The notes under the pieces were generated by a model, which saw only the letters and a program-made list of their open reading frames with translations, searched no databases and was not told the DNA's origin. A stretch of 56,762 nucleotides of DNA, filler included, from Dugesia japonica (lineage: Eukaryota), in assembly GCA_001938525.1 (NCBI GenBank). It is 6 parts of 6 records of this genome, joined end to end, with 100 filler letters (N's around TTAATTAATTAA, not from the genome) between each part and the next. Parts side by side here need not be neighbours in the genome. Positions count along the whole stretch, not along the records: positions 1 to 10,656 come from MQRL01360226.1; 5 more parts are not named here. The stretch is one strand, 5' to 3'. This document shows, in pieces, positions 1-56,762 of the stretch. Position 1 is the first letter of the stretch. The number at the start of each line of letters is the position of its first letter. The position numbers and the translations under genes are program-made.

Positions 1-2373
1 TTTTTCATTATTATTATTGGTTATCATTATTGATTATTATTATTGATTATTATTGCTTATTTATTATTATTGATTATTATTAGTATTATTATTGATTTTT
101 TTTTTCATATGTTGATTATTATTATGATTACCATATTTTTTAGTAATCAGATTTTATTAAGTAAAAAGTTATTTTTAAATAAAAGTATTAGCAAAAGATA
201 TTTGGTAAGTTGAAAGTTGTAAATTCTTTTAAGGTCAAGCAGGAATGTAGTTGATAAGGTTCAAATTTAAGTACATAAACAACATAATGTAAGATATGAA
301 CCATTATTCTCTATTGTTGGAATTCATTCTCAATAACGAAACCATGTAATAATGCATAAGTGATAGTCAATAGGTTGATTTTCCTTACAATGTAATTAAT
401 AATTAGGTATTTTAAAGAAAAAAAAACCAAGTAGCAAGCAAAGATTAAAACAAATAATGAAGGATTTTATGCAAAAGGATATCTATATTTCATGAGATTC
501 AAATATTATTTTCATGTTGAAACCTATATTGAACTGAAATTGTAATGGACTTAATTCTTTATCCAAAAAAATAAACCATGAGTTATTATTATCATTTTAA
601 CCTTAATACATAAATATAAAGAAAATAAAGAGAAATCCAGCAAAATAAGCGGAAATGGAGCAAAACAGACCAAATTAGTGTAAATGGGACAAAATTGGGG
701 AAACTGTGTAAATTCTAACCAGTTATTCATTAACCTTTCAAATCAATTAATTTATTCATTTAAATATTTTATTTAATTAATTAGTTTAATCTTCACTGAA
801 CTTTTTATTCAATCAAAGCAAAATTTTAAATTCAATACATTAAGAAATTATACTACACGAATGAAAATTGTAATATCTTAATAAAAAACAAAAAATTGTC
901 CTATTTTGATTAATTACAATTATCCTTATTTATTTTAGTATTTACTAAATGTGAAACCATAAATTGTAAAGGTTTTTTCCTCTTTATAATTAAATNNNNN
1001 NNNNNNNNNNNNNNNNNNNNNNNNNNNNNNNNNNNNNNNAAGCATCTATTTACGAGAAAGCTTAAATTTTCACTTCTTATTTATTTATTTTAATTAACTA
1101 ATTAATTAATTTTTTAGAAATTATAAAACCCATTTCGGAAAGTAAATTTAAAAATCTAAAGAAACTGTCACAAAATTAGAATCCAGAAAGATATTGGAGC
1201 AAAGTCTATGATTGTTTTGTATTAGATATTAAATCTATATTCAAAGTTTATAACAATAATATAGAAAAAAGAATTTGGTTATGCTAAAAACACAAGTTTG
1301 TAATCCTCAATCAAATAATTTGATATTTCATTGAAATTCAAGAGGAAATGATAAGATCTGAATAAATATTAGTCATCACATAAATACAAGAGAAATAGAG
1401 GAAAAATACGGTATAATATATGAAAATTGGGNAAAATGCACCAAAATAGTAAATGGGGTAAAAACCGGGCAAAACAGTATAAATATAGTAAAATGGTTAA
1501 AAGAGTGAGCTTAAGAGATAAATATTAAAACTTTTATCTAATAAAGTATTATATAATCAATTAAAAACTATAAAAATAAAGTGTATAATGAGACTCTTTG
1601 AACGATTATTAAACAAAAGAATTACTTTTCCACAAAACAAAAACTATAAACATCGCTATTTGCTTATTCAAACAAATTAAAATTCTATGCTTAGTTGGAA
1701 ATTTTAATCTTTTAATTTATTAAAATTTAAAATAAAATTCTCATTTTATCATTTAAACTTTTTAGTATTATCGAAAATTTTAAAATTCTTTTGGCCTGAG
1801 AAAATATCAAAAAGCTTTTACGAATGAATTTTTCTGCAGTCCTCTGTCTTTATTGTATCTTTTGGCATAGTTGAACTTACTTTCAATTGTCAAATTAATG
1901 ATGTCAAATTTTCAGCTCTTGTAATTCTTGGTTTAGGTTATTTTATTATTTTATTATTTCTTTAAAGTTTGATCGCTCCACTTCGGTACGTAATGCTTAG
2001 TCACAAAATCATCTATGAGAATGACTTCTCGTCATTTTTAAACAATTTGTGAGTATTACTATAATTAACTCTGATTTGGATTTGTAAATTTTTGACATTT
2101 TATTTTAATTTGATCCCTTTGTGTGTTTTTTTGCAACTTTTTCATAGTACCCATTTATTCACACTTGAAGTTTTAAAAAAATTGTTTTTACATTTATATG
2201 TACATTATAATAATACTAAATTCTGTTAGATATGTTAAGCATTCATTTAAGCTTAAATTTGAATTTATTACCTTTTTCAAATTTTATGTTATTGTCGGGT
2301 TTCTACGATTTTGATGTTTTAATTAGCTTTCACCTTATAATTTAATTCACATTTATTTTTTCCTTTTCATCAA

Positions 2374-2469
2374 TCTAGGGACATACCTACAAACTANNNN
2401 NNNNNNNNNNNNNNNNGTGATATGCTCCTCATTTCTCGGGTTTAGCACGACTTTGCGATATCGCGTCTT
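2374..2469 (+). ncRNA. Conserved structured motif of the coiled-coil cassette family, copy B (partly N-masked)
   Basis: TCTAGGGACATACCTA...ATGCTCCT...GTTTAG-CACGA-CTTTGCGATA-TCGCGTCTT aligns with 9961-10058 (-), 34596-34702 (-) and 39408-39508 (+). Strand is chosen by analogy with the G-U wobble pattern of the other copies. Confidence 0.5.
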
Positions 2470-2599
2470 ACTCTCTGATGTTATGAACCACATTAACGAT
2501 TTCGCTCAGAAATTATTCTCCACAAACATTAATTAAATCACAAACACGGTCATATTTTGTCAATAAATAAAATCACGATATTTGATAAAACAATAAGCT

Positions 2600-3330
2600 A
2601 GGAGTCAATATATTGCAGATGAATTAAAATAAAGTTGACGATTATTTTGGTTTTGGCCTTAAACTTTTGGTTTCCCGCTCCAGGATAGCAGCTGTAAACC
2701 ACTATTTTTCCTCGTTTCTTAATTGTGCGGAGCTCTCATAAGACTTCCCTATCAATCCATTTCAAATATGACGTTTTATAATAAAGGAATCAATTTATAA
2801 TTTTACGACACTCCAATAGTTTTCATTCTGGCATTAAGCATTTTAAGCATTAAAATTTTCAATCTTCTACTCGATCTCATTTTCTCAGCATTAACCTTCT
2901 TTGCTCTCACTTTAGCAGTATTTACGTTTTGCGCTCTTGTTTAGCTTCGTTAATTTTCTTGATCTCATTCAGGAGTCTTAACTTTTCCTACTCATTTTTA
3001 ACAATAAGAATTCTGACCAACCTTATTTTAGCAACGTTAAGTATGCTCAACTCATTGGTGCAACATTAATTTTTCTCTCATTTTCGTTTGGAGTTAACAC
3101 ATTAATTTTCTCTTGTTTTCATTTGGATTTCAGCAATAATTTTCTTTGCCTTTATCAACAATAATTTTCTCTCTGCGTTTCACATAATTACTTTCATAAC
3201 AATTTTACCAATTTTTAATCTCGATTTTCATAATTACATTTAGAAAAACTTTACCAATTTCTCTTTCTTATTCGCATAATTATTTTCATAACAATTTTGC
3301 CAATTTCTGTTTTAATCACTAATATGAACA
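2600..3330 (-). pseudogene. Decayed Lys/Glu-rich coiled-coil-like ORF beside cassette motif copy B
   Basis: Minus strand gives broken K/E/I/N-rich stretches (REKINV repeats, EKLRLLNEIKKINEAKQERK) built from degenerate ATTAATTTTCTCT repeats. It sits in the same position relative to the motif as the coiled-coil ORFs of other copies. Confidence 0.3.
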
Positions 3331-4479
3331 CGATCCTGGCTTCGGTGTCACTCGGATTATATATATAAATAAAAATCGTTAAAATTGGTATTGAAAATTA
3401 ATGGTAGTTTATTGTCTCTCAACCGGCTTTTATTATTCTCGTTATTGATGAAATCGACCAATCATTATCCTCTCATTGGCTAGTTCTTCTTGTGGCCTTT
3501 ATTGATGCATATGTACGCTACTGTTAGCACACCATTCATACACAGCATGTATCGTTTTGCTGTTCATTCACGGCTTCTCGGATGTTCTTGATTAACAGCC
3601 AATTTAGATTTTCCAAAATCGTGTCNNNNNNNNNNNNNNNNNNNNNNNNNNNNNNNNNNNNNNNNNNNNNNNNNNNNNNNNNNNNNNNNNNNNNNNNNNN
3701 NNNNNNNNNNNNNTAATTAAATGATAATAATAATATTAAACGCTATTTAGAATTATTTATAATATGAAATAGAGTCGTAGAGACTCTTTTAATATAATAT
3801 TATAATATTTTATATTACTTTTGTTATCAGTAACATCATTTCTTTCGCATATTTTAAAAAAATTTTCTTCTTTCAAATTAGGGATCCTCTACGCCTTCGT
3901 TTTCTTCCGAATTCATAAAATAATTTCATAACAATTATACTCATAATAATATAATACTAATGAAAACAATAATACTAATAGTAATTAATCTTTCTGGTCT
4001 AACACAGTTTATTTTCTCTAATTCGCTCTGAAATCTTTTCGTCGTTTGCCGGCTCTCGTGTTCTAGTCTAACATTTTTCTTTATAAAATTATAATTTTAT
4101 TTACATTTTATGGTTTGACCCTTATTAATACTACATTCTAATATTATACTTTTTAATTGATCCATGAACATCTTTATTTATAATACATAATATTTTATAT
4201 ATAACCAATATTTTACTTAATTAGCTCTTTGCCATAATATGAAATATTTAATTTATTTTTAGACAATTTCCTTATTGTTTACTCCATGTACACTAAATCA
4301 ATCAATAACTAATTACATAAAACAAATGTCAGAATAATGAAAATAATAATTATTACATACGGAATTTAATAAAATAAAAAATCAGTAATATATAAAATTA
4401 AGTTGAAAATTAAGTCTTTGTGTACATAATTTTAAGGATTTTCTATGGTTTTATTAGTGTTTTATGGTTAGAATTGTCT

Positions 4480-6100
4480 ACGTTCTTATAGAATTATACA
4501 GAATATTTTAGGGTTAATGTAAAACTTTACATTCAGTCATATAAGTTTCTAAACCAATACATAAAAACTATAATCCATCACATTAAAGTTGAATTTAATC
4601 ACACAAAATTTCTGAGTTAACTCATGAAAATTTATAAAATCAACAATTAAAGATATAATCCATCACACAAAATATTTACTCGACTCATGAAAACTAAAAC
4701 TAAACACAAAACTTTCATAGAAGACATAAAAATGTTTCAAAAACTATATAGAAGTAATCGATAACTTCCAAAATTCTCAAAACATTACATAGACGTCAAT
4801 AAAAACTTTACAAAGATATACTAAAAGTCAATTGAAGTCTTCAAAGATTACATAGAAGTCGTTAAAATTATCATTCATCACACTAAAATTTCATTCCATC
4901 ATATAAAAATACAATTCGTCAAACAAAAATTACTTTTTCATCATATGAAATTATAACTCATTGACTAAAATTAGACAGAAGTCATTAATAAGTTTAATAA
5001 ATTACAAAGAAGTCAATAAAATGTTTATGTCAACACAAAAATGCTAACCAACTATATAAATTAATAACCCATCGCATTGAACCTTTTAAATCAATACTTT
5101 AAATAATCCAGGCATTAAAATTACATTTTATTATACAAATTCTTTGACAACTCATAAAACTTATACATCAACACATCATTTCTAGTTTGTCACATAAAAT
5201 TTCTTAGTCAACACATAAAAGTAATAACCCAAAAGTTAAACTTATAATCTGTCACATTGAAATTTTTAAGTCAACGCTTCAAAATTTTAATCCCTCTCAT
5301 AAACATCTAATTCAACGCATAAAAGTTAACACTCAACAAATAAATTTTCTAAGATAACACATAAAAGTTATAATCCATCACACGAAAAATAGAGTTAATC
5401 ACAATGACATTTCTAAGTCATCGCTTTAAAACTATAATCCGTACACTAAAATTATATTCCGTTACATAAAATATATAAGCCAAAACATCAAAGTATAATA
5501 CATTTCACAAAAGTCTAATTTTAACCCATATAAATTAACGCTCAACAAGTAAAACTCAAAGTTTTACGCATAAAATTTATTAGTCAACACATAAAAATTA
5601 TAATCCATCACACTAAAATTACACTCTATCTCACCAAATTTCATTCAATCACAGTATAGTTCTAAGTAGTCACATAAAATGTTTAATCCAATACATAAAA
5701 ATTATAATTATTTGTGCTAAAGTTATACAGAAGTCATAAATTATTTAAAAATACATTTAAGTCAATAAAAAATTTCTATTAAAACGTTTTATAAATTACA
5801 CAGAAGTATTCAACAATTTTCAAAGATTACATAGAAGATAATAAAATCTCTAAGTCATCAGATAAAATTTTAAACCAACTAGTTAAACTTATAATCCATC
5901 ACACTAAAATATAGTTCATCACATTAAATTTCTAAGTCAACATGTAAAATATAATATTCATTATTGAAAATAAACACTTCAACATGTAAAATAATCACTT
6001 TGTCATAGAAAATTATAGTTTTATCACAAAACATAGACACTTCATCATAGAATATACATGTATCATCATGTTATATACNCGAGTCATCATAAACATTTAG
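4480..6100. repeat. Degenerate ~21-22 bp minisatellite array
   Basis: Recurring units ATAATCCATCACACTAAAAT, (TCTA)AGTCAACACATAAAA and TACATAGAAGTCAATAAA throughout the interval. Confidence 0.8.
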
Positions 6101-6179
6101 AGACAATTACAAAAAAAAGTATAGAACTCGTCATTGAAAATACAACTTTCACCATAAACCCTAAATTCATAAGATTTTA

Positions 6180-6440
6180 AGAGAAGAATCTGTCAATTTA
6201 AAATTTAATAAGAATCAAATTTTATCACCTTAAAATTTATTAGAATCAAAATTTAACAATTTAAAATTATTACAAATTAAAATTTATCAGTTTGAAATTA
6301 ATACAAATCAAAATTAAACAGTTTATAATTATCAAATTTAAAGTTCATAAGTTTTAAATTCTTAAGTTTAAAATTTATCGGCTTATAATGAATAGAATTT
6401 TAAATTTTTAATCTCAGATTATAGTTTTTTAAATTTATCA
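6180..6440. repeat. Degenerate ~21 bp AT-rich tandem repeat (TTAAAATTTATCA-type units)
   Basis: Repeated AAAATTTA...AGAATCAAAATTT units. Confidence 0.55.
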
Positions 6441-7400
6441 ACTTATTAATTACTTTTATTTTATAATTAATTCTTGTTTAATCATATTAATTAAAATATA
6501 GTTGATAATTATTATTTAACATTTGTTTTATATTTCAATTTTAAATATGACGAACACTTATTATTTAAAATTAAAAGTTAAAAGTAAGATTTATTTTATT
6601 TGTTGTTGTTAATTAACATTTGTATTTAGACATTTTGAACCATTATAATATGCAGAAGAGTTTTAATATGTTAAATAAACAGAGGAATTTATTAAAATTA
6701 TATTAATTTTATTATGTCAAATGAAAATTATAATTTAAAATCAAGTATCAATTTATTTCACAAATTAATTTATAAGTCACTCATTTGTAAAGTTTAGATT
6801 TTTGATTTAAATTAATGTTTTAATTAAATAATAATACAAATAATATATTGATTTCATTAATTATATTAAGACAGAATAATTTTACTTAAACATATAAATA
6901 TTAACAATGATTGTCATCAGATGAGCAGTTAATATTAATGAGCCAAGAATCATCGAATGTCGATAGAATGAGCCATTGAACATCTAATATTATAAAATTT
7001 GAAACAACTTTTTGTATGATCCATTGAACATCTATTAGTATGAAACCTGAGCAACTAATGTTAATATTGCCAGGGGAATATTTAATACTGATATTGCATT
7101 GGGAATATTTAATTTTAATATTGATCAGGGAATATTTAATATTAATGTTAATATTTCCCGGCTCTGCTAATGTTAAGGTTACTCTGAAAAAATAAACTTT
7201 TATAAAAAAGAAGAAAAAATCATTAATTTGACTTAATTTAAACAAAATTAAACAATTTCATTTCAATTAAACAAAATACCACTAAAATTATTTAATTAAA
7301 ACAACAAATAAATAATTCCATTTAATTTAAACAAATAATAAATAATTTGACCTCATTTAAACAAGAAATCAAGAAAATACATTGACTAAAACAAACGTAC

Positions 7401-7490
7401 GGATTACACAATCGTTGCGCAATCATGATGTGATCATTATGTAACTATGATATAATCGTTACATAACCATGGAAGTGTTGCGTAATCAAA
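7401..7490. promoter_or_regulatory. 11-bp-phased array of C/EBP/PAR-bZIP-like sites followed by a CCAAT box
   Basis: TTACACAA 7404, TTGCGCAA 7415, TGATGTGA 7426, TTATGTAA 7437, TGATATAA 7448, TTACATAA 7459, TTGCGTAA 7478; GACCAATCA near 7504. Confidence 0.45.
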
Positions 7491-8741
7491 TCACAAAAAT
7501 TTCGACCAATCAAAACGTTTAAAACCGGGCACAGTTGACCTTTAAAAAACTTGGGGACTTACTGTGCCCATGCTGAACTATCTATTTACTTAGTTTAATT
7601 GAAATATAATCCGCAGTATTACTTACTGCCACAAAAATTTATTTATGTCGGTGGTGACTAAGGTTTTTAACTCACCAAAATAATTTCCACAGAACAAGAA
7701 ATATTTTTGGATCTACAATATTAATATAAATTTATGGGAACAGTTACTACTCTACTTTTTATCTAGGAGCGAGAATTAATATCAAAATAATCAGACTGAA
7801 CCACAGATTTATCAAATTATATAAAAGAAAATGCACTAGATTATTAATTACTTTAAAAAGGAGTACTTGCAGTCTCTAATCTGGCCTAAAACTACCTATA
7901 CATCACCCAAAGTATTTGCATCGAAAAATGCTTCAACTCACCACAAAATTTATGTCAGTATGACCCCATCCTACACCCCTGATGACGACTGATTTGGATG
8001 AAAATTTATTGTTAGATGTAAAATTAAACAGTAAAATAGGAATGTCTCATAAACCTATTTCCTAAAATTTATCCTTCCCTGTTAAAATGTAATGTTATAA
8101 TTGTCGAAAATTCAGTGTCCGCAAGACGGTAGAGTTATATGGGAGCTCGGTGAATAAAATAAATTCTATATATGATTTCTGCTACTTTATATGGTCTGAT
8201 TTTTATAAATTATTTTTTTTTTTCGTGGTTACAAGTTATAAATATAAATTCTTTTTTAAGTAATTATCTTTATTTAATTTCATCTAGATAAAACTTCATA
8301 TTCTTATAAGGTGTAAAGTATCAAATATTGTTGATCATATCTATTTTTCATTAATTTTTCTTGAATGATCAACCAGCGTTATAATTGAGATTTTCTGAAT
8401 TGGCACCTAATCATTAATGATTAAAGACGAAATTTTTTCGTGGTTTTATAATTCAATAATCGGATCTTTAGTTGTTCTAATAAAACGAATAATTTAAGTA
8501 TAGTCGATTAATAGTAGGGACATCTTCTGAGAATTCCGGAAGATGGTGAACGAGCAAAGATGGTGGTATCCAGCTGACATCTTTTCTAGTTCACCCTCTA
8601 GGAATAAGGACGAAAAACAGATAGGCTGCAGGCCGAAGAAAAATCTGTGGTTTATGCTTAGTTTATTTTAATTTGTTAATTGAAAATACATGTATTATTA
8701 GTGGTGGAAAATCAAAAAATTGTTAATTTTTTTAACAGAAA

Positions 8742-9173
8742 ATGACCACGTTTTTCAAGGCACATATTCACTTGGTGCTCTCCAATGGCGGCGATGAAAG
8801 TACGTTTTGGATCCCCTGGCGAAATGCAGTTGAGCTGCTGAACGATCAAAAAGCCGCTTACGAGAAGGAGAAAAGGGAGATGCAAGTGGGTCAGCAGGAG
8901 TTAATAAAACGCCACATCGAGTTACGGTGGCAATGGAAAATAATTAATGCGGAGAAGGAGAAGTTTGAGATGAAATTGACACAGCGAGAGTCGAAAATAC
9001 AGGAAATTGCCAACGAATTCTCAACGGCAACTCAGCATCTAATGGAGCATCGATTCGTTATGGAGAAGATCGAAGTGAAGATCCTGGAGCAGCTGATGGA
9101 CAACTCGGGAGCTGTGACCGATGTCCAAGATCCTGTGATTGTAAAAACAGAGTCATTAAGCAACGTCCAATAA
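8742..9173 (+). CDS. Cassette ORF-A, coiled-coil protein (copy A)
   Basis: 143 aa, GC-enriched against the flanks, heptad E/K/Q-rich. Preceded by the TTTTAACAG acceptor, with AATAAA overlapping the stop. C-terminus EKIEVKILEQLM..VIVKTE resembles NKIEVVLQQIL..YIITE at 33686-33883. Confidence 0.7.
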   Translation: MTTFFKAHIHLVLSNGGDESTFWIPWRNAVELLNDQKAAYEKEKREMQVGQQELIKRHIELRWQWKIINAEKEKFEMKLTQRESKIQEIANEFSTATQHLMEHRFVMEKIEVKILEQLMDNSGAVTDVQDPVIVKTESLSNVQ

Positions 9174-9477
9174 ATGTTTCAATATGTACCAGAGTTTTTG
9201 TTATTGATTTAATTATTTAATGTGATATGTATGTCATATTGAGAGTAAAGCATATTTCTGTTGACCACAGAAGCAGTCATAAATTTAATGCGTTTGATTG
9301 ATCATTGTTTTTATTCGGTGTAATAGCACAAAATTGGGACCAATGTTTAATTCAATGCCTATTAAATAATTCTAGGTCTCGGACAATCAAATCAACTCAT
9401 AATATTTATTGTCTTTAATTATTTATATTCATGTAGTCGGTTGAAGATATTGCAATTGATTTTCGTCTTATTATTTA

Positions 9478-9798
9478 GTGAACAAATTCCTTGATAAGAA
9501 ATTATTAAAACGAGATGTAGTTGCAGCGCAGCAAAGGTGGAAGGAGGAGAGGCGCGATTTGCGTAACGAAATCCTACAGTTCAAGGGCCACTTAAATCGA
9601 TCATCATCGAAATATGCTCAATTAAAAGAAAAAGAGTTGGCATTACAACATGCCAACCGCCTTATGGCCGACATCATCAAGATTTTTGCAGATCGCGAGG
9701 CGACGATGTTCCTCACTTTGCGGATGTTGTGGTTAAATTACCGGTCCCCTAAGGAATCGACCGAAGCCATGGAGCAGACCGTGGATCTTGACGCCTAA
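9478..9798 (+). CDS. Cassette ORF-B, coiled-coil protein (copy A; probable terminal exon)
   Basis: KELALQHANRLMADIIKIFADRE motif shared with 34151, 39642 and 54281. The called GTG start is a TTTAG|TG acceptor; AATAAA near 9825. Confidence 0.75.
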   Translation: MNKFLDKKLLKRDVVAAQQRWKEERRDLRNEILQFKGHLNRSSSKYAQLKEKELALQHANRLMADIIKIFADREATMFLTLRMLWLNYRSPKESTEAMEQTVDLDA

Positions 9799-9960
9799 TC
9801 ACAAATGAGGCCATGTTTATAGCCAAATAAATGTTAATGTTTGTGTCTAGAGTATCTTGATTTTCGTTAAAAGTTTAGTTGTGGAAGTAAAATTATTGTA
9901 ATAACCTTTTACTGAGCATAAAAAGAATAATTGCTGTCCGGGCTCACAGATTTAATGAGC

Positions 9961-10058
9961 AAGACGCGATACCGCAAAGTCGCGCTGAACACGTGGAAAA
10001 AGGGGCATGTCACTGAGGTTACATAAATACTTGTGGTTTTTAGGTATGCCCCTAGACA
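9961..10058 (-). ncRNA. Conserved structured motif of the cassette, copy A
   Basis: Minus strand has outer stem AGGGGCAT/ATGCCCCT and hairpin GCGCGA-CTTTGCGGTA-TCGCGT, homologous to three other copies with covariation. Confidence 0.55.
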
Positions 10059-10700
10059 TGTAAAAGAATATGTGATTAATAAAAGCGAGATCAGTGAATT
10101 CGAAAAGAAATTTTAAATCATCAAATCCTAAAAACCCAACATTTGTATTTTTCCATTTCCAATGCTTTTTTACATCCCAATATTTAAAGAATATTATTGT
10201 ATGTTTTCCACTTTTGTCAACAAATTGAGATGTTTTACCGATAGGAAACTTCATTTTGGCTGTTACATCTTGCGACACTTTACCTTTGTAATTAGTATTA
10301 ACTAACATTTTTTAATGATTTTTAATAAATGAGAGTGTATATATATACATATTTTTCAGAAATAAAATTAATTGATTCATTTAAACAAAAAAAAAGTATT
10401 ATAAACAATGCATTAAATTAAATCTATATAAGATGGAGTTGAGAAATGATGATGAGTTTATCAAATTGTTGGTCCAAGCGGTAGCGGAAAAAAACATTGT
10501 TTGTATGTAAGTTACTAAGATCACATTTATTTAAATAAAAATTAAACAAAATATATTGGCACATAGGTGCAGATAAAGAGCATGGGGTGACACAATCTAA
10601 ACTTTGCAACATGAATATGAGATTTATAAATGGATTTGATAAAAATTGAAGCAAGANNNNNNNNNNNNNNNNNNNNNNNNNNNNNNNNNNNNNNNNNNNN

Positions 10701-10712
10701 TTAATTAATTAA
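10701..10712. other. Artificial contig-joining linker TTAATTAATTAA
   Basis: Six-frame-stop 12-mer centred in an N run; the same linker occurs at 19830, 28444, 38197 and 47091. Confidence 0.95.
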
Positions 10713-10783
10713 NNNNNNNNNNNNNNNNNNNNNNNNNNNNNNNNNNNNNNNNNNNNATTGGACCACCCACCCCCCAGGCCACA

Positions 10784-10976
10784 AAAAATATGAAATGTAG
10801 ATGGTAATTTGTGAGATGTCCAAAACCGCACATTTACGCTATAAACTGTAATAAAAAAGATGAAATATCAGAGTTTTAGAAAATCTGTAAAAATCGTAAA
10901 AATATGAAATGTAAGCTGTAATTTGTGAGATGTCCAAAACCGCACATTTACGCTATAAACTGTAATAAAAAAGATG
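10784..10976. repeat. Two 79-bp direct repeats (10784-10862, 10898-10976) in the Polinton subterminal region
   Basis: AAAAATATGAAATGTA....GTAATTTGTGAGATGTCCAAAACCGCACATTTACGCTATAAACTGTAATAAAAAAGATG occurs twice, period 114. Confidence 0.9.
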
Positions 10977-11073
10977 TTTAGTTGTAGTTGGGTAAATTTG
11001 TAAAAATAGTATATACAAAATAAAGTATGTACTAGGGGTTAAAATATATATACGATTTTGCTTGGAATATTAT

Positions 11074-11150
11074 AGTTTTAAGTTTTAAGTTTTAAGTTTT
11101 AAGTTTTAAGTTTTAAGTTTTAAGTTTTAAGTTTTAAGTTTTAAGTTTTA
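11074..11150. repeat. Perfect heptamer tandem repeat (AGTTTTA)11
   Basis: Read directly; lies a few bases past the inferred true pPolB stop. Confidence 0.95.
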
Positions 11151-11153
11151 AAT

Positions 11154-14100
11154 TTATAAATATCCAAATGGTAGTGTAGTTATTCCATCATCTAGAATAT
11201 ATCTTTTATCATCAAATGAAGTTATTGCTTTCTTTACTTGGATAGTTTGTTTAACTTGATGTAAACTAGAACTGATGGAATAATAATTACTTTTATTATT
11301 GAATTGTTATATAATACATTTTTATATTGTTGTGCTGTAAAGTTGTTAGTATTACTTACTCCTTTATGTTTCTTTAAATCTTTCTTTTCTTTCACTAGAT
11401 AGTAAGATTTAGCTTTAATGAAGAATGCTTCTTTAATTATTTCATCAGGATATTCATCCTTCATTTGAAATAAATTATTACCAAATAAATCTTTAATTTT
11501 CGTATTTGTTGAAAATTCTTTCCAAGATTCATTAGGATGAATAAATTCAATCATTAAAGAATCTGTATCACTATAATGTATTTTCCATTGTTCTGAAATT
11601 TGATTAGGAATTAATACATTTAGTTGATTATATACAAAATCATAAATGATTAATTTTGCATAATCTAGTACAAAGAATACTATATATTGAAATTTATTGT
11701 ACATGATTAAGTGTTTAAATGTTTTTATTAATGCAACCTCTTCATTAATTATAGTAGATGATTTATATCCTGGTTTAGATACTTGATTTAATAATTCTTT
11801 TTTAGTCTTTGACAAGAATAGATTAATCCTATTTCTTACATTTTCCAAAGTCTTGCCAAAGAATGCATTATTTATTAGTTTGAAAAATAAATTACCAAAG
11901 TCATCATTATTAGCCTTTGCTTCATCTCTCGAACTAATATTTGAAAGTATATAATCTCTGAGCCAATATTTAGTAGGAATGTTTATTTTACTATGAACTT
12001 TTGATAAAATCATTCCCTGATCAAGATATAAATCTAAAACTTGACCCATTACTACATATTTATATTTATTTTTCTGGTTCATTATTAACTTTTCATAATT
12101 AGATTGTTTCTGATTAGATTGTTTTAATAAATCTTTCTGATAATCACTTAAATCATCATAACTAATCGATTGTTTATCAACTGCATATGGATAATATTTA
12201 CTTTTTTCTTTAATACTTTCTGGATAAATTAAATCAACTGTATAAATATAATCCATATAAATNNNNNNNNNNNNNNNNNNNNNNNNNNNNNNNNNNNNNN
12301 NNNNNNNNNNNNNNNNNNNNNNATCCCAACTCATTTCACCCCAAGGTAATCGTTTTGTCATTGATGCAGCATATAAACTATTCTCATCTAGACATTTTAA
12401 TGTATGAAATTCATCAGCTATTACATGCCGATTACCACATACTCCTGAAAATCCTCCTCTAATTCCTTGTTCTATAGTTAGAAACATATCAAAATTTAAG
12501 TTATTGGCATTTAATAATTCAACTTTTGATACTTTCATACCAATTTCCCAAGTTAATCCTGGTGCACTATAACAATATGTTTGATCAATTTCATTCCTTT
12601 CTAATGATAATTTCCTAAAGTTTTCGAAAAAGTCTGCTAGAATTAATACATCAAGTTTCATATAATGTAAAGTATAATCCATTAAATTATTAAAATTTGA
12701 ATATTCTTTTAGAAATATCTGATAATCAGATTCTGATAACTTAGTTTGTCGTAATACATTGAAAAAATCATCAATATGTGGATAGTAGTTTATTAATTTC
12801 TTTTTAACTTCTGTATAATCTTTACCATTTACATAATCATATGGATAGATTCCTTTACATGGTTTAAGATTAAAACTAGTTAAATTAGGATAGTTTTTAC
12901 TTTTTAATAAATCCTGACCCATCTTTTCTACAGAATGACCACTACACATTCTTAAAGAATCAAGAAATCTTAATCTTTCTATTGAAAATGAAATGTAAAC
13001 ATCATCATTTAATGGAATTAAATTACAAATTTTATTAGGATGAGATTTACATAATTTTTTAAAAACAAAATGATTATCAAATTTAGAAGCATTATGTGCA
13101 TAAATTGGTATAAAATGTTTCTTTAGAGATTCAAATTTCTTGATACAATTATAATGTGCATGTCCTCTAGAAGCTCCTGTCCAAGGATTTATTGATAAAT
13201 AATAACAAGATGGTTTATTTAAATCACAATAATAACAATTTGAATGTTTTGCTAGATCAACTTCCCGATCATCAAGTGGTATAGAAGTATAACTTTGATT
13301 AATTAATTGTTCAAATATATCATTAAATTTTAATAACCAATCAATGAATTTTGAAATACAATCTAATCCTGTGAAATATTGATAAATATTTACAACTTTT
13401 GGATGATGGCTTACTAAATATAAACCTAAAGCAAATGGAATTAATTCTGATTCATTATCTAAACTAGTATCTTTAAAAGTTTCAATATCAAAGTAAATGG
13501 TAAATGGATTCTCATTCTTCATATAAAACTTATTAAACTTGTATGAATTATTAAAAGAGAATTTAATATCTGCAGATTTCTGTTTTAAACAAATCAATTG
13601 GTGATTAATTAAACTTTCTTTATTTCGTTTCCAGTTCATACAATTAATACACAATTCATTAGAGTGATTAGATTTAATATTTAATTTATTAAGATTCCTA
13701 ATTAAAATATAATGTCCATTTTGAGAATGGTTATTCCAAAATAACAAATTACATTTATTAACAAGATGTGATGGATTAGTTTCAAAATGAGAACAATAGA
13801 GTTTTTGTATTCTAGGTTTATCTTTAGTGGATGGAATAACTTCAAATATATTAACTTTAAAATTATTTAATCTTTCAAATTTAGATTTGTTTTTTATATC
13901 CATTGGCATATTTATTCCTGTCCAATCTAAACCATCAATGATATTTTGATAATTAAAAACTGAATCTCCTAATTTAGTATTAAGATGTGCCATTATACAA
14001 TATTTAAAACAATTGAAATCATTCTCTGGATTCTTAATATTTAAAATTCCTGAAATATTATTCCATTCTTTAGGTAATGGTTTATAACCTTGTCCAACTA

Positions 14101-14887
14101 AAGATTCATAATTTGATAATTCAATTGTAAAAGAATTAAACTTTTCAAAGGACCAACCCGATCCTTGTCCTTCAGTTGTGAAAATATCTTCAGATAACTG
14201 ATCCAACATTTTATCAATCGCATCATTAATTTGACTAGGCATTGTTATTTTAACCGAATGAGCGTCATAATCTTTTATCCATTTTTGATTAGTTGTACTA
14301 TCTGAACCAACAAAGTCCTTTGTATAAGTAGTAGAACAAGTTATTGAAACTGCTACTTTTTGAAACTTGTTAATGAATAGATTAGTTATTTCTTTCAATT
14401 CTAAAGAATAATCTTTCAAGAGATTAAAATTAATTCTGTGATTGAATTGATAAATGTTTTCATTATCTGGTTGACTTTCATTTCTATAAACACTAAAGTA
14501 TTTTTTTAACTTAATCATGGATTGTTGGCATGTTTCAATTTCATATTCTTTATTTAAACTATAATCTTTAAATATTTCTCTAAGATTTTGAGATGTTTCC
14601 GATTCAGATAACTGAGAATCTGAAGAACTATCTTTATCAGATTCCCAGCTAGCTGGGGCTTCCAATGCTGCTACTTTCTCTATATGCCTACGACCATTCA
14701 AATGTCTGTTAAAATTTATCAAGTTATCAAAGTCCATATTACAAATATGACATCTTCTCCATGAGTTTCCAGCGTTAAATAATTCTAATTTTCGTAAATG
14801 AGGTCTTCCTTTTAGATGAGTTTCCAAGTGATAAAGAGATCTAAAAAACTGATTACATAATTCACAATATTTATCAAGAGTTGCCAT
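11154..14887 (-). CDS. polB: Protein-primed family B DNA polymerase (pPolB) with two N-terminal zinc fingers; one frameshift near 11285
   Basis: ExoI IYFDIET, ExoII YAHNASKFD, KGIYPYDY, ExoIII YMKLDV, motif A DENSLY, motif B KLINNAFFGK, motif C YSDTDS, KHKGV. The typical C-terminus KAITSFDDKRYILDDGITTLPFGYL* continues in another frame to a stop at 11154-11156. Confidence 0.95.
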
Positions 14888-14930
14888 TTTTAAGCAAAGT
14901 GGTTTGGTCTGACCTGTCGTGGTATTATTT

Positions 14931-15670
14931 TTATTTTTTATTTTTTATGTTTACTTTTGACTGACCACTGGCCAATTGGTTAGACAACTGATTCATCAAT
15001 AATGGAAATGATTTACTAAATTCTTCAAGCTGATTAGCCAATTGATTTACAGTTTGATCATGAGAGTTTTCAGTTGTTTGAACATTAAAATGTTCTAATT
15101 TGGCTTTAACACTATTAATTATATCTTTACTAGTTTTAATTTCTTCATTAGTTAATTCATCATCTTCCAAAGCTTTTATATGAAAGAAGAATAATTTTTA
15201 TTTTTAGTTTCTTCTAATAGTTTAACTTTGGAAGTATATTTATTTATTCTATTTTTTATTAAACTAATTCTTAAAGATCCATGAGCTATAGAATAAATAA
15301 TAGGTATACCAGTAATTATTCCAGTTAGTATTAATTGAATTGTAAAAGATAAAGTTGACATTAATATTATAGTTCCTGAAGCTATACCTACTACAGTTGA
15401 AATTCCTACATCTGTAAATCTAACTCCTGTATCAAATCTTGACCATCTTTTTAATAATTTATTATAATGTTTCAATTTATCATTTACCCATTCTAGATCA
15501 CCTTCAAAATCTTTTATCCTAGTTTTATTTAATTTAATTTTTAATGCTTGAATTGTAGACTTTGTAGACTTTGTAGACTTTTCTTCACCTTCATATACTT
15601 GATGATTTAAATCACTTAAATCAGGATATAGTTTTTCTCCAATTAATTGGTCATCCATTTTTTTATTCAC
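14931..15670 (-). CDS. Polinton membrane protein with LYPDL motif and two hydrophobic helices (two ORFs joined by one frameshift near 15197)
   Basis: LYPDL near the N-terminus, a coiled coil, hydrophobic segments VGISTVVGIASGTIILM and LILTGIITGIPIIYSIA. Removing one A in the run near 15197 gives NKLFFFHIKALEDDELTNEEI, fusing 15176-15670 with 14931-15170. Confidence 0.7.
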
Positions 15671-16034
15671 TTGTTTGAATCCAACCCATCCAGTCTTTAA
15701 GTGTTAAGATTAAAGAATTAAAATAAGTATCACTACTAATCGTTATTGAAAATTTAAGCCATTTTGATTTTCCTTTATCTATTTGTTTAGTATGTATTTT
15801 AAAAAAAATTGTTGAATAATTATTTAATTCTCTTTTAAATTTATAGTTTTTAAAAACTACTGGATTAGATTCATTTTTTATTAAAATTTCATTAGTTGTA
15901 CAAATGGTTTGACCTGGATAATCATTTTTTTTATTACCAAATATGAAAATGAAATATAATTCATCTACTTCTTTTAATAATTCAAAATTTAATATCATAT
16001 CTTCATCTAGTAGATAATAATTTTTTTTTATCAT
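15663..16034 (-). CDS. Polinton hypothetical protein (123 aa)
   Basis: Open ORF overlapping both neighbours in the compact viral gene array; no recognised motif. Confidence 0.55.
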   Translation of the reverse strand: MIKKNYYLLDEDMILNFELLKEVDELYFIFIFGNKKNDYPGQTICTTNEILIKNESNPVVFKNYKFKRELNNYSTIFFKIHTKQIDKGKSKWLKFSITISSDTYFNSLILTLKDWMGWIQTSE

Positions 16035-16866
16035 AATTAATAATTAATCCACTTCTTCGTCCATTTAATTTTTTTAAGTTAGATTTTAGAACAGTTGGTA
16101 AATAGTCAGTGATCTTTTCCATTGTTAAGTAAAATAAGTCAATTTTATTTGTTTCTCCTTCCTCTGTAGGTGGTAAATATGGAAAATAATTTTCTAAACC
16201 ATCTTTCAAGTCTTTGAGTAAATTTGGTGAATAAAGTTTCTTTAGTCTTCTTTCTTGGGTTAACTTTATTATAATCTTCTTTAGGTATTCTTTATCATCT
16301 TTATGCAAGTGTTTTAATGAATAAAATGTTTTTTCCAATCTAGCTAAAGGATCATTTTTAGTTTGAAGATGTAGATCAAAATCATATTTTAATTTATCAA
16401 CTTGTTTTTTCAAGTTGTTACATTTTTCTTCACTACATTTACTTGTTAAATCTTTAATCTGTTTACTTAAATCTTTAACCTTTTTATCAAAGTCATTTTT
16501 ATAAAAATTTTTAATCTGTTTAAGATTTTCAACTTGAATCAACATTTCAGTTTTTAGATTTATAAATTCTTTTTTCCTATCACTTAGATTTAATTTATTA
16601 CTTTCTACTAATGTATCAATTGTTACTTGTTGTTTAGTTATAAGTTGTCTAAATTGTTGGATTTCTTTTCCAACTACTTGGTTAATCATTTTATCAACAT
16701 AATTTCTATCATCATATTTTTTATTTTTAACTTCTTCTTCTCTTTCATGAATTCTTAATTTTGTATTAATTTTACTATCAACTTTTTCATCAAAGTTTTC
16801 AATTATTTGATTTTCCAAAGTCTCTCCAAATCTGTTCATTATAACATTTGAAAAACTATGACTCAT
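16003..16866 (-). CDS. Polinton coiled-coil hypothetical protein (287 aa)
   Basis: Long K/D/L-rich heptad region within the viral gene array. Confidence 0.75.
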   Translation of the reverse strand: MSHSFSNVIMNRFGETLENQIIENFDEKVDSKINTKLRIHEREEEVKNKKYDDRNYVDKMINQVVGKEIQQFRQLITKQQVTIDTLVESNKLNLSDRKKEFINLKTEMLIQVENLKQIKNFYKNDFDKKVKDLSKQIKDLTSKCSEEKCNNLKKQVDKLKYDFDLHLQTKNDPLARLEKTFYSLKHLHKDDKEYLKKIIIKLTQERRLKKLYSPNLLKDLKDGLENYFPYLPPTEEGETNKIDLFYLTMEKITDYLPTVLKSNLKKLNGRRSGLIINYDKKKLLSTR

Positions 16867-16886
16867 TTCTTATATCCATAACTTTG

Positions 16887-17384
16887 TTATAACCAATCTT
16901 TAAAGACATCTTTTAGTTCTTTAATAATTAAATCAAAAGGAATTCCGATTTGAATCTTGTAAATAAAATAAATACATAATATTCCACAAATCTTTGTTTT
17001 CCAAGGTTGAACCTGTAATTTATTACATTTTAAATTTCCTATTCCTTTTAAATCAGCTAAAAGAGGTAATCCATAAGAATCAAAATAATAACTTTTACCT
17101 CTTGCTTTAGTTTTTGGATTACTAGGTAATTGAATAAAAGCAACCCAGTGACTTCCTTTTTGATTTGAATTTTGATAGTTTATTATCCAATTAGTTTGAT
17201 ATTTAACTGATGAACTAATAAATGTTTTAATTTCATCTTTCATTACTATATAAACTTGACTATCTTCATCAATATTTAAAAATTTAACAATATCAATTAA
17301 ATCATAATTTGTTGTAGATGATGTACCAAAAGTTTTAAGAAAATCTAATATAGTCCAAGTTCTTCCAGTTAACTGGGGATCCAT
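16887..17384 (-). CDS. Adenain-like (C5) cysteine maturation protease
   Basis: GSHWVA (catalytic His), YFDSYG (Asp), oxyanion Q, and ICGILC (Cys). Confidence 0.92.
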   Translation of the reverse strand: MDPQLTGRTWTILDFLKTFGTSSTTNYDLIDIVKFLNIDEDSQVYIVMKDEIKTFISSSVKYQTNWIINYQNSNQKGSHWVAFIQLPSNPKTKARGKSYYFDSYGLPLLADLKGIGNLKCNKLQVQPWKTKICGILCIYFIYKIQIGIPFDLIIKELKDVFKDWL

Positions 17385-17430
17385 TTCTTTTCCAAGTTTC
17401 TTGGATAGATTGTTTCAACTAACTTTCCAA

Positions 17431-18168
17431 CTAGTTGACCTGGCGTAAGTGTAATAAAATATTAATCTTTTCACCATCAAAGTCTATAGTATTAAAATTT
17501 TCATCTACTATATTTAATTTTATTCTAGATATAAAATTTGTATTAATTTTTGAATAAATTGGATTAGCTGGCCTATCAGTTATCCTATATCCATAATGAA
17601 CTGTACCCATTGGTAAACTATGCAATAAATTGTATTCTCTATTATTTAAATAATTACCTTGAACTATATTACAAATAATGTTAATTGTATTTATATCAAT
17701 AATATTAATTTTATTATCAGAAATTAAAGTTTTAGTAGTAGTTAAACCATATTTCATTGGTTTAAATCCTAGAATGGTATGAAAAAAAGAAGTATCATCA
17801 AATGATAATTCTTGTGAAGTAAATTGAGTTTCTCCAGGTTTTATTTCTTCCTTTAAACTCCCAGTTAACTGGATTAATGCTTTTCCTGTTGATATATCAA
17901 ATGTTAATAATATTCTTTCTTCCTTTAATTTTTCAGCAATTTGTTTTATTTCATAAGCACCAGGAGTTAGTTTTTTCCAGTTAACTGGTTCATTATCTCC
18001 AGGTTGCTGGATCTTGTATTTATTATTTTTATCATTTATATTTAAAATCATGTTTGATGTAGTAAACCAAATTAAACCTATTTCCCATAAGCCATCTAAT
18101 TTTAAACCATTTGATAAATTAGTTTCTAATTCATGTTCTTGACCAAATAATAAAAATTGATGAGACAT
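17431..18168 (-). CDS. Minor capsid protein (penton, single jelly-roll)
   Basis: LKLDGLWEIGL N-terminus; INIICNIVQGNY, PANPIY, IKLNIVDENFNTIDFDGEKINILLHLR C-terminus typical of Polinton pentons. Confidence 0.85.
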   Translation of the reverse strand: MSHQFLLFGQEHELETNLSNGLKLDGLWEIGLIWFTTSNMILNINDKNNKYKIQQPGDNEPVNWKKLTPGAYEIKQIAEKLKEERILLTFDISTGKALIQLTGSLKEEIKPGETQFTSQELSFDDTSFFHTILGFKPMKYGLTTTKTLISDNKINIIDINTINIICNIVQGNYLNNREYNLLHSLPMGTVHYGYRITDRPANPIYSKINTNFISRIKLNIVDENFNTIDFDGEKINILLHLRQVN

Positions 18169-18186
18169 TATCGAACAAGCTATTTA

Positions 18187-19097
18187 TTATAGATTATATT
18201 TAAGCTTTAGTCTATTATATTTTTCTTTTGTTATTAATTTATTTTTTAATAGTTTATTAATTATTTTTAAAAAGTCTCCAGAAAGATTATCATGACCAGC
18301 TTTTATTGCTGAAGTAATTACAACAAACTTTTCCAACAACTTTAATGGGTTAGTCGATAAACCATCACCTTCTTCTTCTTCCCAGTTAACTGGCCAGTTA
18401 ACTGTCCAACTAGTTGGAATACCTTGTCCAAAATGTCTTGTAGAATCAATTTCTTTATAAACTGGAGGCTTTTTAACTTTTTAAATTCTTCATCAAATAT
18501 TCCACCTTTTTTACATGTTCTTATATATTTACTTTCATGAGGGATAGAAAAATTAAATAAAGATAAATAATTACTTTTTGCTTCAGTATTATCAGATCCA
18601 TAACCAAACAATAATTTTAATAATTCAATATCAAATGGTATTTCTTTTACCTTTCCATTACTATTACTATTACTTAATTTGAAATATCTTTCAATTCCAT
18701 TAATAGTATATCTTTGTTTTAAAAAAGAAGTTTCAGAACCAATCATAAAAGAATCAAATTTATCATCTTTATCTAGAAGAATGTGAGGAAATAAACTAGG
18801 AGGTAAATCATATTTTTTACAAACTTTTAAACTATCTTTTTTAATTAATAATCTATCATCTTTTTCATTTAACTCAAAAACTTCATCTTCTTTTTCAGTT
18901 AATTGAACAAGTGGTTTGATATCAACTGTTTGGATAGTTGGCAAATCAACTGTTTGGATAGTTGGCAGCTCACTGGAAAACAGATTATTAAATGATGAAT
19001 TACCTTTTAATTGATTACCTATTAATTTATCATATTTTCCTCTTCCAACAATTTGATCTTTTAAACTTTTAATTCTATCATCAATCCAATTACTCAT
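18187..19097 (-). CDS. Conserved Polinton virion/core-type protein; frameshift near 18380
   Basis: The 251-aa ORF continues in another frame as EEEEGDGLSTNPLKLLEKFVVITSAIKAGHDNLSGDFLKIINKLLKNKLI, matching the GxG..P..L......AG[NH].....I...L C-terminal motif I recall from Polinton ORFs. Stop at 18187-18189. Internal LPTIQTVD duplication. Confidence 0.65.
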
Positions 19098-19102
19098 TTT
19101 AT

Positions 19103-19636
19103 TTAAGCTTTATTTGAGTTGTAAGGATTAAGATATAATCCCTTTCCAGTTGGAATAATTTCTATTCCATTTTTAAATTTCTTTTTCTTTATTACTTTTA
19201 TTTCATTTCCTAATTGATTTTTCAGGTATTTATGAGTTGCAGATCCTTGATAAGGATTTAAATAAATACCACTTCCAGTTCCAGTTAACTGGGGCAACTG
19301 GCGCAACTGTTTTAATTGTTCATCTAATATTTCAGACTCTTTTGCTTTATTATTAGCTTCTCTTGAATTAGAAACTACTTTTGCAATACCAGCCGCTGCA
19401 CCTGCAGCGGTTCCAGCTGCACCTATTCCCGCTAAAATACCTGGTATTAATGCTAATAAGGGAAAAACTCCACCTTCTGTCGTTTTAACTCCACCTTCTG
19501 TCGTTTTAACCCCACCTTCGGAGATTTTCTGTCTTATTATTTCTTTACTCTTTTTTCCTATCCAATAGTTTTTAATTGATTTACTTTTATCACTATTTAT
19601 TAATTCTATTAATTCATTATCAGTCATTGAAGTCAT
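19103..19636 (-). CDS. Core/membrane-active precursor protein with GG protease sites (adenovirus pX/pVI-like, adintovirus cupiennin-like)
   Basis: EGG|V three times, then FPLLALIPGILAGIGAAGTAAGAAAGIAKVV amphipathic segment; two G.G[IL]YLNPY motifs. Confidence 0.8.
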   Translation of the reverse strand: MTSMTDNELIELINSDKSKSIKNYWIGKKSKEIIRQKISEGGVKTTEGGVKTTEGGVFPLLALIPGILAGIGAAGTAAGAAAGIAKVVSNSREANNKAKESEILDEQLKQLRQLPQLTGTGSGIYLNPYQGSATHKYLKNQLGNEIKVIKKKKFKNGIEIIPTGKGLYLNPYNSNKA

Positions 19637-19704
19637 TTAAACTATTTTATATATAACATCTTTTAGTTCAGTTGTTAAAATTTAACATTTTTAAAATAGT
19701 GAAT

Positions 19705-19785
19705 CTACCAACATTTCTTTTTCCTTGTCTAGATAAAAATAATTATATTTTGTTTTCCAATGATGATTAGTTTCAAAATCATATT
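19705..19785 (-). CDS. 3' end of an upstream Polinton ORF, possibly the packaging ATPase
   Basis: YDFETNHHWKTKYNYFYLDKEKKCW* resembles the W...Y.F..ID tail of Polinton ATPases; cut by the contig end. Confidence 0.3.
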
Positions 19786-19829
19786 NNNNNNNNNNNNNNN
19801 NNNNNNNNNNNNNNNNNNNNNNNNNNNNN

Positions 19830-19841
19830 TTAATTAATTAA
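19830..19841. other. Artificial contig linker
   Basis: TTAATTAATTAA within Ns. Confidence 0.95.
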
Positions 19842-19889
19842 NNNNNNNNNNNNNNNNNNNNNNNNNNNNNNNNNNNNNNNNNNNNTATG

Positions 19890-20700
19890 AATATTAATAA
19901 ATTCTAAGAAATCTTCATATCTTTTCTTATTATAAACATACATCAACACTATCGTGAAATCATATTGTGAAATCATATAAAACATCCAATGTTTCATCAA
20001 ATACTACTGAAAAATATTTCGCCTTTTAAATCCGACCTAAATTAGTTTGTTGGATGNNNNNNNNNNNNNNNNNNNNNNNNNNNNNNNNNNNNNNNNNNNN
20101 NNNNNNNNNNNNNNNNNNNNNNNNNNNNNNNNNNNNNNNNNNNNNNNNNNNNNNNNNNNNNNNCGACCTGATATTTTAACAGTTCTCGGAAATTTCCTTG
20201 GTTTTGCAATGGACTATCGTTATCTTCTTTATCATCAATTCTTCAGTCATTATGACTACCTCGAAAAGCTATATTTTGGTGGCCCATGAGAAGAATAGCT
20301 TTAATAATAGATATTAACAGTTCGCGATTATCTTTTTAACTTATTAGAGTTAATTAAATTCATAATTGATTTCGAAGGATCATTAGAAACTTGACAAAAC
20401 CTAGAAGCTGTAGTTACAGAGTTTCTATGATAAGATAATTTTTATGTGTTTGAAATTCACCATCCTTTTCTAATAATTTTGGGAACTTTGTCACAGGTTC
20501 TGTTAAAAACCTTTTCACTTTAATTTTTCTATTAGCACCCCAAAAATCAAAAAATACTACAAAATATTTGCAGAAGAGACCTTTATAAATATCAGAATAT
20601 ACAAGGCATTCATTATTTAAAAGATAATAATGTTAGATATACCTCTTAACTTCAATGTTAGGCTTTTGGTGAATAGAAAATGGAAATTAGAAAGTTGAAG
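19890..20700 (-). mobile_element. hAT transposase relic (THAP12/PRKRIR-ZMYM1-like)
   Basis: Minus-strand fragments CLVYSDIYKGLFCKYFVVF (TTF zinc finger), NRELLISIIKAILLMGHQNIAFRG, NQGNFRELLKY, AKYFSVVFDETLDV; frameshifts and stops. Confidence 0.8.
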
Positions 20701-21148
20701 GGGGCTGTCAAAAATACTTAATGATATTATTATATATATATATTTGGTGATGTCGTCTAGATAAAATGATCAATGTCTCTTGAATCGTTAGACGATAGCG
20801 ACAGTGATGATGGAAAAGAGGATGTTTAAACATTATTCGTAATGCTTTAAATTAATTTTTTTTAAATTAATATATCTATTTAAATAATTTATTTATTTAA
20901 TTTATTTATTTAATTTATTTATTTAAACAATTTCTATTTAAGGTTAATTTTTATTATAAAATTTATTTAATTTATCCTTTTTAGTATTTAATATTTTTTC
21001 AATTATTTTTCTCTTGTTTGTTTTCATTTTTAGATGCAAAATTGTTCTTAATCATTTGTTCTTTACTTTATCATGCTAGAATCCCAAAACTCGTTTGAGT
21101 AGTCGTTCCTTATCGTTATATAGCTTTTTAAAAATGAAGTCTTTATAA

Positions 21149-21300
21149 TTAATCCATTGGATTAAGATCCGAGGATTTAGGAGGCCAAATATCAGGAGTT
21201 CTAGGGTCATAGAAATTTTCAGCCATCCATTCCTGCATGAATTTAACCTTGAGTAATGGTGCAGAGTCATGTTGAAAAATATAAGGTTTTATATTTTGNA
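21149..21300 (-). mobile_element. Tc1/mariner-superfamily transposase fragment (maT/DD37D-like)
   Basis: YIFQHDSAP...QEW...WPPKSSDLNPMD covers the second and third catalytic-residue motifs. Confidence 0.85.
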
Positions 21301-21308
21301 CTGAGAGA

Positions 21309-21458
21309 AGGTAGATTTGAGTGCAGGACCGCATGTCTCCCCCTAGCGGATCAAAAATCATCAATCAATAAATCCACGATAACTAATACATTTTTAGACC
21401 GCATGTGTTGTCTCTTACTACTAGGGGGAGACATGTGGCCATGAGTTCACATCTACTT
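21309..21458. repeat. Short inverted repeat / hairpin element
   Basis: GACCGCATGTCTCCCCCTAG (21327-21346) against CTAGGGGGAGACATGTGGCC (21421-21440), 18/20 complementary, with a weaker outward extension. Confidence 0.75.
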
Positions 21459-22073
21459 ACTACTGGCCAACCCAAGTGATCTTTCGAGCCACTTTGAAAA
21501 TGCATTATAATCTCACTGAATATATAAAATTTGGGGATGAAGATTTAAAACACAATAAATTATTATTATTTTTACATTTATCTGAGTTACAATATTCATT
21601 ACAACACTTAAAACTAAAATAATCAAAACAAAGAAATCAAACATTTTTCAAAATTATCTTGAATCTTGCGGGCCGTAAACTGATACACGGCGATATTTTT
21701 CAAAACAATTCTCTATTAAAAAATTATTATTATTTATTAGTTTGAATAATAATATTGCAAATCTCCGTAATAAATTTATTCATTTACAAGTTGCTTTGGA
21801 ATTTTTAGAAATTAAAAAGATGAATATTCATAATATTCAGACAAATTAACTCTCATCAATATTTCAATAAACGAATACATATCAAATAACTCATGTTTCA
21901 AAGATATTCAAATAATAATAATAATTATACATACATGAAAATACATTTTTATATGTATTTTAAAAATATTTATAATTTAATATTTAAATATTATGTTTTA
22001 TATTAATTAAATTAAAATTTATTATAACAAGTTTTAAAAAAATACACTTCAAACAACATTTTGTGATATAAAA

Positions 22074-22563
22074 ATGAAAATTATTAATGGATTTGATGGA
22101 AATTGGAAAAAGAGATTGAAAACAGGGGATGTGATTGTTGTTGATGATTTATATNNNNNNNNNNNNNNNNNNNNNNNNNNNNNNNNNNNNNNNNNNNNNN
22201 NNNNAAGAAGCCAATAAGGAAAGATATTTTAATACTTTATTTACAAAAATATCAAGATATTGGTGTGTTACTGTGATATTTATTACACAAAACCTATCCC
22301 ATCAAGGTGGTGATCATAGAACTTGTAATTTAAATGTTTAATATTTGGTTATATTTAAAAATCTAAGAGACCAATTTTTTGTGTATTTTCTAGCAAGACA
22401 AACGTATCCAAATAATATGCAATTTCTATTGAACTCATTTAAAGATGCGACAACATTGCTTCATGGTTAATGTTTCCTTGATTTTATGCAACAATATCCT
22501 GATGATCTTAGAGTTTTAACTGATATTTTCAATCCAAATGGTTTAACAGTCTATAAACAATAA
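22074..22563 (+). pseudogene. A32/FtsK-like packaging ATPase relic
   Basis: VIVVDDLY (Walker B), LFTKISRY...VIFITQNL, LNV*YLVIFKNLRD, LARQTYP. Confidence 0.85.
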
Positions 22564-22619
22564 AAGCTAAGTTGATTATTTGTTACAAATGGCTAAATTT
22601 TCTATAGGTTTAGTAGATC

Positions 22620-23050
22620 TTCATACAATTAAACAGGCTAGCAATCACAGCCCATTGACGTATCATCTGACAATTCAATGAAATTATGGCTATTGAAACC
22701 AAAACCAATAGCAATTTTGAAACCTCAATACAAAGTTGGTGACCATGTAAAATCTCAAAGATATCAGCTTCGCAATTCATCAAGACTTTAATAATAATTG
22801 GAGCGATGAAGTATTTCAAATATCAAAGTTCAATATCAAGCAGAACCCTGTTATATATGCGATTAAAGATCGTGAAGAAAATCTTATTTTTGGAAATTAT
22901 TTTGAAGAATTATAGGTCATAGAACAATCATCAGTATTTGAATAGAAAAGATTATAAAATCAAAAGGAACTGGTAAATATAAACAATTATATGTGTACGA
23001 TGACATGGTTACAAACGTCCTACTTGGATATCTGCATCTCAATAAGTTAA
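22620..23050 (+). pseudogene. Retroviral-type integrase C-terminus with chromodomain relic
   Basis: KPQYKVGDHV, WSDEVFQI, PVIYAIKD, EKIIKSKG..KQLYV; catalytic core absent. Confidence 0.75.
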
Positions 23051-23053
23051 CAA

Positions 23054-23990
23054 TGCACAACTTCAAAATTTGCTATACAATTTTACCTAGTAATACTTGT
23101 TTACGTATTCATCGGGGTAATAATGCTAGTAAATTCATAGTTGAACTTGATAATCATATTGACCTGAATAATAATTTGGAAGTATATATCACAATATAGA
23201 ACAATGCATAAAAATTAAATGTCAATGATGTTGCTGTTGATGTATTTGATAAAAAAAGCTTGTAAGTCATAATGAAACTTTACGATTATGATTTAATATT
23301 TGAAACTTTTGAAAGAAGCTAAAAGATTTGGATTTGATAAGTTAAGTACCGATATTTCGAATGGAGGAATTATTCCATTTCTAGACTTTAAAAATAATGA
23401 TTAGCTGAATACAATGAATGATGTATTAGAGTATTCATTATAAAATACCGCTTTATTATCTTTTGATGATGAATTATACATTAAAGATATACCAGCATTA
23501 AATGAATACATCACACATGCTTTTAGAAATATATTCAAAACTTTTATTTTAAAAAATGAACCATTTAAATTTTACACAAAAAACACATATTAAAAGAATC
23601 ATCTTTGATAGAATCCTGAAAAAAACATTGGGATTAGATAGTTTAACATATGCCTAAAGTAATATAAATATAGTTCATAAACAAGAAATATTCAAAGGAG
23701 TTAGAAACCAAAAAATAATCACCAATCTTCATCAAATGTTCATCTATAGTAATATTCTCGAACCTGTAATTATTGATGATGCAAATGATTCGTTATTGAG
23801 ATCAGTATGGTTGGCGAGTTAAGAAGATGATCAATTAGTTCAAATAATAGTCAAGAATTCAATGTATCTGCCAATCGCTACTTTATGTATTAACATCATA
23901 GAAATCAATATTAGAGACGACAGCGGTAATTAAATTAGATTTCGCCAAGACTCAAAAACTCATTTAACATTACATTCTAAAAACGTTAAT
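23054..23990 (+). pseudogene. Penton (minor capsid) relic
   Basis: ILPSN...NNASKFIVELDNHIDLNNNLEV; MFIYSNILEPVII..SLLRSV; MYLPI...IEINIRDDSG. Confidence 0.8.
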
Positions 23991-24315
23991 GGTTAATCCT
24001 GATATTATAGCATTATTTAGCACCGGGCAAACTGGCGGAGAATTATAATACTTTGTAGGAAAACAGTATGAATCAGGATAGTTGCAAACAATTTATATAT
24101 TTGCATTGCATATTCTTGCGATTGGAATGAAAACAGAACAGGGTGTAATCAATAATAAAGCAAAAGATTTACTATCACTCAAATCAAAAGCGATGAATGA
24201 ATTCAACAACTTTATGAATTCATGTGTTCTTTCAAAAATGATGTCAAAACCAAAGAATGAAATAAATCTTAAAGGTAATGGCATACAACGTAAGAATTCT
24301 ATTTTGATAGAATAA
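23989..24315 (+). pseudogene. Core protein relic (QxGG...F.G motif)
   Basis: GQTGGEL*YFVGKQYESG at the N-terminus and LKGNG near the C-terminus; lies between penton and MCP. Confidence 0.55.
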
Positions 24316-24349
24316 ACAAACGAATTAAAAGATGTAAAGCCATATTTCA

Positions 24350-25170
24350 TTAATGATTTGTGGAAAAACTGAATTGTGCATTTTCGACTGTCCATTAATT
24401 CAAGGTTTTATTGAGTATGGAATATTTGAATATGTGTTTCTAATGAATAATATTTCTGAAAGTACAAATGATGTAGAGTTTTTNNNNNNNNNNNNNNNNN
24501 NNNNNNNNNNNNATTTGAATGACACTCTCTTAAGTGAAGATAGTTGACAAAAATTGAGAGGATTTGAAACCAAGTTCCGGTGTTGTACCTACGAATTTCA
24601 TGTTGTATACTATTCAAAGAATGCATTATTCAATTAAACAATATTAAAGTTGACGGTGGTACTCAAAGCATTGACTGGGACTATTTTGAACTATAATAGA
24701 GATACAAAGGATGTTTCTACAAACGCAATCAGCTATGGAAATGATGATTTAGACAAACAAGCATTAGATCATCAAAACCATGGACTCTATGTGGTCCTAG
24801 ACTTCATGGATCAACCAAAATATTTTATTCCAGGTGTTAATGCTCAAATTCGATTGAAAAGATCGAATCCAAGAATGTGTTTAGAATAAAAATTGATGAA
24901 GCAAAATACAATTGTATAATATGCAATTAGTGAAGACAGTTTATCGTTTTATAAGTAACAAATCTTTGGAGATCGTAGATTACCAACTTTTATTCTCGTT
25001 GCATTTCAATATGGAGAACGATATAAAGAAAACTATCAAATACACTTTCCAATAATTTCAATGTTAAATCAATTACTCTATCTAAAAACGGAGAATACAG
25101 AAAGATTATACTCAAGATTTTAAAAATAATGATTATAATATATATGCAATCATTGATGCAATCGATAGTT
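24350..25170 (+). pseudogene. Major capsid protein (double jelly-roll) relic
   Basis: TELCIFDCPLIQGFIE, DFMDQPKYFIPGVNAQIRLKRS, NLFGDRRLPTFILVAF. Confidence 0.8.
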
Positions 25171-25646
25171 ATTAATTTTTATTTTTAAATTTAAATTTAT
25201 AACAAAATATAAAATAATAAAAAATATGGCTCATTGTCAAAATATATCTGTTTCCCAAAGTATATCAGTTAATCAACCCATGCCTTTTCAAGATATGCCC
25301 GATGTTTGAAATATGCATGTTGCTCCAAATTTTTCTATTAATCAAGCTATGGCTTATTATCAAGTTGTGTCTTTTTTATGAAAATATGACTGTTGATCTA
25401 AATATACCATGCCTTTTCAAAATATGTCAGATGTTCGAAATATTCATGCTGTTCTAGATTTATCTAATGTGACCAGAAATTTTACGAGTTCATTTATGAT
25501 TTATCAATTTTAAATTATTGTTATATTTCAATGTCCCTCTATTTTAAATTATGTTTTTATTTTGAATTTCTTTTAAATTTTTCTTTATTTTACTATCCTA
25601 ACATTTTACACATTTAACATATTTTACTAGTATTATTATTATTTTT

Positions 25647-25649
<3 letters not shown>

Positions 25650-25698
<49 letters not shown>

Positions 25699-25774
25699 NN
25701 NNNNNNNNNNNNNNNNNNNNNNNNNNNNNNNNNNNNNNNNNNNNNNNNNNNNNNNNNNNNNNNNNNNNNNNNNN

Positions 25775-25836
<62 letters not shown>
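25650..25836. repeat. (TTA)n microsatellite spanning a gap
   Basis: Read directly; similar tracts at 28500-28565, 29351-29395, 34757-34933 and 36806-36868. Confidence 0.95.
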
Positions 25837-26399
25837 TCCATTTTTCATAGAGGAACATTATTATTTTTAATTAATTATTTAAATTTATTTAATTATTTAA
25901 AATTTTTATCGTTATTTTAATTAATGTTTATTATTTTTTATAATTGTAATAAATGCTTTATAAGATTAACACACATCTTTTTATTATAGGAAAATGTAAA
26001 CTATATCATAATTACTGTGGTAACGGAATACATAATACTTCTTGCGATAAAGTTATAGAGAAGTACTATGGTCTTGTTTATTGCAGAAATAATTATTTCT
26101 TATGTCCTGCATGCATTACACTAGGATTAGACACATCAATCATTTTATAAATCGCACGCATACCATTTAAATAAATTTATTAAAAAGAAGAAAGAAAGAT
26201 TAATTAAAATGTTGAGAAAACTTAGATAAGTGCACCTCCCTTTAAGATATTTAAACCAGAGGTGTTAGTTATAGTTGAAAGTGACAAGGAAAATAAGATG
26301 GAACCAGAGGAAATTCAACTAGAGGTGGTAATTGAATATTATTTTCTCTAAATATTATTATTATTATTATCGAATATTATTTTCCTAAATATCAAAAAT

Positions 26400-27240
26400 A
26401 TTTTGGAGAACTTATATTTGACGAAAAAGATTTTTCAATGAAGTGGGCGAATATTTCCTTATTTGAAAAGAATAACCCGGGATTGGCTGTTAATATATTA
26501 TCATGGAGTTCAAATTTAATTAAAATATGAAATTGTAATGAAACATCCAAACTTAGATATTATTCATAGGTCCAAGGTAACTGATGGAAGAAAAACGTTT
26601 TTGTTATTACTAGAAAATAGAGAAAATTATCACTATACTGCTGTAATGAATTTGAACAAACTATTAAATATGAATTTGAAAACCAGTGGCGTTTTAATTC
26701 AATCAATATGGTGTGGAAATTGTATGAATGGATTCAAGAACAATACAGCTTTAGAGACTCATGCAGCTATGTGCGATTAGATCAAAACTGGAACGACTTT
26801 ATACAAAATGGCTAGCGAGAAGGAACCACCTTTTTTATTTTCGTTGATTTCAAATCAGTATTGGAAAAGGACGAACAGTATCACCAGAAACATGTACCTA
26901 TTTCTGATGGACTTTTATTAGTTAACAACTTTACTAATGAAGTCAAATATCAACAGTTTATAGAATATGAATGTATTTATGAATTTTTAAAAATGATTAG
27001 AAACATTACCAGAAACATTGTACATATTATGAAAAAAACAGTAAAAAGAAAATGATTATTAGAGCAGCTGGAGAAATAGAATTTAAAAGATCAACTATAT
27101 GTTATTTGTGTGGGAAATCACTTCAAAATCCTATTAGAGATCATGATCACTTCACAGGGAAATACTTGAGAGCCTCATGCTCAATTGTAACTTGAGTAGG
27201 AAAATTCGGTTAGAATTACCCTTTGTATTTCATAATCTTA
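26400..27240 (+). pseudogene. pPolB N-terminal/exonuclease relic with endonuclease VII (HNH) insert
   Basis: ISLFEKNNPGLAVNI, LLLLE..ENYHYTAVMNLNKLL, CGNCMNGF...LETH...C, CYLCGK....IRDHDHFTGKY, FVFHNL. Confidence 0.85.
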
Positions 27241-28443
27241 TAGGTTTATTTTGCGGTTCATTGTGTATTACTAATTATCNAATATTAAATGTAATATAAT
27301 GTTGAAAAGTTTTAAATATATTATTATAAAATTTTTAATTCCAGCAAAAAGCGGTAAATATTTAACACATGAAATAAATAGAAATAATAAAACAAATTCG
27401 TCAAGTATTAATTTTTTTAATGAGTTTTAATAAATTTGGGTTTGTGAATAATTTTTGTTTCATAAAACAAAGTTTTAATATAGAAATATCACATAGCTTA
27501 TCACAAAAGTATTATGAATAAAACACCGAAAAATGATTATAATTAAATTCAATGAAATTGAACTATTTAATGAAACTTGAGTATACTGCACAAGTGACAA
27601 AAATGTTCGAATTATTCTTTTGAAATGCTTCATTTTCAAATATATTTTCTTATAATTCCACAGAATTTTTCACTGCTTATTTTATATTAAGTTTACAGCG
27701 AATTTACTATTATTAAATTTGAACATTGCAGAAATGTGCTAATTATTTTTCTCTATTTCAATGTGCAAGCAAATTCGACACGTTTATAATATAACTTGTT
27801 TTTTTTGTGTTTCTACAATATAACGCATTTTATATAATTCAGAATTTCCCTTAGGCAATCAAATGTATCAAGGGATTTCGAATCTGATAACTGGTTGAAA
27901 ATCGACAGATGTTTCTGTAAATCACAACCGTTGACACGAATTCATCTTTAATTCCATAAGCAAACAGTACATTTATTATCCAAATAGATTCAAAGAAAAG
28001 AATGATAAAATAACGATTAACGATTTAAAAGTACTTGGAATTTAATTAACAGTTAAAATTAGTTTTTTTCTTTTAGTAAGTTAAACTTTTTAAGAAAATA
28101 TAAAAATTAATAGCTCACTTTTAATTAAACAATATCCAATTAAAATTTCTAATATTTTGTTCAATTGTTGAAACATATTTCCTTACATCAATATTATTCT
28201 TACAACACAATCAATTGTGATTTACAACAACTAATTGCACATATTTATTTTAAGTTGTTTTTGTCGTCGTATTCTTATTGGTGGTTAATTTTACAAAATG
28301 TGAAAATTAGAATTCATTTTTCACCAAAGTGTTATTGGTTAAAAATCTATTAATATATCTCTACCTCTTAGTTATCTTTGACTAATTGATGATGATGATN
28401 NNNNNNNNNNNNNNNNNNNNNNNNNNNNNNNNNNNNNNNNNNN

Positions 28444-28455
28444 TTAATTAATTAA
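28444..28455. other. Artificial contig linker
   Basis: TTAATTAATTAA within Ns. Confidence 0.95.
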
Positions 28456-28499
28456 NNNNNNNNNNNNNNNNNNNNNNNNNNNNNNNNNNNNNNNNNNNN

Positions 28500-28566
<67 letters not shown>

Positions 28567-29349
28567 TAATATGCATAAAATATATGTGTGAATAATCTAA
28601 CTATATAAAAAGCTGAGAGGATAATAAGACAATCCAGAATCGGCTTGAGGTAGTCACCTCTGATATAAATATCTTTGTAAAAATTGATATTTGGTATTCA
28701 CTGCCGTGTACAAAATTATAAATATAGTATTCTTAACAAATTCCCAATTTTTATCCCCATTTTATCAACAATGTATCTCATTTGAATTATGATATAATTT
28801 TATGTAAATGAGAATTTTATCTGTAAATAGTAATAGCATGCCATTTTAAATCCGTCTATTTAATATCGTTTGCTGTAAATCATTTATTCAAAAGTCATTT
28901 TTTTAAAATTCCACAAATATGTTAAAATAGTAAAATTATCTAGTGAAATTTGTTATGCGGATAGAAATTTTAGGGATAGATAATTAATTATTCTGATATT
29001 TAGCGCTCTATCGGAACATTCTGCCAAAATTATGGGAAATTATCCAACCACACTAACAGCGCATACGCATATTTAATAATACTCCACTAAACATTGGCAG
29101 AGTTGATGGTTTTCTCAAATTTGTCTGCTACTACTGCTGATACACATTTTATTGCTAGAAAAGAAATTTTAATATAGTTTATCAAATCATTTTTCATTAG
29201 TCAATTTTTTAACTGTATTAAATAAAATATATTTCTGTTTTTTTTAATTTTCATTTTAATTTTNNNNNNNNNNNNNNNNNNNNNNNNNNNNNNNNNNNNN
29301 NNNNNNNNNNNNNNNNNNNAATAATTATTCTTAATTTTGATCGAACAAA

Positions 29350-29396
<47 letters not shown>

Positions 29397-31026
29397 TATA
29401 CTACACATATTGATGATTTTCAAGTTCTTTTTAATTTACCATTTGAAACAATACTTTGAATCTTGCGAGTTAAGAGTTTTAAATTAAGTTTTAAAGTATG
29501 CGTGAAATAGATTTAATAAATTAAATATAATATTAAATTTTGTTTATTAATCAAATTTGTTTATTTTAAGTTACGTTTTAATAGAAAAAATTTCAATTAA
29601 ATAAAGAAATTGTTTTGACTTAATTTTTTGATAATAATGGTTATCTTAATAGGCATTTAATTTCCTAATAATTAATGCTGTAAAAGAAACACACTAAAAG
29701 GGAAAGGAAATACAGTTGTTTGTTATTAAATATACTAATTTGTTTAAACCATTCAATAATTAAATTAAATAGCTGAATGTGATTCATCGTTATTGATTAT
29801 TACTTACATTTATATAAAGAAACTTAGACATCCGTTGCTTTTTCCTTTTGAAAAAATATTTATTCTATTTTTGTTTTAATTCTTCAATCTTTTTCAGTAA
29901 ACCTGAAATAAAGAACTGAAGTATTCAATTACAAAACAATAGCCGAGCAATAATTTACAATGTTTTATAACTTTTTATTAAGGAATTATAATAAAATTAA
30001 ATAAATAAAATTATTTATTAAATAAATGTGTCGTTGTATTTAACTAATTAATTAATTTGAATATACAATACTCTCGGATAATTTGCAGAAATAATTATTG
30101 AGGTAAATGTCACATCCGGCACGGTTTTCTCTTTTATTTTTAACTATAAATGAAAAGTAATGATAATTGTAATGAAATAAAAGTTAAATTTCAAAAAAAT
30201 GTAGTAAAAAAGAACAAAATAAAAAATTTCTCAAAAATCTTTAAAAATATTTTTAAAAGATGAAAATAAAAAAAATTTTAAAAAACATTAAAATATTGTA
30301 ATAATAAAGTAAATATAAGCTTGGGATATGTTTTATGTTGTTATTTAAGATTTTTCTATCGGAAATTTCGAAAAAAATGAATGGTAAGTAATTAAAGGTG
30401 CCTTTTATTAATAGTGTAGCATTAATTAGAGAGGAGATTTAAAAATCTGAATCATATGTTTTGATTGCAATCGGATTTATGTTGTTTTAATTTTTTGTCA
30501 AATAAAATGGCAAAATACTGTTAATCAGTTTTTGTATTCTTGATATACTTAAAACTAGTAGCAATTTTCATATTTTTATAATCATTCTAAAACACTTCTT
30601 GTGTTAAAAATTTAGTGTTTGCGCTTCATTTTTCATTTTGTAAACATTAAACTAATTTTAGTTTAATTTTAATACAAAAAATTAATTAATAAATTTTTAA
30701 TTTCAATTTACAGTGCTTTCATGCCTATCTATAGTTTTCCTTTAATTATTGCACGTATAAACCTTATATTTTAACTTTAAAATTCTGTTTTAATGTAAAA
30801 TACGAAAATGTACGGAAACAATACAGAGAAGTTACCAAATGGTTGATGAAGTCTTAATCAGCAGTTTAGTCAAGTTGCTGTTGAGTGAGTGAAATGAAAA
30901 ATATAAAATCAACGAAATAAAAATAACAACTTGATAACAATAGTTTTTTAAATTTTTTAATTTAACTTTGAAATTTTACTGTAGATTTGAGAAGTTTTTA
31001 ATTACTAACTTGAACATGATTGGATA

Positions 31027-31496
31027 AAGCTTCGATCAAATGTATTTTTGTTTTTGATAATAGTTCTAATTTTCGAACTTGTCTTCGTCATTGATTTTTT
31101 TTTTGATTTATTCAATATTTATTTTTACAATAGTAATTTATTTTTGAATTAATTTATTTTACTGAATTTTAATTGGTTAATTTTAATTTTTGAATTATTA
31201 TAAATTACATTGATTTTGGGATTATCTTCTTTAATAAGTAATTCTTCATGTTTTTTCCTGTGAAGTGTGAAAATGTAATATATAATAATAAAATGTAATT
31301 ATAATTATTAAGTAATTAATAATTTTAAAAAATTAAAATTAACCAATTAAAATTCCGTAAAATAAATTATTTCTAAAGCAAATTACTATTGTAAAAATAA
31401 ATATTGAATAAATCAAAAAAAGACAATTCCTGACGAAGATAAAAGTCGAAAATTAGAATTATTACCAAAAACAAAAAATAAATTTGATCGAAGCTT
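31027..31496. mobile_element. Foldback/MITE-like element with ~170-185 bp imperfect inverted arms
   Basis: AAGCTTCGATCAAAT...TCTTCGTCA...TTTACAATAGTAATTT...AATTGGTTAATTTTAATTTTT is mirrored by 31320-31496, which ends ATTTGATCGAAGCTT. Confidence 0.85.
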
Positions 31497-33355
31497 CCTT
31501 TTAATGAAAAATAAAATTGTTATTTATTGTAAAATTTCAAAAATATTTAATAATAATTAATTAATAATTATAAAAACAAATAATAAATAATAATAATGTT
31601 GGGCTGAAACAGCCTCAAGTAACATATGAAAATCAGAGAAAGAAACAGATAAACAGACAATAATAAAATGAATAAGAAAATAAATCAAACTATTTAAATA
31701 ATCGAAAAGGAGAATGTATAATCAAACAAGGAAAATTTATTATTATTTATAATTTATATAAAGGTGTTTAAAGTATTCATGTATTAAAAATAAAATTATA
31801 TTGATGAGAGAAAAAGAAAGATTAAAACAAATAATTATATTAAAATGTTTTGATATTATTATAGGAAAAGAAAAGCAAAATAAATCATCATAATCAATTT
31901 AAATAATAAAATAATAGATTATTAGTCAGGTTTAAGTATTATTATCTTAATTTTATAAAAAATATAAAAATGTGAAATTATTATTTTTATCGATAAATAT
32001 AATTAAAATTATTATTATTCAATAAATATTATTATTTATAATGAACCCGGAGGAATTATAACAGAAAAATTATTTGTAGAAGAAGGTCTTATGATTTTCT
32101 GTAAGAATTCAGTATTGATTTGTTCATATTTGCATGTGATTGTGTTGTTATTTTTATTTCTAAAACTCTTACAAGTTTTAGAAAATTATTTTTCTTTAAG
32201 AAAAAGATTATTTTTTTAATCATCTCCACTTGAGGAAAAAAACATAGAACATCTGTGAGCTTATAAACCGCTGCAGAATTAACAAAAAATAAAAAGAATC
32301 ACGGCCATATTTGGACATCTCTGTGGAAACTATGGGTGAGCAACGTAAGATTTCTTGCAATAGAAATCTAAAGTTGACGCCAACTGTATCTGTCAAAATT
32401 TGACGATACAATGGAGTATAAAAAAAGCATTTTTCCGAAAAATTACTCTTAAAAAATTCATTTTCAGCTCTTGTTGATTTATAGTTAAAAATCGCAAGTA
32501 GCATTTTTTATAAAACTATAACAATTCACGGAGACAAGTAATTATTTATAAATTGTTCATTATAACATAAATTATTGAGCATTATTTGAAAGGAACTGAG
32601 GCAATGTTCGTCAAAAGTTGGTCCAGCCGACTGTGACGATCGTTGTACATCAGATACCTCGAGATTGTCCACTCTAAAATTTAATAAATATGAAATATGT
32701 TATAAAATATGATGGAACAAGGGTTAATGATACTATAAGCATTGATGAGTGGTGGTTGGATTCTGTCTTTTTATTTATCTTACTTTAATATTGCGGTTGT
32801 AATTGTTGTAAAAATATCAATTCGATTTAATGAACATATCTAGACTTCTTGTTTCGATTATTAGATTGTTTCATATTGATAATGATCATGTTATAGAATA
32901 CTTATTAATATGTCACATATAATTCGCTTTATGAATATTTTATATAATTTGATGCTCATTATATGATAATAATTAAATTGATAATTAAATATTAATAGCC
33001 TTTTCATTTAAAAGTTTAACATGACAGAACGACCATTCGTCATTTGGAGAGAGGAATTTGCGTTTCTCCCAGGAATATTTTCCGAAAGAATAAACATTGG
33101 TCAGGCTGAATAAATAGAGGTTTATGATATGCATGTTTTAATAAAGTTGAAATAATATTAATCTAATGAAGATCCAACTCCATATAAAATGACGAGTGAT
33201 CGATGATCTGTTGGATTTATGGCAAATATGTGACAAGTTTAACTCGTTAAATTGATAATCAGTGGTCACTGAGTATTATTCCATTAATAATTTAATAAAT
33301 GTCTGCATTATATTTTTATATAAACCTAATCATAGAAACATTATTTCGTACTTAG

Positions 33356-33883
33356 ATGTCTCGACAGATAACTAAAACGGAAGCAGCTATGTCAACGACA
33401 GAATGGACTTTCACAACGTCTAAATGTAATAATGTGCCAGTGTTAAGGGACTCGCTTGGAATCGAAGGAGCGAATGTGGATCCCTGGTGGATTACCCAGG
33501 ATCAATTGAAAGCAAATAGCGAGGAAATTAGAGGAATGCGAGCAGAGATGGTCCAACAAAATTAACAGTAAGCGGAACAACTTCAACGGATTGATGTATT
33601 ACAAACTCGTGTTGATCAGCAGGAACAGGATTACAATCAACAGTTACTCGAAGTAACCAAATGGCAAGAAGAACGAGAAAAGTAGTTGATGACATTGCTC
33701 ATTAGAACCACCGAGCTAGCTAAGCACCAACAGCACTTGATACAAGCCATGCGCAACACTCAGATAGAGTTCGAGGAGTATGCGAAGATGTCTAAACGGT
33801 TATCAAACAAGATCGAAGTAGTGCTCCAGCAAATTCTCACCCCACTGGATAAGACTTACATCATTACCGAAACTATTGTGTGA
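33356..33883 (+). pseudogene. Cassette ORF-A homolog (copy C) with in-frame stops
   Basis: 33356-33565 and 33686-33883 share one frame, separated by stops. Q/E-rich coiled coil; CTTAG|ATG acceptor; C-terminus similar to 8742-9173. Confidence 0.65.
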
Positions 33884-34150
33884 TTGTTTATTGAAAGCAA
33901 TATAATTTTAGTTTATCAACTCTCTTCTCTTAAATTTTAGTTCATATATAAAATCCATAATGTAATAATCCATATAATATAATATAATATTATAATATAT
34001 AATAATCCATAAAGAAACTTCGGAAACAAATGCATTAATAATATAAACTATTCCGTATTATAACTTTAAGACCTGATGAAAATTACATTAATAATTGAAA
34101 AATTTAATAATCGGTTTGATAAACGAAATGATATCACTTAATTAATTATA

Positions 34151-34471
34151 GTGTCGAATGCAATAAAACTAACAACAGACACTTCGATGGCCGATCTGCG
34201 AAAGAAATGGTGCTCCCTGCACAACAAACAACAGAACGAGATCACCGAAATGCAACACAAAAACGCACAACTCCGGGAGAAAAACAGTCGACTGCAGGAA
34301 CGAGATCTGGCATTATCACAGACATGTCGCATGATGGCAGATATAAATAAAGTATATGCAAATCGGGAAGGAGTGCTAATGGCAATGGTGTGAACTCTGA
34401 CTCAGGTATCCAAGATCAAAAGGGAGCTGACCAAGGAGAAGAACAAGGAAATCATCGACTTGGACGAATGA
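34151..34471 (+). pseudogene. Cassette ORF-B homolog (copy C), one internal TGA
   Basis: RDLALSQTCRMMADINKVYANRE; reading through the TGA at 34391 ends EIIDLDE*, compared with QTVDLDA* in copy A. Confidence 0.75.
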
Positions 34472-34595
34472 AGGATTTTAAATGAAATAATGTTTTCTTA
34501 CAGAAATTGTTCTAATTGAAGTGTAAAATCCTAATTAATAATGACCAATAATATCAACGAGTGAAGAGCCAAATAAAATCGAAATTGAAAATCAC

Positions 34596-34702
34596 AGGAC
34601 AGGATACAGCATAGTCCCGCTGAATCCTGGAATAGGGGATCGTGGTGATGCGAGATATAGCATCACAAATTTCTGTGTTTACTAGGTATCATCCCTCAGA
34701 CA
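34596..34702 (-). ncRNA. Conserved structured motif, copy C
   Basis: Minus strand reads GAGGGATGATACCTAGTAAACACAGAAATTTGTGATGC..GCATCAC..ATCCCCT..GATTCA-GCGGGA-CTATGCTGTA-TCCTGT. Confidence 0.55.
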
Positions 34703-34754
34703 TTACTATAATTCGTAAAGAAGAAAAACTAATCAAGAGAGAAGAATAATAAGA

Positions 34755-34818
<64 letters not shown>

Positions 34819-34868
34819 NNNNNNNNNNNNNNNNNNNNNNNNNNNNNNNNNNNNNNNNNNNNNNNNNN

Positions 34869-34934
<66 letters not shown>

Positions 34935-35800
34935 GCATTTGAATTTCATCTATCAAAAATCAATAAATTTAATTATAGTAAATAAAGTCGAAAAATTAAA
35001 ATGTGTAAATCTACAATTACTTTAACTTTGCATTTTCTGAACAAGTCTTATTAGCCCCCTCAAGTGTTTTAAAGACAAAGAACAAATCGTCGTATATCCA
35101 CAATATTGTCTTCAATCATTTCACTAATGACAAAATGAAACTTTTCAGGGTCGATTTCACAAACTGTTATTTTCTCTCTACCTATCTGATACTCAATCCT
35201 AATCGAGACGACGATTAACCACTGGGAAATGTAATATTAATACTATTGGAAAGATATTGATTTCCAAAAGAGAAAACATATTAAATATCATTCAACAGAG
35301 CATGATTTTGCGATTTTGCTATTTCTTTTGTACTAATTTAAAAAATATTATTATTAATATATAATTAAAATTTCTAATAAAATTAATCGAGTGATATATT
35401 CAAACAAATTAAACCAGGTGAAAAATTTTTTTATGATTCCAATGTAACATTTCTCAATAAATTACAAAAAGTAATTGATTTTTAAATGCATTGAAAAGTT
35501 TACAATTTGTTTTAATTAATTTAAAAATTTATAAAGATATATTTTGTGTGTGTGTGTATGCTTAATATATGAATAGATTATTTTATAAAAATAAAGAAAT
35601 TTTGAGTGTAGAAAAATTTTCATATAAAAAACATGCGTTGATCAATATGATCTGATCTGTGAATTTCAACCATTCAAATTTCAGTAAATCGGGACACAAA
35701 ATTCACAAGTGCAGGAAATAAATCAATTACTCAAATTGAAAAAATATTACTAGGGCGTTTGTTTTATTAAATTACTCTGCCAATAAAAACTCTATTAATT

Positions 35801-48589: not shown

Positions 48590-50422
48590 TCCAATCATGT
48601 GCCAAGGAATCCAGCCATCAAGATACGAAGAAAGTTGTATTTATGTTAAACGAATAACATGCCCACTCTTAGCAATACAACTGGAGGAGAATTGTTTGCA
48701 ATGTATCAAGAAAATACAAATTATATTTAAAAATGCACTAAAGGCCATTTACGATCAAAGAGCATGGTTGTCCAGACAAGAAAATTGGTTTAGAAAAGAT
48801 TTTGATGGATCGCGAATTAAAAAACCATTTCAAGCACCTATTCATCAGTCCATCATCAAAAGATTATGTCTGCCATGCATGGGTAAATACAGTGAAGAGT
48901 TTTTAGCGTCCATTTGCGTATTTCACCGTACATTGGTACAATGGAATTTGATAAGAGTTTATCAACCTTCAATTATCCAATTACTATGGGGAATAGTCGG
49001 ACCACCCATTCAAAGAAAATACAAGTTAAAAGATATGGCGAAATTGGATGTAAAATCAGACGAATTAACCTCCAGAGAATCAGAGCCAGACAATATCAAA
49101 AATACCAGTGAAGAAGTAGAAAAGCTTGTGAAAATAATGGAAAAGCCATTCAAGGGTTAATGGAATAAAATGGATACGGAAGAGAAACAATTGGTCAGCA
49201 TAGCGCTAGGAAGGATGGAAAGAATGAAAATGACTATAGTATATAATGAGACAGAACAAGCGGAGAAAAAAACACAAGAAAATGAGGTACCACAAGAAAA
49301 CAAGAGTATAATTACAATGGAAGTAAAAATCAAATTGGCCTTGTTGTTATGGGCAGTAATCAACACAAGTTGGGATTATGGCATATTAATATGGCTGACC
49401 GTGAAACTCGTCAAAAATATGAGAAAAGGATACCCAAGATCAATCATAATTTTTAGAGTCGTGTGAATAATCCTATTATGGTTGTCGTTACCAATGTTGG
49501 CCAATGAACAAATATAGATAATACCTCAAACCGGGTTACCTAGTGGTCAAATTATACTAACTACTATACTAATAACTATAAAATGGAATGCAAAGTCAGG
49601 AATGTTGGGTAAACGAACTGGTATTGATAGAACATAGAATAATTGTCTGGAAAGAATTAACCATGGTTACAACCATTAGTCGGTCCGGGTTCACCAAAAA
49701 ACAGAAAACACGATCAGTAAGTCACACTGGAAAAATGACTTTTTTCCGATGATCAAAAGCCAAAAGAGTACGCTGGTAAGATTGCACCAAACCAAAGGAA
49801 AAATGGAATTGCACCTTTTAAATCAAGCGCCGCTAGAAGGTAGATCAATGCAATTCAACATGCACAAATGGGAAGTAGATCAGTTAGTGGACATTAAATG
49901 TGAAAATCCTAACAATCCGTTATTATACGAAACCAAGGCATGGTTTAAATTTGACGGAATTAGTAACATCCTGATATATTATCTAGAAGACTATATCCGA
50001 ATTAAGGAGGGAAATCTAGAAACACAGAGAACGAGGAAATAAAAACGTGTTTAACAAATGAATTTAATTATCATGCCATTATTTGGCAGAACAGACGTTT
50101 CCAGGTTAATATTTTTGGAAAAAAATTGGGCAGGGAAGGGAAAAAAGTATAACACTCAATCAAAGTAAAGGAGAACATTCAATTGTACATCACGAATTTA
50201 AAAGCTGGAAACCCTCCAAAACCTATAGTTTATCTAACAACTCTAGTTGGAACACCAAATAACAGTACAATGAGTAATCAAACTCAAATAAAGGGCACCA
50301 TCATAAAAATCTTTCCTAATATATCGTTACAAAAATCCTCGACAAATATCATTCTGCTGACTTACGCAAAACCCATCAATGTAAAGAAGTCGATTAGGAA
50401 AACAAACATTCAGTGTAAATAA
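48590..50422 (+). pseudogene. Decayed Gypsy integrase-like region followed by env-like/hydrophobic ORF fragments
   Basis: H..MC.G...CLQCIKK (HHCC-like); same A-rich strand bias as pol; hydrophobic segments LALLLWAVIN..GILIWL. Confidence 0.45.
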
Positions 50423-50744
50423 ACTGTAATTAATAACGGAACTATTGAGTAATATAGTGAAATTAACGTAACAAATAAACTTTCTATGTATTAATGTATA
50501 CTGTATCTCGATGTATAATGTAGTAAAATTTTATGTATAAGTATCCGACATTAATTTGATCTTGATCTGTCCATTTTATTATATGGTGAAAGGATTCTGC
50601 AACGGATATGGATAATTACAAATTCCGGGACGGAATTTAAACAAAACGAATTTATTATTTATATAAATTAATATTTATATAAAAAAANNNNNNNNNNNNN
50701 NNNNNNNNNNNNNNNNNNNNNNNNNNNNNNNNNNNNNNNNNNNN

Positions 50745-51450
50745 ACGGTAGGGCTATTATAATCATCAATAAAAGAATTCGAAAGGGAAAGCAATTAAGA
50801 TCATGGATAGGATATAATAAAAATAACCATTAAAAGAGCAAAATAAAAAGTGAAGATGGATATGAAGGTCTTGGGTCAACAAATCTAGCCTACATCAATT
50901 ACAATAATCAAAAGAAATTATGAAAGTAATAATAAAAGGCAAGAAAAGCATTACGGAAAAATAATTANNNNNNNNNNNNNNNNNNNNNNNNNNNNNNNNN
51001 NNNNNNNNNNNNNNNNNATAATTAATTATCGGAAAATTATAAATTAATTTTGGAATAAAATTAAACAAATTAGATAAAAATCAGTTTTCTATTAGTATCT
51101 TTGCTCAGGATAATCGCAGAGACTCAGAGAAAGAAAATCCGGAAAGGAAAAGATCGGGGGTATTATAATTTGGCAACTAAGAAACCATATCGTCACCAGG
51201 AGGACCCCTGTAAGCTTATGAAAAACGGACCAATGAGGGNNNNNNNNNNNNNNNNNNNNNNNNNNNNNNNNNNNNNNNTTGCACTCCAAAAATAACCACC
51301 AATGTAAGATCGGAAAATCTTGAGAAAAATCTAAAAATTGGCACCATCACCAATCAGAGATAAAAAATTTGAATTTAAAATAGAAACCCAATAGCAATGA
51401 AGTCAGGTTGTATCAAGAAAGGTATAAAAGGATTTCAAAAATTGTTTAAA
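50745..51450 (+). mobile_element. Possible non-LTR (L1/Tx1-like) ORF2 C-terminal relic
   Basis: EDGYEGLGSTNLAYIN resembles GGLG..L...N, and a PCKL fragment resembles zf-RVT; heavily decayed and gapped. Confidence 0.3.
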
Positions 51451-53570
51451 ACACACAAAAAGTTTTACTTTAATCGTTTAAAAGTTGCATTAATTACGAA
51501 GAAATCCAGTATCAAGTCTAACAATACTAAAAAGTTGTACCTTATTTGTGGAACTCAGCTATTAATCAAGTAATCAAGTTTTGATTAAACATAAAATTAT
51601 TTGTCTGGTTAAAAAGAAAGGAAAATATTCCCACAGAATAGATATTCATACGAATTTGGAAGTTAACCTCAGAAAAGAATCGCATTTAATCCGAGAAACC
51701 CGTGCAGATATCCTACTTACTTACGAAAGTAAAATTTTGTTGTTATAAATGTTGCTAAATAATCAAATTTTTATAATTTATAAATAAAAGCGTAATAAAA
51801 TTGACTAATCCTTTTTTATTTATAAGAAAATTCTGTGATAATTACATTAGAATCAATGTAGCATTAGACGCGATTTATTTGAGTGTGATATACCATTATC
51901 ATAAAATAAAAATGAACACTGGTATAATATATTTTTTTAACAAAAATTTATCNNNNNNNNNNNNNNNNNNNNNNNNNNNNNNNNNNNNNNNNNNNNNNNN
52001 NNNNNNNNNNNNNNNNNNNNNNNNNNNNNNNNNNNNNTTTTTAACATATGCTGCTAACATCTGTCCCCAATAATTCCAATTTTAGAAGTATTGCACTCTA
52101 CAATTGTCGATCAGTCTTGTATATTTCAAGTAGTAATAGCTAGAATTCGCAACAGATTTACCATTAGGCATGCAACATTATTAGTAAAGCTGCAGTGTAG
52201 TGTGTAATTTGCCGACACACATTTTGTTAATTTCGAACCTCTAACTATTTGTGAATGACTCAGTAGAGAATTATTCATTAGTCTCAGTGGGAGTGTGAAC
52301 AAATTAGCAATTTCAACACATTATATTTTATTTTTTGTTCATGACCACTCCCGGATAGACCGACAGTGATGACGAGATAAGTCTACTAATTCTATATACG
52401 AGGAGAGAAAATGGACAACCAACTATTTGTATTTCTACTCAACATCGAATTGCATTGTGATTACCCAATACAATCTCGTGGACTTTCTTTACGATAATCG
52501 GCTTTAATATGTCTGCTAAATTCACGATTTTTAATGGCACTACCATCTTCTTTGTCATTGTAACGTTTGATCATTATTAAGTACGGGATATTTGTCCAGA
52601 CTGATCCGATCATTTTACATTACTAGAATCCACTTTAATTTCTATAATTATATTCTTAATGTCTATAAGGATAATACTATGATTATTATTAAAATTAACA
52701 TAATTCATGTTACATTGGAAGGAGTATGTCTATTGCTGCTATCTATTATATATCTAATAGTATTAATATCGATATTATCATTAATACTATCCCTCAATGT
52801 ATTAATTTCTGAGGTCGTCATTCTAATTCATTTCTAATTATTAAAAAATTCTGGTCATATAGTGAATTATGGGCACGTGATACTGTAATAGTATATTTTA
52901 ATTAATGTTTTTCTGCTCCGCAAGGCCTTCTTTGAGTCCAAAAACACCTTTACGACCAACATTGTGAATAACGATTTAGTAATAGATGTCATTCCGATCC
53001 TTTGTTTATGCTTTCATCCCCAATTTTACTATTATTAAAGCTTGAGGGCACACTTCTATTTTTATAACCTTACGTCGAATGTTTAATTAAGTTCCAACTT
53101 GTTCTAGGAATTCTAGTTCAACCATGCGAGCACCAGGCAGTATGATTTGGATATTTTTTTTTGTTATATTCTGGGGACGCAAGATTGCGATTGCCTGATC
53201 ATGATTTGAATATTCATTAATTGTAGATAGTGTCATCCGGTTTGAGGAATATCCTCAAGTTAATTCGAAGACATCATAAGACAACCCGACTTAGACAACT
53301 ACTCGCTCACATACTGTCGCGTGGAAAGATAGAACATCCCGACGAAACTGATTTAGTGCCTAGATGTTCCTCTTGACGAATAATGTGAACATCGATGCTG
53401 AAAAAGAACCTCCTTAATTAAAAGATCTATCTCCGACGTTTTAGTGAATTTGTTAAACTAAATTTTATCTGGACTGATTTTTTTTATTCGTGTAATTACA
53501 ATTCTCTTTTAATAGATTGTTTCTCTTTTATTAATGCTTTGAATTTAATTTGTTATAGGACATTAGAGAA

Positions 53571-53997
53571 AATGGAATTTAAATGGGAAACCATATATGA
53601 CAGACGTACCAGCTGGATAGTTTTTAAAAGGTACAAGAACTCCCATGACTGGGACATGAGTGTGCTGGCCGATTACTCAAATTTATCTGCAGAAGAAGCC
53701 GAGGACAAACGAGAATGGGACGCTGCCGAGCGGAGCGCATACTATGAGTGTGACGGCCGCGACCGGTCACGGGAAGTGTATCATTTGGCTAGCGCGTTCC
53801 CTCCAATTCATAATGAAGAGATCGCCACCATCAGTGAATGGCGCGAAGGGCCTTCAATGATTCCTGTATCCACAGCTCATCTGCCACCTCGAGTCAGTTT
53901 AAGTGTCTCTATTAGTGATACCCTTTGGGACTTAAGGAATTCAGAGGTCGTTAATAATAACGAAAACACCGATACGGTAACTGATAACAGTACTTGA
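53571..53997 (+). CDS. Cassette E first ORF, unknown acidic protein
   Basis: GC-enriched open frame; TTATAG acceptor near 53558, ATG near 53572. Confidence 0.6.
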
Positions 53998-54280
53998 TTT
54001 TGATTATTGCATCGAAAATTGGTGTTCACTGTAATGAATTATATACATCTTGTGTTTGATTTCTTATCTTAATTACATTTCTTCCATTCGGTTAGAGGTA
54101 AAATACACACGTCATAATAGAAAGGTTTTGTTCGTTTAGAGGAGTTAAAATTAGCTCAGGAATTTTCTGGTTCGTGTTCATAGTCTATAATTCGGTAAAA
54201 GTTAGGTGAGTCAGATATTATTTCATAAATTAGTTATAATTCAAAAGGATTGATTTTGTAACTGTTGATTTTCGTTTATA

Positions 54281-54640
54281 GTGCACTCGTCCTTAAATCG
54301 TTCCTCCGCTCCGATGAAAAAGATGCGCGAATCGAGTGAGTACCAAGAAATGACTTGGGACCTCTATTGTCTCGCCAAGCGGCGATGGGAGGCCGATACT
54401 GCTGCGGTAGAGGCCAAAGTAAAGAGATATAAAGCCAAATGTGTCGCGTTCAGGAAGGAAGCTAAAGCGTCACATGGTCAAGAAAGAATATGGAAGACCC
54501 AGATAGAGTCTTTCAACGACGTGATCCGGTCCTACCAAGACCGAGAGAATAAACTGGTTAACAATATTCTAAAGTTGAAAACGGTCATGCCACTCAAACC
54601 TCTGATGGTGGACAAAGCGACTCAGACATCCCGTTCATGA
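54281..54640 (+). CDS. Cassette ORF-B distant homolog (copy E) with C-terminal KATQT motif
   Basis: KRRWE...FNDVIRSYQDRE aligns with RWKE...MADIIKIFADRE; TTTATAG|TG acceptor; AATAAA near 54669. Confidence 0.65.
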   Translation: MHSSLNRSSAPMKKMRESSEYQEMTWDLYCLAKRRWEADTAAVEAKVKRYKAKCVAFRKEAKASHGQERIWKTQIESFNDVIRSYQDRENKLVNNILKLKTVMPLKPLMVDKATQTSRS

Positions 54641-54777
54641 TCTTCGTTGTTCATACTTTGAATTGGTGAATAAAAGTTTCGATTGTAACATCTTGTCTTA
54701 ATTCTAAGGATTATTTTCTTTTTATAAATAGTCTTGAATTAAAAGTTAAGCTCTATTTTACTAACGTTATTCATTTA

Positions 54778-55140
54778 GTGACACGAATTACATTCCCAAA
54801 CAGCTTAAAGCGCTGTCATAGAATAATCCGGCGACTTCTGTTAGAACGCCAGCTCAAACGCCAGAACAAACGTGCCTTGCTCAAACACCTCGCACAGCGC
54901 AACAAGTTAATAAAAAAGACGGGCATCATTGTTAAAAAGCCGGGAGACCTAGCGGAACAAACAAAATTACTCCTCGAAAATAAAATCGAATTTTTAAAAT
55001 GATACATTGCGGATCTATTCCTCCAGCTAGGCAACACGTCGTGGTTACAATGGGATGATAATGATGATAATGCTGTATTTGATTTTATTCCAGAAGAGCC
55101 TACCCAGTGGTTAGACCCGTGTGCTNTCAACGAAATGTGA
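54778..55140 (+). pseudogene. Cassette E third ORF, basic/coiled-coil N-terminus and acidic-aromatic tail, one internal TGA
   Basis: TTTAG|TG acceptor; the frame continues past the TGA at 55000 as YIADLFLQLGNTSWLQWDDNDDNAVFDFIPEEPTQWLDP. Confidence 0.5.
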
Positions 55141-55236
55141 TTTGTAAATTAATACATATTAATAGTAACCTTTTGACTATTTATTTGATGACTATAGTAA
55201 TAGGGAAATAAATACGAACCCAAACTAAAGATGTAC

Positions 55237-55390
55237 GAGTGTGAACCTCAAGTAAGCATTAGAGGTCAACCGCTCTGCACTGAATATCTAATCTAGGGAC
55301 ATTAGATTTAAATTCTTGAAAGGGTACCCCTAAGGACCGTTTTTTCCCCGGTCAGTATACTTTTCAACATCAACTCAGGTAGAACCCCAA
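55237..55390. ncRNA. Diverged, expanded version of the cassette structured motif (copy E)
   Basis: Hairpin ACCTC-AAGTAAGCATTA-GAGGT, then CACTGAA and AGGTA...CCCC, in the same order as in copies A, C and D read on the ORF strand. Confidence 0.35.
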
Positions 55391-56319
55391 CAGAAGTCTG
55401 TGAAATTATATAAAAATTACTTTGAAGTCTATAGAAATATAACAAAGTATTTGTATGTTAGTTCATTTTTATTAAATATGACATGTGCAACACGAATGCA
55501 ACATATATCAATTTTTCAAATTTTTAATAATCTTTTTAAAATAAATTTTATCTATTTACAATTTGTCAGTAGTTAATTTATTCATTTTTTATTCCTGTTT
55601 AAAGTTTAAATGACTTATAACTCAATCTGTATTTATCAAACGGTATTGAAAACATGACAGATGTATTTTTCATTTCATTACCATTCTAATGATATCAAGT
55701 TTGATGCATGTTGATAAAGAAATGGTGCCAAAAACTAATTTTTAAAATATTTTTTAAAAATCCTTTGTTCTTTCTTATGTGATTTTATTGAAAAGTATAC
55801 ATTTTTGTATACTAATCTTTAAAACAATGTATAGATAGTTTGTAATTCTTTGCCAAATTGTATGAGAAAGAACTTTAAAAAATTCAACATGGTGGGTTTT
55901 ATTTACATTTAAAAGATTCTTTGTTTAATAACCTTTTATGATTGACTCACTAGAGTTTATTCATATATCAATTTGTCCGTCGTGTAATTGCGCGTCCAAA
56001 GATGTAAAGCTTGGCGCGATATCATGTTTCTACTTGACTCTGTTTACAAAAAACTAAATTCCTTTGTTCCCATTTTTCAAACGGAAAGAACCATTTTACG
56101 GTACAGGTTAATAAGACATTCAAATGCTACTTTAATTCTCTATCCGATAGTGTTACTCATTATTTAAGACCTTAAATGACCTTGGAAAAAAAAATTTTTT
56201 TTTAAAAATTTTTAAGAGAAATAAATTACAAAAAACAGTTAAACTATTTTTTTAAAAAAATGAAAAACAAAGAAAAAAAAATTTAATGAAAATTAAAAAT
56301 AAGTTCTGTCAGGGAGGGG

Positions 56320-56570
56320 TGGTTGAGTCATGATCTATAAAAATGATTAGTCATCATTAACACTTTGTAAAATTTCAACCAATCAAAATCGAGGATACTG
56401 GATAAGCGACCAATCAGATTTGAGAATACTAAATCACTGACTTTGGAAAAATTTTAAGAAAAACGATGACTCATGATCTATAAAAGCGATTAATCATGAT
56501 CTATAAAATGAAGACTCATTGTCTTTGCTGTAGTCATCGATGAGTCATTCTTATGAGTCATTGTCTTTGT
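56320..56570. promoter_or_regulatory. Cluster of TGAGTCA/TGACTCA (AP-1-like), TCATGATCTATAAAA and CCAATCA motifs
   Basis: TCATGATCTATAAAA three times (near 56328, 56471, 56494), several TGAGTCA/TGACTCA, two ACCAATCA. Confidence 0.45.
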
Positions 56571-56762
56571 TCTAAAAGTTCTTTGTCTAGAGGGGAAGGG
56601 GTGGGGGTGATCTAGTGCGCTATTATCTACATACTTGACCTTTAATCGCGATTTTAATAGGGAAGGAGTTATTTTACGATAAGGTTCATGACACAATCCT
56701 TTCTTACTTTTTAATTTCCTATCTGATCGTTCAAACAAAATAAAATTTTTAAAAAATTGAAA

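What the first reader, a model, noticed from the sequence alone, without database searches (positions are those of the whole stretch)
8500..10060. Dispersed, unannotated multi-ORF coiled-coil cassette family (5 copies on 4 unrelated contigs)
Seen: the same architecture recurs at 8500-10060 (+), 33020-34702 (+), 39408-40350 (-), 53539-55390 (+) and, decayed, 2374-3330 (-). It consists of short GC-enriched coiled-coil ORFs followed by a conserved ~100-nt motif. ORF-B shares MADIIKIFADRE / MADINKVYANRE / MAEIIKDYDDRE / FNDVIRSYQDRE, an upstream Trp and ELAL/DLAL/ELTL. The ORFs are only recognisable as relatives at protein level, so these are old subfamilies. No transposase, RT, Rep or capsid motif is visible in any copy. 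Inference: five copies in about 57 kb of unrelated contigs implies very high genomic copy number, so this is likely an undescribed mobile element, the accessory module of a giant retro/DNA element, or an endogenous virus-like unit.
Basis: partly seen in the sequence, partly recalled or inferred. Interest (0 to 1): 0.9.

Follow-up and report, generated by a model that had tools for sequence, protein, structure and literature searches.

The report
Two-ORF repeat unit with RNA hairpin
A 1.6-kb unit in very AT-rich eukaryote-like DNA encodes two small all-helical proteins with no named relatives, followed by an RNA hairpin kept by compensatory changes in five short contigs from four public samples (source organisms unknown); it is a real orphan family, but nothing shows it is a virus or a transposon.

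Summary
The cassette is real, and its bounds are about 8515-10141 (+). It has four parts:
- a 5' block;
- ORF-A (143 aa);
- ORF-B (106 aa);
- a 185-nt 3' block.

Coding is supported by GC at codon positions of .52/.27/.58 and .50/.31/.56, against flanks of 14-29% GC.

ORF-B belongs to a true but tiny family. It has six unnamed public relatives on contigs under 2.3 kb, with E-values down to 1e-30. Four of those contigs show the same order: ORF-A slot, spacer, ORF-B, AATAAA, hairpin. Hairpin 1 (9962-9986) pairs in 48 of 48 cells. Two of its pairs show double compensatory changes.

The "decayed copy" is really a 0.46-kb form without ORFs at 2293-2751 (-). It keeps only the two end blocks. The flanks outside both copies are unrelated.

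I found no reverse transcriptase, transposase, capsid, terminal repeats, target-site duplication, Rfam family or viral relative. Synonymous sites are saturated between all copies, while proteins are conserved.

I favour an old, DNA-propagated, gene-like multicopy family (0.45) over a non-autonomous mobile unit (0.38).

The parts
8476..8514 (+). Possible promoter-proximal segment with a TATA-like AATAAAA about 35 nt before the 5' block (weak)
   Evidence: MAFFT alignment with copy 2 shows a shared ATAAAACG and about 60% identity. The local alignment test did not find this significant. This is inference only.
8515..8581 (+). 5' block, the conserved non-coding start of the unit
   Evidence: 49 of 68 columns identical to 2751-2684 (-). 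The score is 99, against shuffles of 33 +/- 4. It folds strongly in this copy (z -3.5) but not in copy 2 (z -0.8). It is not conserved in L001-L006.
8582..8741 (+). Remainder of the leader. It is AT-rich and intron-like, and ends in a 3' splice-site-like AG (8737-8738) three bases before the ORF-A ATG.
   Evidence: Read from the sequence. L002, L003 and L004 have an AG immediately before their ORF-A ATG. Similarity between those loci starts only about 9 nt before the ATG.
8742..9173 (+). ORF-A, 143 aa: a single long helix (residues 19-122) with a disordered tail
   Evidence: GC by codon position is .52/.27/.58. It has no Pfam, PDB or database relatives. It occupies the same slot as the 150-153 aa ORFs of L002-L004 but is not detectably homologous to them.
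9169..9174 (+). AATAAA overlapping the ORF-A stop codon
   Evidence: Read from the sequence.
9175..9477 (+). AT-rich spacer (GC 0.27) that ends in a pyrimidine-rich tract and an AG (9477-9478)
   Evidence: Equivalent spacers of 200-310 nt occur in L002, L003, L004 and L006.
9478..9798 (+). ORF-B, 106 codons counted from GTG 9478 (the frame opens at 9460). The first in-frame ATG is codon 63. The model is one helix (residues 3-88) with an acidic tail.
   Evidence: There are six public relatives, with E-values from 1e-30 to 1e-8. The N-terminal part before codon 63 is conserved (57% identity to P0001 over the full length), so it is translated. In five of seven loci the codon that aligns with the Met of L005 and L006 is GTG, and its G is the G of an AG.
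9826..9831 (+). AATAAA 28 nt after the ORF-B stop
   Evidence: An AATAAA lies within 60 nt of the ORF-B stop in all seven loci.
9957..10141 (+). 3' block, the conserved non-coding end of the unit
   Evidence: The covariance model R1 finds only the known copies. There is no Rfam family.
9962..9986 (+). Hairpin 1: an 8-bp stem with one bulged A and an 8-nt loop. This is the most conserved part of the whole family.
   Evidence: 48 of 48 cells pair in six copies. Two pairs show changes on both sides, and one of those has three pair types. Slid controls pair in 29-44% of cells. It is 29/29 identical between L002 and L003, whose ORF-B DNA is 75% identical.
10030..10057 (+). Second conserved stretch of the 3' block, shared with copy 2 and L006
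   Evidence: Alignments A5 and A7. The structure here is not supported: the L006 fold has z +0.2.
2293..2751 (-). Short form of the unit without ORFs. It has a 5' block (2684-2751), about 210 nt that cannot be aligned, and a 3' block (2293-2473, with hairpin 1 at 2444-2468). It contains a masked N run, which I left as it is.
   Evidence: The flanks outside both ends are unrelated to the flanks of copy 1.

Best explanation
It is one member of an old family of small, self-contained, gene-like transcription units, present in several copies per genome in a few unidentified AT-rich eukaryotes.

SHOWN
- The order of parts is conserved: 5' block, ORF-A slot, AT-rich spacer, ORF-B, AATAAA, and about 95-135 nt later a covarying hairpin.
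- Both proteins are single long helices with short tails.
- Purifying selection acts on the proteins.
- Stronger nucleotide-level selection acts on hairpin 1.

INFERRED
- A promoter just upstream of 8515 drives one primary transcript.
- Each ORF is brought next to a leader by splicing (cis or spliced-leader) at the AG just before it.
- In most members the leader's last base completes the ORF-B start codon.
- Each message ends at its own AATAAA.
- The two helical proteins act together as a pair or oligomer.
- The hairpin works in cis as RNA on read-through transcript, as a processing or termination signal or as a protein-binding site.
- Copies spread as DNA (duplication), because promoter-proximal sequence, splice sites and intron-like spacers travel with them.

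On this reading each intact copy is kept by selection on the host or on the family itself. The short form without ORFs shows that the end blocks can persist without the proteins.
For: - The ORF-B family is real.
- The same architecture occurs in L002, L003, L004 and L006.
- An AG lies 0-3 nt before the ORF-A ATG in all four loci that carry it. An AG also lies at or just before the ORF-B start in all seven loci.
- AATAAA follows ORF-B in all seven loci.
- Spacers and untranslated regions are AT-rich and not conserved, while the ORFs and hairpin are.
- The proportion of synonymous differences is 0.72-1.07 and of non-synonymous differences 0.16-0.49 for every pair. This includes L002 and L003, which come from one sequencing run.
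- GC at third codon positions is 0.47-0.64 in all loci, whatever the flank GC.
- Hairpin covariation is clear.
- No mobility or viral hallmark was found.
Against: - There are no transcript data, so the transcription start, splice junctions, poly(A) sites and the way ORF-B starts are all inferred.
- No conserved donor that would supply the missing base was found.
- The unit has sharp ends and unrelated flanks. It also has a short form that keeps exactly the two ends. This is the classic look of a non-autonomous mobile element.
If those contigs are a fair sample, that means a copy number unusual for a host family.
- The unit sits in gene-poor, satellite-rich DNA.
- The window's ORF-A has no detectable relative, so the "A slot" is conserved by position only.
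Confidence: 0.45

Rival explanations
1. It is a non-autonomous mobile unit whose two end blocks are the cis signals used by an enzyme encoded elsewhere. On this reading the full form carries two accessory helical proteins and the 0.46-kb form carries none. It could move through RNA, with the 3' hairpin as the recognition site for a partner reverse transcriptase, as in ORF1-only LINE derivatives. It could equally move as DNA.
For: - Homology has defined ends at about 8515 and 10141, and the flanks are unrelated.
- The short form keeps both end blocks and loses the interior.
- The two copies lie in opposite orientation in repeat-rich DNA.
- The 3' hairpin is the most conserved part.
- There are at least two diverged lineages per sample in SRR20852515 and ERZ27292660.
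- The L002, L003 and L004 contigs all stop inside hairpin 1, as happens at an assembly-graph junction in shared sequence.
- GC content jumps sharply against the flanks.
- L006 runs into an A-rich stretch and then (AAT)n-like sequence about 230 nt after the hairpin.
Against: - I found no convincing target-site duplication. There are no terminal inverted or long terminal repeats. Neither window copy has a poly(A) or microsatellite tail where homology ends.
- No enzyme gene lies in 10.6 kb or on any related contig.
- Two internal AATAAA signals lie upstream of the 3' block.
- Intron-like spacers, splice sites and possibly upstream promoter sequence are retained, which argues against copying through RNA.
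- The short form keeps the 5' end, unlike 5'-truncated LINE copies.
- The ORFs match no ORF1 or Gag family.
- All pairs are saturated at synonymous sites, and no young copies were seen.
- Only one or two ORF-B proteins per public sample turned up in a 15-billion-protein collection.
Confidence: 0.38
2. It is an accessory module inside a much larger element (a giant LTR or Penelope-like element), or an endogenous virus-derived unit.
For: - The proteins are orphans and the composition differs from the flanks.
- The surroundings are repeat-rich.
- The piece is only 10.6 kb, so a larger element could reach beyond it.
Against: - No reverse transcriptase, integrase, protease or capsid domain was found in any stop-free piece of 45 aa or more that I scanned.
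- There are no long direct repeats or hammerhead-type RNA.
- Neither ORF-A nor ORF-B has a relative in IMG/VR, and the motif is absent there too.
- The two copies in this piece share nothing beyond the unit's own ends. That would not be expected if both sat in the same place within a larger repeated element.
Confidence: 0.07
3. The resemblance among copies is only generic coiled-coil similarity and chance.
For: - The window's ORF-A matches nothing.
- Pfam and PDB give only sub-threshold hits to coiled-coil proteins.
- Two of the four first database hits (P0002, P0004) were spurious tandem-repeat proteins.
Against: - ORF-B matches P0001 at E 1e-30 with 57% identity over its full length.
- Ten columns are invariant in seven sequences.
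- The gene order is shared, and the hairpin covaries.
Confidence: 0.02

Closest known systems
ORF1-only non-LTR retroelements (HAL1 'half-L1'; Drosophila HeT-A). Comparison from general knowledge, not from a tool hit.
   Same: - Multicopy units that encode only small structural, helix-rich proteins and no reverse transcriptase.
- They depend on a conserved 3' region.
   Different: - No homology to ORF1p or Gag families.
- No poly(A) or other tail, and no target-site duplication.
- Splice sites and intron-like spacers are retained.
- Internal AATAAA signals lie before the 3' block.
- The short copy keeps its 5' end.
Spliced-leader-resolved operons of nematodes, flatworms and others. That flatworm leaders can supply a start codon comes from PMC9851317.
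   Same: - Two short cistrons on one strand.
- The upstream gene's AATAAA is followed 200-310 nt later by a 3' splice site placed at the downstream gene's start.
- The ORF-A ATG lies 0-3 nt after an AG.
- The ORF-B start codon seems to need a base from an upstream exon.
   Different: - No transcript evidence.
- The source organism is unknown.
- A leader ending in AUG would be out of frame with ORF-B.
- The unit is multicopy and carries a conserved downstream hairpin, which is not an operon feature.
Non-autonomous deletion derivatives of transposable elements (MITE-like DNA elements; Dictyostelium TRE5-A deletion forms that keep the 5' and 3' modules). Comparison from general knowledge.
   Same: A full form and a short form share only the two end blocks.
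   Different: - No terminal inverted repeats, target-site duplication or transposase.
- The full form has no enzyme either.
Replication-dependent histone gene 3' stem-loop. This is a functional analogy only.
   Same: A multicopy gene family with a short 3' hairpin that is conserved more strictly than the coding DNA.
   Different: - Different sequence and size.
- It lies about 95-135 nt beyond a conserved AATAAA, rather than replacing it.
- It gives no Rfam match.

Membership tests
ORF1-only non-LTR retroelement (HAL1 / HeT-A type) | The ORF is homologous to LINE ORF1p or Gag | tested here: not met
   No Pfam family reaches threshold for ORF-A, ORF-B or their relatives. PDB profile searches give only generic helices.
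ORF1-only non-LTR retroelement (HAL1 / HeT-A type) | A poly(A) or simple-repeat tail at the 3' end, and target-site duplications | tested here: not met
   Homology ends at 10141 and 2293 with no tail. Only chance-size direct repeats of 8-9 nt flank the unit. The (AAT)n-like run in L006 about 230 nt downstream is ambiguous.
ORF1-only non-LTR retroelement (HAL1 / HeT-A type) | A partner element with reverse transcriptase shares the 3' region | not testable with these tools
   This needs the whole assembly. None lies in this piece.
DNA transposon with internally deleted derivatives | Terminal inverted repeats and target-site duplication | tested here: not met
   The ends do not form an inverted repeat. 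The two ends are not complementary. No target-site duplication was found.
DNA transposon with internally deleted derivatives | A short derivative keeps both ends | tested here: met
   Both end blocks are present in 2293-2751 (-), and the interior is absent.
DNA transposon with internally deleted derivatives | Transposase in the full-length form | tested here: not met
Spliced-leader operon | The upstream cistron's poly(A) signal is followed closely by the downstream cistron's 3' splice site | tested here: met
   This holds at sequence level only, in the window, L002, L003, L004 and L006.
Spliced-leader operon | A leader is present on the mature mRNAs, and the organism trans-splices | not testable with these tools
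   There are no transcript data, and the source organism is unknown.
Giant retroelement accessory module / endogenous viral element | Linked reverse transcriptase, integrase, capsid or other viral genes, and long terminal repeats | tested here: not met
   The test is limited to 10.6 kb.
Any described RNA family (Rfam 15) | A covariance-model match to the 3' block or the 5' block | tested here: not met
   No hits at E<=1 over the whole window. Scans at E<=10 on the motif and E<=5 on the loci gave only chance-level hits.
Coiled-coil protein | Heptad periodicity of core residues | tested here: inconclusive
   The AlphaFold2 models show long single helices. A crude a/d enrichment test was not above shuffles. 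No dedicated coiled-coil predictor was available.

The most novel reading that the evidence does not exclude
It is a previously undescribed kind of selfish or non-autonomous unit. On this reading two small helical proteins and a covarying RNA hairpin form a self-recognising protein-RNA pair. Copies persist and spread in several eukaryote lineages without any enzyme of their own, and end-only short forms ride along.
Probability: 0.25. Interest if true: 0.75.

Novelty: new variant of a known kind. Interest (0 to 1): 0.5.

Why it matters
The family has no name, no Pfam domain and no Rfam model. Even so, it shows three independent marks of function:
- its gene order is conserved;
- its proteins are under purifying selection at saturating divergence;
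- its RNA hairpin is kept by compensatory changes.

That makes it a concrete, testable protein-plus-RNA module in poorly known AT-rich eukaryotes. If it is a host family, it is an unknown conserved cell component with an unusual way of starting ORF-B. If it is mobile, it widens the range of enzyme-less elements. Either way, annotation pipelines currently miss it.

Tried and rejected
SEARCHES THAT FOUND NOTHING
- Single-sequence word searches for ORF-A and ORF-B.
- Exact-gene look-ups.
- The motif and ORF-B in IMG/VR, JGI metagenomes and GTDB genomes. ORF-A was searched in IMG/VR only.
- Rfam, tRNA scan, and Foldseek of the ORF-B helix against PDB.
- Run and assembly accessions in the literature, so the source organisms stay unknown.

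IDEAS TESTED AND DROPPED
- ORF-A and ORF-B as paralogues: hhalign probability 0.2%.
- The 3' block as coding on the minus strand. ORF 9952-10308 overlaps it, but the two copies differ by indels that are not multiples of three, and the stem covaries.
- The 3' block as a hammerhead, spliced-leader RNA gene or Helitron end. The core positions, the donor position and the end of homology do not fit (read).
- A conserved 5' structure: present in copy 1 only.
- A panhandle between the two ends.
- A cis splice from inside ORF-A into ORF-B: no conserved phase-1 donor.
Full report
**What is in the window.**
The piece (1-10656) is extremely AT-rich. GC is 14-29% over most of it, and 40-42% between about 8500 and 10060. 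It looks like eukaryotic, repeat-rich, gene-poor DNA, with several tandem arrays. It has no tRNA and no Rfam match at E<=1. Nothing suggests a human contig. Inside the GC-rich stretch lie ORF-A (8742-9173, 143 aa) and ORF-B (9478-9798, 106 codons from a GTG). GC by codon position is .52/.27/.58 for ORF-A and .50/.31/.56 for ORF-B. The spacer between them is 27% GC. Both ORFs are therefore coding.

**The proteins.**
Neither ORF reaches any Pfam threshold, and neither has a PDB relative. The only matches are sub-threshold hits to coiled-coil families. AlphaFold2 gives one long helix in each:
- ORF-B: residues 3-88, mean pLDDT 86, predicted with a seven-sequence alignment.
- ORF-A: residues 19-122, pLDDT 84.5.

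Each helix is followed by a short low-confidence tail. Foldseek against PDB returned nothing. My crude heptad test was not above shuffles. "Long helix" is therefore shown, and "coiled coil" is only likely.

**Relatives.**
Word-based searches with the single ORFs found nothing. The exhaustive phmmer search with ORF-B found P0001 (E 1e-30, 57% identity) and P0003. It also found two repetitive proteins that I regard as spurious. A profile search added P0005 to P0008. All six real relatives are unnamed singletons on contigs of 0.5-2.2 kb:
- L001, from ERZ27272684;
- L002 and L003, from SRR20852515;
- L004, from SRR13496040;
- L005 and L006, from ERZ27292660.

Ten alignment columns are invariant. 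ORF-B similarity is therefore real, not generic.

L002, L003 and L004 also carry a 150-153 aa ORF upstream of ORF-B. These three are clearly related to each other (49-59% identity to L003). L006 carries a diverged fragment in the same place. The window's ORF-A sits in the same slot but is not detectably related to them. ORF-A and ORF-B are not paralogues.

**Gene-like signals.**
- In L002, L003 and L004 an AG preceded by a pyrimidine-rich tract lies immediately before the ORF-A ATG. In the window it lies three bases before.
- Similarity between those loci starts only about 9 nt before the ATG.
- ORF-B in the window has no in-frame ATG until codon 63. Its N-terminal part is nevertheless conserved.
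- In the window and in L001-L004, the codon that aligns with the initiator Met of L005 and L006 is GTG. Its G is the last base of such an AG.
- The simplest reading is that splicing to an upstream exon ending in A creates the AUG. I could not find a conserved donor for this, either upstream or inside ORF-A.
- A leader ending in AUG, as described for flatworms in PMC9851317, would be out of frame with ORF-B.
- AATAAA overlaps the ORF-A stop in the window. It also lies within 60 nt after the ORF-B stop in all seven loci.
- I built no joined exon model. The ORFs were searched separately.

**The 3' block.**
Hairpin 1 begins about 95-135 nt after the second AATAAA. In the window it spans 9962-9986. 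Its stem letters differ between the window, L002-L004 and L006, but all 48 cells pair. Two pairs have changes on both sides, and one of those has three pair types. Slid controls pair in only 29-44% of cells. It is the best-conserved DNA of the family:
- 29/29 identical between L002 and L003, whose ORF-B DNA is 75% identical;
- 86-88% identical between the window and L004 or L006.

Three contigs (L002-L004) end inside it, as expected at an assembly-graph junction in shared sequence. A second conserved stretch (10030-10057) is shared with L006 and with copy 2, but a common structure there is not supported. The + strand folds better than shuffles (z -3.6) and the - strand less so (z -1.6). No Rfam family matches.

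**The second site in this piece.**
- 2751-2684 (-) matches 8515-8581: 49 of 68 identical, score 99 against 33 +/- 4 for shuffles.
- 2473-2293 (-) matches 9957-10141: 121 of 190 identical, score 194 against 31.5 +/- 4.8.

The roughly 210 nt between these blocks, and everything outside them, is unrelated. No trace of either ORF is detectable. The unit therefore has defined ends at about 8515 and 10141, and it exists in a 1.63-kb form and a 0.46-kb form without ORFs. A TATA-like motif about 35 nt upstream of the 5' block in both copies is suggestive but not significant. The strong fold of the 5' block in copy 1 is not kept in copy 2. The 5' block is not conserved in the public loci. The two ends are not complementary.

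**Age and selection.**
For every pair of ORF-B or ORF-A sequences, synonymous differences are saturated (0.72-1.07) while non-synonymous differences are 0.16-0.49. This includes the two copies from one run. GC at third codon positions stays at 0.47-0.64 in all loci, although flank GC ranges from 0.21 to 0.36.

**Mobility and virus hallmarks.**
None was found:
- no terminal inverted or long direct repeats;
- no convincing target-site duplication;
- no tail at the end of homology;
- no enzyme or capsid domain in 13 scanned pieces;
- no relatives in IMG/VR, JGI metagenomes or prokaryote genomes.

**Weighing the explanations.**
Two observations fit a non-autonomous mobile unit. One is the short form that keeps both ends.

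Four observations fit an old, selected, DNA-duplicated gene-like family equally well or better:
- splice sites, spacers and poly(A) signals are retained;
- divergence is saturated, yet the ORFs are intact;
- few copies were recovered per public sample;
- every mobility hallmark is absent.

At such divergence only constrained segments stay alignable. "Sharp ends" therefore need not mark insertion boundaries. I put the gene-like family at 0.45, the mobile unit at 0.38, a module of a larger or viral element at 0.07, and chance at 0.02. The remainder is unassigned.

**Verdict.**
This is a real, unannotated, orphan two-ORF unit with a covarying RNA hairpin. The mobile-element interpretation is possible but unproven, and the giant-element and virus readings have no support. 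Interest is moderate (0.5).

Noticed in passing
window 4510-6050: A degenerate array of about 1.5 kb built from 21-nt units with a 62-63-nt higher order. It is strongly strand-asymmetric (GC skew down to -0.47, AT skew +0.18). It lies between the two copies of the unit.
   Followed up: partly
window 6194-6360, 7062-7146, 7214-7369: Three further short tandem arrays, with periods of 31/62, 27 and 30/60 nt, lie upstream of the cassette.
   Followed up: no
They are unrelated to the cassette.
   Followed up: partly
window 7-130 and 3919-3985; L002 1-94; L004 1-223 and 547-740; L006 1180-1255: (ATT)n/(AAT)n-type microsatellite lies near the unit in the window and in three public loci. In L006 it follows an A-rich stretch downstream of the 3' block. 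It may simply be common in these genomes.
   Followed up: partly
window 7395-7570: A cluster of small palindromes and a perfect 9-bp inverted repeat (7527-7535 / 7561-7569, 25 nt apart) lies in a locally GC-richer stretch about 1 kb upstream of the unit.
   Followed up: no
window 9952-10308 (-): A 118-aa ORF on the opposite strand overlaps the 3' block. The overlapping part is not coding, because the two copies differ there by frame-breaking indels. The N-terminal 75 residues (10080-10308) have no Pfam match and remain unexplained.
   Followed up: partly
window 653-703 and 1449-1484: Two short G-rich stretches of 23-24 nt are about 75% alike. They are probably a chance match or an old repeat.
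   Followed up: no
P0002 (1344 aa) and P0004 (595 aa): Two proteins made of perfect tandem repeats scored E 1e-7 and 2e-4 against ORF-B residues 59-99. I treated them as spurious and did not examine them further.
   Followed up: no
L002 400-713, L003 1-370, L004 740-1043: The 250-300 nt upstream of ORF-A in these loci look G/T-rich and C-poor by eye, with many ATG triplets. They are not conserved in sequence. This would fit an intron or outron that is removed before translation.
   Followed up: partly

What the first reader, a model, noticed from the sequence alone, without database searches (positions are those of the whole stretch)
9961..10058. Conserved ~100-nt structured motif with base-pair covariation at the cassette 3' end
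Seen: four clear copies (2374-2469, 9961-10058, 34596-34702, 39408-39508); in copies A, C and D it lies 125-165 nt past the ORF-B stop. Read antisense to the ORFs, a hairpin with a 10-nt loop CTWTGCKRTA has stems GCGCGA/TCGCGT, GCGGGA/TCCTGT, GTGAGA/TCTCGT and GCACGA/TCGCGT, so one pair switches C-G, G-C, A-T. An outer stem changes from AGGGGCAT/ATGCCCCT to GGGGAT/ATCCCC and encloses an invariant ATACCTA and a variable hairpin (GTGATGC/GCATCAC, TGATGT/ACATCA). Nucleotide conservation exceeds that of the ORFs, and mismatches resolve as G-U pairs mainly on the antisense strand. I cannot match it to hammerhead, HDV, tRNA, snRNA or SL RNA consensus. Inference: a new ncRNA/ribozyme, a packaging or priming signal, or an ssDNA replication origin.
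Basis: partly seen in the sequence, partly recalled or inferred. Interest (0 to 1): 0.88.

Follow-up and report, generated by a model that had tools for sequence, protein, structure and literature searches.

The report
Dispersed 185-nt repeat with hairpin core
The "structured motif" is real as a conserved, GC-rich, hairpin-forming core of a ~185-base repeat present twice (in opposite orientations) in this AT-rich eukaryote-like DNA. The claimed base-pair covariation and antisense-strand preference are not seen here, and it looks more like the tail end of a repeated transcript or mobile unit than a proven new RNA gene.

Summary
Two copies exist in this piece: B (9957-10141, +) and A (2293-2473, inverted). 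The ~100-nt core is 82% identical (65 of 79 comparable bases; 20 nt of A are masked). An ~85-nt tail is about 57% identical, and similarity then stops sharply at both ends.

Between A and B, however, no pair changes on both sides, on either strand. The strand of ORF-A/ORF-B (sense) folds better than the antisense strand (-35.3 kcal/mol, z -3.2, against -25.3, z -1.5).

Rfam, tRNA, Pfam and the public DNA scans gave no true match, so a larger alignment could not be built.

On the sense strand both copies carry AATAAA 17-22 nt after the core, and end 58-59 nt further on at ...ACA. Copy A has no ORF-B beside it, is shifted towards A/T, and is bracketed by a 7-bp direct repeat (P about 0.016).

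Best reading (confidence 0.35): the 3'-end module of a repeated transcription unit, acting as sense-strand RNA structure, with copy A a solo truncated insertion.

Rivals:
- inverted ends of an ~8-kb inserted DNA element
- an antisense small-RNA gene
- a coding remnant
- a recombination site

Interest is modest.

The parts
9957..10055 (+). Copy B, conserved core (the finding's motif). It holds hairpin 1 and the outer stem-loop, is 48% G+C, and sits in ~25-30% G+C surroundings.
9964..9985 (+). Hairpin 1 of copy B: 5-6 bp G+C-rich stem with a 10-nt loop. The loop differs at one base between the copies.
10001..10053 (+). Outer 8-bp stem (AGGGGCAT/ATGCCCCT) of copy B, closing 37 nt.
10056..10141 (+). 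Less conserved tail of unit B. AATAAA lies at 10078-10083, the stretch is A/C-rich, and homology with A ends at ...CCCAACA (10141).
2375..2473 (-). Copy A, conserved core, in inverted orientation. Positions 2397-2416 are masked N and were left unread.
2293..2374 (-). Tail of unit A. AATAAA is read on the - strand at 2357..2352, and homology ends at 2293.
2286..2292 (.). Left copy of the 7-bp direct repeat ATGTTAT bracketing unit A (candidate target-site duplication).
   Evidence: P = 0.016 for 14-nt flanks
2478..2484 (.). Right copy of the 7-bp direct repeat ATGTTAT.
8531..9798 (+). Coiled-coil gene upstream of copy B. Open stretches are 8531-8668, 8736-9170 (ORF-A) and 9460-9798 (ORF-B, stop at 9796-9798). 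No family passes its cut-off.
10142..10308 (-). Fragment of a small TBP-domain-like gene. It abuts the outer end of unit B, and its similarity to relatives ends where the A/B homology begins. It is broken (one change of frame, then loss of similarity).

Best explanation
The motif is the conserved core of a ~185-nt repeat unit. Most likely this unit is the 3'-end module of a repeated transcription unit, read on the same strand as ORF-A/ORF-B.

On that sense strand the layout is:
- a G+C-rich hairpin with a nearly invariant 10-nt loop
- a 15-nt variable spacer
- an 8-bp stem closing 37 nt
- AATAAA 17-22 nt later
- an A/C-rich tail of 58-59 nt that ends at ...ACA.

Copy B sits in place, 162 nt after the ORF-B stop. 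Copy A is a solo copy that starts exactly at the 5' edge of the core and lacks the ORFs. It has drifted towards A/T and is bracketed by a 7-bp direct repeat. That is the footprint of a 5'-truncated copy inserted elsewhere, most simply through an RNA intermediate.

On this reading the two stems act as RNA structure in the sense transcript. They would be a handle for a protein that controls 3'-end formation, stability or localisation, or that picks the RNA as a template for copying.

Shown: the repeat, its sharp bounds, the stems, the better fold of the sense strand, the shared AATAAA and end point, the uneven conservation, and the direct repeat around A.

Inferred: that it is transcribed, on which strand, the protein handle, and retroposition.
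For: - The repeat and its bounds.
- Sense strand: MFE -35.3, z -3.2 (1 of 200 shuffles as good), against antisense -25.3, z -1.5.
- Hairpin alone: sense z -1.7 (B) and -2.0 (A), against antisense -0.7 and 0.0.
- Of the three stem changes, two stay paired as G-U on the sense strand and one on the antisense strand.
- AATAAA is aligned in both copies (10078-10083; 2357..2352), with equal distances of 58-59 nt to the end of homology.
- The core is 82% identical and the tail 57%; beyond both ends identity is at background.
- 9 of the 12 differences that change G+C content have G/C in B and A/T in A, as expected if A decays freely.
- There is no ORF-B relative beside A.
- A 7-bp direct repeat flanks A, P = 0.016.
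- The unit has no terminal inverted repeat of its own (read directly).
Against: - There are only two copies, one partly masked, and no expression data.
- No poly(A) or simple-repeat tail follows unit A.
- Another AATAAA lies at 9826-9831, just after the ORF-B stop, so the mRNA may end before the motif.
- 58 nt from AATAAA to the proposed end is long for a cleavage site.
- The 7-bp repeat was noticed after looking, and nhmmer's alignment envelope reaches over its right copy.
- The ORF-A/ORF-B gene appears to have introns, so copy B is not itself a retrocopy.
- No reverse transcriptase lies in the piece.
- The TBP-like gene pieces on the two outer sides fit an ~8-kb insertion with inverted ends better.
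Confidence: 0.35

Rival explanations
1. The two units are the (sub)terminal inverted repeats of one ~8-kb inserted DNA element (about 2100-10141). This element carries the coiled-coil gene as cargo. The conserved core would then be a DNA-level binding region for a recombinase or transposase, and the stems would be palindromic half-sites.
For: - The pair is inverted and 7.5 kb apart.
- A TBP-like gene fragment (profile positions 1-43 strong, 48-61 weak) ends at 10142, exactly where unit B begins.
- A weak further piece (positions about 62-92) lies on the same strand just outside unit A at 2016-2099. By a rough post-hoc estimate the joint placement has odds of about 0.004.
Against: - The left gene piece alone is at noise level (3.8 bits, rank 5 of 818 peptides; a combined piece scores 2.1 bits, which about 8-10% of shuffled windows reach).
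- No target duplication lies outside the pair (best 5-mer, P 0.21).
- 193 nt separate unit A from the gene piece, against 0 nt for unit B.
- The arms are only 64% identical, and the outermost 85 nt are the least conserved part.
- No transposase, integrase or other domain appears in any open frame of 45 aa or more.
- Copy A has its own flanking 7-bp repeat.
Confidence: 0.2
2. This is the reader's reading: an independent gene for a ~100-nt structured small RNA on the antisense strand. The conserved block 55-85 nt upstream and the T/A-rich box about 25 nt upstream would serve as an external snRNA-type promoter.
For: - A conserved upstream block (10110-10141 / 2293-2325) and an aligned TTTATT about 20-30 nt before CTAGGGG are present.
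- The layout is 5' stem-loop, spacer, then 3' hairpin.
- No known family matches, so it would be new.
Against:
- There are no compensatory changes.
- The single-stranded spacer, where an Sm-type site would lie, is the least conserved part of the core: 6 of the 14 core differences fall in columns 56-69.
- The hexamer is an exact AATAAA on the other strand and a poor TATA box on this one.
- The ATTC-CAA core that is invariant in fly PSEAs (PMC1761439) is not found at the required spacing. The organism is unknown, so this test is weak.
Confidence: 0.12
3. The motif is (or was) protein-coding. It would be either the C-terminal part of the 118-codon antisense ORF 9952-10308 (...DFAVSRL...) that begins as a TBP-like protein, or a small sense-strand exon (...SKTRYRKV...).
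For: - The 118-codon ORF is long for DNA this A+T-rich, and its first 43 residues are truly TBP-like (hhalign 98.6%).
- Two frames, one on each strand and sharing their third positions, are open across the core in both copies.
Against: - Residues 44-118 match nothing among 1.84 billion representatives nor the family profile.
- The ...DFAVSRL frame has 3 stops in copy A.
- The differences show no codon periodicity (6/4/4).
- The predicted structure is unusable (pLDDT 34).
- There is no Pfam hit.
Confidence: 0.05
4. It is a site for site-specific DNA breakage and joining, or a single-strand replication or packaging origin of a virus-like element. The closest analogue is the host integration motif of polydnavirus circles: two reverse-complementary boundary repeats around a 33-78-bp spacer that is lost on integration.
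For: The form is similar. 8-bp arms lie 37 bp apart inside a ~100-bp conserved motif in A+T-rich, gene-poor DNA (descriptions in PMC8549517 and PMC7843510).
Against: - The boundary repeats quoted for braco- and ichnovirus motifs (PMC7843510) are absent as pairs. There is one 1-mismatch hit in B's tail, none in A, and window-wide counts are at chance.
- No viral, replication, capsid or integrase gene lies in the piece.
- Both copies are whole, not split halves at element ends.
- ssDNA folds are unremarkable.
Confidence: 0.05

Closest known systems
Conserved 3'-UTR stem-loops of 'stringent-type' non-LTR retrotransposons and their SINE partners, and the 5'-truncated copies they leave (from established knowledge of LINE/SINE biology, not tested against sequences)
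   Same: - A structured, conserved element lies near a fixed 3' end.
- One copy is truncated on the 5' side.
- A short direct repeat of variable type flanks that insertion.
- The unit has no terminal inverted repeat of its own.
   Different: - No reverse transcriptase or endonuclease gene is nearby.
- There is no poly(A) or microsatellite tail.
- The upstream ORFs are coiled-coil proteins in what looks like an intron-bearing gene.
- The conserved core lies 85 nt from the end, not at it.
Regulatory stem-loops in mRNA 3' UTRs of paralogous gene families
   Same: - It lies 162 nt after a stop codon on the same strand.
- A conserved AATAAA follows it.
- The hairpin loop is more conserved than the surrounding UTR.
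   Different: - Copy A has no gene in front of it.
- An earlier AATAAA lies upstream of the motif.
- There are no expression data.
Host integration motif (HIM) of polydnavirus circles (PMC8549517, PMC7843510)
   Same: It is a ~100-120-bp conserved motif made of two reverse-complementary arms around a few tens of bp, lying inside A+T-rich, gene-poor DNA.
   Different: - The arm sequences are unrelated.
- There is no second pair of boundary repeats.
- No proviral segment features or virus genes were seen.
- Nothing shows breakage at the arms.
Sm-class snRNA / spliced-leader RNA genes
   Same: - The size is ~100 nt.
- On the antisense strand the layout is 5' stem-loop, spacer, then 3'-terminal hairpin.
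- A conserved block lies 55-85 nt upstream.
   Different: - There is no Rfam match.
- The spacer, where the Sm site should be, is the most variable part.
- The antisense fold is not better than chance.
- No promoter consensus could be matched.
Terminal inverted repeats of non-autonomous DNA transposons
   Same: Two inverted copies lie 7.5 kb apart. One of them exactly abuts a broken gene.
   Different: - There is no target duplication outside the pair.
- There is no transposase.
- The outermost part is the least conserved.
- The two ends are asymmetric by 193 nt.

Membership tests
Any Rfam 15 family (incl. hammerhead, HDV-like, snRNAs, SL RNAs, snoRNAs, tRNA-like) | Match to the covariance model at or near the gathering score | tested here: not met
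   The whole piece at E<=1 gave 0 hits. Positions 9900-10200 at E<=10 gave only mir-1 (15 bits against 45.6) and VrrA (14 bits against 50), both outside or across the motif by chance.
tRNA / tRNA-derived SINE head | Cloverleaf recognisable by ARAGORN | tested here: not met
   0 genes in 1-10656.
Structured RNA supported by covariation (generic) | Base pairs kept through changes on both sides | tested here: not met
   0 of 14 pairs on either strand. The 3 stem differences are one-sided. With two sequences the test has almost no power.
Sm-class snRNA / SL RNA gene | Conserved single-stranded Sm site between the 5' domain and the 3' hairpin | tested here: not met
   Spacer columns 56-69 carry 6 of the 14 core differences, and no purine-flanked U-run is shared.
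Sm-class snRNA / SL RNA gene | Lineage-specific PSE at fixed distance from the start | tested here: inconclusive
   A conserved upstream block exists. The fly-type invariant core (PMC1761439) is not at the right spacing, and the organism is unknown.
Non-LTR retroposon 3' end / 5'-truncated copy | Copies share a precise 3' end and differ at the 5' end | tested here: met
   Both end at ...CCCRACA, after which similarity is at background. A begins at the core, while B continues upstream into unrelated UTR and ORFs.
Non-LTR retroposon 3' end / 5'-truncated copy | Target-site duplication around the insertion | tested here: inconclusive
   The 7-bp ATGTTAT flanks A, P = 0.016. None was found for B. 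The repeat was noticed post hoc.
Non-LTR retroposon 3' end / 5'-truncated copy | A-rich or simple-repeat tail; reverse transcriptase in the family | tested here: not met
   No tail lies after 2293 or 10141. No RT domain was found in any open frame of the piece. Partner elements elsewhere could not be searched.
mRNA 3'-UTR element | Downstream of a stop codon on the coding strand and upstream of a poly(A) signal | tested here: met
   Copy B: stop at 9796-9798, core at 9957-10055, AATAAA at 10078-10083. AATAAA is conserved in A. Transcription itself is not testable here.
TIR DNA transposon | Inverted termini plus target-site duplication plus (in autonomous members) a transposase | tested here: not met
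   The inverted pair is present. There is no duplication outside it and no transposase.
MITE | The unit has its own terminal inverted repeats | tested here: not met
   The ends of the 185-nt unit are not complementary (read).
Polydnavirus host integration motif | Two pairs of family-specific reverse-complementary boundary repeats (as quoted in PMC7843510) | tested here: not met
   no pair in or near either unit.
Polydnavirus host integration motif | Arms separated by 33-78 bp inside a ~110-120-bp motif | tested here: met
   The 8-bp arms are 37 bp apart. This is a resemblance of form only.
Protein-coding exon | Open frame in all copies, third-position excess, relatives in protein databases | tested here: not met
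Nothing matches residues 44-118.

The most novel reading that the evidence does not exclude
The core is a new, lineage-restricted structured RNA element. It would be either a cis-acting handle on the sense transcript that directs copying or 3'-end processing of a whole family of cassettes, or a small non-coding RNA gene with its own upstream promoter. It has no relative in Rfam.
Probability: 0.15. Interest if true: 0.6.

Novelty: new member of a known kind. Interest (0 to 1): 0.3.

Why it matters
If the core proves to be a functional RNA structure, it would add an uncatalogued cis-element or small RNA from a very A+T-rich eukaryotic genome. It could also explain how a family of coiled-coil gene cassettes is regulated or copied.

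As it stands, it is chiefly useful as a repeat-family marker. It is also a caution: a few apparent 'compensatory' changes read by eye in four copies are not evidence of covariation.

Tried and rejected
- Public DNA scans for more copies gave only chance matches. IMG/VR gave 2 unrelated phage-like contigs. JGI metagenomes gave 1 hit, inside a bacterial tyrosine-recombinase gene and with a different spacing. GTDB genomes gave 0 and then 2 bacterial coding hits.
- Full-text search for the hairpin sequence found 0 papers.
- Protein searches with ORF-A and ORF-B, exon by exon, found nothing in the allowed length band.
- Pfam on all 44 open frames of 45 aa or more gave only two sub-threshold coiled-coil-type hits. 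PDB sequence search gave nothing.
- AlphaFold of the 118-aa ORF gave pLDDT 34 and is unusable, so no fold search was run.
- A long target duplication or other direct similarity between the two outer flanks was not found.
- A target duplication for unit B: the best is an 8-mer, P = 0.18, so it was rejected.
- The idea that the core is the diverged YEPE..FPG part of the TBP-like domain was rejected. The profile aligns only residues 1-43, plus a weak 48-61 in another frame.
- A telomerase-RNA template, box C/D snoRNA, Helitron 3' end and tyrosine-recombinase remnant were each considered from the sequence. All were dropped for lack of the defining features.
None was entered into a tool, a note or this report, and no conclusion rests on them.
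- The short polydnavirus repeats used were taken from PMC7843510 and searched in the window only.

Full report
**What the piece is.** Positions 1-10656 are very A+T-rich (17-42% G+C in 500-nt windows). Only four ORFs reach 80 codons, there are several short-period repeat arrays, and there are no tRNA or Rfam genes. This reads as eukaryotic DNA, not as a virus or a bacterium. N runs lie at 996-1039, 2397-2416 and 3626-3713. They were left as they are. The second one hides 20 nt inside copy A.

**Checking the observation.** The two copies that lie in this piece are real.
- The 21-nt hairpin block and the 15-nt CTAGGGRCATACCTA block each occur exactly twice, against 0.00 and 0.10 expected.
- They form an inverted pair.
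- Self-blastn and nhmmer find only this pair. The homology is longer than the finding says: 2293-2473 against 10141-9957.
- The 99-nt core is 65/79 identical (82%). The ~85 nt beyond the CTAGGGG side are 50/88 identical, plus 10 gap columns. Past the hairpin side identity is at background.
- Local alignments of a further 250-350 nt on either side score no better than shuffles.

The unit is therefore ~185 nt with sharp ends. Its core is significantly better kept than its tail.

**Structure and covariation.** Both stems exist. The three stem differences between A and B are all one-sided, and no pair changes on both sides on either strand. Stems (3/28) are not significantly less variable than the rest (11/51; Fisher P 0.36).

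Fold energies favour the strand of ORF-A/B:
- Whole motif: -35.3 kcal/mol, z -3.2, against -25.3, z -1.5 for the antisense strand.
- Hairpin alone: z -1.7 and -2.0 (sense, B and A) against -0.7 and 0.0.
- With DNA parameters both strands are ordinary (z about -1.5).

So the claims of covariation and of an antisense preference are not borne out by the copies I can see. With two sequences, the absence of covariation proves little.

**Is it coding?** An antisense ORF of 118 codons (9952-10308) runs through copy B.
- Its first 43 residues belong to a family of ~150-aa TBP-domain proteins, known only from unnamed ENA/Logan assemblies. hhalign gives probability 98.6% over residues 1-43 only.
- The rest, which the motif would encode, matches nothing.
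- In copy A the same frame has three stops.
- The 14 core differences fall 6/4/4 over the three phases.
- AlphaFold gave pLDDT 34.

Two other frames, one per strand and sharing third positions, are open in both copies, but neither has any database support. Coding is unlikely.

**What surrounds the copies.** Copy B starts 162 nt after the stop of ORF-B. ORF-B together with ORF-A and an upstream open stretch looks like an intron-bearing coiled-coil gene on the + strand. It has no recognised domain. Copy A has no relative of these ORFs beside it.

Read on the ORF strand, both copies carry an aligned AATAAA 17-22 nt after the core (10078-10083; 2357..2352). Both also end 58-59 nt later at ...ACA.

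Nine of the twelve differences that alter G+C have G/C in B and A/T in A, as if A were decaying freely.

Unit A is bracketed by the direct repeat ATGTTAT (2286-2292, 2478-2484). A match that long occurs in 1.6% of random placements with 14-nt flanks. Nothing comparable flanks B, or the 7.85-kb span as a whole.

**A complication.** The TBP-like similarity on the - strand is strong for profile positions 1-43 and weak for 48-61 in another frame. It ends at 10142, exactly where unit B begins. A weak piece matching positions about 62-92 lies on the same strand at 2016-2099, just outside unit A.
- Each weak piece alone is at noise level: 2.6 and 3.8 bits, ranks 10 and 5 of 818 peptides. A combined piece scores 2.1 bits, which about 8-10% of shuffled windows reach.
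- Their placement is nevertheless suggestive of one small gene split by ~8 kb whose right end is unit B.

This keeps alive the reading that the two units are inverted ends of an inserted DNA element. Against that reading:
- there is no outer target duplication
- there is a 193-nt asymmetry between the ends
- the outermost parts are poorly conserved
- no transposase-like frame is present.

Nested insertions in a repeat-rich region would reconcile both observations.

**Search for relatives.**
- Pattern scans of IMG/VR, JGI metagenomes and GTDB genomes returned only chance matches in bacterial or phage coding sequence.
- The literature holds no such string.

The larger alignment that would decide the matter could therefore not be made here.

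**Comparison with known things.**
- No Rfam family fits.
- The form resembles a polydnavirus host integration motif, with two complementary arms around a few tens of bp (PMC8549517, PMC7843510). The published boundary repeats are absent as pairs, however, and no virus-like gene is present.
- On the antisense strand the layout recalls an Sm-class snRNA or spliced-leader gene with an upstream element. But the spacer that should hold the Sm site is the most variable part, and the fly-type PSEA core (PMC1761439) is not in place.

**Verdict.** The repeat is real and its core is probably under some constraint.
- Best reading (0.35): the 3'-end module of a repeated transcription unit, working as sense-strand RNA structure, with copy A a solo truncated insertion.
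- Rivals: inverted ends of an ~8-kb DNA insertion (0.2), an antisense small-RNA gene (0.12), a coding remnant (0.05), and a recombination or origin site (0.05). The remainder is open.
- It is a new member of a known kind (an unclassified interspersed repeat with a structured core), and interest is modest.

Noticed in passing
window 10142-10308 (-): This is the N-terminal fragment of a small TBP-domain-like protein. Residues 1-43 are 52-53% identical to a family of ~150-aa proteins seen only in unnamed ENA/Logan assemblies. The gene is broken here: one change of frame, then loss of similarity. The 118-codon ORF is a read-through.
   Followed up: yes
window 2016-2138 (-): A weak second TBP-like piece (profile positions about 50/62-92, one stop) lies just outside copy A, on the same strand as the first fragment. 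If real, the small gene is split by ~8 kb. The score is at noise level and the placement is suggestive.
   Followed up: partly
window 8531-9798 (+), with a possible promoter near 7480-7540: An orphan coiled-coil gene has three open stretches and plausible splice sites. Only sub-threshold similarity was found (HAUS augmin subunit 3, E 1e-3, 19 bits against a cut-off of 29), and there are no relatives within the length band searched.
   Followed up: partly
window 4512-5977; 6198-6327; 7056-7149; 7211-7364; 3166-3306: There are several arrays of short repeats: periods of about 21 and 62 nt (18 copies of a 56-nt register), 15-31 nt, 27 nt, 30 nt and 46 nt. The first array has a strong C-over-G skew. 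Their nature is unknown.
   Followed up: no
window 9990-9995: A CACGTG palindrome (E-box-like) lies in the spacer of copy B. It is not conserved in copy A.
   Followed up: no
window 2453-2462: In copy A the loop change makes GCGATATCGC a perfect 10-bp palindrome. This gives an alternative small hairpin, which is the one the sense-strand fold of A uses.
   Followed up: partly
L003 295-391 (-): The only metagenome match to the two-block pattern lies in the conserved RHTY...LGH...TLRY region of a bacterial tyrosine-recombinase gene, with 75-nt rather than 59-nt spacing. It is a coincidence, not a relative.
   Followed up: yes

Follow-up and report, generated by a model that had tools for sequence, protein, structure and literature searches.

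A 12-bp palindrome recurring in frame within the genes of a Maverick/Polinton-like element of Dugesia japonica

Palindromic repeats that lie in frame in several unrelated genes and are translated as loops are described for the Rickettsia palindromic elements (RPEs; PMC10969869), and GC-richer palindromes in AT-rich DNA, with presence and absence of units and variation that preserves structure, for the GC clusters of yeast mitochondria (GC42; PMC4478555). Perfect inverted repeats with compensatory changes in the absence of selection are also expected from two processes: template switching, as in quasi-palindrome correction, perfects near-perfect inverted repeats (PMC5453318), and snap-back end joining (SD-MMEJ) builds inverted repeats from local sequence (PMC5728401). 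Mavericks/Polintons and adintoviruses encode a protein-primed family B DNA polymerase (pPolB), protease, penton, and pX-like protein in a tight intronless array (PMC8097293 and PMC8502044); the word stem “palindrom” is absent from the main texts of both papers. The locus described here, a 12-bp palindrome (hereafter dyad; main spelling CCAGTTAACTGG) in a planarian virus-like element, resembles each of the first four systems in the features named, and its carrier resembles the last. Among the titles listed, literature on CCAGTTAACTGG, Myb with CAGTTAACTG, CCGTTAACGG, and Polinton palindromes yielded no description of the motif.

The window, that is, the whole stretch of 56,762 nucleotides analyzed here (GCA_001938525.1), consists of contigs joined through spacers at 10657, 19786, 28400, 38153, and 47047. 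All dyad matches are confined to one contig, which carries part of an element of the Maverick/Polinton-like family inside an animal genome (Table 1). CpG dinucleotides are approximately five-fold scarcer in the element (11234–19700; 3.7/kb) than in the other contigs (18.3/kb), part of the pX-like gene excepted, and a different contig of the window holds an animal-type pyruvate kinase exon (41871–42437). The predicted gene set of pPolB, a weakly matched protease, penton, and a pX-like protein fits both Mavericks and adintoviruses, while genes for integrase, packaging ATPase, and major capsid protein are not on the contig, which ends at 19785 and holds an incomplete element. Mavericks/Polintons have terminal inverted repeats with AG ends and a 6-bp target duplication; here, one candidate end starting with AG was found and the second end lies off the contig; 5′-AG end motifs are described for Mavericks and adintoviruses (PMC8097293). 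The (AGTTTTA)×11.7 tandem array occupies 11074–11155, between the candidate end and the pPolB stop, and two 79-bp direct repeats, 95% alike, lie just outside the candidate end at 10783–10976. Thousands of contigs from each of four runs align to this stretch, mostly less than 95% alike, indicating that the carrier family has many diverged copies; a Maverick expansion has been reported in planarians (bioRxiv 10.64898/2025.12.11.693146). RNA was represented by 19 reads from one run, all less than 90% alike and partly aligned, which say nothing on expression either way.

Table 1. Features of the carrier contig, in window coordinates
Feature	Position	Strand	Remarks
Contig with part of a Maverick/Polinton-like element	10757–19785		Element exceeds the right contig end; placed by spacers and CpG
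Candidate left terminus (AG start at 10980), then (AGTTTTA)×11.7 array	10980–11155	+	Putative terminus
pPolB with two N-terminal C2H2 fingers	11234–14887	−	Includes a masked stretch; zf-met E 5.6e-10; atlas feature matches 0.94–0.95 to PF03175 clusters
Imperfect relatives of the dyad (two), TCAGATAACTGA	14190–14615 (14190, 14604)		2 versus 0.27 expected, 81/3000 replicates
Dyad variant CCAGCTAGCTGG	14645–14656		PASW in pPolB; bridged by a zero-difference contig (X1 record 3)
160-aa ORF, function unknown	15176–15658	−	Dyad variant CCAATTAATTGG at 15639 (QLIG), directly past the start codon
123-aa and 287-aa ORFs, function unknown	15663–16866	−	Asymmetric CCAA-N4-TTGG at 16670
Putative adenain-like protease	16887–17384	−	Weak Pfam Peptidase_C5 match, E 0.016, below cut-off; exact dyad at 17365 near start
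Exact dyad 1	17365–17376		QLTG; missing from an X2 sister contig
Dyad with core CAACTAGTTG	17427–17438		Central TAG is the penton stop; sole use of the third frame
Penton (minor capsid protein), 245 aa	17431–18168	−	Top PDB match of the model, mavirus penton 6g41, E 1.1e-8
Exact dyad 2	17861–17872		QLTG; borders a penton loop block that exceeds a sister contig's by 36 nt
Exact dyad 3	17977–17988		PVNW; variable penton loop; asymmetric CCAG-N4-CTGG close by at 17999
Gene with a break near 18470, treated as two pieces	18187–19097	−	Imperfect dyad at 18895; 24-bp tandem at 18921–18967
3 × 12-bp array: exact dyad 4, one-mismatch copy, CCAACTAGTTGG	18382–18417		PTSW-TVNW-PVNW; block 51 nt longer than in two sisters
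pX/protein-VI-like virion protein, 177 aa	19103–19636	−	Adeno_PX on 20% of one cluster
Exact dyad 5	19281–19292		QLTG; variable linker; extra half-sites flank

Gene assignments draw on profiles, structural models, and atlas features. The pPolB assignment comes from the atlas, hmmscan giving no Pfam PolB match; the penton model has a pLDDT of 82.9; and searching the protease by sequence against the PDB returned chance globin matches and no meaningful match. PHROGs gave nothing useful, a word-based homolog search with the penton found no match, the same type of search with pPolB residues 60 to 420, which covered longer proteins only, found none and is uninformative, and scans of viral contigs recovered no locus related to the carrier. 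No nuclease gene was found on the contig (10757–19785), the element being incomplete. Two matrin/jaz-type C2H2 fingers at the start of pPolB (14800–14870 and 14680–14760) are possible nucleic acid binders, and the region upstream of pPolB (14960–15075) combines low sister depth with two CCAAT-box-like sites and several CARYTG hexamers. Three genes hold in-frame tandem duplications (9, 24, and 21 bp at 15553–15581, 18921–18967, and 19466–19528, respectively), which show that this carrier copy gains loop sequence by slippage as well.

The five exact copies of CCAGTTAACTGG that a sequence-only reading had placed in four genes were all recovered (17365, 17861, 17977, 18382, and 19281), as were its variants CCAGTTAACTGT (18394), CCAACTAGTTGG (18406), CAACTAGTTG (17428), CCAATTAATTGG (15639), and TCAGATAACTGA (14190 and 14604); a further variant, CCAGCTAGCTGG in pPolB at 14645, had been overlooked. 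Its expectation that chance alone would fail was borne out, with eight matches within two mismatches against 0.85 expected (0 of 100 shuffles). Members of the family CCA-RY-TA-RY-TGG number eight in the element contig and zero in the 45.9 kb of the window's other contigs; all eight are perfect palindromes, a symmetry likewise overlooked before, and the four symmetric spellings are all present with no mixed spelling. Among eleven ten-base cores in the contig, ten are symmetric and one is mixed. The pattern CCAR-N-YTGG is enriched at a 4-nt spacer only: ten copies lie in the element and none outside it, and asymmetric spacers occur in two of the ten. Symmetry is not absolute, as asymmetric relatives exist at 18895, 16670, and 17999.

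To separate DNA-level from protein-level constraint, 3000 replicates were drawn that left the proteins unchanged and took new codons according to codon usage in the element itself. Exact copies number 5 as compared to 0.10 expected and family members 8 as compared to 0.87, values reached in 0 of 3000 replicates each, and rare codons follow the symmetry of the dyad. Together with the use of two frames, this result supports the constraint at the DNA level proposed earlier. The accompanying tally of four QLTG and one PVNW was wrong: the coding frame at 18382 is PVNW (codon log-odds +29.0 versus −9.8 bits), which gives three QLTG and two PVNW readings among the exact copies. When variants are included, four 12-mers lie in the QLxG frame and five in the PxxW frame, and the third frame, which has a central stop, is used only at the penton stop (17427). 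The homolog alignment that had been suggested as a check showed QLTG/PVNW-type peptides to be absent at these columns in 150 of 150 pentons and 6 of 6 pX-like proteins, and the dyad is hence not a family-wide signal; QLTG was found elsewhere, away from the dyad columns, in one of the 150 penton homologs. Dyad sites fall within or border loops (pLDDT 51–78 in the penton model).

Comparison with sister contigs covered the dyads other than those at 15639 and 19281, and its counts are at least those given here. Sister contigs without the dyad were found at four loci; at the two cleanest, the shortening amounts to 36 and 51 nt. At 17803–17873, a sister contig has 33 letters in place of 69, being 12 codons shorter and without the dyad, and at 18352–18441/2, sisters have 37 letters for 88 and 38 for 89, being 17 codons shorter and likewise without it (both read by eye). 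Within 17977–17992, at least among the contigs listed, one sister omits 9 letters and another omits 3 with the dyad substituted; across 17360–17450, an X2 contig has 29 letters for 89. A joint skipping 14550–14701 is present in four of four runs. The length differences of 36, 51, 51, 9, and 3 nt are in frame, and the differing blocks exceed the 12-mer. Summed depth is 0 to 29 over three dyad-bearing blocks versus thousands alongside (17780–18460); depth is not copy number, and such holes were not taken alone as absence, single contigs joining across being used. Of four mapped dyads, three border a block that sisters replace. The sister contigs being 80 to 90% alike, junctions are blurred, and gain and loss are not polarized by a tree. 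The GC content of the five dyad blocks is 33 to 43%, compared with 25% for the element and 13 to 26% for six other skipped blocks.

The motif may not be strictly private to this copy. Among sister contigs, one picks up again precisely at 17861 and one is altered on one side only at 17987; at 14102, a loose end in the comparison, sister copies show a motif-like unit whose halves are unequal, at a place where the window lacks it. All three argue against a strictly private motif. An assembly artifact is unlikely given that the differences are in frame, that two frames are used, that a contig resumes at 17861, and that a zero-difference contig spans 14645. Among the records listed, none bridges an exact copy with 31 letters on either side, and X1 is possibly the source sample.

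Nothing is shared among the dyad sites beyond the 12 bp. No repeat longer than 16 bp and no long unit bounded by terminal inverted repeats (TIRs) was found among them, ruling out a longer mobile unit; no target duplication was seen at these sites; and flanks agree no more than those of random positions (at most four extra bases), such that donor and acceptor are untraceable. The 12-mer folds weakly (−0.9 to −1.2 kcal/mol), and a stable hairpin was rejected on that ground. Other palindromes with at least four G+C are not enriched (1 versus 2.1 expected), so the preference for the dyad sequence needs a further cause. Neither lone CCARYTA half-sites (9 versus 7.7 expected) nor single TAACTG (5 versus 4.3) are enriched, and single YAACTG is mildly so (15 versus 8.5; 42 of 3000 replicates). 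Local micro-repeats exceed shuffles at three of nine sites (17395, 18395, and 19285). Fixed spacing between sites or from start codons was rejected; distances to start codons vary, although two dyads share the same offset directly past a start codon. An end-to-end junction of element termini, also considered as a source, would fit CAACTAGTTG (two copies) but not the main spelling. No 12-mer dyad occurs in the putative element end or the region upstream of pPolB. A family-wide packaging or late-transcription site, as envisaged by the sequence-only reading, is unsupported in view of these absences, the variable start distances, and the four loci at which sisters lack the dyad.

A metagenome pattern scan for tandem dyads returned 23 loci, none encoding a relative of the carrier's proteins, and a further scan for the tandem pattern gave zero matches. 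At these unrelated loci, 9 of 15 non-identical variants have mixed arms, unlike the carrier. At two of the loci, L010 and L012, TIR elements with 8-bp target duplications carry the identical 12-mer CCAGTTAACTGG in their inner arrays; from their TAGGGATG-type ends and the 8-bp duplication, we take them to be hAT-like. Non-autonomous elements with TAGG(G/T)ATGCACCAGT ends and interiors made of CCAGTT/AACTGG arrays, the exact 12-mer included, are seen at L010:2005–2091 (unit 87 bp), L012:2575–2950, and L008:1–177, the last with one end only. Elsewhere in the set, two longer perfect palindromes, one around CCAATTAATTGG and one around CCAGTTAACTGG, alternate in a repeat of ∼128 bp (L015:100–250 and L021:800–960), and at L022:22–1151, variably spaced CCAGTT..AACTGG dyads make up nested repeats of 18 and ∼186 bp that form long inverted arms. 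The hAT-like arrays thus resemble the carrier in placing an identical 12-mer in a eukaryotic mobile element and differ in being non-coding, variably spaced, and held between TIRs. No hAT ends or TIR words were found within the carrier, and its flanks match those of L010/L012 over at most four bases. In these two elements, the dyad has a precedent as a protein site, although no link to the window was found.

Our preferred reading, held tentatively and at somewhat less than even confidence, is that the dyad, a DNA-level unit found within the variable loops of six genes, spread within one sub-lineage by short template-switch copying, was re-symmetrized by fold-back correction, and was tolerated for leaving the reading frame intact. 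From the observed enrichment, use of both open frames, symmetry in four spellings, presence and absence, loop positions, and unshared flanks, we infer all of the copying steps. Short templated insertions would be copied from one donor dyad while the element replicates itself by strand displacement or while the host joins DNA ends. A transition in one arm would then be copied to the other by a quasi-palindrome template switch, yielding the three other symmetric spellings. Selection on the proteins would let insertions persist only in loops and in one or other of the open frames, with the stop frame retained nowhere but at the penton stop, and at some sites slippage would give rise to the tandem array and additional half-sites. 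Copying does not account for the choice of this 12-mer as donor, and a binding partner may contribute through weak selection. Taken together, copying, correction, and filtering by selection on the proteins best account for the symmetry across four spellings, the length changes that are multiples of three, the use of both open frames, and the restriction to loops. Against copying, the 4-nt spacer of CCAR..YTGG is fixed and looks operator-like, the excess of micro-repeats is limited to three of nine sites, and 18895, 16670, and 17999 are asymmetric.

The strongest rival, which we consider unlikely, is that dyads are lineage-specific sites for a homodimeric DNA-binding protein, either host Myb-type or encoded by a mobile element, gained in permissive loops and kept by selection. 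A unit of exactly 12 bp with unrelated flanks, enrichment at the 4-nt spacer that extends to the two asymmetric-spacer copies, the mild excess of YAACTG, and the same 12-mer inside L010 and L012 speak for such binding. The Myb consensus is YAACKG, and MYBL1 may have a palindromic SELEX motif. The earlier remark that TAACTG lies on both strands holds for the main spelling and not for CCAACTAGTTGG, CCAGCTAGCTGG, and CCAATTAATTGG, so that three spellings miss the consensus. Binding accounts for the sequence choice but explains neither why mixed arms are lacking nor why sisters are without the dyad. A degenerate operator should permit mixed arms, whereas symmetric cores make up 10 of the 11. The dyad is missing from sisters at four loci, has no fixed start distance, is absent from the putative end and the pPolB upstream region, and is unaccompanied by an excess of lone half-sites or TAACTG.

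Both the sequence choice and the symmetry with sister absence would be explained by a minimal selfish element, in which an enzyme reads the hairpin on a displaced strand, nicks or primes, and copies the dyad in frame into virus genes; we regard this as distinctly improbable. An enzyme that reads hairpins would call for variation that is specific in sequence and still symmetric, as seen here, and the position of dyads at block edges, with one sister resuming at 17861, is also in keeping with it. The folding energy of about −1 kcal/mol, the lack of a target duplication or shared flank, and the contig's lack of a nuclease gene in an incomplete element weigh against it. Of the ideas put forward in the sequence-only reading, the tiny propagating palindrome fits the data best, with neither enzyme nor footprint shown. 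Less probable again is that each palindrome is an independent local scar that snap-back repair made out of a half-site present by chance, the sites not being copied from one another. Such joining does build inverted repeats locally (PMC5728401) and could leave the micro-repeat excess at 17395, 18395, and 19285, but arbitrary sequence would be expected, whereas other GC-containing palindromes are not enriched, half-sites are not depleted, and five identical 12-mers go unexplained. Least probable by far is a protein motif, for instance a cleavage site of the adenain type, for which the consensus is L-x-G-x-G. The QLTGTG of the pX-like protein matches that consensus; five of nine 12-mers, however, are in the P-x-x-W frame, rare codons track symmetry, and homologs lack the peptides, such that this reading is already largely refuted. 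Template copying with correction, our preferred reading, and dimer binding make opposite predictions for close copies and for oligonucleotide binding, and a host with very many Maverick copies provides a natural time series in which the spread of such a repeat could be watched.

Set against the described systems, the dyad departs from each in particular ways. RPEs are ∼150-bp bacterial miniature inverted-repeat elements (MITEs) that encode one conserved peptide (PMC10969869), whereas the dyad is 12 bp, is read in two frames, shows no target duplication, and resides in an animal virus-like element. GC42 units are 42 nt, adopt a folded structure, and target AG nucleotides (PMC4478555), in contrast to the short, weakly folding dyad with no target signature. 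Products of template switching and SD-MMEJ are local and arbitrary in sequence (PMC5453318 and PMC5728401), while the dyad is one consensus recurring over 4.6 kb. The dyad thus behaves like RPEs and GC clusters but differs from them in unit length, target site, and hairpin stability, and would for these reasons not be classed as a member of either. If dimer binding were true, a cis-signal would be scattered through the coding sequence of Mavericks, elements whose regulation is little known; if a selfish hairpin were true, sequence-specific self-propagation would require no more than one turn of DNA. If template copying with correction is true, a capsid-coding element has been colonized by a repeat that writes new loops into virion proteins in two frames and that is far shorter than RPEs or GC clusters.
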